Shown: positions 1 to 36,905 of the stretch, one piece after another
Layout: each line of letters starts with the position of its first letter
Numbering within the stretch: position 1 is the first letter of the stretch
IMG/VR virus record: IMGVR_UViG_3300043756_000029
Span: 1-36,905 of that record
Strand: one strand, 5' to 3'
Length of the DNA stretch: 36,905 nucleotides
Source of the DNA: a virus
Lineage: Duplodnaviria > Caudoviricetes
Program-made: the position numbers and the translations under genes
The notes under the pieces: model-generated
What the model saw: only the letters and a program-made list of their open reading frames with translations
Told to the model about the DNA's origin: nothing
Database searches by the model: none

Positions 1-53
1 GCCCCACCCCGCCCCCCCCCCACATCCGCCTCCCCGCCGCGCCCCCCCCCGGC

Positions 54-473
54 CTAGCGGCCGCCCCCTTTCTTCGCGCGTTTCGCGGCGTGTGCACGCA
101 AGCCGGCGACGTTCGGTTTCAGGCCCAGTTTCTGCCGCCGGGCCGCTTCGCGGCGCGCGCTGAGGCGGCGATTCTTCGCCGTCAGCGCGTCGTGCTGGCG
201 CGCGATTACGGTCATCACTTCCGGCGGGAAGTACTCGCGGAACGACCGATCGCGCGCGATGAATTCAACGAACAGATGATCGCGACCTTCATGGCGCACC
301 GTGCGAAGAATGAACTTCCGCGTGCCGCCGACGCCCAGGGTCGGCACGACGAAGACGATCGCCGGGTCGGTCGACGTCGACACGCCGTCCAACACGCCGG
401 TCATCCGGTCGAACTCGTCAGGCATGGCGGCCGACGGGGCCGCCATGCTGGTGTCGCTGTTGTGGCTGGTCAT
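54..473 (-). CDS. Hypothetical protein (139 aa), basic C-terminus
   Basis: ATG at 473 overlaps the TGA of the upstream gene (TGATG coupling); plausible beta-rich globular core; ends at TAG 54-56. Confidence 0.7.
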   Translation of the reverse strand: MTSHNSDTSMAAPSAAMPDEFDRMTGVLDGVSTSTDPAIVFVVPTLGVGGTRKFILRTVRHEGRDHLFVEFIARDRSFREYFPPEVMTVIARQHDALTAKNRRLSARREAARRQKLGLKPNVAGLRAHAAKRAKKGGGR

Positions 474-1153
474 CAGTGGCCCCCTTCCAGCACGAAGCCG
501 CTGTTCGCCGGGATCGTGACCTGCCCCGGCTTCAGCGTGACGCGGCGGCCGACCAGTTCGCCGACGGGCCGGTCGACTTTCGCGAACCAGCCCACGCGCG
601 TCGTGTTGCTGCTGGGCACCGTGAACCGCACCCGCAGCCGCTTCGCGGTTTCCCGAATCAGCTGCCCCTGATACACCGACCCGTTGAACATGACGACGAC
701 GCGGCGCGCGTCGGTGGGGGCCGCTTCGGTCGGGGCCGGCTTGGCCGGTTCGGTCGCCGGCACCGGGTAGAACCCGCTGTCGCCCATGCAGTCGCGGCAC
801 AGCGTCTGCCGGGGGTGCTCCTGATAGAACCGCTGGCCGTCGATCGCGCAGGTGACAGTCGGCAGGCGCTTCCAGTCGGCGGGGGCGCGCAGCTGCCGCG
901 CGCGTTCAATCGCGAAGCGTTCGCGGTCGCTGAACTGGGGCGTCGTGGTCACGCTGGCGGTCAGCAGCTGGCAGGTGCGCGCGTGCGTCACGCGCGTCGT
1001 TTCGTAGCCGTCGATCAGCTGGCCGCACGCGGGACAGAACCCGAACTGATCGGCGTAGCGGTTCAGCGCCAAGTACGCGCGCAGGTCGTCGCCGGTCAGC
1101 ATCAGTTCGCGCGCGCGGGTGTCGTAGCGGTCGGTCGTGGTCGTGGTCGTCAT
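473..1153 (-). CDS. Hypothetical protein with two Cys/His clusters (CPAC..HARTC, CAID..CRDC) and a C-terminal beta-barrel-like domain
   Basis: Start moved to ATG 1153 (MTTTTTTDRY), preceded by purine-rich GAAAGACAGGGA and a promoter at ~1227-1235. Confidence 0.7.
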   Translation of the reverse strand: MTTTTTTDRYDTRARELMLTGDDLRAYLALNRYADQFGFCPACGQLIDGYETTRVTHARTCQLLTASVTTTPQFSDRERFAIERARQLRAPADWKRLPTVTCAIDGQRFYQEHPRQTLCRDCMGDSGFYPVPATEPAKPAPTEAAPTDARRVVVMFNGSVYQGQLIRETAKRLRVRFTVPSSNTTRVGWFAKVDRPVGELVGRRVTLKPGQVTIPANSGFVLEGGH

Positions 1154-1226
1154 GTCGTCCCTGTCTTTCAGGTGCCGCGCCGCGTTCGTGCGTCGCGTGC
1201 CGCCGTTTTCTTCGGCGGTCACGTTC

Positions 1227-1245
1227 ATTATACCACAGTTATACC
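1227..1245 (-). promoter_or_regulatory. Extended -10 promoter (TGGTATAAT) with an overlapping GGTATAA direct repeat
   Basis: Minus strand reads GGTATAA-CTGT-GGTATAAT; TATAAT at 1227-1232 with TGn upstream; no good -35. Confidence 0.6.
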
Positions 1246-1249
1246 TTGG

Positions 1250-1290
1250 AAAATTGCCGGTAACCTATTGGCAGCACGTAGGTTACCGGC
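1250..1290 (-). terminator. Probable intrinsic terminator of the 2228-1315 bicistron
   Basis: Perfect 12-bp inverted repeat GCCGGTAACCTA (1256-1267) / TAGGTTACCGGC (1279-1290), followed on the minus strand by AATTTT. Confidence 0.6.
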
Positions 1291-1314
1291 GCTGAAAGGA
1301 GCCGGGAACGACGG

Positions 1315-1725
1315 CTAGCGTGTTTTGGCGGGCTGGGCGATCGAATATTCCTTAGCCGTGCGCACATAGCCGTCGGCCGTCTTTTTTAAGTAGCCGCGAC
1401 GCACCAGCGATCCCAGGTTGCGCGACCGCATCGGGCGCGGTTCGGTCGCGCTGAACTTGCGCAGAAACGCCGCCGACTTCACACGTTTGTCGTGGACGGT
1501 CATGCGGCGCTGGTCGCGCGGCCGGCCGTTCGTGCGGCGCGCAGCGTCGATCTGGATCGCCTGATCGATCACGCGCTGGGCGCGGGCGCGCTTCACGGTC
1601 GCGGCCTGCCCGTGCAGCAGCCGCAGCGTCAGCCGGATCGCGGCGGCCGCCTCTTCGTGCGCGCGCAACAGGCGCAGCAGCTGCGCGGGGCCGCTTAATC
1701 GTTCGCTATCGTCGTCGCGTTTCAT
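1315..1725 (-). CDS. Hypothetical protein: N-terminal amphipathic helix, C-terminal winged-helix-like motif
   Basis: ATGA overlap with the upstream gene; C-terminal 'NLGSLVRRGYLKKTADGYVRT' resembles a wHTH recognition helix plus wing. Confidence 0.6.
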   Translation of the reverse strand: MKRDDDSERLSGPAQLLRLLRAHEEAAAAIRLTLRLLHGQAATVKRARAQRVIDQAIQIDAARRTNGRPRDQRRMTVHDKRVKSAAFLRKFSATEPRPMRSRNLGSLVRRGYLKKTADGYVRTAKEYSIAQPAKTR

Positions 1726-2228
1726 AGTGATCCCTGTCGGCGCTGGTAGCGGTCGACGCGCAGACGATGCGCCTGATCCCGTCGTGCGCGCGTGCGGCTT
1801 TTCTTCGCGCGACGTTCGGCCCGTTCGGCTTGCATGTCGCGCGACTTCGTTTTCAGGGCGGCGAAGGTGACGAACGATCGGCGCTGCGTGTCGGGCCGGT
1901 GCTGGGTCGCCCAGTCTTCCAGCGGGGCCGCCCCGCCCAGCCCTTTGAGTTCGAATGCGGCCCCCAGCACGGCCAGCGCGATCGCGCCCAGGCCGGGCAC
2001 GGCCAGCTGTGCGGGCGACAGGTTATGGAAGGCGTCGCCGGTCGAGGTCACCCTGAACGTTTTGAGCACCGCTGATAGGTGCTGCGCGGCGATGAAATTA
2101 AAACAGCTGACGTGTGCGAGATCCTGGCGGGTGAACTCGTCACCCCCGATCGTAAGTACGCTAGCCGTCGCCCGATCGCGCAACAGTCGAGATGCCGGTA
2201 AGCCGAGAACCTTGGCTGACCAGTCCAC
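1722..2228 (-). CDS. Protein with an RNA polymerase alpha-CTD-like (HhH) domain and a basic tail
   Basis: GTG start with SD AGGGGG; residues ~55-97 align without gaps to E. coli alphaCTD L270-L312 (LK-x7-GD-x12-PxLG-x3-L-x10-GL). Confidence 0.6.
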   Translation of the reverse strand: MDWSAKVLGLPASRLLRDRATASVLTIGGDEFTRQDLAHVSCFNFIAAQHLSAVLKTFRVTSTGDAFHNLSPAQLAVPGLGAIALAVLGAAFELKGLGGAAPLEDWATQHRPDTQRRSFVTFAALKTKSRDMQAERAERRAKKSRTRARRDQAHRLRVDRYQRRQGSL

Positions 2229-2257
2229 GTGTTCACCCCCTATTCATTTAAGGGTCG

Positions 2258-2272
2258 ATTCGTGTCACGAAT
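2258..2272. promoter_or_regulatory. 15-bp palindrome ATTCGTG-T-CACGAAT, candidate operator
   Basis: Perfect 7-bp arms in an AT-richer intergenic region between divergent genes. Confidence 0.45.
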
Positions 2273-2304
2273 TTTTCACAGGCTCATCGACACAATGTAC
2301 GGGC

Positions 2305-2333
2305 TTGTAACCCGCTGGCGGCCGGCGTAGTGT
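2305..2333 (+). promoter_or_regulatory. Sigma70-like promoter for the ORF antisense to the repressor
   Basis: TTGTAA (2305-2310) - 17 bp - TAGTGT (2328-2333). Confidence 0.55.
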
Positions 2334-2383
2334 TGCAGGTCTTTATGGTTGATTGTCGTAAACCTGACGAAAGGGCGACGACG

Positions 2384-2671
2384 ATGGCGACCGCGCGTAA
2401 ATTCCCAGACGACGCCGATGTGATCCTGCAGTGGCCGGGCCGCCCCGGTCGGGTGATCCTGCCGGCGAATAGCGATCTCGCAGCGGCGATCGACGCGCTG
2501 GTGCAGCTGCCGCCGGATGACCAGCGGGCGATCATTGCGGTGATCGATCTGGCGCGTCGCGCTTCAGGGCGTGTCGCGGCCGCAGCCCGCGCGTCACACG
2601 ACGCAGCAGTTTCAAAAAAACGTCTTTTCCCTCTGGTTCAAGGAGGGCGTACATCTCTACCCATTCCCTGA
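2384..2671 (+). CDS. Small protein convergent with and overlapping the repressor; candidate antirepressor
   Basis: Own promoter, SD-like GAAAGGG before ATG 2384; helix pair 'LAAAIDALVQLPPDDQRAIIAVIDL'; last 140 nt overlap the repressor gene. Confidence 0.5.
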   Translation: MATARKFPDDADVILQWPGRPGRVILPANSDLAAAIDALVQLPPDDQRAIIAVIDLARRASGRVAAAARASHDAAVSKKRLFPLVQGGRTSLPIP

Positions 2672-2936
2672 ATAACGGATCGTCTGCGGTGGGCAACTGC
2701 AGCAGCGCGTCGAGGCTAATGTGAAACGTGGTTGCGATGCGGAACAGCGTGGGAAAGTCGGCGTTGAATTCGCCGCGCAGGTAGCGACTGATCCAGTGCG
2801 ACGGCCGGCCGATCGCGGTCGCGAGGGTTTCCTGGGTCATGTCGATCGCGAGCAGTTTGTTTTTCACCTGCCGGCGCGCGAAGTCATGGATCGCCTGATC
2901 GTCGAGATCTGCTCGCAGCGTGCGCGCGCCGGGCAT
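2532..2936 (-). CDS. XRE/HTH_3 immunity repressor (CI-like, no S24 peptidase domain)
   Basis: HTH 'MTQETLATAIGRPSHWISRYLRGE...TLFRIATTFHISLDALL'; divergent from a Cro-like gene; only 134 aa. Confidence 0.85.
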   Translation of the reverse strand: MPGARTLRADLDDQAIHDFARRQVKNKLLAIDMTQETLATAIGRPSHWISRYLRGEFNADFPTLFRIATTFHISLDALLQLPTADDPLFREWVEMYALLEPEGKDVFLKLLRRVTRGLRPRHALKRDAPDRSPQ

Positions 2937-2945
2937 GGTGGCGTG

Positions 2946-2954
2946 ACTATACCA
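2946..2954 (-). promoter_or_regulatory. Extended -10 promoter for the repressor (near-leaderless mRNA)
   Basis: Minus strand TGGTATAGT ending 9 nt before ATG 2936; no SD in between. Confidence 0.55.
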
Positions 2955-3067
2955 GAATTCGAAAAACGTATTTTCCTATTCAGCTAACGAATTATCGCTA
3001 GCCGGCTGAGTTCACTGCACAGTGTGACAGGCGAGTGACCAAAAATCGCCAGTTAGGGCCGTTCAGC

Positions 3068-3096
3068 TTGCGACCGTCAACCGTGCAGCGTATGTT
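3068..3096 (+). promoter_or_regulatory. Early rightward promoter (PR-like)
   Basis: TTGCGA (3068-3073) - 17 bp - TATGTT (3091-3096), 8 nt before GTG 3105. Confidence 0.65.
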
Positions 3097-3104
3097 CATT
3101 CGCT

Positions 3105-3356
3105 GTGACGAAACGTCGCAAGCCGGCCCGCCGGTCCTATCCCGATCTCGCGACCTACATTGAACAGTCGGGCGACCAGCAATGGCACATCGCCGCGCGC
3201 TGCGGCACGACGCAGGCCAACATCTCGCGGATCGCGCGCGGCACGGCGCACCCGCGCCCGCTGCTGGCGCTGCGACTGGCGCAGTACTGTCGCATCCCGG
3301 TCGACAGTTTTGCCAAAGCCGTCGTCGATCGGCAGAAGACGGAGCCGGCCGCGTGA
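3105..3356 (+). CDS. Cro-like XRE HTH regulator
   Basis: 'QQWHIAARCGTTQANISRIARGTAHPRPLLALRLA' HTH_3 pattern; first gene of the rightward operon. Confidence 0.85.
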   Translation: MTKRRKPARRSYPDLATYIEQSGDQQWHIAARCGTTQANISRIARGTAHPRPLLALRLAQYCRIPVDSFAKAVVDRQKTEPAA

Positions 3357-3409
3357 CCGCGACGCGGGCGGAAATTCTCGAAGGGCTGCGCAAACTGGAA
3401 GGGGGATCC

Positions 3410-4312
3410 ATGCCCGACCCGGCGGCGACGAAAGACCTGATCCCGGCCCCCGAAAAAACACCGGTCAGGATCGGCGTCGTGCTGACGACGCCCGAAGAGA
3501 TCTGGCGCATGGCGACCATTCTCGCCAACAGCGAACTCGTGCCGAAAGCGTATCGCGGCAAAAAGGAGGATATTTTCGCCGCGATCGAATTCGGCGCGGA
3601 ACACGACATGAAGCCGATGCAGTCGCTGCAGTCGGTCGCGGTCATTGGCGGCCGGCCGGCGCTGTGGGGCGACGGCCTGCTCGCGGTCGTCGTCGCGTCG
3701 AAGGTCTACCGCGATCATCACGAATATTTTGAAGTCGACGGATCGACGCGCGAACACCTGACAGATGGCGACTTGCGCAACGAATCGACGACGGCCGTGG
3801 CGACGTTTCTGCGGCGGGGCGTCGATACGCCGAAGACCGGCCGGTTCTCGATCGCCGACGCGAAGCGCGCCGGCCTGCTGGCGAAGGAGGGGCCGTGGTC
3901 ATTGTTCCCGAAGCGCATGCTCCAGATGCGCGCGCGGGCGTTCGCGATCCGTGATTGTTTCCCCGACATCACGCGCGGGATCAAGACGGCTGAAGAATTG
4001 ATCGACATCCCGGCCGACGACGCGCCGTCGACGCCGGCCCCCTACGTCGTGCGGCGACGATCAGATGCGCCGCTGAAGACGAGCGAACTGGTCGTCGACG
4101 CCGAGATCGTCGACACGCGGGGGATCAAGAATCTGGACCCGCCGACCGGGCGCGTCCTACTCAGCGACGACACGATCGTGATCGCGCGCGCCGACACGAT
4201 CCCCGAACTGGTGAAGTATCTCGGCACCGATCAGCCGATCCGGCTGACGACCCGCCGCAGCCCTGACGACCTGCACCGCTATATCGACGGGATCGAACTA
4301 CTCGACGAGTAG
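3410..4312 (+). CDS. recT: RecT/Red-beta-family single-strand annealing protein
   Basis: Motifs 'PMQSLQSVAVIGGRPALWGD', 'AKRAGL..K.GPWSLFPKRMLQMRA...IRDCFPD..GI..AEEL'; SD GGGGG before ATG 3410 (alternative GTG 3353). Confidence 0.8.
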   Translation: MPDPAATKDLIPAPEKTPVRIGVVLTTPEEIWRMATILANSELVPKAYRGKKEDIFAAIEFGAEHDMKPMQSLQSVAVIGGRPALWGDGLLAVVVASKVYRDHHEYFEVDGSTREHLTDGDLRNESTTAVATFLRRGVDTPKTGRFSIADAKRAGLLAKEGPWSLFPKRMLQMRARAFAIRDCFPDITRGIKTAEELIDIPADDAPSTPAPYVVRRRSDAPLKTSELVVDAEIVDTRGIKNLDPPTGRVLLSDDTIVIARADTIPELVKYLGTDQPIRLTTRRSPDDLHRYIDGIELLDE

Positions 4313-4316
4313 CCCT

Positions 4317-4529
4317 ATGCCGTCGCCGTGCGCCCCGCCCGTCGCTGCCGCCCCGCGCGGTCGACGACGGGCCGACTTCACGCATTACTGCCGGTACGAC
4401 TGCGAACGCAACGGCCGCTATTCCCGCGCGATCTGCGGGCAATGGATCCCGCATCACGAACACGACAACCATCCGACCTGTTGGGAGTGTTTGCGTGCGC
4501 GCGAACAGCTGGAAGCGAACGAACCATGA
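4317..4529 (+). CDS. Small putative Zn-binding protein (H..AICG..PTCWEC)
   Basis: Cys/His spacing; tight operon packing. Confidence 0.6.
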   Translation: MPSPCAPPVAAAPRGRRRADFTHYCRYDCERNGRYSRAICGQWIPHHEHDNHPTCWECLRAREQLEANEP

Positions 4530-4717
4530 CGAACCCGAACGATCAAGTGATCCGCGACCTGTTGGCGGTCGCGCGCGATCTCAAACAGCGCGATGACGAT
4601 CGGCACATGGCCGTTTTGCATGCGATCGCGGTGGCGATCGTCGATGTGGCGCGGGCCATTCGCGAGCAGACTCTGGCCCAGCAACGCGAACCGGGCATGC
4701 TGCACTGGAAGCCATGA
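4526..4717 (+). CDS. Small helical hypothetical protein
   Basis: ATGA overlaps at both ends. Confidence 0.65.
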   Translation: MTNPNDQVIRDLLAVARDLKQRDDDRHMAVLHAIAVAIVDVARAIREQTLAQQREPGMLHWKP

Positions 4718-5376
4718 CCGGCGGCCTGACGTTCGACGCGGCGACCCACACGTACCGGAAAGACGGCCGGCCCGCGTGGCAGTCGGTCACGCAGGTGCTG
4801 AAACGCGCCGGCCTGTTCGACTGGATGGTCGCGGTACCCGAACCGCTGCTGACCCGTGCCCGGCTGCGCGGCACCGCCGTGCACGCGGCGATCCACTACT
4901 GGAACGAGAACGACTTCGATCTCGACGACTTCCGAGATCGGTACCCCGACATCGCCGGCTATGTCGACGCCTGGGTCGCGTTCTGCGCGCAGCAGCCGTT
5001 CGTGCCGGCGCTGTGCGAATACTGGATTTACAGCGCCCGGTACGATCTGGCCGGCACAATCGACTGCCTGGGCACGCTGGCCGGGCAGGCCGCGCTCGTC
5101 GACTTCGCGACCGGCGATCCGGCCGACGTCGCGAAGCACCTGCAGACCGCCGCGTACCTGCTGGTCGCGCGCGAATGGGCGACCGAGGATCCGGCCCTGG
5201 AGGCATTTTTCGCCGCGCACCCCGTCGTGCGGCGCTACGCCGTGCAGCTGCGGCCCGACGGCACGTACCGCCTGAACCCCTACAGCGACCCCGCCGACAC
5301 GCGGCACTTTCTGGCCCTGGTCGAAGCGCAGCGCATCGTCGACAGCTACCGCCGCACACAGCAGGAGGTCGCATGA
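4714..5376 (+). CDS. PD-(D/E)XK (RecB/Cas4-like) phage exonuclease with a non-canonical motif III
   Basis: 'SVTQVL', 'RGTAVH', 'AGTID', 'VDFATG', 'LQTAAY'; close to the recT-like gene. Confidence 0.8.
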   Translation: MTGGLTFDAATHTYRKDGRPAWQSVTQVLKRAGLFDWMVAVPEPLLTRARLRGTAVHAAIHYWNENDFDLDDFRDRYPDIAGYVDAWVAFCAQQPFVPALCEYWIYSARYDLAGTIDCLGTLAGQAALVDFATGDPADVAKHLQTAAYLLVAREWATEDPALEAFFAAHPVVRRYAVQLRPDGTYRLNPYSDPADTRHFLALVEAQRIVDSYRRTQQEVA

Positions 5377-6365
5377 CGGCCCGATCCGACCTGCCGGCGA
5401 AGCTGGACGCCGCCGAGCAGCGGCTGGCGACGATCAAGACCGTGGCCGATGCGAAGGCGCTGGGTCGGGACGCTGAAGCGGTGCGGGTATGGGCCAAAAA
5501 GGCCGGCAAGCTGTTGCCGCTGCAGAATCACGCGGCCCTAGTCAAAATTCTGGCCGAACGGCGGGCCGGCGAACTGCTGGCGCAGATCGAACGCAGCAAA
5601 GGCGGGCGCGGAAAAACTCGGGCCATGCTGGCCCAAGTTTACGAAGCCAACGAGATCGCGAAGCGCACGGGCACGCGCTGGCAGGTACTGGCCGGCGTGC
5701 CTGAAGCCGACATTCGGCAGCTGGAGATCGCCTGCAACGGCAGCGGCGACGAACTGACGAGCGCGATGCTGCACGCGCAATACGCGCGGGAAGCGAAGCG
5801 GCGCGCCGTGCGCGACCAGTTGGAAGACGTGGCCGCCCAGGCGGTCAAGAAACTACTGGGAACCTACGACACGATCGTGATCGACCCGCCGTGGCCGATG
5901 CAAAAGATCGAACGCGACGTGACCCCGCAGCAGGTCGAGTTCGACTACCCGGTAATGACCGAGGAACAGCTGCGCGACGTGCCGGTGCCCCAGCATTGCG
6001 CGCCCGACACGCACGTGTGGGTCTGGGCGGCGCAGCATTTTCTGCCGGTGGCGTTTCGCCTGCTGGACGCGTGGCGGCTGACCTACGTCTGCACGTTCGT
6101 GTGGCATAAGCCGGGCGGGTTCCAGCCCTGGAACCTGCCGCAGTTCAATTGCGAGTTCGCGCTGTATGCCCGGCACGGATCGCCGACGTTTCTCGACACG
6201 ACGGACTTTCTGACGTGCTTCAACGCCCCGCGCCAAGGGCACAGCGCGAAGCCGGATCACTTTTACGACGTCGTGCGGCGGGTGACCGCCGGCCGGCGGC
6301 TCGATATGTTCAACCGCCGTGCGATCCCCGGCTTCGACGGCTGGGGGCAGCAGGCGGCCGAGTGA
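5373..6365 (+). CDS. MT-A70-family N6-adenine methyltransferase with a helical N-terminal domain
   Basis: 'IVIDPPW', 'DYPVM', 'VWVW', 'FVWHK', 'EFALY', 'HSAKP', 'LDMFNR', 'WG'; SD AGGAGG. Confidence 0.9.
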   Translation: MTARSDLPAKLDAAEQRLATIKTVADAKALGRDAEAVRVWAKKAGKLLPLQNHAALVKILAERRAGELLAQIERSKGGRGKTRAMLAQVYEANEIAKRTGTRWQVLAGVPEADIRQLEIACNGSGDELTSAMLHAQYAREAKRRAVRDQLEDVAAQAVKKLLGTYDTIVIDPPWPMQKIERDVTPQQVEFDYPVMTEEQLRDVPVPQHCAPDTHVWVWAAQHFLPVAFRLLDAWRLTYVCTFVWHKPGGFQPWNLPQFNCEFALYARHGSPTFLDTTDFLTCFNAPRQGHSAKPDHFYDVVRRVTAGRRLDMFNRRAIPGFDGWGQQAAE

Positions 6366-6369
6366 TGCG

Positions 6370-6957
6370 ATGAAGACGTACGCCGAACAACGCGACTGGG
6401 CGGATCGCTATGTCGACACGTTCCGGCAGATCGTCGGGCCGTACCTGCTCTGCCCGTCGACGCTGGAACAGGATCAGCTGCAGGCGACCGATCTCGTCGT
6501 GCTGACCGGCCGCAACATGACGATCGCCTGTCGTGTGCGGGATCCAAAGTATCGCGACAGCAATGCCCACGAATTCACGATCCGGAACACCCTGCCGTCG
6601 GGTACGAAAACGGAGATGTGCAAGATCGTCGATGGCTGGGCCGACTGGATGGTGTACGGCTTCGCGACCGGGCAGGGGATCGAGATCAATCCCTGGTACC
6701 TGATCAATCTGAAACATTTTCGGATCCATTGGTTCAACCACTGGAACCAGCGCGAACTCCACGATCGGCGCGCTAAGAACCGCGACGGCACCGGCCTGCA
6801 GTGGGTCGAACAGTGGAACGACGATGGATCCAGCTTTCTCGCGTTCGAGGTTTCCAGCTTCAGCGCCGGCCCGAAACTGCTGATCGACAAAGCGCCGACC
6901 GGCTGGCCCGACTGGCTGATCAAGGAGTGGTCTGATGCCGTCGCTGCCCGTGCTTGA
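6370..6957 (+). CDS. Putative divergent restriction-endonuclease-fold protein
   Basis: 'D.L.ATDL...IACRVR...EFTIR...TE..KI..G.AD..VYGF' has PD-(D/E)XK-like topology; immediately downstream of the methyltransferase. Confidence 0.5.
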   Translation: MKTYAEQRDWADRYVDTFRQIVGPYLLCPSTLEQDQLQATDLVVLTGRNMTIACRVRDPKYRDSNAHEFTIRNTLPSGTKTEMCKIVDGWADWMVYGFATGQGIEINPWYLINLKHFRIHWFNHWNQRELHDRRAKNRDGTGLQWVEQWNDDGSSFLAFEVSSFSAGPKLLIDKAPTGWPDWLIKEWSDAVAARA

Positions 6958-7639
6958 CGTCACGCGCCCCGAAACCGCGCGCACCGTCGGCACCGAACTC
7001 GAAACGACCGTGCACGCCCTGGTGCTGCGTCTGCGCGCGACCACGATCTCCGACGCGGCGGCGTGTGAACAGGCCGTGATCGACCGGCAGCAGCTGGCCG
7101 ACGCGATCAAGCGGGTGACCGACTTTTTCGCGCCGTTCAAGGAAATGGCGCACCGGTTACACAAGGCGCTGTGCGACCGTGAACGCGACATTCTCGAGCC
7201 GGCCCGCAAGCTATACGCCGACAAGGCGCTCGCGATCAGTCTGTATAAACAGTTCGAAGACGACCAACGGCAGCAGCGCGAACGCGAGGAACAACAGCGC
7301 CGGCAGCGCGAACACGACGCCCGCGTCGCCGCCGAAGCGGCGGCGCTGGAACAGGCCGGGCATCGCGAACTGGCGGCCGCCGTCGTCGATGAAGCGATCC
7401 AGGCGGCCCCGCCGGTCGTCGTGCTGCCCGACGTCACGAAGACGATCCCCGGCCTGCGGTTCGTGCGGCGCTATCACTGGCGCTACGTGCACGACGATCC
7501 GGTCGAAGCGATGAAACTGATCCCGCGCCAGTGGCTGATCCCCGACGAGAAAAAGATCGGGCAGTACGCGCGGGCGATGAAAGGGGCCGGCGCGATCGCC
7601 GGCATTGAGTTCTATTCCGTTGACGATCCTATTAGGTAA
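6935..7639 (+). CDS. Coiled-coil phage protein with a Gp157-like C-terminus
   Basis: Long helical region, then 'IPRQWLIPDEKKIGQYA..AIAGIEFY'; SD AAGGAG. Confidence 0.65.
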   Translation: MPSLPVLDVTRPETARTVGTELETTVHALVLRLRATTISDAAACEQAVIDRQQLADAIKRVTDFFAPFKEMAHRLHKALCDRERDILEPARKLYADKALAISLYKQFEDDQRQQREREEQQRRQREHDARVAAEAAALEQAGHRELAAAVVDEAIQAAPPVVVLPDVTKTIPGLRFVRRYHWRYVHDDPVEAMKLIPRQWLIPDEKKIGQYARAMKGAGAIAGIEFYSVDDPIR

Positions 7640-7649
7640 GGGCGGCGTC

Positions 7650-7979
7650 GTGCACGGCTTGTTCTGGTGGATCGACCGATGGCGGCGCAGTAGTGCCTAC
7701 GTGGAAATGTCACTGGAGGAACAAGGCGCGTACCACAACCTGCTCGACGAAGCGTGGCTGCGCGGCGGCGGCATTCCGAACGATCCGAACGTGCTGGCGA
7801 AAGCCTGCGGCGACCCGCGCGCGTGGCGACGCGTGCGGCATACGGTGATGCGGAAATTTCGGCTCGTCGACGGCCAGTGGCACAACCGAACGCTCGACGA
7901 AGTGCTGCACCAGTCGGCCCGGCGCGCGAAAAATCAACAGGCGTATCGGGCGCGCCGGAAGGGTAACGGGCATGCGTGA
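7650..7979 (+). CDS. YdaU/DUF1376-family winged-helix replication-initiator N-domain (stand-alone, 109 aa)
   Basis: 'MSLEEQGAYHNLLDEAW..GGIPNDPNVLAK...W..VR..V..KF...GQWHN.TL'. Confidence 0.8.
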   Translation: MHGLFWWIDRWRRSSAYVEMSLEEQGAYHNLLDEAWLRGGGIPNDPNVLAKACGDPRAWRRVRHTVMRKFRLVDGQWHNRTLDEVLHQSARRAKNQQAYRARRKGNGHA

Positions 7980-8178
7980 CGACTTAAAACCGGGCGACCA
8001 GGTGACGTGGCATCGGCGGATCCCGCAAGGCTACGGCGACGGCGGCGACGTGCCGGCGGTCGTGGTCGCGGTCGGCCGCCTGCGCGTGACGATCGACGCG
8101 GCGCTGCGATCGGGCGGCTGGAAGCGCACCAGCGTTGCGCCCGACAACCTGACGCCGCGCACGGAGTCGAAACCATGA
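7972..8178 (+). CDS. Small SH3/KOW-like hypothetical protein
   Basis: 'LKPGDQVTW...PAVVVAVG..RVTI...VAPDNL' beta-barrel pattern. Confidence 0.65.
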   Translation: MRDDLKPGDQVTWHRRIPQGYGDGGDVPAVVVAVGRLRVTIDAALRSGGWKRTSVAPDNLTPRTESKP

Positions 8179-8633
8179 CCCGTAAGTACGCCGAAGACAC
8201 GGCCGTGCCGATCGCCCGTACGCGCGAACATTTGGAGGCGCTGCTGCGGCGGCGCGGCTGCGAAGGGTTCGCGTACGGCTGGACGGGCGCGCAGGATCGG
8301 GTCGAGTTCGTGTGGAACCGTCGCCGGATCCGGTTCACGCTGCCGCGTCCGAAGCGCGACGATCTGGCGCTGACCGCGACCGGGCTGGCGCGCAGTGACC
8401 GCGCGATCGACATCGCGATCGCGAACGAAGACCGACGGCGCTGGCGCGGGCTGCTGCTGGTCGTGCGCGCGAAGCTGGAAGCCGTCGAAGCCGGGATCAC
8501 GACGTTCGAATCCGAATTCCTCGCGCATATCGTGATGCCGAACGATCAGACGATCGGCGACATCCTGGTGCCGCAGCTGGGCGACGGCACGATCGCAAAA
8601 CGCCTGCTGCCGGCGCGGGAGCAACCCCAGTGA
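8175..8633 (+). CDS. Conserved phage hypothetical protein
   Basis: 'YAEDT.VP..RTR..LE.LL', 'RRRWR.LLLVVRAKLEAVE.GI.TFE.EFLAHIVMP'; ATGA overlap, SD GGAG. Confidence 0.75.
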   Translation: MTRKYAEDTAVPIARTREHLEALLRRRGCEGFAYGWTGAQDRVEFVWNRRRIRFTLPRPKRDDLALTATGLARSDRAIDIAIANEDRRRWRGLLLVVRAKLEAVEAGITTFESEFLAHIVMPNDQTIGDILVPQLGDGTIAKRLLPAREQPQ

Positions 8634-8634
8634 C

Positions 8635-8761
8635 CGATAACGCACCCGATAACGCACCCGATAACGGAGGCGATAACGATCCCGATAACGATCCCGATAA
8701 CGATCCCGATAACGATCCCGATAACGATCCCGATAACGGGGCGGTCACTTTGCCGATAACG
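8635..8761 (+). repeat. Iteron-like array: nine 12-bp-period copies of CGATAACG plus a tenth
   Basis: CGATAACG at 8635, 8647, 8659, 8671, 8683, 8695, 8707, 8719, 8731 and 8754. Confidence 0.95.
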
Positions 8762-8830
8762 AAGCCGCTTCTCCGGATCTAGTACTAACTAGCTAATTAG
8801 CTAAGTCTGATCTTCGTAGCATTCGGTACG
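8635..8830. other. Putative replication origin (iterons plus AT-rich unwinding element)
   Basis: Array followed by AT-rich palindromes TAGTACTA (8780-8787) and TAGCTAATTAGCTA (8790-8803) in a GC-rich genome. Confidence 0.7.
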
Positions 8831-9109
8831 GTGTCTATTGTGAGAATTAGAACCTGCGCTGCGCGCATTTCGCCGAAAAAGACCGAAGAAAAAAAGGCGC
8901 AGGCCCGCCTCGTCGCCCGCCTGATCCGCGACGCGATCCTGCGCGACGATTTCGAATCATTGGCCGACCTGACCGACGTCGTGAAGCATCGCTGCGCGCA
9001 GCTGGGGATCCGGGTGACCGCCGACGACTTCACGATCGCGTACCGATGGTTGGACACCAATTGCCGCCTACTGACGAGGGGCCGATGGGCAAAGCACGCA
9101 CGCGCCTGA
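8831..9109 (+). CDS. Helical hypothetical protein; possibly a detached C-terminal domain of the initiator
   Basis: ORF directly after the origin; start uncertain, no clear SD. Confidence 0.5.
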   Translation: MSIVRIRTCAARISPKKTEEKKAQARLVARLIRDAILRDDFESLADLTDVVKHRCAQLGIRVTADDFTIAYRWLDTNCRLLTRGRWAKHARA

Positions 9110-9360
9110 TCTGGCAAGACACGAAACGCGTGGCGACCTGCCGGCGCTGCCGCGTGCGTATCGTCTGGGCGACCGATCTGGAAAAAGGGCACGTCGCCTA
9201 TTCGTTTCCGCTGATCGTCGTCGAGAAACAGCCGCAGCTGTTCGACACGCGCGTCGTTGAATACGTCGACGTCGGCCGGTCACCACTGCACGACGATCGG
9301 TGCATCAAACTGAAAAAGAACCGGGTGATCACGGGCAAGGTGGCGCGACATGGCGTTTAA
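9085..9360 (+). CDS. Putative Zn-ribbon protein (CRRC...H...C)
   Basis: SD GAGGGG before ATG 9085; 'CRRCRVRIVWA...PLHDDRC'. Confidence 0.65.
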   Translation: MGKARTRLIWQDTKRVATCRRCRVRIVWATDLEKGHVAYSFPLIVVEKQPQLFDTRVVEYVDVGRSPLHDDRCIKLKKNRVITGKVARHGV

Positions 9361-9556
9361 TCGCGGCGTCGACGACGACGACCTGCTGACCCCGGAACAA
9401 GCGGCGCGACGCCTGGGCATTTCCGCCGGCACGCTGCGGCACTGGGTCTCGCAGAAACGGATCGAATACGTGCGCATGGGCCGCCTGACGCGCTTTCGGC
9501 CCGACCAGCTGCAGCGGCATATCGACCGATCCGTGCAACGGGAGATCAAGCGATGA
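9350..9556 (+). CDS. Xis/HTH_17 (MerR-like) DNA-binding protein
   Basis: 'LLTPEQAARRLGISAGTLRHWVSQKRIEYVRMGRLTRFRPDQL'. Confidence 0.85.
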   Translation: MAFNRGVDDDDLLTPEQAARRLGISAGTLRHWVSQKRIEYVRMGRLTRFRPDQLQRHIDRSVQREIKR

Positions 9557-9750
9557 ACCAACCGCAAACTTTTGATCCGTTCAAACTGGCGGGCGACTTG
9601 GCGCGCTTCGCCGAATCATTTCCGAAACTGATCGACGCGATCGACCGCATGATCGAGTCGCATCGGCGACTAATGGCGTCGCAGGATCGCCTGTTGGACG
9701 CGTTGATCGACGCGCTGCGCGATCATCTGCCGGCGCGTGACGTGCACTGA
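9553..9750 (+). CDS. Small coiled-coil hypothetical protein
   Basis: Overlapping start/stop at both ends; SD GGGAG. Confidence 0.65.
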   Translation: MNQPQTFDPFKLAGDLARFAESFPKLIDAIDRMIESHRRLMASQDRLLDALIDALRDHLPARDVH

Positions 9751-10121
9751 TGCCGACCGCCCCGCTGCATGCGTGTGGCATGCACGGCTGCGCGGCCCTG
9801 GTGCCGCGAGGGCAGACCCATTGCCCGGTGCACCGTGTGCCGCAGCGGCGTACGTCGACACAACGCGGCTACGGGTACGCGAGCGGCTGGCACACCCGCG
9901 CGGCGCTGTTTCGCGTGCGCTACCCGCTGTGCGGGATGCGCCCCGGTGGACGCCCGCCCGTGATGAGTGAGTGTTATCGACACGGCGACTACACGCCGGC
10001 CACGCAGGTTGATCACGTCGTGCCGCATCGCGGATCGACGGCGCTGTTCTGGGATGAAGAGCACAACTGGCAGGCGCTGTGCGCGGCCTGCCACGCCCGC
10101 AAGACGGCGGCTGGATTGTGA
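9750..10121 (+). CDS. Terminase-associated HNH endonuclease (HK97 gp74-like)
   Basis: 'RGY...W...PLC...ATQVDHVVPHRG...LFWD..NWQALCAACHARKT'. Confidence 0.9.
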   Translation: MPTAPLHACGMHGCAALVPRGQTHCPVHRVPQRRTSTQRGYGYASGWHTRAALFRVRYPLCGMRPGGRPPVMSECYRHGDYTPATQVDHVVPHRGSTALFWDEEHNWQALCAACHARKTAAGL

Positions 10122-10131
10122 AGGGGGAACA

Positions 10132-10335
10132 ATGGCGAAGTTAACTGCTGCCCGACGGTCGAACCTGCCCGCCACGTCGTTCGCCTTGCCCGGTCGGCGC
10201 TATCCGATCGACACGCGTGCCCGTGGCGCGAATGCCCTGGCGCGCGTCAGTCAGCACGGCACCCCCAGTGAACAAAGCCGGGTGCATGCAGCGGTGTGTC
10301 GCCGGTATCGCGATATGCCGTCGTGCAAACGGTGA
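10132..10335 (+). CDS. Small basic conserved phage protein (DUF6582-like)
   Basis: 'LT..RR..LP...FALPGRRYPID....NALARVSQ'; SD AGGGGG. Confidence 0.7.
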   Translation: MAKLTAARRSNLPATSFALPGRRYPIDTRARGANALARVSQHGTPSEQSRVHAAVCRRYRDMPSCKR

Positions 10336-10339
10336 ACGC

Positions 10340-10525
10340 ATGCCACGCACGTCGTTCGATGAACTGCACGAACAGGCGAAACAAACAGTCGCGAAGATCA
10401 AGGGCAAGGCCGATGCCGATGCCGCGATCGAGATCCTGCGCGTGCTGATGCAGGTACGACAACATGCGAGTCAGGAAACCTACGACGCGATCGAAAACAA
10501 ACTACTGCACCAGGGGCACCAGTGA
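10340..10525 (+). CDS. Hypothetical protein
   Basis: Helical 61-aa ORF filling the operon. Confidence 0.55.
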   Translation: MPRTSFDELHEQAKQTVAKIKGKADADAAIEILRVLMQVRQHASQETYDAIENKLLHQGHQ

Positions 10526-10731
10526 AAGGGCACTACCTGAAACACACGCCCGGTCTGCGGTGCCACTTCGGGATCCCGTGGCGTGATCACTTTGCGATCC
10601 CGATCGGATCGGGCAAAGGGTGCCTGTTCTGCGACAGCGAGGATCCCGTGGCGCTGGTGAACGACGCGCACACAAACAGCAACGAAAAGCAACAAAAAAC
10701 CAGTGAATCGAAACAACAGGCAAAAACCTAG
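10522..10731 (+). CDS. Hypothetical protein
   Basis: GTGA overlap; CxxC motif; A-rich 3' end. Confidence 0.45.
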   Translation: MKGHYLKHTPGLRCHFGIPWRDHFAIPIGSGKGCLFCDSEDPVALVNDAHTNSNEKQQKTSESKQQAKT

Positions 10732-10832
10732 CGGATCCGGGGGGCAGTCGCGAGTCGGCGCGCAAGGAGTCGGCGAACCCGTCCCGGCCGCCGCGCGCGT
10801 TCTGCCGGATTTCGGCGATTTCAGGCGGTGAT
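10732..10832. other. Candidate cos region
   Basis: Only non-coding gap between HNH and P27-type terS, starting with a G-run; position typical of HK97-like cos phages; exact nick sites not identifiable. Confidence 0.5.
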
Positions 10833-11309
10833 ATGGGCAACTGGAACAGCGGCCGCCGGCCGCGTCCGACGGCGATGAAAATTCTACGCGGCACGCAGCG
10901 GCGCGATCGGCTGAATCCCGACGAACCGAAACCCGCGCCGGCCGACTTCGACGCGGTGCCGGCCGAACTGGCGAAGGATCGCGAAGCGGCGCGCGAATGG
11001 GCGCGCGTCGTGCCACTGCTGCGGGCCTGCGGGATCATCAGTCGCGTGGAACGATCGGCGCTGCTGGCGCTGTGCGAGCAGTGGTCGCAGTACGTGAAGG
11101 CGACGCAGTCGGTGCGCAAACACGGCCTGCTGCTGCAGCACGCCGGGATCCCGACCGTCAACCCGGCGGTGCGCGTCGCGCGGCATGCGCTGCAGCAATG
11201 TCAACGGCTGTGGGGCGAATTGGGCATGACGCCGGCCGCGCGCGCGAAGCTGACCACGTTGCAGCCGGATGACGCGCCGGTCGCGTCGAAGTGGGCGAAT
11301 GATCTGTGA
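10833..11309 (+). CDS. terS: Terminase small subunit, P27 family
   Basis: 'GRRPRPTA.K.LRG', 'A.REW.RV.P.L', 'L..LC..W', 'NPA', 'ELGMTPAARAKL'. Confidence 0.92.
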   Translation: MGNWNSGRRPRPTAMKILRGTQRRDRLNPDEPKPAPADFDAVPAELAKDREAAREWARVVPLLRACGIISRVERSALLALCEQWSQYVKATQSVRKHGLLLQHAGIPTVNPAVRVARHALQQCQRLWGELGMTPAARAKLTTLQPDDAPVASKWANDL

Positions 11310-11575
11310 GGCGTCTGCGGCCGTTCGTGTCGTTGACGTTCGCGCTGCCAGTCGCGACTGACGGCGTGACGCGGCGGCAGGAGCAGGCGAACTGTCGCGC
11401 CGGCCGGCACGTGCTGGTCTACGGGCGCGTGTGGTCGGGGCCGGGCTACGTGAACCGCGAGGTCGTGTGTTCGGCGTGCGCGCTGATCGTCGTGCAAGAA
11501 AGCTGGCGGCGCGACGCCTGGGCGAAGTACGGGAGCCGGCTGACGGTGCCGAAAGGGGCGCGGGATGATGCGTGA
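11306..11575 (+). CDS. Hypothetical protein with a C..H..CxxC cluster
   Basis: GTGA overlap with terS; 'CRAGRH...CSAC'. Confidence 0.55.
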   Translation: MRRLRPFVSLTFALPVATDGVTRRQEQANCRAGRHVLVYGRVWSGPGYVNREVVCSACALIVVQESWRRDAWAKYGSRLTVPKGARDDA

Positions 11576-11984
11576 ACTGACACTGCTCGACCGGGCGCTG
11601 CTGGCGCTGGCGATCTGGCGCGAAGCGCGCGGCGAATCCGATACGGGCATGTTGCTGGTCGGGCTGGTGATCCTGAATCGCGCGAACGACGTACGCCGCC
11701 GCTGGCCGCGCAACGTCGCCGACGTCGTGCTGCAGCCGAAACAGTTCTCGGCGTTCAACGCCGACGACCCGAACGCGGTGCTCTGGCCGCGCGACGGCGA
11801 CGACAGCTGGGCGCGCGCGCAGCGGGCGGCCGACGACGCCGTGTCGATCGTCGAACGCAGCGCGCAGGCGCATCCCGGTCACCGCGCGAATCACTACCAC
11901 GCGACGTCGATCGCCCGGCCGGCCTGGGCGGTCGCGACCGAACCGGTGCACGTCGAGCAACGCCACGCGTTTTACGAACTGTAG
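11565..11984 (+). CDS. SleB/Hydrolase_2-family cell-wall hydrolase (lytic transglycosylase)
   Basis: 'LALAIWREARGE..G..LVG.VILNR...WP..V..VV.QP.QFSAFN...ANHYHA....P.WA.....H.FY'. Confidence 0.88.
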   Translation: MMRELTLLDRALLALAIWREARGESDTGMLLVGLVILNRANDVRRRWPRNVADVVLQPKQFSAFNADDPNAVLWPRDGDDSWARAQRAADDAVSIVERSAQAHPGHRANHYHATSIARPAWAVATEPVHVEQRHAFYEL

Positions 11985-11999
11985 ACAGGGGGTGCACGC

Positions 12000-12290
12000 A
12001 TGCTGATCGAACTCCAGCGCGTCGACGGGCAGCTGCAGGTACACGTCGACGGCGCGCTCTTGTCGCCCGCGCCGTCGCAGCAACTGTTCAACCATTCGCG
12101 CGGCTTCGACTGCGGGTACCGGGGATCCGGCCCCGCGCAGCTGGCGCTCGCGTTGCTGCTGGCGGCCGGCGTCGACGGGCCGACGGCCGTGCGGCTGCAC
12201 CAGCTGTTCAAGGAGGAACTCGTCACCGAGTGGGATCCGCCGATGCTGATCGACTATGACGTCGCCGGCTGGGCGCTGGCGATGCGCTGA
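12000..12290 (+). CDS. DUF6166-like protein
   Basis: 'NHS.GF..GY.GSGPAQLALALL...A.RLHQ.FK'; SD AGGGGG. Confidence 0.7.
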   Translation: MLIELQRVDGQLQVHVDGALLSPAPSQQLFNHSRGFDCGYRGSGPAQLALALLLAAGVDGPTAVRLHQLFKEELVTEWDPPMLIDYDVAGWALAMR

Positions 12291-12398
12291 CGCAAAACGG
12301 CGCGGGATGCGACAGGGAGCACCCCGCGCCGGCTGTGGGGTCGGCGCGGCGCGTCGCCAGTGACGACGACGCCCGGCCGGGCCGGAGGATAACACACC

Positions 12399-13931
12399 GT
12401 GCCGGAGTCGATGGCCGATCGCAAGGTGCGCCTGATCAACCAGCTGACGCACACGAAGGGGCCGTTCGCCGGCCAGCCGTTCACGCTGCGCCCGTGGCAA
12501 GAGCACGACATCGTGCGGCCGCTGTTCACGACCGACGCGCGCGGCCGCCGTCGGTATCGGACGTGTCTGCTGATGATGCCCCGGAAAAACGGCAAGACGG
12601 AACTCGCGGCGGCGCTGGCGATCGACGGCCTGCTGTTCGATCGCGAAATGGGCGGCGAAATTTACAGCGCGGCGGCCGACAAGGATCAGGCGTCGCTGGT
12701 GTTCAACGTCGCCGCCCAGATGCTGCGCAACGACGACGACCTGTACGCGCTGGTCGAGATCAACGACAGTCAGCGCCGCATCGTACATCGCAAGTCGGGC
12801 AGTTTCTACCGCGCGATCAGTTCGGAGGCGTATTCGAAACACGGGTTCAACGCGTCGCGGGTGATTTACGACGAACTGCACGCGGCCCCCAGTCGCGATC
12901 TGTGGGACGTGCTGACGACGTCGACCGGCGCGCGCGATCAGCCGCTGATGATCGCGATCAGTACCGCCGGCTACGATCGCCATTCGATTCTCTGGGAACT
13001 GTACCAGCACGCGAAAAAAGTCAGGGAAACGCCCGATCTCGATCCGTCGTTTCTGCCGATCCTGTACGAAGCGCCGAACGACGCCGACTGGACCGACGAG
13101 CGCGTGTGGCACGCGGCGAACCCGGCGCTCGGCGACTTTCGATCGCTGGAAGAGATGCGGATCGCGTGCCGGCGCGCGCAGGAGATCCCCGGTCACGAGA
13201 ACACGTTTCGGCGGTTGTACCTGAACCAATGGACCGAACAGGCGGCGCGTTGGATCCAGCTGACGGCCTGGGATGCGTGCCGGGCCGATCGCCCGCCGCT
13301 GGCCGGCCGGCGCTGCTACGTCGGCCTCGACCTGTCGTCGACCGTCGACCTGACCGCGCTCGTCGCCGTGTTTCCGCTGGGCGACGGCGCGTTTTTCGTG
13401 CTGCCGCAGTTTTTCGTGCCGGCCGACCGCATGCGTGAACGCGCGCAGCGCGACCACGTGCCCTATGACGTGTGGGCGACCGAGGGCTATCTGACCGCGA
13501 CGCCGGGCAATGTCGTCGACTACGAAGCCGTGCGCGCGGTGCTGGGTGACTGGGCGACCGCCTACGACGTGCGCGACGTCGCGTTCGATCCGTGGAATGC
13601 GACCGATCTCGTCACGCGGCTGCAGCAGGACGGGTTCACGTGCGTGCCGGTGCGGCAGGGCATGGCGCAGCTGACCGCCCCGACCAAAGCGTTGGAGACG
13701 GCGATCCTGTCGCGCGTGCTGCAGCACGACGGGCACCCGGTACTGCGCTGGAACGTGCAGAACGTCAGCGTCGAAAGCGACGCCGCCGGCAATTTGAAGC
13801 CGTCGAAGAAAGTCTCGACCGAACGGATCGACGGCGTCGTCGCGCTGATCCTGGCGATCGATCGGCTGCAACGCGGCGACGGCACGACGCCGCCCCCCAG
13901 CTATCACCTGTTCGTGTTGGAGGGCCGCTAG
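12399..13931 (+). CDS. terL: Terminase large subunit (HK97/Terminase_1 type)
   Basis: 'LRPWQ', Walker A 'PRKNGKT', Walker B 'IYDELH', 'ISTAG', RNase H 'GLDLSST.DL', 'FDPWNA', 'RIDGVVA'; SD GGAGG. Confidence 0.97.
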   Translation: MPESMADRKVRLINQLTHTKGPFAGQPFTLRPWQEHDIVRPLFTTDARGRRRYRTCLLMMPRKNGKTELAAALAIDGLLFDREMGGEIYSAAADKDQASLVFNVAAQMLRNDDDLYALVEINDSQRRIVHRKSGSFYRAISSEAYSKHGFNASRVIYDELHAAPSRDLWDVLTTSTGARDQPLMIAISTAGYDRHSILWELYQHAKKVRETPDLDPSFLPILYEAPNDADWTDERVWHAANPALGDFRSLEEMRIACRRAQEIPGHENTFRRLYLNQWTEQAARWIQLTAWDACRADRPPLAGRRCYVGLDLSSTVDLTALVAVFPLGDGAFFVLPQFFVPADRMRERAQRDHVPYDVWATEGYLTATPGNVVDYEAVRAVLGDWATAYDVRDVAFDPWNATDLVTRLQQDGFTCVPVRQGMAQLTAPTKALETAILSRVLQHDGHPVLRWNVQNVSVESDAAGNLKPSKKVSTERIDGVVALILAIDRLQRGDGTTPPPSYHLFVLEGR

Positions 13932-13933
13932 AC

Positions 13934-13963
13934 GACGACGATCGTGCACGGTCGTGGACGATG
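13934..13963 (+). repeat. Three degenerate 10-bp tandem units (GACGACGATC, GTGCACGGTC, GTGGACGATG) upstream of the capsid promoter
   Basis: 10-bp periodicity; last unit identical to the attP 10-mer. Confidence 0.6.
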
Positions 13964-13985
13964 CGACCCTAAACTGATTATTCAC

Positions 13986-14015
13986 TTGCCGTTCCGGCGA
14001 TCTCGATCGTATGGT
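13986..14015 (+). promoter_or_regulatory. Late (head) promoter, probably giving a leaderless mRNA
   Basis: TTGCCG (13986-13991) - 18 bp - TATGGT (14010-14015); GTG 14023 lies 7 nt downstream. Confidence 0.55.
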
Positions 14016-14022
14016 CGGGGTC

Positions 14023-15975
14023 GTGGATCGGGCGTCAGCCCTACTCACGATCAAAAGCTACGACGCCGACCGTCGGACGTTTAGCGGGATCGCGACCACG
14101 CCGACGCCCGATCGGGCCGGCGACATCTTCGACCCGCTGGGCGCGACGTTCGCGAACCCGCTGCCCCTGCTGCTGCATCACGACAAAGCGCGCCCGGTCG
14201 GACTGGTCACCCTGGGCGCGCCGACCGCCGACGGCATCACGTTCGACGCGTCGATCCCCGAAGTGCCGGAGGCGGGCGTCGTGCGCGACCGCGTCGACGA
14301 GGCGTGGCATTCGATCAAGGCCGGCCTGTTGCGCGGCGTGTCGATCGGGTTCCGGCCGCTGAAAAACGGCGTCGAACTGCTGAAAAACAAAACCGGCTTT
14401 CGGATCAAGTCGTCGGAAATTTGCGAACTCTCCCTCGTCGCGATTCCGTCCAACGTCGACGCGACGATTCACACGATCAAGTCTGCGGTGTTGGCCGCGT
14501 CAGGCCCAATCCCTCCGGGCGTCGCCGGGCTTCCAGTCGTGCGCGTGCAGGACGCGCGAACCATGACGAAGCAAACGATCGCTGACCAAATTGCCGCCTA
14601 CGAGAAAACGCGACAGGCCAAGTGTGACCGCCGCGACGAACTGATGACGAAGTCGGCCGAAACCAATGCGACGCTGACCGACGAACAGGCGACCGAATAC
14701 GACACGCTGGAAAAAGAGATCGCCGCGATCGACGTGCATCTCGAACGGCTGAAAGCGTGGGAAGCGCGGCTCATTGAAAGCGCGACGCCCGCGCCGGCCG
14801 TCGTGCCGCACGCCAGTCCGGTGCGCGCCGGCAGCGGCACGCCCGTGATCGTGCGCAGCAACGTCGAACCCGGTACCGACTTCGTGCGCTACTGCAAGGC
14901 GCTCCTTGCCAGTCACGGCGATCGCTACATGGCGATCGAGACCGCGAAACAGTGGCGCGATTCGACGCCGAACGTTGAACTCGCGCTGAAAGCGGCGGTC
15001 GCGCCCGCGACGACGACCGACACGGCCTGGGCCGGCTATCTGGTGCCGCCCCTGCGGCAGATGGCGCAGGAGTTTATCGCGCTGCTGCGCAACGCCACGA
15101 TCGTCGGCCGTCTCGACGGCCTGCGGCGCGTCCCGTTCAACGTGCAAGTGCCGATGCAGACCACGGGCGGGATGTACAAGTGGGTCGGGCAGGCGGCGGC
15201 CAAGCCGGTCACGGCGGCGGCGTTCGGCGTCGTCACGCTGACGCAAGCCAAGATCGCCGGGATCATCGTCTTCACCGACGAACTGGCGCGCAGCAGCGCC
15301 CCTGACGCCGAAACCCTGTTTCGCGCCGACATGATCGCCGGCATCTCGGCGTTCATGGATCAACAGTTCATTGATCCAGCGGTCGCGGCGGTCGCCAACG
15401 TGTCGCCCGCGTCGATCACGAACGGGCTGACCGGCACGGCGGCGACGGGCGACGCCCGGCACGACATCGCGACGCTGCTCGGCAAATTCGTCGCGGCCAA
15501 CATTCCGTTGTCGTCGATCGTGCTGATCATGAGCGAATTGAACGCGTTTAATCTCAGCCTGCAGCAGAACCCGCTCGGCCAGCCGATGTATCCCGGCCTG
15601 GGCGTCGGCGGCGGCACGATCAACGGGATCCGCGTGGTCACGTCGCAGACCGCCGGCAGCAACATTATCGCGGTCGCGCCGAGTTACATCCTGTACGCCG
15701 ACGACGGCGGCGTGTCCATTGACGTCAGCCGCGAAGCGAGTGTGCAGATGAACGACACGCCCGACAGTCCGATCACGGCGACGACGGTGCTGCGATCGCT
15801 GTGGCAGGAAAACATGATCGGCCTGCGCGCCGAACGGTACTGCACGTGGAAACGCGCGCTCGACGGGGCGGTGCAATATCTGACCGGCGCAGCGTGGCAG
15901 CCGACGCCCGCGACGGGGGCCGCTGAACCCCTGGGCCGGAATGCGACGCACCGGGCGTCGCCGCCGGCCGCCTGA
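14023..15975 (+). CDS. HK97-type prohead protease - major capsid protein fusion
   Basis: Protease 'GIATTP.PDR.GD', 'PLLLHHD..RPVG', 'GVSIGF', 'ELSLV.IP.N'; coiled-coil delta domain; capsid 'AGYLVP', 'WVGQ...KP', 'SLWQENMIGLRAER'. Start set at GTG 14023 (ATG 14011 is the alternative); possible internal start at ATG 14563. Confidence 0.93.
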   Translation: MDRASALLTIKSYDADRRTFSGIATTPTPDRAGDIFDPLGATFANPLPLLLHHDKARPVGLVTLGAPTADGITFDASIPEVPEAGVVRDRVDEAWHSIKAGLLRGVSIGFRPLKNGVELLKNKTGFRIKSSEICELSLVAIPSNVDATIHTIKSAVLAASGPIPPGVAGLPVVRVQDARTMTKQTIADQIAAYEKTRQAKCDRRDELMTKSAETNATLTDEQATEYDTLEKEIAAIDVHLERLKAWEARLIESATPAPAVVPHASPVRAGSGTPVIVRSNVEPGTDFVRYCKALLASHGDRYMAIETAKQWRDSTPNVELALKAAVAPATTTDTAWAGYLVPPLRQMAQEFIALLRNATIVGRLDGLRRVPFNVQVPMQTTGGMYKWVGQAAAKPVTAAAFGVVTLTQAKIAGIIVFTDELARSSAPDAETLFRADMIAGISAFMDQQFIDPAVAAVANVSPASITNGLTGTAATGDARHDIATLLGKFVAANIPLSSIVLIMSELNAFNLSLQQNPLGQPMYPGLGVGGGTINGIRVVTSQTAGSNIIAVAPSYILYADDGGVSIDVSREASVQMNDTPDSPITATTVLRSLWQENMIGLRAERYCTWKRALDGAVQYLTGAAWQPTPATGAAEPLGRNATHRASPPAA

Positions 15976-15978
15976 CCT

Positions 15979-17382
15979 ATGGCGTCGTGGGTCAAAGCCG
16001 CCGCGCTGCGGGCCGCGCGCCAGCTGGCGGCGTTTGCCGGGTCGACCGTCTCCAGTCGACCCGGCAGCTGGTGGCCCATCATTCGCGAACCGTTCACGGG
16101 CGCGTGGCAGCGCGACGAGGAATGGGCCGCCGAGACGGTCTTAGCCTACGCGCCCGTGTTCGCCTGCGTGTCGCTGATCGCGCAGGACATCGCGAAAATG
16201 CGGCTGCGGCTGGTCGAACAGACCGACGACGGCATCTGGATCGAAACGACCAACCCGGCGTACACGCCCGTGCTGCGCAAGCCGAACCGCTACCAGACGA
16301 TCAACAAATTCGTCGAACAGTGGCTGACGTCGAAATTGATCCACGGCAACACCTACGTGTTGAAAGCGCGCGACAACCGCAACGTCGTCACCGCGCTGTA
16401 CGTGCTCGACCCGACGCGCGTGTGGCCGCTGGTCACGGCTGACGGGTCGGTCTACTACGACTTGCACCGCAACGATCTGACCGGGCTCACGCCCGACATC
16501 GTGCCCGACACGCTGCCCTACATCGTGCCGGCGTCGGAGATTATTCACGACACCTGTTGTCCGATGTTTCACCCGCTGATCGGCGTGTCGCCGCTGTTCG
16601 CGGCCGGCCTGCCGGCGCTGCAAGGGCTGAAAATTTCGTCGTCGCAGACGGCGTTTTTTGGGAACGGCGCGCAGCCGGGCGGGATCCTGATGGCCCCCGG
16701 CGCGATCACGCCGGAACAGGCCGCGCAGCTGAAAGCGTACTGGCAGAACGAATTCGTCGGGTCGAAAGCCGGATCGATCGCGGTCGTCGACAACGGGCTG
16801 AAGTACGAACCCCTCTCGGTCAACGCGGTCGACGCCGAACTGATCAAGCAATTGAACTGGACGGCGACGATGGTGTGCACCGCGTTTCACGTGCCGCCGT
16901 TCATGATCAGCGTCGGCGATCCGCCCGCCTACGCCAACACCGAACCGATGGTGCAGCAGTACTACGCCCAGTGTCTGCAGGCCCACGTGACGAATTTCGA
17001 GGCTTCGCTCGACGAAGGGCTGAACCTGGACGTCAACCTGGGCACCGAGTTCGACATCGACGATCTGATCTGGACCGACACGGCGACCAGGGGCAAGGCG
17101 GCCCAGGAGGCGATCAGCGCGGGCGCGCTGTCGCCGAACGAAGCGCGCGCGAAGTACTACGGCGTTGGCCCGGTCAAAGGCGGCGACACGCCGTACCTGC
17201 AGCAGCAGCAGTTCAGTCTCGCGGCGCTAGCCGACCGCGACGCAAGCGATCCGTTCGCCAAGCCGACGCCGGCCCCGCCGGCCGCGCCGCCCGACGACAC
17301 GACGCCGCCCGACGACACGACACCCGACGACTTCACCGCGAAATTCTGGGTCGCGTGGCATGACCTACAGCGTGCAGCCTGA
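15979..17382 (+). CDS. Portal protein, HK97 family
   Basis: 'VFACVSLIA.DIA', 'L.KPN.YQT', 'GNTYV', 'EIIHD', 'GVSPL', 'FF.NGA.PGGIL', 'AFHVPP', 'SPNEAR', 'GGD'. Confidence 0.95.
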   Translation: MASWVKAAALRAARQLAAFAGSTVSSRPGSWWPIIREPFTGAWQRDEEWAAETVLAYAPVFACVSLIAQDIAKMRLRLVEQTDDGIWIETTNPAYTPVLRKPNRYQTINKFVEQWLTSKLIHGNTYVLKARDNRNVVTALYVLDPTRVWPLVTADGSVYYDLHRNDLTGLTPDIVPDTLPYIVPASEIIHDTCCPMFHPLIGVSPLFAAGLPALQGLKISSSQTAFFGNGAQPGGILMAPGAITPEQAAQLKAYWQNEFVGSKAGSIAVVDNGLKYEPLSVNAVDAELIKQLNWTATMVCTAFHVPPFMISVGDPPAYANTEPMVQQYYAQCLQAHVTNFEASLDEGLNLDVNLGTEFDIDDLIWTDTATRGKAAQEAISAGALSPNEARAKYYGVGPVKGGDTPYLQQQQFSLAALADRDASDPFAKPTPAPPAAPPDDTTPPDDTTPDDFTAKFWVAWHDLQRAA

Positions 17383-17842
17383 CCAGCTGGCGGCCCTGGT
17401 GCATCAGGCCGTGTCGCCGCTGGTCGCGGCGACGCAGGCCCATGTCGACCAGCTGCGGCAGACCGTCGCGCAGCGCGACGCCGACGTCGTCGACCTGCGG
17501 CAGCAGGTCGCGCAGCTGCGCGAACGACAGGCGGTCATCGAAACGCGCGCGCCCGTGCCGGGGCCGGCCGGTCGTGACGGCCTGGACGGGGCCAATGGGC
17601 GCGACGGCCGCGACGGGAAAGACGGCATCTCGCTGACCTACCGGGGCGTGTGGAAAGCCGGCGACGCCTACACGAAAGGCGACGTCGTCACGCATCACGG
17701 GTCGGCGTGGTACTGCTACGGCGCGACGTCGACCGCCCCCGACACCGACGCGGGCGCGACCGACTGGCAGCTGATGGTGAAACGCGGCGACAAGGGGCGC
17801 GACCTGCGCGAGACGGTGCCGCAGGTGCGGGCGATCCGATGA
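17360..17842 (+). CDS. Coiled-coil/collagen-like head-associated protein with a C-terminal CBM-like module
   Basis: 'GPAGRDGLDG..GRDGRDGKDG', 'YRGVW....Y..GDVVT..GS.W.C', 'DWQLMVKRG.KGRD'. Confidence 0.75.
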   Translation: MTYSVQPDQLAALVHQAVSPLVAATQAHVDQLRQTVAQRDADVVDLRQQVAQLRERQAVIETRAPVPGPAGRDGLDGANGRDGRDGKDGISLTYRGVWKAGDAYTKGDVVTHHGSAWYCYGATSTAPDTDAGATDWQLMVKRGDKGRDLRETVPQVRAIR

Positions 17843-18183
17843 AGTCGACGTTCGCCTACTCCGAACAGCCGGTGCTGGTGTCGGTCGATCAGGCCCGTCG
17901 CCGGCTGCGGGTGACTGCGACCGATCCCGACACGCTGACCGATCTGGCGCTCATGACGCAGGTCGCGTCGGATTCGATCCGGCTGTATTTGGCCGACGCG
18001 AACGATCCGGAGTGGGACGAATCGTCGGCCCCGCCGGTCGTGCAGGCCGCCGTGTTGCACCGCCTGGGCTGCGTCTGGTCGCATCGCGGCGACGACATCA
18101 CGACCGCCGAACCGTACGAAGAAAAAAACTGGGAGGAGATCGCGCGGCTGCTGATGCAGGTGCGCGATCCGACGCTCGCATGA
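17839..18183 (+). CDS. Head-tail connector (gp6/gp15-like)
   Basis: 'VS.DQA...LRV', 'AS..I..YL', 'PPVVQAAVL..L...W.HRGD', 'RDP.LA'. Confidence 0.8.
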   Translation: MKSTFAYSEQPVLVSVDQARRRLRVTATDPDTLTDLALMTQVASDSIRLYLADANDPEWDESSAPPVVQAAVLHRLGCVWSHRGDDITTAEPYEEKNWEEIARLLMQVRDPTLA

Positions 18184-18629
18184 TTTTTGGACGTCGCCAG
18201 CGCAGTCTCCTGGTGAAGCGCGGGCAGCTGCGCTGTCGGGTCACGCTGGATCGGCTGGTGCAGCGGCCCGACGGCGAGGGCGGGTTCGAGGATACGTTCG
18301 TCCCGCTGGATCCGCCGCAGGCGTGGGCGCTGATCGAACCGGCGACGCAGCGCGATCTCGAGCGCGTGGCGGCGAACGCGACGATCGAAGCCGTCGCGAC
18401 GCACATTGTCACGATCGACTATCACCCGCAGGTCACGATCCAGACGCGGATCACGTACGGCGATCGCGTGTTGCAGGTGCGATCGCGCGCGAACCCCGAC
18501 GAAAGCAATGTCGAACTGATTCTCGTGTGTGCGGAGGTCTTGCCCGGTGGCACGAACGACACTAACACTCGACGGTCTGCCGGATTTCGCGGCATGGCTG
18601 CAGCATCTGCCGCAGCAGCTGGCCGCTGA
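18180..18629 (+). CDS. Head-closure protein (SPP1 gp16-like)
   Basis: 'G.LR.RVTL...DG.GG', 'WA.IEP', 'TH.VTI.Y...VT..RI', 'N.EL.L.C.E'; start may be GTG 18213. Confidence 0.85.
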   Translation: MIFGRRQRSLLVKRGQLRCRVTLDRLVQRPDGEGGFEDTFVPLDPPQAWALIEPATQRDLERVAANATIEAVATHIVTIDYHPQVTIQTRITYGDRVLQVRSRANPDESNVELILVCAEVLPGGTNDTNTRRSAGFRGMAAASAAAAGR

Positions 18630-18963
18630 CGCCGATCCGATCGTGGCGACGGCCGCGCAGACGACCTATAGCGAGGCGTTTAGCAGTTATCCGGTCGTCA
18701 CGGGCGGGCTGCGTGAAGGGCTGACGATCTACCACGACAGCGACGGCGCGCGGGCGTCGTTCAACGTCGTGAACCATTCCGACCACGCGCTGTATTTCGA
18801 ATACGGCACGCAGATCAGGCGTACCGCGCTGGGCTACAACCGGGGCGCGATGCCGGCGCGCCCGACGCTGGTGCGGCTGGCGTACCGCGAAGGGCAGGCG
18901 ATGACCGAACGCGTCGCGGCTCACGTGCGCACGCTGGGGTTCGACGTGACGGGGGATCGCTAG
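18547..18963 (+). CDS. HK97 gp10-like neck protein
   Basis: 'PV.TG.LR', 'HA.YFEYGT', 'MPARP'; SD GGAGG before GTG 18547. Confidence 0.8.
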   Translation: MARTTLTLDGLPDFAAWLQHLPQQLAADADPIVATAAQTTYSEAFSSYPVVTGGLREGLTIYHDSDGARASFNVVNHSDHALYFEYGTQIRRTALGYNRGAMPARPTLVRLAYREGQAMTERVAAHVRTLGFDVTGDR

Positions 18964-19451
18964 TGCTGCCGCTGCCCGATAGCGGCGCGGTCGACGCGGC
19001 GGTCGTGCAGCAGCTGGCGACCGACGAGACGCTGTCGGCCCTGGTGCCCGGTGGCGTCGTGTTCGACGTGGCGCAGCTGGGCGTGACAAACGCGGTGATC
19101 GTCACGCTGCTGTCGCACAACGAAAGCTACGTCGAAACGACCGACGTGATCGATCCGGCTAGCGTCGTCGAACGGCCGGTGTATCTGGTCAAGGTCGTCG
19201 ACAGCCGCAGTTCGGGCGTGCCGGCGCGACAGGCCGCGCACCGGATCCACCAGCTGCTGCAGGGCGTCGACTTTCCGATCGTCGGCTTTCGGCTGCTCCG
19301 CAGCGAACGGATCGAGCGCATTCGCTACACCGAATACGACCAGACGACCGGCCAACGGTGGCAGCACCGGGGCGGGCACTATCAACTGTGGGTCACGCCG
19401 GATCCCCAGCGTGACGCGATCGCGATCGCAGCCGATCAACGGGCTGCGTAG
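18963..19451 (+). CDS. Tail terminator (DUF3168-like)
   Basis: 'AV.Q.L..D..L.ALV..GV.FD.A', 'A..I..LL'; synteny. Confidence 0.7.
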   Translation: MLPLPDSGAVDAAVVQQLATDETLSALVPGGVVFDVAQLGVTNAVIVTLLSHNESYVETTDVIDPASVVERPVYLVKVVDSRSSGVPARQAAHRIHQLLQGVDFPIVGFRLLRSERIERIRYTEYDQTTGQRWQHRGGHYQLWVTPDPQRDAIAIAADQRAA

Positions 19452-19460
19452 GAGGCACCG

Positions 19461-19916
19461 ATGGCGGGAACAGGTACGGCCTATCACGGGAAAGATGGCG
19501 CGGTGTACGCGAAGCTGCCGGGCGCGTCCGACTTCACGCAGGTGGCGCTGATCTCGGCGTGGACGCTCGACATGTCGACCGACACGGTCGAAGTGACCAG
19601 CCTGGGCGACACGAACAAGACGTTCGTCCAGGGGCTGCGCAACGTCACCGGGACGCTCACCGCGCATTGGACCGACGACACGGCCCTGTTTGATATGGCC
19701 GATTCGCCGGAAGGGGTCGAACTGGCGCTGTGGCCGTCGATCCGCGTGCCGCAGGCGTGCTTTCACGGGCCGGCGTATCTCAGCGTGACGATCAACAGCG
19801 GCGTCGCGGCCGCCGTTACCATGACCGGCAATTTCGTCGCCAAAGGATCGTGGTCGCGCGACAACTGCCCGACGCTGCCGGCGGTCGCCGGCCTGGGCGC
19901 GAAGAAAGCCGCGTGA
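19461..19916 (+). CDS. Major tail tube protein
   Basis: 'HGKDG.V', 'WTLD...DTVEVT.LGD..K.FV.GL...TGT'; SD AGGAGG. Confidence 0.85.
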   Translation: MAGTGTAYHGKDGAVYAKLPGASDFTQVALISAWTLDMSTDTVEVTSLGDTNKTFVQGLRNVTGTLTAHWTDDTALFDMADSPEGVELALWPSIRVPQACFHGPAYLSVTINSGVAAAVTMTGNFVAKGSWSRDNCPTLPAVAGLGAKKAA

Positions 19917-19919
19917 GGC

Positions 19920-20210
19920 GTGGCCGATCCGATCACGATCGACCGATCCGAACTGCGGTACGGGTACCTGCTGGTCGCCCGCCTGGGCCGCTGGTCGGTC
20001 GCCCGCCGGCAGCTGACGGCCGACGTCGTCGAGATCGTCAACCGGGTCGGCCTGCTGCAGACCGATCTCGTGCTGGTGTTGCATAAGACCGACGGCCAGC
20101 AGGTGCGGCAGACGCTGACCGACATCGAACTAATCGGGACGACGCTGCGCGCCCGACTGAAAGGAGATCCGACCCGTGCGCATGCTCGTACCAGAGACGA
20201 CGCGGCTTGA
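19920..20210 (+). CDS. Small beta-rich tail-region hypothetical protein
   Basis: Fills the gap between tail tube and chaperone genes; SD GAGG. Confidence 0.6.
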   Translation: MADPITIDRSELRYGYLLVARLGRWSVARRQLTADVVEIVNRVGLLQTDLVLVLHKTDGQQVRQTLTDIELIGTTLRARLKGDPTRAHARTRDDAA

Positions 20211-20586
20211 TCTGACCGACGGCGCGTGGGTCGTGATCAAAAAGCGCCTGACGGCCGGTGAATCCCACAAAATTTACGACCGCGTGAACCCGATCGTGCA
20301 CGACGACGGCCGGCTGGACTACAGCCGCGTGCGGCTGCGCGAGGAAACGCTGATCGAATATCTGCTCGACTGGTCGCTGACCACACCGGAAGGCAAGCCG
20401 GTCGTGATCGCCGACCAGTCGCCCGACTTGATCCGCGACGTGCTGGGCCGGCTGGACCCGGAGTCGTATCAAGAATTGCAGGACGCCGTCGAAGCGCACA
20501 TCGCGCGCGTGCGGCAGGAACTCGACGCCCAAAAAAAAATGGCGGCCGAAGCCGTCTCCGTTCCGACTTTCGAATCTGTCAGCTGA
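20176..20586 (+). CDS. Tail assembly chaperone (gpG-like)
   Basis: Position before the tape measure; 'YLLDWSL...G.P'; ends shortly after 'QKK' encoded by an A9 run; SD AAGGAG. Confidence 0.8.
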   Translation: MRMLVPETTRLDLTDGAWVVIKKRLTAGESHKIYDRVNPIVHDDGRLDYSRVRLREETLIEYLLDWSLTTPEGKPVVIADQSPDLIRDVLGRLDPESYQELQDAVEAHIARVRQELDAQKKMAAEAVSVPTFESVS

Positions 20587-20690
20587 TGCACTGGACCTAC
20601 GCTGATCTGATGGCCCTGCCCGAAGACGTGTACGAAACGCTGGTCGACTGGATTAACGACACGCTGACCGCTGACCATGCCCACCGTTAA
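20176..20690 (+). CDS. Tail assembly chaperone, -1 frameshift extension (gpGT-like)
   Basis: A9 at 20531-20539; -1 frame reads KKNGGRSRLRSDFRICQLMHWTYADLMALPEDVYETLVDWINDTLTADHAHR to TAA 20688-20690. Confidence 0.75.
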
Positions 20691-23600
20691 CGCGAAGTTT
20701 ACCGCCGACTTCGACAGCTTTTTCGCAGCGGTGCAGCGCGCCGACTACGAACTCAAGCTGTTTTCGTCGCAGACGTCGACGACCGGCGACGCGCTGGGGT
20801 CGATGGTCGATCGGTTCAGCGGGATCCGGATCATCGAACAAGCGACGCTGATGACCCGCGCGATCGACGAAGTGGGCGGGGTGTCGCAGCTGACCGCGAA
20901 AGAACTCGCCGAAGTCGGCCGGGTCGCGAACGAAGCCGTCGACAAGATCAAGGCGATCGGCGGGACGCCGCCGGCCGACATGTTGAAATTGGCCGACGCC
21001 ACGAAAGCGGCGGCCGGCGGTACCGATCTCTGGTCGGGCGCGCTGAAAACGGCGACCGGGTTTCTCGGGGCGCTGGGGATTCAGACGTCGCTGCAAGGCG
21101 TGATCAATTTCGGCAAGGAGATCTTAGACACGGCTGACGCGACGGTGAAGATGGCGCAGCAGACCGGCATGACGGTCGACGAAGTGCAGCGCCTGCAGGC
21201 CGTCAGCGATCAGACGTCGGTGCCGATGGCCCGCCTGACGGCCGCCGTGCAGACGCTGGAAGAAAAACTCGGCAAGGAGGGGGCGAACAGCGGCGCGGCG
21301 GCGGCGCTGCGGCGGCTGGGGATCGGGTATGCCGAGTTCATGCAAGCGACGCCGTACGACCAGCTGCTGATGATCTCCGACGGCTTCCAGGGCGTGACCA
21401 GCGAAACCGATCGGGCGGCGATCGGCACGGCCCTGTTCGGGAAAAATTGGCGGCAGATCATCCCGGCGCTGCTGGCGGATATGCGCGACATCGCCGACAC
21501 GGCCCCGGTGATGTCGGACGCGACGATCAAGGCGTACGACGACATGCACGCGTCGGTGAAACGGTTCTGGACCGACACGGTCGTACTGACCGGCGAATCC
21601 GTCGGCACGATCCTGAAATTTCTCGGCACCCTGGGCGCGCAGTTCAACGAGAACATGCGCAACGTGCGGGCGGCGATCGGCACGGCCACGCCCGACGATC
21701 TGAAGAAATTGCAGGACGCGACGCGGGCCGCCAGCGACGAGGCGTACGGCTTCGGCGAAGCCTGGAAGGCCAGCGGCGCGACGGAGCAGGCGTTCACCGT
21801 GCGCCAGAACGCGATCGCGATGAAAGAATTTCGCGAACAGGGCGTGCAGCCGCTGACCCTGTCGCTGACCGACACGGCGGCCGCCGAACAGGCGCTGACG
21901 AAAAGCGCGCTGGCGTCGATCGACGCGAACAAGGAACACAAAAAGGCGACCGACGCGGCGGCGAAGGCGCAGGCCGACTTTCGCGACGCGATGAAAGCGG
22001 CGGCCGACTTCGCTAAGCCGATGGCCGATCAGCTGGATTCGATCAACGGCGCGGTCGTCGCCGGGGCGATCGCCCTGAACGAAAACGGCATGCGCTGGGA
22101 TCAGATTCGGGTGTTGTACGGGCTGACCGCCGGCCAAATGAAAGCCGTAGAACAGGCCGCCAAGGATCAAGCGAAAGCGGTCAGCGACAGCGCGAAAGCG
22201 GCGGCCGACGCGGCCAAGGCCGAACAGCAACACGCCGAGGCACTACAGACCGCCGAATATCTGGCGCGGCCGCTGGTCGACCGCCTGGGCGAACTCGATA
22301 CCGCGACGGTCGACGCGGCGAAAGCCGCGCTCGCGCACGGCCTGAACCTAAAAGACGTCGCGGCCGCGTACGGCTTGTCGGCCGACGCCGCCCGCAGCGT
22401 GCAGGAGGCGTACAAGGCGGGGATCGATCAACAAAAAGAATATGACAAATGGGTAAAAGACACGGCCGCCGACGCGGAGAAAGCGTACAAGGCGTGGTCT
22501 GACGCCCAGGACAAAACGATCAAAACGACCAACGACTACTACGACAAGACAACCGCCCTGCACGAAACCGCGATGCAAAAGATCGATCGCGAATGGGCGA
22601 ACGCGTACCTGTCGCTGCCCGATCAACTGGAAGTCGGATCGGCACTCTGGCAGAAAGCCGTCGACGCGATCGACGCGTATTACAGCGCGTCGCTGGAGGA
22701 TATGAAGAACAAGACCAAGGGATTCGGCGACTACCTGTCAACGACCATGCCCAAAGCGATCCTGTCGGCGTTTCAGGGCGGCGGCGACGTCGGGAAAACG
22801 ATCGGCGCGACGATCGGCACCGGGCTGACGACGGCGGAAACGACGATCGGCAAAACGATCACCGACAACGTCTCCAAGCTGCCCGGCCTGCTGGGATCGT
22901 CGCTGGGCACGATCGTCGGCCCGCTGGGCACGCTGGCCGGCGGCTTCGTCGGCGACCTGATCGGGAAAATGTTCGGGTCGAATCCGGAAAAGGAAGTCAA
23001 CAAAGTACGGCAGGCGTTCGTCGACGCGTCGGGCGGGCTGGATCAGCTGAATCGCAAGGCGTTCGACGCCGGCATGACGCTGAACGATCTACTCGGCGCG
23101 AAGAACATGGATCAGTACACGGCCGCCGTCGACAAGCTGAACGCGGCGTTCGGGGCGAAGGATCAACTCGACACGGCGCGCGACGGCTACATCGCGATCG
23201 CGGGCGGGATCGACGCGCTGACCGAACACGCCTATACCGCCGGCACCAGTCTCGACGCGATGCTCAACGCCAAGTCGGTCGACGACTACAACGCGGCGAT
23301 GCAGGGGCTGTCGGACGCCTTCGCCTTTCAGGATCAGGCGCTATCGGACGTCGTCAGCACGGCCAGCAAGTACGGGATCACGCTGGAGCAGTTGGGGCCG
23401 GCGCTGCAGAAACAGGAACTCGACAAACAGGCGCAGCAGCTGTTCAAGGATTTCGAAACGCTGAACGCGGCGGGCATCGACACGCAGGTGATCGCGACCG
23501 GCATGGCCGATTCGATCAACGAATACGTGAACCGGGCGCTGCGCATGGGCACCGAGATCCCGATCGCCATGAAACCCATGCTCGAAGACATGGTGCGCAC

Positions 23601-24141
23601 CGGGCAGCTGGTCGACGAAAACGGCAACGCGATCACCAGCCTGGAGGATTCGGGCGTCAGCTTCGCGATGACGATGTCGCAAGGGTTCCAGGCGATGATC
23701 GACAGCGTCGAAAAACTCACGACGGTGATTTCGCGCAGCCTGGGCGTCGCGCTGGACACGACGCGGCAGCAGCTGACGACGATGCCCCGGTCGCTGTCGG
23801 TCGACGTCCAGTACAACGATCCCGGCTTCCGCGCGCCGGCCGTGAACCTGGACGCGCTCGACGTGCCCGGCTATCAGGAAGGCACGAAGGGCCGGTTCGT
23901 CGACTTCGGGCGCGGGTCGCTGGTCATGCTGCACGAAAAAGAGGCGGTCGTGCCGCAAGGCGAAGCCTTGCAAGCGATCGGCGCGGCCCCGGTCGAAGCC
24001 GGCGGGGCCAACGTGTCGATCGTGATCCAGGCGCAGGGGGCGTTTTTCGACACGCCCGGCGACCTGCAGCGGCTGGCCGACAAGGTCAACGCGGCGCTGA
24101 CGCAAAAGTACGGGACAACGACGCGCATGCGGGCGGCGTGA
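20677..24141 (+). CDS. Tape measure protein (1154 aa)
   Basis: Long Ala-rich helical ORF after TAC; C-terminal 'GT.G...DFG.G..VMLH..EAVVP'. Confidence 0.93.
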   Translation: MPTVNAKFTADFDSFFAAVQRADYELKLFSSQTSTTGDALGSMVDRFSGIRIIEQATLMTRAIDEVGGVSQLTAKELAEVGRVANEAVDKIKAIGGTPPADMLKLADATKAAAGGTDLWSGALKTATGFLGALGIQTSLQGVINFGKEILDTADATVKMAQQTGMTVDEVQRLQAVSDQTSVPMARLTAAVQTLEEKLGKEGANSGAAAALRRLGIGYAEFMQATPYDQLLMISDGFQGVTSETDRAAIGTALFGKNWRQIIPALLADMRDIADTAPVMSDATIKAYDDMHASVKRFWTDTVVLTGESVGTILKFLGTLGAQFNENMRNVRAAIGTATPDDLKKLQDATRAASDEAYGFGEAWKASGATEQAFTVRQNAIAMKEFREQGVQPLTLSLTDTAAAEQALTKSALASIDANKEHKKATDAAAKAQADFRDAMKAAADFAKPMADQLDSINGAVVAGAIALNENGMRWDQIRVLYGLTAGQMKAVEQAAKDQAKAVSDSAKAAADAAKAEQQHAEALQTAEYLARPLVDRLGELDTATVDAAKAALAHGLNLKDVAAAYGLSADAARSVQEAYKAGIDQQKEYDKWVKDTAADAEKAYKAWSDAQDKTIKTTNDYYDKTTALHETAMQKIDREWANAYLSLPDQLEVGSALWQKAVDAIDAYYSASLEDMKNKTKGFGDYLSTTMPKAILSAFQGGGDVGKTIGATIGTGLTTAETTIGKTITDNVSKLPGLLGSSLGTIVGPLGTLAGGFVGDLIGKMFGSNPEKEVNKVRQAFVDASGGLDQLNRKAFDAGMTLNDLLGAKNMDQYTAAVDKLNAAFGAKDQLDTARDGYIAIAGGIDALTEHAYTAGTSLDAMLNAKSVDDYNAAMQGLSDAFAFQDQALSDVVSTASKYGITLEQLGPALQKQELDKQAQQLFKDFETLNAAGIDTQVIATGMADSINEYVNRALRMGTEIPIAMKPMLEDMVRTGQLVDENGNAITSLEDSGVSFAMTMSQGFQAMIDSVEKLTTVISRSLGVALDTTRQQLTTMPRSLSVDVQYNDPGFRAPAVNLDALDVPGYQEGTKGRFVDFGRGSLVMLHEKEAVVPQGEALQAIGAAPVEAGGANVSIVIQAQGAFFDTPGDLQRLADKVNAALTQKYGTTTRMRAA

Positions 24142-24144
24142 CGT

Positions 24145-25053
24145 ATGGCAATGGATACGTTTAACCGGAACTTTCCGTATACGTCGGTCGTCGTGCCGCC
24201 GATCCCGCCGAACCTGGGCACGTCGCTGACGGTGCCGCAGGGGCATAGCGTGCGGTTTCCCGCCCCGCCGTTCAACGTCACGATCTGGCCGCAGGCGCTG
24301 CCGTCGACGGTCGACAACGCGGAGATCGTGCGGGTCACCGCGATCAATAACGACGTCTGGACGATCGTGCGCGTGCAGGAGGGCAGCGCGCCGCGCGCGA
24401 TCGAAGTGACCGATCAGATCGCCCAGACGCTGACCGTCAAGGCGCTGAACGATCTCAAGGCCGACCTAAACGCGTACGCCGCCGGGCAAGCGTCGACCGC
24501 GCAGACGAACGCGCAGAACTGGGTGACCGCGCAGGATTACTCCACGCGCGCCAACGTCGAGCAGCGGATTCAAGACTATTGGAATCAGGTGTTTTTTGCC
24601 GCCGCGCAGAACTGGGTGAACGCGCAAGGTTTCGCGCTGGCGACCTGGGTGGAGCAACGGATCCAAGACTATTGGGGCGCGATCTATCAACCGTGGGTCG
24701 TCGCGAACTTCGCGCCGCTGTGGCCGCGCGTGCACACCGACTGGACGGCCGGCTGGATTCAACCGAACTGCGACACGACCGACCTGTACAACATCTGGGG
24801 TCTTGATCAAAACATCGGCATCGCGGCCCCGGTCGGTACGGCGCACGAAGGGCAGCCGCTGATCATCCGGATCCGCGACGATTCGATCGCGCACGCGATC
24901 GGCTGGGAGACCGGTTCTCCCGGCTGGATGTCGCACAACCAGTACGCGCCGCTGCCGACCGCGACACCTGGCACCGGGCAGACGATCAATATGGGGTTTC
25001 GCTATAACGGCATCTGGGGCCGCTGGGCGCTGCTGTCGCTGACCGTCGGGTAA
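24145..25053 (+). CDS. Virion structural protein (fibre-like), with an internal 31-aa duplication
   Basis: 'AEIVRVTAI..D..TIVR.QEGS..R' module; repeated 'AQNWV.AQ......VEQRIQDYW'. Confidence 0.65.
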   Translation: MAMDTFNRNFPYTSVVVPPIPPNLGTSLTVPQGHSVRFPAPPFNVTIWPQALPSTVDNAEIVRVTAINNDVWTIVRVQEGSAPRAIEVTDQIAQTLTVKALNDLKADLNAYAAGQASTAQTNAQNWVTAQDYSTRANVEQRIQDYWNQVFFAAAQNWVNAQGFALATWVEQRIQDYWGAIYQPWVVANFAPLWPRVHTDWTAGWIQPNCDTTDLYNIWGLDQNIGIAAPVGTAHEGQPLIIRIRDDSIAHAIGWETGSPGWMSHNQYAPLPTATPGTGQTINMGFRYNGIWGRWALLSLTVG

Positions 25054-25884
25054 GTGATGCTGTCGAACATTCTGATCGTCGGCGGCGGGGGCGGCGGCGG
25101 CATGGGCACCGAGACGTACGGCGGCGGCGGCGGGGCGGGCGGCGTGATCCAGCTGGCGAATATCGACCTGCCGATCAACGACTACTACGTGCAAGTGGGC
25201 GCGGGCGGCGAGCGCGGGTACCCGCCGACGGGCGCGCCGTGGATCGGCACCCCGGCGAAACCCGGCGGGCAGTCGTCGTTCATTGGATACGTGGCCGCTG
25301 GCGGCGGCTTCGGCGGGATGAGCGCACCGACGGCAAGCTACGGTGCGGGCGGCAGCGGTGGCAGCGGCGGCGGGTCGACGCAGGGGCAGGCCGGCGGGGC
25401 CGGCGTCGCGGGGCAGGGCAACAACGGCGGCCGTGACGACGGCAGCGGGCAGTCAGGGCCGGGCGGCGGCGGCGGGGCCGGCAGCGCGGGCAGCAACGGC
25501 AGCGGGCAGATCGGCGGGCACGGGGGGCAGGGCGTCGTCGCGTGGGTCACCGCGTCGCTGTACTGGTACGCGGCGGGCGGCGGCGCGAACGGCCAGCAGT
25601 ATGCCGGCCCTAACGGCGGCGTCGGCGGCGGCGGCAATGGCGGGGCCGGCGGCAACCCCGGATCGAACGGCAGCACGCCGGGCAGCGGCGGCGGCGGCGG
25701 CGGCTACTGGGGCGCGAACGGTCAGGTGTCGATCGTTTATCTCACTGATCCGCGCTGGGCGGTCAGCGGCGGCGCGATCTGGACGTACGGCGGGTACACG
25801 ATCCACACCTTCGGCAGCGACGGCTGGTTCAGCGTGCGTCGCGGGCCGGCGACGCTGGTGCCCGACTTTTTTCTGATGCCCTGA
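25054..25884 (+). CDS. Glycine-rich-domain virion protein
   Basis: 'LIVGGGGGGG...GGGGGAGG', 'GG.SSF', 'YTIHTF..DG.F'. Confidence 0.75.
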   Translation: MMLSNILIVGGGGGGGMGTETYGGGGGAGGVIQLANIDLPINDYYVQVGAGGERGYPPTGAPWIGTPAKPGGQSSFIGYVAAGGGFGGMSAPTASYGAGGSGGSGGGSTQGQAGGAGVAGQGNNGGRDDGSGQSGPGGGGGAGSAGSNGSGQIGGHGGQGVVAWVTASLYWYAAGGGANGQQYAGPNGGVGGGGNGGAGGNPGSNGSTPGSGGGGGGYWGANGQVSIVYLTDPRWAVSGGAIWTYGGYTIHTFGSDGWFSVRRGPATLVPDFFLMP

Positions 25885-25886
25885 TC

Positions 25887-28415
25887 ATGTTCGGCGCGAT
25901 TGTTCTCGGGCAGTACTACGCAGGCGCGGCCGGCTTTTCGGCGGGCATCCCGCCGTCGGTGCCGGAGGGGCGGCGCGTGCCGCTGTACGCGCGGTCGGGG
26001 ATCGCGCGCAGCAATGCGACGCGATCGAACTACATCCGACCGAATATCACCGTGCTGCTGACGAAATATCGGTACCCCGACCCGCCAGAGATCGTCGACG
26101 TCAGCCCGTGGACGCGCGTGGGCACGCTGCAAGTGTCGCAGGCGCTGAACGACGAACCCGATCAATGCAGTCTGACGCTCACGCCCCTGCTGCCCGACGA
26201 ACACCTGCCGCAGCCGGGCGACAACATCGACGTCGGGCTGGCGACCGAGGGGTACTGGCCGGGCGATCCACTAGATGCCTATGCGAAACAGGTCAAAGCC
26301 GACGGCGCGGTCGCCTATTGGCGGCTACAGGAAACCAGCGGGGCGATCGCACACGATAGCGCGGGCACGTTTCACGGCGCGATTCGGCAGACCGTGCCGC
26401 CGGTCTACGGCGTGCCGGGGCCGTATTCCGGCACGACGGCGCTGCGGTTCAACGGCACGACAACGACGGGGATCACGATCCCCAACGGGGCGTATAGCGC
26501 GTGGGGCACGGGGCCGGCGACGCTGGAGTGTTGGGTGCGCTACATCGCCCCCCTGCCGGCGACCAGCGGCGCGCTGATCGACACGAAGACGGGCGGCGGC
26601 ATTGCGCCGTCGGGCCTGAACCTGCTGAGTAATCACCCCAACGGGAACCTGTACGCCTATCTGTCGAACGGCACGACGCTGTACGCCACGAACGCCCCCG
26701 GTGTCGTCGCGGCAGGGGCCGCCGACGGATTGTGGCGACACGTGGTCGTCGTGCTGGATCGCGTGGCGAACACCTGGAGGATCTATGTCAACGGGGTGCC
26801 GATGGGCACGCCGACGGCGATCCCGGCCGGCACGAACGTGACATCGACGAATCCCACCTATATCGGGGGCGAAGAGGCGGGGCTGATGCACGCGGGCGAT
26901 CTCGCCGAATGTGCCGTGTATCACACGGCGCTCACGCAGGCGCAGATCGTTCGGCATTATCAGCTGGCGCTGTCGATCCGCCCGCGCGAAACGCGCATCG
27001 CGGCGGGCCTGGAGTTCGCCGGCCCGATCGTGATCTCCGAGTATCAGCGGCGACAGATGAACGAGACCCCGTGGGTGAATCTGCAGTGTGCCGACTGGCA
27101 GTACTGGTTCGACGCGCAGCTGGTGAATTGGATCTGGCCCCGACAGTCGGCGACCGAAACGATCCGCGATCTGCTGTCGCGGTACGTGAACTTTTCGCAG
27201 ATCGCCGACGTGTCGTTGCTGACGCCGTTCACAATGGACTATGTCGCGCCCGACTTGCCGGAGTGTTCGTCGTTCACTGCGATCAACTGGCGGCCGTCGG
27301 ATGTGATGCGGCATCTGCTGACCGACATGGGCGGCGGCTGGTTCATCGACGCGCTGCGACGCGTGCACTGCTGGGCCGAGACGATTTACGAACCGCACAT
27401 CAGCAACCCGCGCCCGCTGACGAACTACCTGTCGACGCTCAAGACGTTCCGGCACCGCTACGACGTGACGCAGCTGCGGCGGCGGGTGATCGTCGAGGGC
27501 ATGGGCACGACGATCACGACCGACGTGCCGACGCTCAGTGGCGACTGGTACGGCGGCGGGATCCCGGTCGAAGACGTGCGGCCGTTCTGGCCGCAGGGCC
27601 GGGTGCGGCTGGGGGCACAGTGGGCGATGCAGTGGATCGCGCCGGCCGGCCAGCCGACGCGCCCGATCCAGCCGTCAGATCAGAACCCGTCGCAGGCGCA
27701 CGCGACGCAGGAGTACAGCGTCGGCGATCCCGCGATCTACGTCGATAACTTCGCGCCGTCGGCGTGGGGGTTGTCGAACGCGCAGGCCGGCTGGATCAAG
27801 GTCAACGAACAATTCATTCGCTATGAGTCGGCCGGGTGGGTCGGCGGCGCGTACGGCGTCGCCTTGTATCTCAGCGCGGCGATCGAATTCGGCAAGCCGA
27901 TCGCGCCGATCAAGGCCGGCGAGGCGGTCACGTGGGTACCGTGGATCGACACGTGGGCCGTCGACGCGCACACGGCGGGCTATGGCCCCGACAACATCCC
28001 GGCGTCGCGCATGCCCGTGCAGGCGACGCCCAGCGGCAGCGATGTCGTGCTGATCGCCGACGCCGTCGATCCCGATGCGAATCAGCCCTGGGCCGTGCAC
28101 CTGCCGCCGCTGGAGGCGCTGGTGCAAGACGATCGCTATGTCTACTCGGGCGCGACGTCGCGGGCGGCGTCCGACCTGACGTACTTTCGGACGCCGCTAC
28201 TCACGGCCGAATGGGAAACGACCGACTTTAACGCGCGGCCGGGGCGGTCGCAGGTGATCCACCTGGGCGACGCGCAGGTGCTCAACGCGCAGCTGCGGAT
28301 CAACAGCGTGACGCTCAGCTTCCCGAAGAAAGACCTAGCGCCGACGCGGCAGTGCACGGCGTCGACCGTGAAAGCGGCGACGCTGCTGGACGTCCTGACA
28401 ACGGATCAAGCGTGA
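25887..28415 (+). CDS. Large minor tail/hub protein with an inserted LamG (concanavalin A-like) domain
   Basis: LamG 'VAYWRL.E.SG..A.D', 'TLECWV', 'WRHVVVV', 'IYVNG', 'G.L.E.AVY..ALT..QI..HY' embedded in a beta-rich tail protein. Confidence 0.8.
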
Positions 28416-29488
28416 CGGACTGGCCCGACTTCCCGCCGCCGTATCAGCGCCCGCCGTACCAGCCGGTGCCGCCGCCGACCCGATCGGGGCCGCCCGCCCC
28501 GCTGCGGCCGCGCGCGGCGGCGCGCATTCTGCGCACGCCGATGGTCGACGACGACGGGACGGGTCAAGTCGGCACCGTCGTGAATAACGACTGGAAGGAG
28601 GAACTCTACAACCAGATCGACGGGGCACTGGACACGGTCAGCTTGACACCCGGCCCGCCTGGGCCGACCGGCCCGCCTGGGCCGACCGGGGCGCAAGGCA
28701 ACACGGGCGCGACGGGCGCGACGGGTCCGCAAGGCCCGCAGGGCGATCCCGGTGCGACCGGGCCGCAAGGCCCGCAGGGGCCGGGCGGCACTCCTGAAAA
28801 TATCATCTGGGATAGCAGCCAAGGCGCGTACATCAACCTGACACCCGGCCGCAACCCGCACAACGTCGTGTTGACCGGTAACGAATTCTCGCTGGTCTGG
28901 GCGACGCCCGCCTGGATGGAAGGCGAACGCCTGCACATTACGGGCTGGCCGATCTTCGTGTGCGGGCATAACGCCACGACGGCGGGGAACGGTCATTTCC
29001 ACAACGGCCGCGTGCAAAGCGGCGCGCTGAGAATTCAAGGCGGGGTCGTCGGCTGGGTTGAATACGTCTGGTCGGGTAACGCGTACGGCTGGCGGCTAGT
29101 GTCGCAGTCACAAGGGGGCGTCTTCGAATCATCGGCAGACGGCGGCTGGTGGAGTAACGCGGGCGCGTCGTATTACGGCGGCGCGGTTCGATGGACCGTC
29201 GATGCGATGGCCGCGATCGTTCATCTTTGGTTCTATGCCTACGCCAATTTGACCGGCGCGGCCGGCGGGGCGTTGCTGTACTTCGGCCTGCCGATGAGTT
29301 ATCAGGCGCAGAGTTGGTATGAATCCTATCAGTTGATCCGCGTGTCGGGCAGCGGCGCGTGGCAGGGCAACGTCGGCATGGTCACGGCGAACGGCAACAC
29401 CTGCACCGTCTGGGCGTCGCCGGCCGGCCACGGCTTTAACGACGGCGAAGTCTGGGTACACGGCCACGCGAGTTTCCCAATTTCCTGA
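28412..29488 (+). CDS. Tail fibre with collagen (Gly-X-Y) segment and aromatic-rich C-terminal receptor-binding region
   Basis: GTGA overlap; anchor '[18 protein letters not shown]'; G-X-Y repeats at ~28650-28790. Confidence 0.8.
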
Positions 29489-29490
29489 TC

Positions 29491-30165
29491 ATGGCCGACG
29501 TCCCGCAAGACTTCCCGCCGCCGTATCAGCAGCCGCCGTATCAGCCGCCGCTGCCGCTGATCCGTCGCACGCCGGGCGTGGCCGCCGCGTTCGCCGGGCG
29601 CGCAACCGGCCCGCTGATCTTGCGCACGCCGATGGTCGACGACGACGGCACCGGGCAAGTGGGCACGGTGTTGAATGATGACTGGAAAGACGAACTGTAC
29701 AACCAGATCGACGACGTGATCGCGCGGGTCGTCAGTCAGATCACGGGCGTGATCGCATGGCAGACGGCGACGCTGCGCGCAGCAATCACTACACAGCAGG
29801 AGGAACAGATGGCGACGCAACCCCCACCGATGCCGACGCAACCCCCGCCATTCCCGGCGATGCCGACGACCGGCGGCGTCGGGCTGGCGGTCACGAAAGC
29901 CGAACTCGACGCACGCGCGGGCGGCATCGCGCGCACGTTTCAGCAGGCGTTTAACAACGTCAACACGTTGCGTGATTTCATTCGCTCCGTGGATCCTGCT
30001 GCGCTCACAGCGATGGGCTATTCGGCTGACGAAGTCACGCTGCTGAAAAATGCGATCGAAGACTTGGCGCAGTTCGGCAACATCTGGCGCGGCGAAGAGA
30101 TCGGCCCGCCGAACAAGGATTTCCGGTACCACGTGCAACGGCTGTGGGGGTTGGGCGCGTTCTGA
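29491..30165 (+). CDS. Second fibre-anchor protein; likely nested in-frame product from ATG 29809
   Basis: N-terminus duplicates the previous gene; internal SD AGGAGG before in-frame ATG 29809. Confidence 0.7.
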   Translation: MADVPQDFPPPYQQPPYQPPLPLIRRTPGVAAAFAGRATGPLILRTPMVDDDGTGQVGTVLNDDWKDELYNQIDDVIARVVSQITGVIAWQTATLRAAITTQQEEQMATQPPPMPTQPPPFPAMPTTGGVGLAVTKAELDARAGGIARTFQQAFNNVNTLRDFIRSVDPAALTAMGYSADEVTLLKNAIEDLAQFGNIWRGEEIGPPNKDFRYHVQRLWGLGAF

Positions 30166-30173
30166 GGTCTGTC

Positions 30174-31610
30174 ATGCCCCGACTGCGAACCAACTGTCGC
30201 CCCGACGATCTGCATATCACTGTGCCGCGTGGCGGCAACCTGCAGGCGGCCGTCAACGGCGCGCCCCACGGCGCGACGATTCGTGTGTATCCCGACACGT
30301 ACGACGGGCTGGTATTGCCGGCGCGCGACGCGCGACTGACGATCCAGCCCGACACGGCGGCGCTCGACGCGCTGGCCCGCGTGCATCCCGACATGGGCGA
30401 CGCGCTGATCAAACTGCGGCCGAATGCCGGCGGCACGGGATCGGCGGTCGTCGCGACCGGGGCCGCGCAAGGCTATCAGCTGATCGGCGTGCAGTGCCTG
30501 CCCGGCGATCCCGGCACGACGATGATCGCGATCGGCACGCCCGGCGCGACCGACGCCGCGCAGCTACCGCGCGACCTGACGTTCGATCGCTGTTTGCTAG
30601 TAGCCGACCCGGCGCGCGGCGGCCGGCGCGGCATTGCGGCCAACGGCGGCGAGTTCGCGTGCGTGCGTAGCTACTTCGACGAATTTTGGGACACGGCCGA
30701 CAGTCAAGGCATTTGCGGGTGGACGGGGCCGGGGCCGTTTCTGGTCGAGGATTGTTTCATCGCGGCGACCGGGCAGTGCGTCATGTTCGGCGGGGCCGAC
30801 AGCAGCCACGAACGCGTGATGCCGGCCGACGCGACGATCCGGGGCAACACGTTGACGAAACGACTGCACTGGCAAGGCGCACCGGGGCGCGTCGTGAAAA
30901 ACGGCTTCGAACTGAAAGCGATGCGGCGCGCGCTGGTCGAAAACAACGTGATCGAGTACGCCTGGATCAGCGGGCAAAACGGGACGGTGAACCTGTTCAC
31001 CCCGCGCAACCAAGACGGCGGCGCGCCGTGGACCGAGGTCGTTGACGTCACGTTCCGGTGGAACCTTGTAAGACATGGCGGGGCCGCGATCAACATTCTC
31101 GGCACCGACAACGTGCACCCCAGCGGCCCGACGGCGTGCCTGTCGATCACCGACAATCTATTTCTCGACATCGGCACGGCCGCGTGGGGGAACGGTCGGT
31201 TTTGGCAGCTGCAGGGCGGCTATGCGATCGCGTTTCAACGCAACACCGGGGCGATCGGGCCGATGAACAGTTTTCTCACGTTCGACGGCCCGCCGGTCGA
31301 AGGGCTGATCGTCACCGACAACATTCTCCCCGAAGCGGCGTACGGTCTGATCGGCAGCGGGCACGCCCCCGGCGTCGGCAGCTGGGCGGCGTACGTGCGC
31401 GACGGCCGATTCGACCGCAACGTGATCCAGCGCACCGGCAGCGCGGCGTACACGTATCCCGGCACGAACACGATCACTGATCCCGGTGCGTCGGCCCTTG
31501 GCCCCGACTACCGGCCGCTGCCGGCGTTCGCGCACGCCGGCTGCGACATCGACGAACTGCTGCGACGCATCCCGACGGACGCCTTGATCGAAGGAGTCTC
31601 CCATGCCTGA
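30174..31610 (+). CDS. Right-handed parallel beta-helix protein (pectate-lyase-like, candidate depolymerase)
   Basis: 'GGNLQAAVN.A..G.TI', Asn-ladder repeats 'IRGNTL', 'VENNVI', 'ITDNLF', 'VTDNIL'; SD GAGG before ATG 30174. Confidence 0.75.
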   Translation: MPRLRTNCRPDDLHITVPRGGNLQAAVNGAPHGATIRVYPDTYDGLVLPARDARLTIQPDTAALDALARVHPDMGDALIKLRPNAGGTGSAVVATGAAQGYQLIGVQCLPGDPGTTMIAIGTPGATDAAQLPRDLTFDRCLLVADPARGGRRGIAANGGEFACVRSYFDEFWDTADSQGICGWTGPGPFLVEDCFIAATGQCVMFGGADSSHERVMPADATIRGNTLTKRLHWQGAPGRVVKNGFELKAMRRALVENNVIEYAWISGQNGTVNLFTPRNQDGGAPWTEVVDVTFRWNLVRHGGAAINILGTDNVHPSGPTACLSITDNLFLDIGTAAWGNGRFWQLQGGYAIAFQRNTGAIGPMNSFLTFDGPPVEGLIVTDNILPEAAYGLIGSGHAPGVGSWAAYVRDGRFDRNVIQRTGSAAYTYPGTNTITDPGASALGPDYRPLPAFAHAGCDIDELLRRIPTDALIEGVSHA

Positions 31611-31767
31611 AAAGAAACCCGCGACCGAAGTGACCGATCCGCCGCTGCCCGTGCCCGAACCGTCGCGCGACGATCCGCACGATCTGCCGCCGTCGCCGAT
31701 GCCGCCTCCGCCGATTAAACAACCGCCGCCCCCGCCCGATCCGCGCGAACGCGGCGCGCAACGGTGA
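31603..31767 (+). CDS. Proline-rich 54-aa peptide
   Basis: SD AAGGAG; MPEKKPATEVTDPPLP...; TGA overlaps the next start; not in the supplied ORF list. Confidence 0.55.
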   Translation: MPEKKPATEVTDPPLPVPEPSRDDPHDLPPSPMPPPPIKQPPPPPDPRERGAQR

Positions 31768-32057
31768 CGCGTATGTTCGGCCTGTTCAACGATCCGCTGA
31801 CCGACACGAAAGCGATCGATCACACCGGCTTCGTGGAGTTCGTCCAGCTGCCCAACGGGTTCGTCGCGCTGAAAACGCACGACGGGCAGTTTGTCAGTCA
31901 AGTGCCGGGCCAGCGCGGCCGGTTCGAGAATAAACGCATGGATCACCCCGGCAGTCACGAAACGTTCGGCCGGTTCGGCAATGTCGTCACCAGCTGGAAC
32001 GATCCGGGGCCGGGGCCGATCTATTCGTACATCGTGGCGCAGCTGCCCAACGTGTGA
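31764..32057 (+). CDS. Small beta-rich protein with a fascin/beta-trefoil-like repeat
   Basis: 'GFVALKTHDGQFVS.....PGSHETF'. Confidence 0.55.
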   Translation: MTRMFGLFNDPLTDTKAIDHTGFVEFVQLPNGFVALKTHDGQFVSQVPGQRGRFENKRMDHPGSHETFGRFGNVVTSWNDPGPGPIYSYIVAQLPNV

Positions 32058-32061
32058 CCTC

Positions 32062-33135
32062 ATGGCGCATGCTGCCCTGTACGGCCCGCACGCCGACGTC
32101 GAGGGGCCGCCGACGCCCGGCGCGGAGATCGTCGTGCCCTACGAACCGCGCGGCCCGCTGCCGGCGCTGTGGCCGCCGACGTCGCAGAACTACGACCGCG
32201 CGCTGCCGTGGGTGCCGCCGCAGACGCGCGACTATCTGCGTGCCGATACGTGGTCGGTCGTCGTGCCCGGCTTGCCGTTTCTGCCGGGGCTGACGGCGTC
32301 GGAACACCCCGAACGGCTGCTGACGTGGTTTCTCCCCGAATGGTCGGACGACTGGAAGGATCGCGCCCTGCGCGAATATTGCCGGCGCGGGTACCGGCAC
32401 TTTTACCTGTCGGTGCCCGACCGCCGGCCGCCCGACATCCCGCAGCTGCAGGACGCCTGTCGGTTCGTGAAACGGTACCGCGCGTCGAACGCCCCGCACC
32501 CGCTGTACGTGCACATGATGCTCGGCACGAAGGTGTCGCAACCGCACGACATGAGCACCGACGAATGGAAGCGGTATCTCGATCCGCTGATCGACGCGCT
32601 AGTGCCGTCGCGGCTGGTCGATGAGGTCACGGCGGGGTGGGAGTGGAATTTATGGAACATTCCCAGCAACCGGGGCGGCCCGTCGGTCGACGTGCCGGTG
32701 TGGTTGGGGCAGCAGGTGCACCCGCACGGCGTGAGTAACTGGATGCACTTTGCCCCGCATTTCACGGCGTGGCATCAGGACGGATCCGATCGGTTCACCT
32801 ACTGGCAGCACCTGGGCGACGCCGTCGACGGGATCGACTATCAGGCCGTGTTCGAACAAGAACGGCACACGGGGCGATTCACGTGGACGATCGACGAGAT
32901 GCAGGCCCGCATCGTCGACACGCTGCGCCACTTCGGGCGGGAAGGGAACCGCTGGAAGTTTCGCCTGTTCGAATATCAGGCGTACTACGCCTTTACGCGC
33001 GACCAGCCCGACGAAGATCAACAAAATTTAGGCATGTTTCTCGGCAACTGCACGATCGACAACGTGTGGCACACCGACGCGCGCGTGTGGGGGTACGGCG
33101 GCGGGTCGCGTCGACCTGACGGGAGTTTTCACTAA
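32062..33135 (+). CDS. Putative glycoside-hydrolase-like (TIM barrel) protein, candidate endolysin
   Basis: Aromatic-rich alpha/beta pattern 'RGYRHFYLS', 'GWEWN', 'HF', 'DGIDYQ', 'LFEY'; directly upstream of a holin-like gene. Confidence 0.5.
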   Translation: MAHAALYGPHADVEGPPTPGAEIVVPYEPRGPLPALWPPTSQNYDRALPWVPPQTRDYLRADTWSVVVPGLPFLPGLTASEHPERLLTWFLPEWSDDWKDRALREYCRRGYRHFYLSVPDRRPPDIPQLQDACRFVKRYRASNAPHPLYVHMMLGTKVSQPHDMSTDEWKRYLDPLIDALVPSRLVDEVTAGWEWNLWNIPSNRGGPSVDVPVWLGQQVHPHGVSNWMHFAPHFTAWHQDGSDRFTYWQHLGDAVDGIDYQAVFEQERHTGRFTWTIDEMQARIVDTLRHFGREGNRWKFRLFEYQAYYAFTRDQPDEDQQNLGMFLGNCTIDNVWHTDARVWGYGGGSRRPDGSFH

Positions 33136-33278
33136 TGGACACGAACAAGCTGGTCGAAGAAATTGACTCGATCGGCGTCGGCGGCCTGATCGGCATCGCG
33201 TGGTATTTCTGGAACCGGCTGCAGCAGCTGGAGCGGCTGGTCGACACGCTGCGGCAGCGGCTGGAGGATCGCAAGTGA
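33135..33278 (+). CDS. Holin-like protein, single TM helix plus coiled tail (47 aa)
   Basis: TAATG overlap; MDTNKLVEEIDSIGVGGLIGIAWYFWNRLQQLERLVDTLRQRLEDRK; not in the supplied ORF list. Confidence 0.55.
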   Translation: MDTNKLVEEIDSIGVGGLIGIAWYFWNRLQQLERLVDTLRQRLEDRK

Positions 33279-33703
33279 CGCACGACGACTACGCTGCGAT
33301 CCGTCAGTCGACCCGCCGCGCGCAGCGGGCCGGCCTGCTACTGGTCGCGCTGAATCTAGGCTCGGCGCTGGGCTACATCGCGGCCTGCCACGCCACGCCG
33401 AATATCAAAACGCCGGAAGGGCAGATCGCCTACCGCGCTGATCAGGTCGTGCTGCGCGTGAACGACCTGCAGGCGACGACGATCGCGGCCGAACAAGCCG
33501 GCGACATTTCGACGGACATGGCGCGCGTGATTATTCAGACGTGCGTCAGCATGAACGAAACGCTCAAGACGACGCCGGCCGGGTGGCAGACGACCGTGCG
33601 CACGGCTTGGGCGGAAATGAAGTTTCTGATCGGCGTCGTGACCAACCGGGCCGTCAATGCGGCGCTGTCGATCGTCGACGCGATCCTAGAGGCGCTTTTA
33701 TGA
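33275..33703 (+). CDS. Putative lipoprotein (spanin-like position)
   Basis: Basic n-region, hydrophobic h-region, lipobox-like IAA-C; SD GGAGG. Confidence 0.6.
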   Translation: MTHDDYAAIRQSTRRAQRAGLLLVALNLGSALGYIAACHATPNIKTPEGQIAYRADQVVLRVNDLQATTIAAEQAGDISTDMARVIIQTCVSMNETLKTTPAGWQTTVRTAWAEMKFLIGVVTNRAVNAALSIVDAILEALL

Positions 33704-33933
33704 TCTCGGCTGAACTGCTGGCCGCTGTGATCGCGGAACACGGCGTGAAAGAACTCGCCCGGTGGCTGTCGTCGCGCGGCGGCGACCCGATCACCGACGC
33801 GGAGATCCTGGTGAAACTGCGCGTCGATGCCGACAAGGGCATCGCGATCGGGCGCGCGTGGCTGGACGAACACCCGCGCGAACGCGTCGGCCGGCCGGAA
33901 CCCGACACCCGCACGCGGTCGGGTGGCGCGTGA
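33700..33933 (+). CDS. Hypothetical protein, last gene of the late operon
   Basis: ATGA overlap; SD GAGG. Confidence 0.65.
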   Translation: MISAELLAAVIAEHGVKELARWLSSRGGDPITDAEILVKLRVDADKGIAIGRAWLDEHPRERVGRPEPDTRTRSGGA

Positions 33934-33941
33934 TGCTGGGA

Positions 33942-33971
33942 CAGCGGCTAGGTGCCCCCGCCTAGCCGCTG
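33942..33971 (+). terminator. GC-rich hairpin after the late operon
   Basis: CAGCGGCTAGG (33942-33952) / CCTAGCCGCTG (33961-33971); no U-tract. Confidence 0.45.
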
Positions 33972-34074
33972 GCGCGCCCCAGGAACGACGATCGGCGCGG
34001 GCCTGGGGCAACCCTACGCCCCCGCGATCGACGCGCCCCAAGGGGGCGAAATTGGGGATCGGTCGGGGTCGCCG

Positions 34075-34325
34075 TGTACCTAATTTTGTACCCAGTCCGG
34101 GGTCGTTTTCCGTCTTCTATCGTCCTGCATCGTCTTCGACGATCACGCGCGGCCCGACTGGAACTCGCGGCCGCACAGCGACTTAGGTGGACGATGGTGG
34201 ACGATGGTGGACGATGCCGGATCCCGTCTTACAATCACTCGTTGATTGTATGGCATGCCCTAATGTGCTGTGTATGCAATAACTTGCGAAGACGGCCCGC
34301 CGATTGTACCTAATTTTGTACCCAG
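34075..34325. other. Putative intact attP site
   Basis: Identical 21-bp TGTACCTAATTTTGTACCCAG at 34075 and 34305 (paired arm-type sites); 10-bp tandem repeats; core TACAATC-ACTCGTT-GATTGTA (34230-34250); IHF-like ATGCAATAACTTG; tyrosine integrase ~1 kb away. Confidence 0.8.
34187..34216 (+). repeat. GTGGACGATG x3 (candidate Xis/RDF sites); degenerate inverted set at ~34109-34138
   Basis: Perfect 10-bp tandem triplet; CGTC recurs with 10-bp period at 34111, 34121 and 34131. Confidence 0.85.
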
Positions 34326-34335
34326 AGGGGGCACT

Positions 34336-34494
34336 ATGCCGGCCAAGTGGGATCGCTGCGTGGCGAAGGTCAGCGGGAAAGTCGGCAACCCGTACGCGGT
34401 CTGCACGGCTGCGGTGGGGGCGGGGTCGAAGGGGAAGCCGGGCGGGTCGGGGCGGGCGGTACGACGCGGTAGTACCGCCCGCAAGGGGCGCTAG
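34336..34494 (+). CDS. Small basic protein (MPAKWDRCV...NPYAVC)
   Basis: SD GAGGGGG; two-Cys motif; abuts the right attP arm. Confidence 0.6.
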   Translation: MPAKWDRCVAKVSGKVGNPYAVCTAAVGAGSKGKPGGSGRAVRRGSTARKGR

Positions 34495-34727
34495 TCGTCG
34501 TCGGCGAACGTGCCGTCAGCCGCTTCGGCGTCGTAGGCACCCGGCAGGATCGGGAAGGGTTCCAGGCCGTTCGCCTTGCGGCGGTTGTTGATCGCCGTCA
34601 TGCAGATGTCGCAGATCGGCTCGCGGGGGCCGTCGGGGGTGCGGCGGTGCGACGGCACCCGGTCGGGGTTGAACTGGAACAGCCGCCGGCAGACCAGACA
34701 CTCGCCGATCGCGGCTATGTAGCCCAT
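34491..34727 (-). CDS. Small Zn-finger-like protein (CLVC..CDIC)
   Basis: Two CxxC motifs; end of the integrase operon. Confidence 0.7.
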   Translation of the reverse strand: MGYIAAIGECLVCRRLFQFNPDRVPSHRRTPDGPREPICDICMTAINNRRKANGLEPFPILPGAYDAEAADGTFADDD

Positions 34728-34737
34728 GACCTGCCGC

Positions 34738-34959
34738 CTACTTCACCGGGTCGTCGCGGCGGGCGTACCCCCGCTTGCCGACGTCCCGTGTCGTCGTGTG
34801 CTGCTCGACGGCGGCGACCAACCGCGCGGCGACGCCCCGGCTGCACGAAAACTTCAGCATCAACCAGCCGATCTCGTCGCAGCCCGATCGTTCCAGGCCG
34901 CGCCACTGGTCGATGAACTCGCGCGCCAGATCAAGTCGCTCTTTTGTGATCCGTGCCAT
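34738..34959 (-). CDS. Hypothetical protein
   Basis: SD AGGGGG; operon packing. Confidence 0.6.
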   Translation of the reverse strand: MARITKERLDLAREFIDQWRGLERSGCDEIGWLMLKFSCSRGVAARLVAAVEQHTTTRDVGKRGYARRDDPVK

Positions 34960-34969
34960 CGTTCGCCCC

Positions 34970-35317
34970 CTATTCGTCGTCGTCGTCGACGGCGACGATC
35001 GCGACGTCGCCGACGATCTGGTGTGTCACGCCGGGCACACACACGGCGTGATACAGCGCGGTCGCCTTCGCGTTGACCGGCTTGCGCGCCCGCGTGCAGC
35101 GGCGTTCGAAGACGAACCCGTACCCCGGCTGCGGCCCGTGCTGGATCAGTTCGGTGTCGTACCCGTTGTCGTCGACCCACATCAGCCGGCCGTCGCGCAG
35201 GTTGACGTTGTCGAGGGTGGTCGCGCCGATCAGCCGTTCGATGTCGGCGAACTGCGTCTGCCTGTCGACGTCGTGATCTTCCTCGTCGCCGTTGGTCCGA
35301 ATCACGTGCACGTTCAT
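34970..35317 (-). CDS. DUF3846-like protein
   Basis: 'I..LIG....V.L.....MWVDD.G...PVN.KATAL....IVGDV.I'; ATGA overlap with int; SD AGGAGG. Confidence 0.7.
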   Translation of the reverse strand: MNVHVIRTNGDEEDHDVDRQTQFADIERLIGATTLDNVNLRDGRLMWVDDNGYDTELIQHGPQPGYGFVFERRCTRARKPVNAKATALYHAVCVPGVTHQIVGDVAIVAVDDDDE

Positions 35318-36492
35318 CGTTTGCCTCCTTGCACCGCGCGCAGCGGTGCGGCTTCCGGTTCGGCGGCCGGCGGCGTCGGTTCGGCGGTCAGCGCGCCAGA
35401 CGTCGCGGCGACGGCCCGCGCGATTTCGGCGTCGCCGACATGGCCGTACCGCTGCAGCTGATCCAGCCCCTTCCAGCCGGCGAGCGTCTGGATCACACGC
35501 GGGTCGATCGCCTTGTTACCCATCAGCGTGATCCCCGTGTGGCGCATCACGTGATGATGCAGATCGGGCACGCCTGCCGACGTCCACCAGTTCGAAATAC
35601 GGGCCGACAGAACGGCCAACGCCGTCTTGATCTCGTCGTCATTGGCGAAGCCGTCGGGAAAGAACACGTACGGCTGCCGCACGTCGACGACCAGCGCCTG
35701 CAGGTCGCGCATCTGGTCGGGCGTGACCGGCAACCGTTCCGCGAAGCCCCCCTTGCGTCGCGTGGCGATCTCGTTCGTCAGACCGATCAAGTCTTTCGGT
35801 CGCAGCAGGGCGATCTCACGCAGCCGGCCCAGTGACGTCACGGTCAGTTCGCAGATCAGGCGAATGTCGGCCGGGGCGGTTTTCAGCAGCGCCAGTTCGG
35901 CCGCCGTCGCGTGCCGCACGGGCTTTTCGTCGTCGGCCAACTGGGCGTAGGACGCGATCGGGTTCACGTCCAGCCCGGTCGTGCGGCGGTGCTCGACGGC
36001 CCAGGCGAACATGCCCCCGACGACGCCGAAGTGCACGTTCAACGTGCTGGCCTTCAAGGGCCGGCCCCGCCGCTTATCGCTGCGCGCGTGGGCCTTGCCC
36101 TGTTGCTGGTTGCGCCACTTCAGCAGCTGCCATGCCGTGATCTGGTCGATCGACGTGTCGGCCCCCAGGGCGGCGGTCACGCGGCGGATCACGCGCAAGC
36201 CGTAGTTCTTCGCCGTCGCCGGGTACGTCGCGGCGTAGTACTCGCCGTATTCGGTCGCCAGTTCGCCCAGCGTGATCGCGTGGTCGGCGACGTCGGTGCG
36301 GATTAGGCCGCGCTTTTTTTTGTTGTAGCGATCGATCGCCGCGTCTTCGATCTCCTGGGCGATGCGGCGGTCGCTGGTGCCGGTCGAAAACGGCGGCTGC
36401 AGTTTGCCGTCGCGCATGAACTTCGACCAGTACACGTCGTCGCAGCGGCCCTGCTGTTCTTTCGTGTGCTTGCAGCGTTTAAACAGGCTCAT
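35314..36492 (-). CDS. int: Tyrosine integrase
   Basis: Catalytic R ('GRLRE'), K ('RRKGG'), HxxR ('HVMRH'), W ('LAGW'), Y ('QRYGH'); N-terminal arm-binding-like domain; start at ATG 36492 by ATGA coupling. Confidence 0.93.
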   Translation of the reverse strand: MSLFKRCKHTKEQQGRCDDVYWSKFMRDGKLQPPFSTGTSDRRIAQEIEDAAIDRYNKKKRGLIRTDVADHAITLGELATEYGEYYAATYPATAKNYGLRVIRRVTAALGADTSIDQITAWQLLKWRNQQQGKAHARSDKRRGRPLKASTLNVHFGVVGGMFAWAVEHRRTTGLDVNPIASYAQLADDEKPVRHATAAELALLKTAPADIRLICELTVTSLGRLREIALLRPKDLIGLTNEIATRRKGGFAERLPVTPDQMRDLQALVVDVRQPYVFFPDGFANDDEIKTALAVLSARISNWWTSAGVPDLHHHVMRHTGITLMGNKAIDPRVIQTLAGWKGLDQLQRYGHVGDAEIARAVAATSGALTAEPTPPAAEPEAAPLRAVQGGKR

Positions 36493-36695
36493 CGGCGTTC
36501 GTCTCCGTTCGTCCAAAACATAGTGATGATGACGCGGCCGTTGTCGGCGAATCGGACGTCGATCCCGTCGGCGTGGTAGCCGCGCGCGGTCTTCGCGATC
36601 TTGTTCCAGTCGATGTAGTCGGCGTGGCGCGGGTCGAAGTCGAACACGTGCGCGATCGTGCGCGCTTCGGGGGCAGTGGTCAGCGTGTCGCTCAT
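36489..36695 (-). CDS. Hypothetical protein (68 aa)
   Basis: ATGA overlaps at both ends; SD AGGAG. Confidence 0.7.
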   Translation of the reverse strand: MSDTLTTAPEARTIAHVFDFDPRHADYIDWNKIAKTARGYHADGIDVRFADNGRVIITMFWTNGDERR

Positions 36696-36883
36696 TTCTG
36701 ATCTCCTGGGTCCGCGATCGGCGGGGCGTCGTCGAAATACAGCGGCCGGGCGTTCAGCGCCCGATCCAGCTGCATCTTGATCCACGCCTGCCGGTGAATA
36801 TTCAGTCGCGCACATTCGCGGTCGATGGCGCGCAACATGGGGATCGGAAGGTCGACGTTGACGCGTTGAATTTTCGGCTTCAC
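36692..36883 (-). CDS. Ribbon-helix-helix (CopG-like) regulator
   Basis: 'QRVNVDLP..ML..ID..CARLNI.RQAWIK..L' strand-helix-helix pattern. Confidence 0.8.
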   Translation of the reverse strand: MKPKIQRVNVDLPIPMLRAIDRECARLNIHRQAWIKMQLDRALNARPLYFDDAPPIADPGDQK

Positions 36884-36905
36884 GGGGTCGGGGGTGGGGG
36901 GGGGA

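What the first reader, a model, noticed from the sequence alone, without database searches (positions are those of the whole stretch)
2305..2936. Antisense ORF overlapping the repressor resembles the repressor's own C-terminal helical hairpin
Seen: the + ORF 2384-2671 has its own promoter and SD and overlaps the repressor 3' end by 140 nt. Its segment SDLAAAIDALVQLPPDDQRAIIAVIDLA aligns in hydrophobic register, including LxP, with the repressor's PLFREWVEMYALLEPEGKDVFLKLLRRV, but it has no HTH. The repressor lacks an S24 autocleavage domain. Established: such repressors need an antirepressor, and SinI inactivates SinR by mimicking its oligomerisation helices. Inference: a dual switch using antisense transcription plus a dominant-negative dimerisation mimic.
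Basis: partly seen in the sequence, partly recalled or inferred. Interest (0 to 1): 0.7.

Follow-up and report, generated by a model that had tools for sequence, protein, structure and literature searches.

The report
Phage repressor's tail-to-tail self-mimic gene
A soil phage and many distant relatives carry a small gene that overlaps the end of the repressor gene on the opposite strand and resembles the repressor's tail without its DNA-binding part, so its product likely binds and disables the repressor to start the lytic cycle, as AimX does in Bacillus phages.

Summary
ORF 2384-2671 has gene-like codons outside the overlap. All 21 strong repressor-relative loci from two viral scans carry a convergent, overlapping, HTH-less ORF with the same two-helix motif. 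That includes 8 of 8 loci fetched after the profiles were fixed. The weak promoter, missed by the consensus scan, recurs upstream in 12 of 15 loci and in 6 of 8 held-out loci. No S24, ImmA-type protease, ANT, Bro-N or TPR_12 match was found in the phage.

Caveats: this window's own pair shares only 2 of 30 residues, so the resemblance is family-level. Binding, expression and the trigger are untested, and no shared operator was found. The antisense arm is unsupported, and in the closest tested system (AimX/AimC) it did not matter.

Best reading (about 0.7): an AimX/SinI-like antirepressor that replaces one repressor subunit. It is not an arbitrium member and not Pfam SinI. New variant of a known kind.

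The parts
2305..2333 (+). Putative weak promoter of the small gene (-35 TTGTAA, 17 nt, -10 TAGTGT), 50 nt before the ATG
   Evidence: Below the consensus scan threshold. Same pattern upstream of the matching ORF in 12 of 15 loci vs 1.1 expected and 6 of 8 held-out loci. Not shown to fire.
2370..2375 (+). Shine-Dalgarno-like site, 8 nt before ATG 2384
   Evidence: Sequence; a run of 4 or more SD-type bases before 11 of 15 related starts
2384..2671 (+). Small convergent gene, 95 aa, no HTH; candidate self-mimic antirepressor. Residues 1-28 lineage-specific, 29-58 conserved hairpin, 59-95 unconserved run-on across the repressor's 3' end
2468..2557 (+). Hairpin core (residues 29-58, helix-LxP-helix) matching the repressor C-terminal core
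   Evidence: hhalign; hydrophobic column profiles correlate r=0.87 in register, at most 0.42 when shifted (22 loci)
2532..2671 (.). 140-nt tail-to-tail overlap
   Evidence: Overlap 23-248 nt in 22 loci, same reading phase in 21 of 22, repressor stop falling at core residue 24 in 13 of 22
2532..2936 (-). XRE repressor (cI-like), 134 aa: HTH domain plus two C-terminal helices (87-98, 101-116); no S24 domain
   Evidence: Pfam/PHROG, AF2 model pLDDT 79, no S24 in contig, divergent from a cro-like gene heading recombination and replication genes
2592..2681 (-). Repressor C-terminal hairpin core (residues 86-115), predicted oligomerisation surface
   Evidence: The family profile's best PDB hit is SPC32H Rep through its C-terminal helix (E 4.4e-5), a domain that tetramerises and binds antirepressor Ant (PMC9986798, passage)
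2490..2511 (+). Left arm of a 22-nt, 91% inverted repeat, in frame (ORF residues 36-43)
   Evidence: 0 of 200 codon shuffles reach it; seen in this window only among 15 loci
2692..2713 (-). Right arm of the inverted repeat (repressor helix 5)
   Evidence: RNA spanning both arms folds with z -3.9
2258..2272 (.). Perfect operator-like dyad ATTCG-N5-CGAAT between the leftward operon and the small gene's promoter
   Evidence: 3 of 5 genome-wide matches (at most 1 mismatch) lie in the immunity region; 1 of 100 shuffles gives 5. Binder not identified.
2957..2992 (.). Two further operator-like dyads (2957-2971, 2978-2992) just upstream of the repressor gene
3105..3356 (+). cro-like HTH gene heading the early rightward operon (RecT-like, exonuclease, MT-A70, DUF1376)

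Best explanation
The small gene encodes an HTH-less look-alike of the repressor's C-terminal two-helix hairpin that likely takes the place of one repressor subunit, which would leave the repressor unable to pair and hold its operators and so would release the cro-led lytic operon. Shown here: a real, conserved gene with its own ribosome site and promoter-like element, lying tail-to-tail with an S24-less XRE repressor and matching the repressor's tail in register at family level. Inferred: that the repressor tail is its dimerisation surface, that the small protein binds it, and that the result is derepression. Unknown: what turns the small gene on. The overlap is best read as an inherited arrangement, possibly from an ancient inverted duplication of the repressor's 3' end, rather than as a second, RNA-based switch.
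For: (1) Conservation. All 21 loci from the two repressor-anchored viral scans with E <= 2e-12 and a match reaching the C-terminal helices have a convergent overlapping ORF with the hairpin; L039 and a second repressor subfamily (L093, L044, L006) have it too. Repressors are only 45% identical at the median and ORF cores 20%, so motif and position are kept while sequence drifts. (2) Blind ranking. A repressor-tail-only profile ranks the convergent ORF first in 11 of 15 loci. In 8 held-out loci the small-ORF profile ranks it first in 8 and the repressor profile first in 6 and second in 2, among 85-112 segments each. (3) Register: hhalign E 6.5e-6; hydrophobic profile r=0.87. (4) Promoter pattern and SD conserved. 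(5) Gene-like codons outside the overlap. (6) No S24, M78 protease, ANT or Bro-N found in a record estimated complete. (7) A relative whose HTH is fused to an integrase has neither the hairpin nor the convergent ORF (L143). (8) Precedent: AimX lies convergent with and sometimes overlapping aimC beside a cro-like gene, heterodimerises with AimC and blocks its oligomerisation and DNA binding (bioRxiv 10.1101/2025.11.23.689978); SinI hooks onto SinR's two C-terminal helices (PMC3163267 abstract).
Against: The window's own pair is weak (2 of 30 identical; own repressor ranks 10 of 12 for this ORF). Cognate pairs beat non-cognate ones only marginally (p 0.14, n=12; p 0.03, n=18, not corrected for relatedness). 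The motif is a short amphipathic helix pair, and the margin over the next segment in the window is modest (16.1 vs 13.9); the leave-one-out small-ORF profile ranks it 2 of 619. Synonymous bias between close pairs is modest (third-position differences 6 of 9 and 16 of 33; none in L093/L044). Many repressors with a similar tail have no such ORF: it was seen at 6 of 26 repressor ends examined in L1-anchored loci and not in L140, so it is not required by this repressor type. No shared operator over the promoters of 19 loci, so no inducing signal is identified. Oligomerisation through the tail rests on analogy; fold-search hits to SinR and DdrO are all above E 1e-3.
Confidence: 0.7

Rival explanations
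1. The small protein binds the repressor but modulates or repurposes it (co-repressor, stabiliser, or changer of operator preference, as SlrR does to SinR) instead of inactivating it.
For: Sequence cannot give the sign of the effect. The promoter looks weak and no shared operator was found, which would fit steady expression in the lysogen. SlrR repurposing of SinR is mentioned in the PMC3163267 abstract.
Against: SlrR is described as SinR-like, whereas this ORF has no HTH, and a subunit without an HTH should reduce DNA binding (inference). The tested HTH-less precedents (SinI, AimX) are antagonists.
Confidence: 0.1
2. The protein mainly targets other XRE repressors with the same kind of tail (co-resident prophages or host regulators), for cross-induction or competition.
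For: The window's ORF scores 47 against the L136 repressor tail and 1 against its own; cognate preference across the family is weak.
Against: Strict tail-to-tail linkage to its own repressor in every strong relative; helical-hook binding depends on hydrophobic register more than identity (inference).
Confidence: 0.08
3. The functional product is the antisense transcript (RNA pairing or polymerase collision), and the peptide is secondary. A dual switch with a real but minor RNA arm is included here.
For: Conserved promoter facing the repressor, conserved overlap, no terminator found before the repressor's 5' end.
Against: The protein motif, start codon and SD are conserved, mostly outside the overlap. 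In AimX/AimC the antisense arm was tested and found inconsequential.
Confidence: 0.08
4. A non-functional relic of an inverted duplication of the repressor's 3' end.
For: Fixed phase and geometry of the overlap suggest one origin; no match in protein family libraries.
Against: Open frame, start, SD, promoter pattern and hydrophobic register persist at 20% median core identity, with no DNA-level likeness to the repressor tail left.
Confidence: 0.04

Closest known systems
AimX-AimC-AimL module of extended arbitrium phages of Bacillus (phi106, phiW23, BMBtp14; bioRxiv 10.1101/2025.11.23.689978; read: abstract, passages, sections 9, 10, 11, 14)
   Same: Small helical protein gene convergent with, and sometimes overlapping, the 3' end of an HTH repressor with a helical C-terminal oligomerisation domain; cro-like gene divergent from the repressor; small proteins more divergent than the repressors.
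   Different: No AimR-type TPR receptor or AimP found here; no shared LexA-type box found; the ORF is 57-114 aa with longer overlaps (23-248 nt); the resemblance to the repressor tail is visible in sequence and register, which the sections read do not claim for AimX (supplements not seen); soil phages at 66% GC with unknown host; binding untested.
SinI-SinR of Bacillus subtilis (PDB 1B0N; PMC3163267, abstract read)
   Same: HTH-less small protein sharing the two-helix hook of an XRE repressor's C-terminus; proposed heterodimer in place of the homo-oligomer.
   Different: No match to Pfam SinI PF08671; phage lysis-lysogeny context; genes convergent and overlapping (sinI-sinR co-oriented, recalled).
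Rep-Ant of Salmonella phage SPC32H (PDB 5D50/5D4Z; PMC9986798, three passages read)
   Same: Best PDB sequence hit of the repressor family, running through the C-terminal helix; that domain oligomerises and binds the antirepressor.
   Different: Rep is longer (199 aa). Ant is, as recalled, a separately encoded LexA-controlled protein and not a copy of the repressor tail; no ANT-family match found here.
TF-smORF / Qtip-type small antirepressors of Vibrio phages (PMC10432266, abstract read)
   Same: [quoted passage not shown]
   Different: Those are driven by a neighbouring transcription factor; no such activator was identified here, and the abstract does not describe tail mimicry or overlap.

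Membership tests
Extended arbitrium AimX/AimC | aimR (TPR receptor) and aimP upstream of aimX | tested here: not met
   No TPR_12 match in the contig; none among 41 ORFs scanned with Pfam; the upstream neighbour is the divergent L1 operon. No dedicated AimR profile was used.
Extended arbitrium AimX/AimC | Small ORF convergent with, sometimes overlapping, the repressor's 3' end; cro-like gene divergent from the repressor | tested here: met
Extended arbitrium AimX/AimC | Repressor = HTH domain plus helical C-terminal domain | tested here: met
Extended arbitrium AimX/AimC | Small protein of 29-80 aa, mainly helical | tested here: inconclusive
   95 aa here (57-114 in relatives), with a helical core of about 30 aa; single-sequence model low confidence (pLDDT 53)
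Extended arbitrium AimX/AimC | Heterodimer with the repressor that blocks oligomerisation and DNA binding | not testable with these tools
   Needs two-hybrid, SEC-MALS and EMSA
SinI (PF08671) | Match to the SinI/SinR dimerisation profile | tested here: not met
   0 matches in the contig; control rings in B. subtilis; none among 15 aligned ORFs
SinI-like working principle | HTH-less protein sharing the repressor's C-terminal helix pair in register | tested here: met
   (family level; weak for this window's own pair)
LexA-controlled antirepressors (Ant/Tum type) | LexA box over the antirepressor promoter; ANT or Bro-N domain | tested here: inconclusive
   Three recalled LexA-type patterns matched 0, 2 and 0 of 19 upstream regions and no dyad was shared by more than 4; the host's LexA box is unknown. 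No ANT or Bro-N match.

The most novel reading that the evidence does not exclude
A widespread soil-phage family inactivates its S24-less repressor with a self-mimic born by inverted duplication of the repressor's own 3' end. The mimic is made from a weak promoter with no shared operator, so it sets a titration threshold for lysis without arbitrium or LexA input. Repressor and mimic can still exchange sequence through in-frame inverted repeats, as the 22-nt helix-5 repeat in this phage hints.
Probability: 0.2. Interest if true: 0.7.

Novelty: new variant of a known kind. Interest (0 to 1): 0.5.

Why it matters
Many temperate phages have short XRE repressors without a self-cleavage domain, and how these are switched off is largely open. 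If this reading holds, the AimX/SinI principle operates outside Bacillus and without arbitrium, as a compact tail-to-tail module that gene callers can miss (this ORF was not in the 15-billion-protein collection). It can be found by a simple rule: a convergent ORF matching the repressor's tail. About 20 diverged natural repressor/mimic pairs give a ready panel for testing binding specificity and for finding the inducing signal.

Tried and rejected
Complex prediction of repressor 80-120 with ORF 22-64, each as an alignment: no answer (ipSAE 0.06 and 0.03, mark 0.32, controls not folded); not counted for or against.

Expression: no RNA holder listed. DNA contigs confirm the stretch letter for letter in one run that may be the source, with no inversion joints.

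Direct homolog searches with the ORF found nothing: viral contigs, protein database, named phages, ESM Atlas (below 0.9). The four phmmer hits among 1.84 billion proteins are sums of weak repeats in long repetitive proteins and were rejected. The repressor alone was also a singleton; relatives were reached only through the neighbour L1 and then alignments A2 and A5.

PDB search with the small-ORF profile: nothing below E 0.6. The single-sequence AF2 model of the ORF was too weak to search with. Foldseek of the repressor gave only HTH-driven hits above E 1e-3.

The helix-5 register suggested by BLASTP was rejected as the family register, because it is specific to this window. Recent duplication from the cognate repressor tail was rejected: no DNA likeness in 14 of 15 loci. 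Overlap phase was not used as proof of selection: one phase already makes up 46% of convergent overlaps in E. coli (PMC2174442 passages), and common descent explains 21 of 22.

Host: no L1 relative in GTDB genomes; one repressor relative in a MAG titled Candidatus Eisenbacteria, 0 of 200 further genomes of that phylum; host left open. An alphaCTD-like fold for L1, a recalled resemblance, found no PDB support.

Literature searches for a non-arbitrium version of this module surfaced the AimX preprint as the only match to this layout; subscription journals are not covered.

Full report
Context. The window is a whole 36.9-kb virus record estimated complete. It is a temperate tailed phage with integrase, terminase, capsid, portal and tail genes, 66% GC, held by a soil metagenome run. 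The finding lies in the immunity region: leftward operon, small + strand ORF, XRE gene on the minus strand (2532-2936), then a divergent cro-like HTH gene (3105-3356) heading RecT-like, exonuclease, methyltransferase and DUF1376 genes. The XRE gene is therefore the likely repressor (inference from layout). No S24, M78 protease, ANT, Bro-N, SinI or TPR_12 match was found in the contig, while controls rang.

The ORF is a real gene. It runs 2384-2671 and overlaps the repressor by 140 nt. Its 49 codons outside the overlap look like this phage's genes (0.46 bits/codon, GC3 0.82; reached by 1 of 256 shadow windows), while the overlapping tail does not. So the functional part is about 60 residues and the rest is run-on. 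Direct searches found no homologue, so I anchored on neighbours. The leftward gene L1 has 37 relatives, which gave 124 loci, 95 distinct. At 26 repressor ends examined in these loci, 6 had a convergent overlapping ORF with a repressor-tail-like hairpin: L090, L089, L039 (close repressor family) and L093, L044, L006 (second subfamily); the others showed none, one had an HTH-type convergent ORF, and one could not be evaluated. Repressor-anchored viral scans returned 17 and 19 loci. All 21 distinct loci with E <= 2e-12 and a match into the C-terminal helices carry the convergent ORF (L128 and L129 were read as L090 and L089; several are near-duplicates, about 17 lineages). Of the weak hits, L139, L140 and L141 showed none and L142 was not examined. 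L143, an HTH fused to an integrase, has neither hairpin nor ORF.

The resemblance is real at family level. A profile from repressor tails only ranks the convergent ORF first among all six-frame segments in 11 of 15 loci, and 1 of 618 in the window. Those 15 were picked by eye, so the cleaner test is the 8 loci fetched afterwards: first in 8 of 8 by the small-ORF profile, first in 6 and second in 2 by the repressor profile. Across 22 loci the hydrophobic column profiles correlate at 0.87 in register and at most 0.42 shifted; both share E4, R12, L14, P16 and R19 as commonest residues. Against this, the window's own pair shares 2 of 30 residues, its ORF fits nine other repressors better than its own, and cognate preference is weak (p 0.14 and 0.03). 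Synonymous bias in close pairs is modest.

Expression signals. SD-like runs of 4 or more bases precede 11 of 15 starts. No operator is shared over these promoters, so the trigger is unknown. An ATTCG-N5-CGAAT dyad occurs three times in the immunity region out of five genome-wide; whether the repressor or the cro-like protein binds it is not determined.

Mechanism. The repressor model has a five-helix HTH domain and two C-terminal helices. Its family's best PDB hit is SPC32H Rep, aligned through the C-terminal helix, a domain reported to tetramerise and bind antirepressor Ant (PMC9986798, passages). SinI inactivates SinR by hooking onto the equivalent helix pair (PMC3163267, abstract). [quoted passage not shown] The most likely working is therefore subunit replacement leading to derepression (0.7). 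Steps shown: gene, conservation, register, absence of other recognised inactivation genes. Steps inferred: tail-mediated dimerisation, binding, sign of the effect.

Origin. The overlap has the same phase in 21 of 22 loci, and the repressor stop falls at core residue 24 in 13 of 22. This suggests one ancient origin, plausibly an inverted duplication of the repressor's 3' end (inference); no DNA likeness to the tail remains. Unique to this window is a 22-nt in-frame inverted repeat linking ORF residues 36-43 to repressor helix 5. It may be a recent templated overwrite and may explain why this ORF's first helix departs from the family pattern; DNA contigs show no inversion. It is unexplained.

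Membership and novelty. It works like AimX/SinI but is not a member of either: no arbitrium receptor was found and there is no PF08671 match. Searches of the open literature surfaced no description of this layout outside arbitrium phages. Earlier notes of this scan report the same layout in several other genomes, one apparently in similar soil phages; these are unreviewed and not independent evidence. Verdict: real, well supported as a gene family, mechanism probable but untested; new variant of a known kind; interest 0.5.

Noticed in passing
window 2490-2511 / 2692-2713: 22-nt, 91% in-frame inverted repeat between the small gene and repressor helix 5, unique to this phage among 15 loci. An RNA spanning both arms folds strongly (z -3.9). 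An inversion between the arms would swap the two proteins' C-termini in frame; no such joint was seen in DNA contigs.
   Followed up: partly
window 1722-2228 (-), alignment A1: Conserved unnamed protein family (37 relatives, 124 loci in soil phages) heading the leftward operon, with invariant C, G and P positions; no Pfam, NCBIfam or PDB match and none in GTDB genomes.
   Followed up: partly
L143 / G001:C179 about 21006 onward: The same repressor HTH family fused in frame to a tyrosine-integrase-like region (398-aa open frame, identified by eye from its motifs), lacking the C-terminal hairpin and the convergent ORF; record titled Candidatus Eisenbacteria MAG.
   Followed up: partly
L082 3789-4004 (+), L084 3498-3986 (+), L002 3040-3486 (+): Hairpin-like HTH-less ORFs downstream of other repressor subfamilies but co-oriented with the repressor; possibly the same principle in SinI-like orientation.
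   Followed up: no
L030 3096-3332 (-): A convergent ORF with a 4-nt overlap that reads like an HTH protein instead of a hairpin mimic: a different occupant of the same slot.
   Followed up: no
L002 2322-2972 and 3487-3951: Two tandem paralogous repressor-like genes with small ORFs between them.
   Followed up: no
window 2946-2954 (-) and relatives: Extended -10-like element about 10 nt before the repressor ATG with no SD, suggesting a near-leaderless repressor mRNA; a similar element and a TTGACA for the cro direction recur in relatives (6 and 10 of 12).
   Followed up: no
window 23510-23524: A second perfect copy of the operator-like dyad inside the long tail-region gene (20677-24141).
   Followed up: no
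window 9350-9556 and 9553-9750 (+): Excisionase-like gene far from the integrase, followed by a 65-aa amphipathic ORF that outscored the true ORF on the leave-one-out small-ORF profile but lacks the LxP turn.
   Followed up: partly
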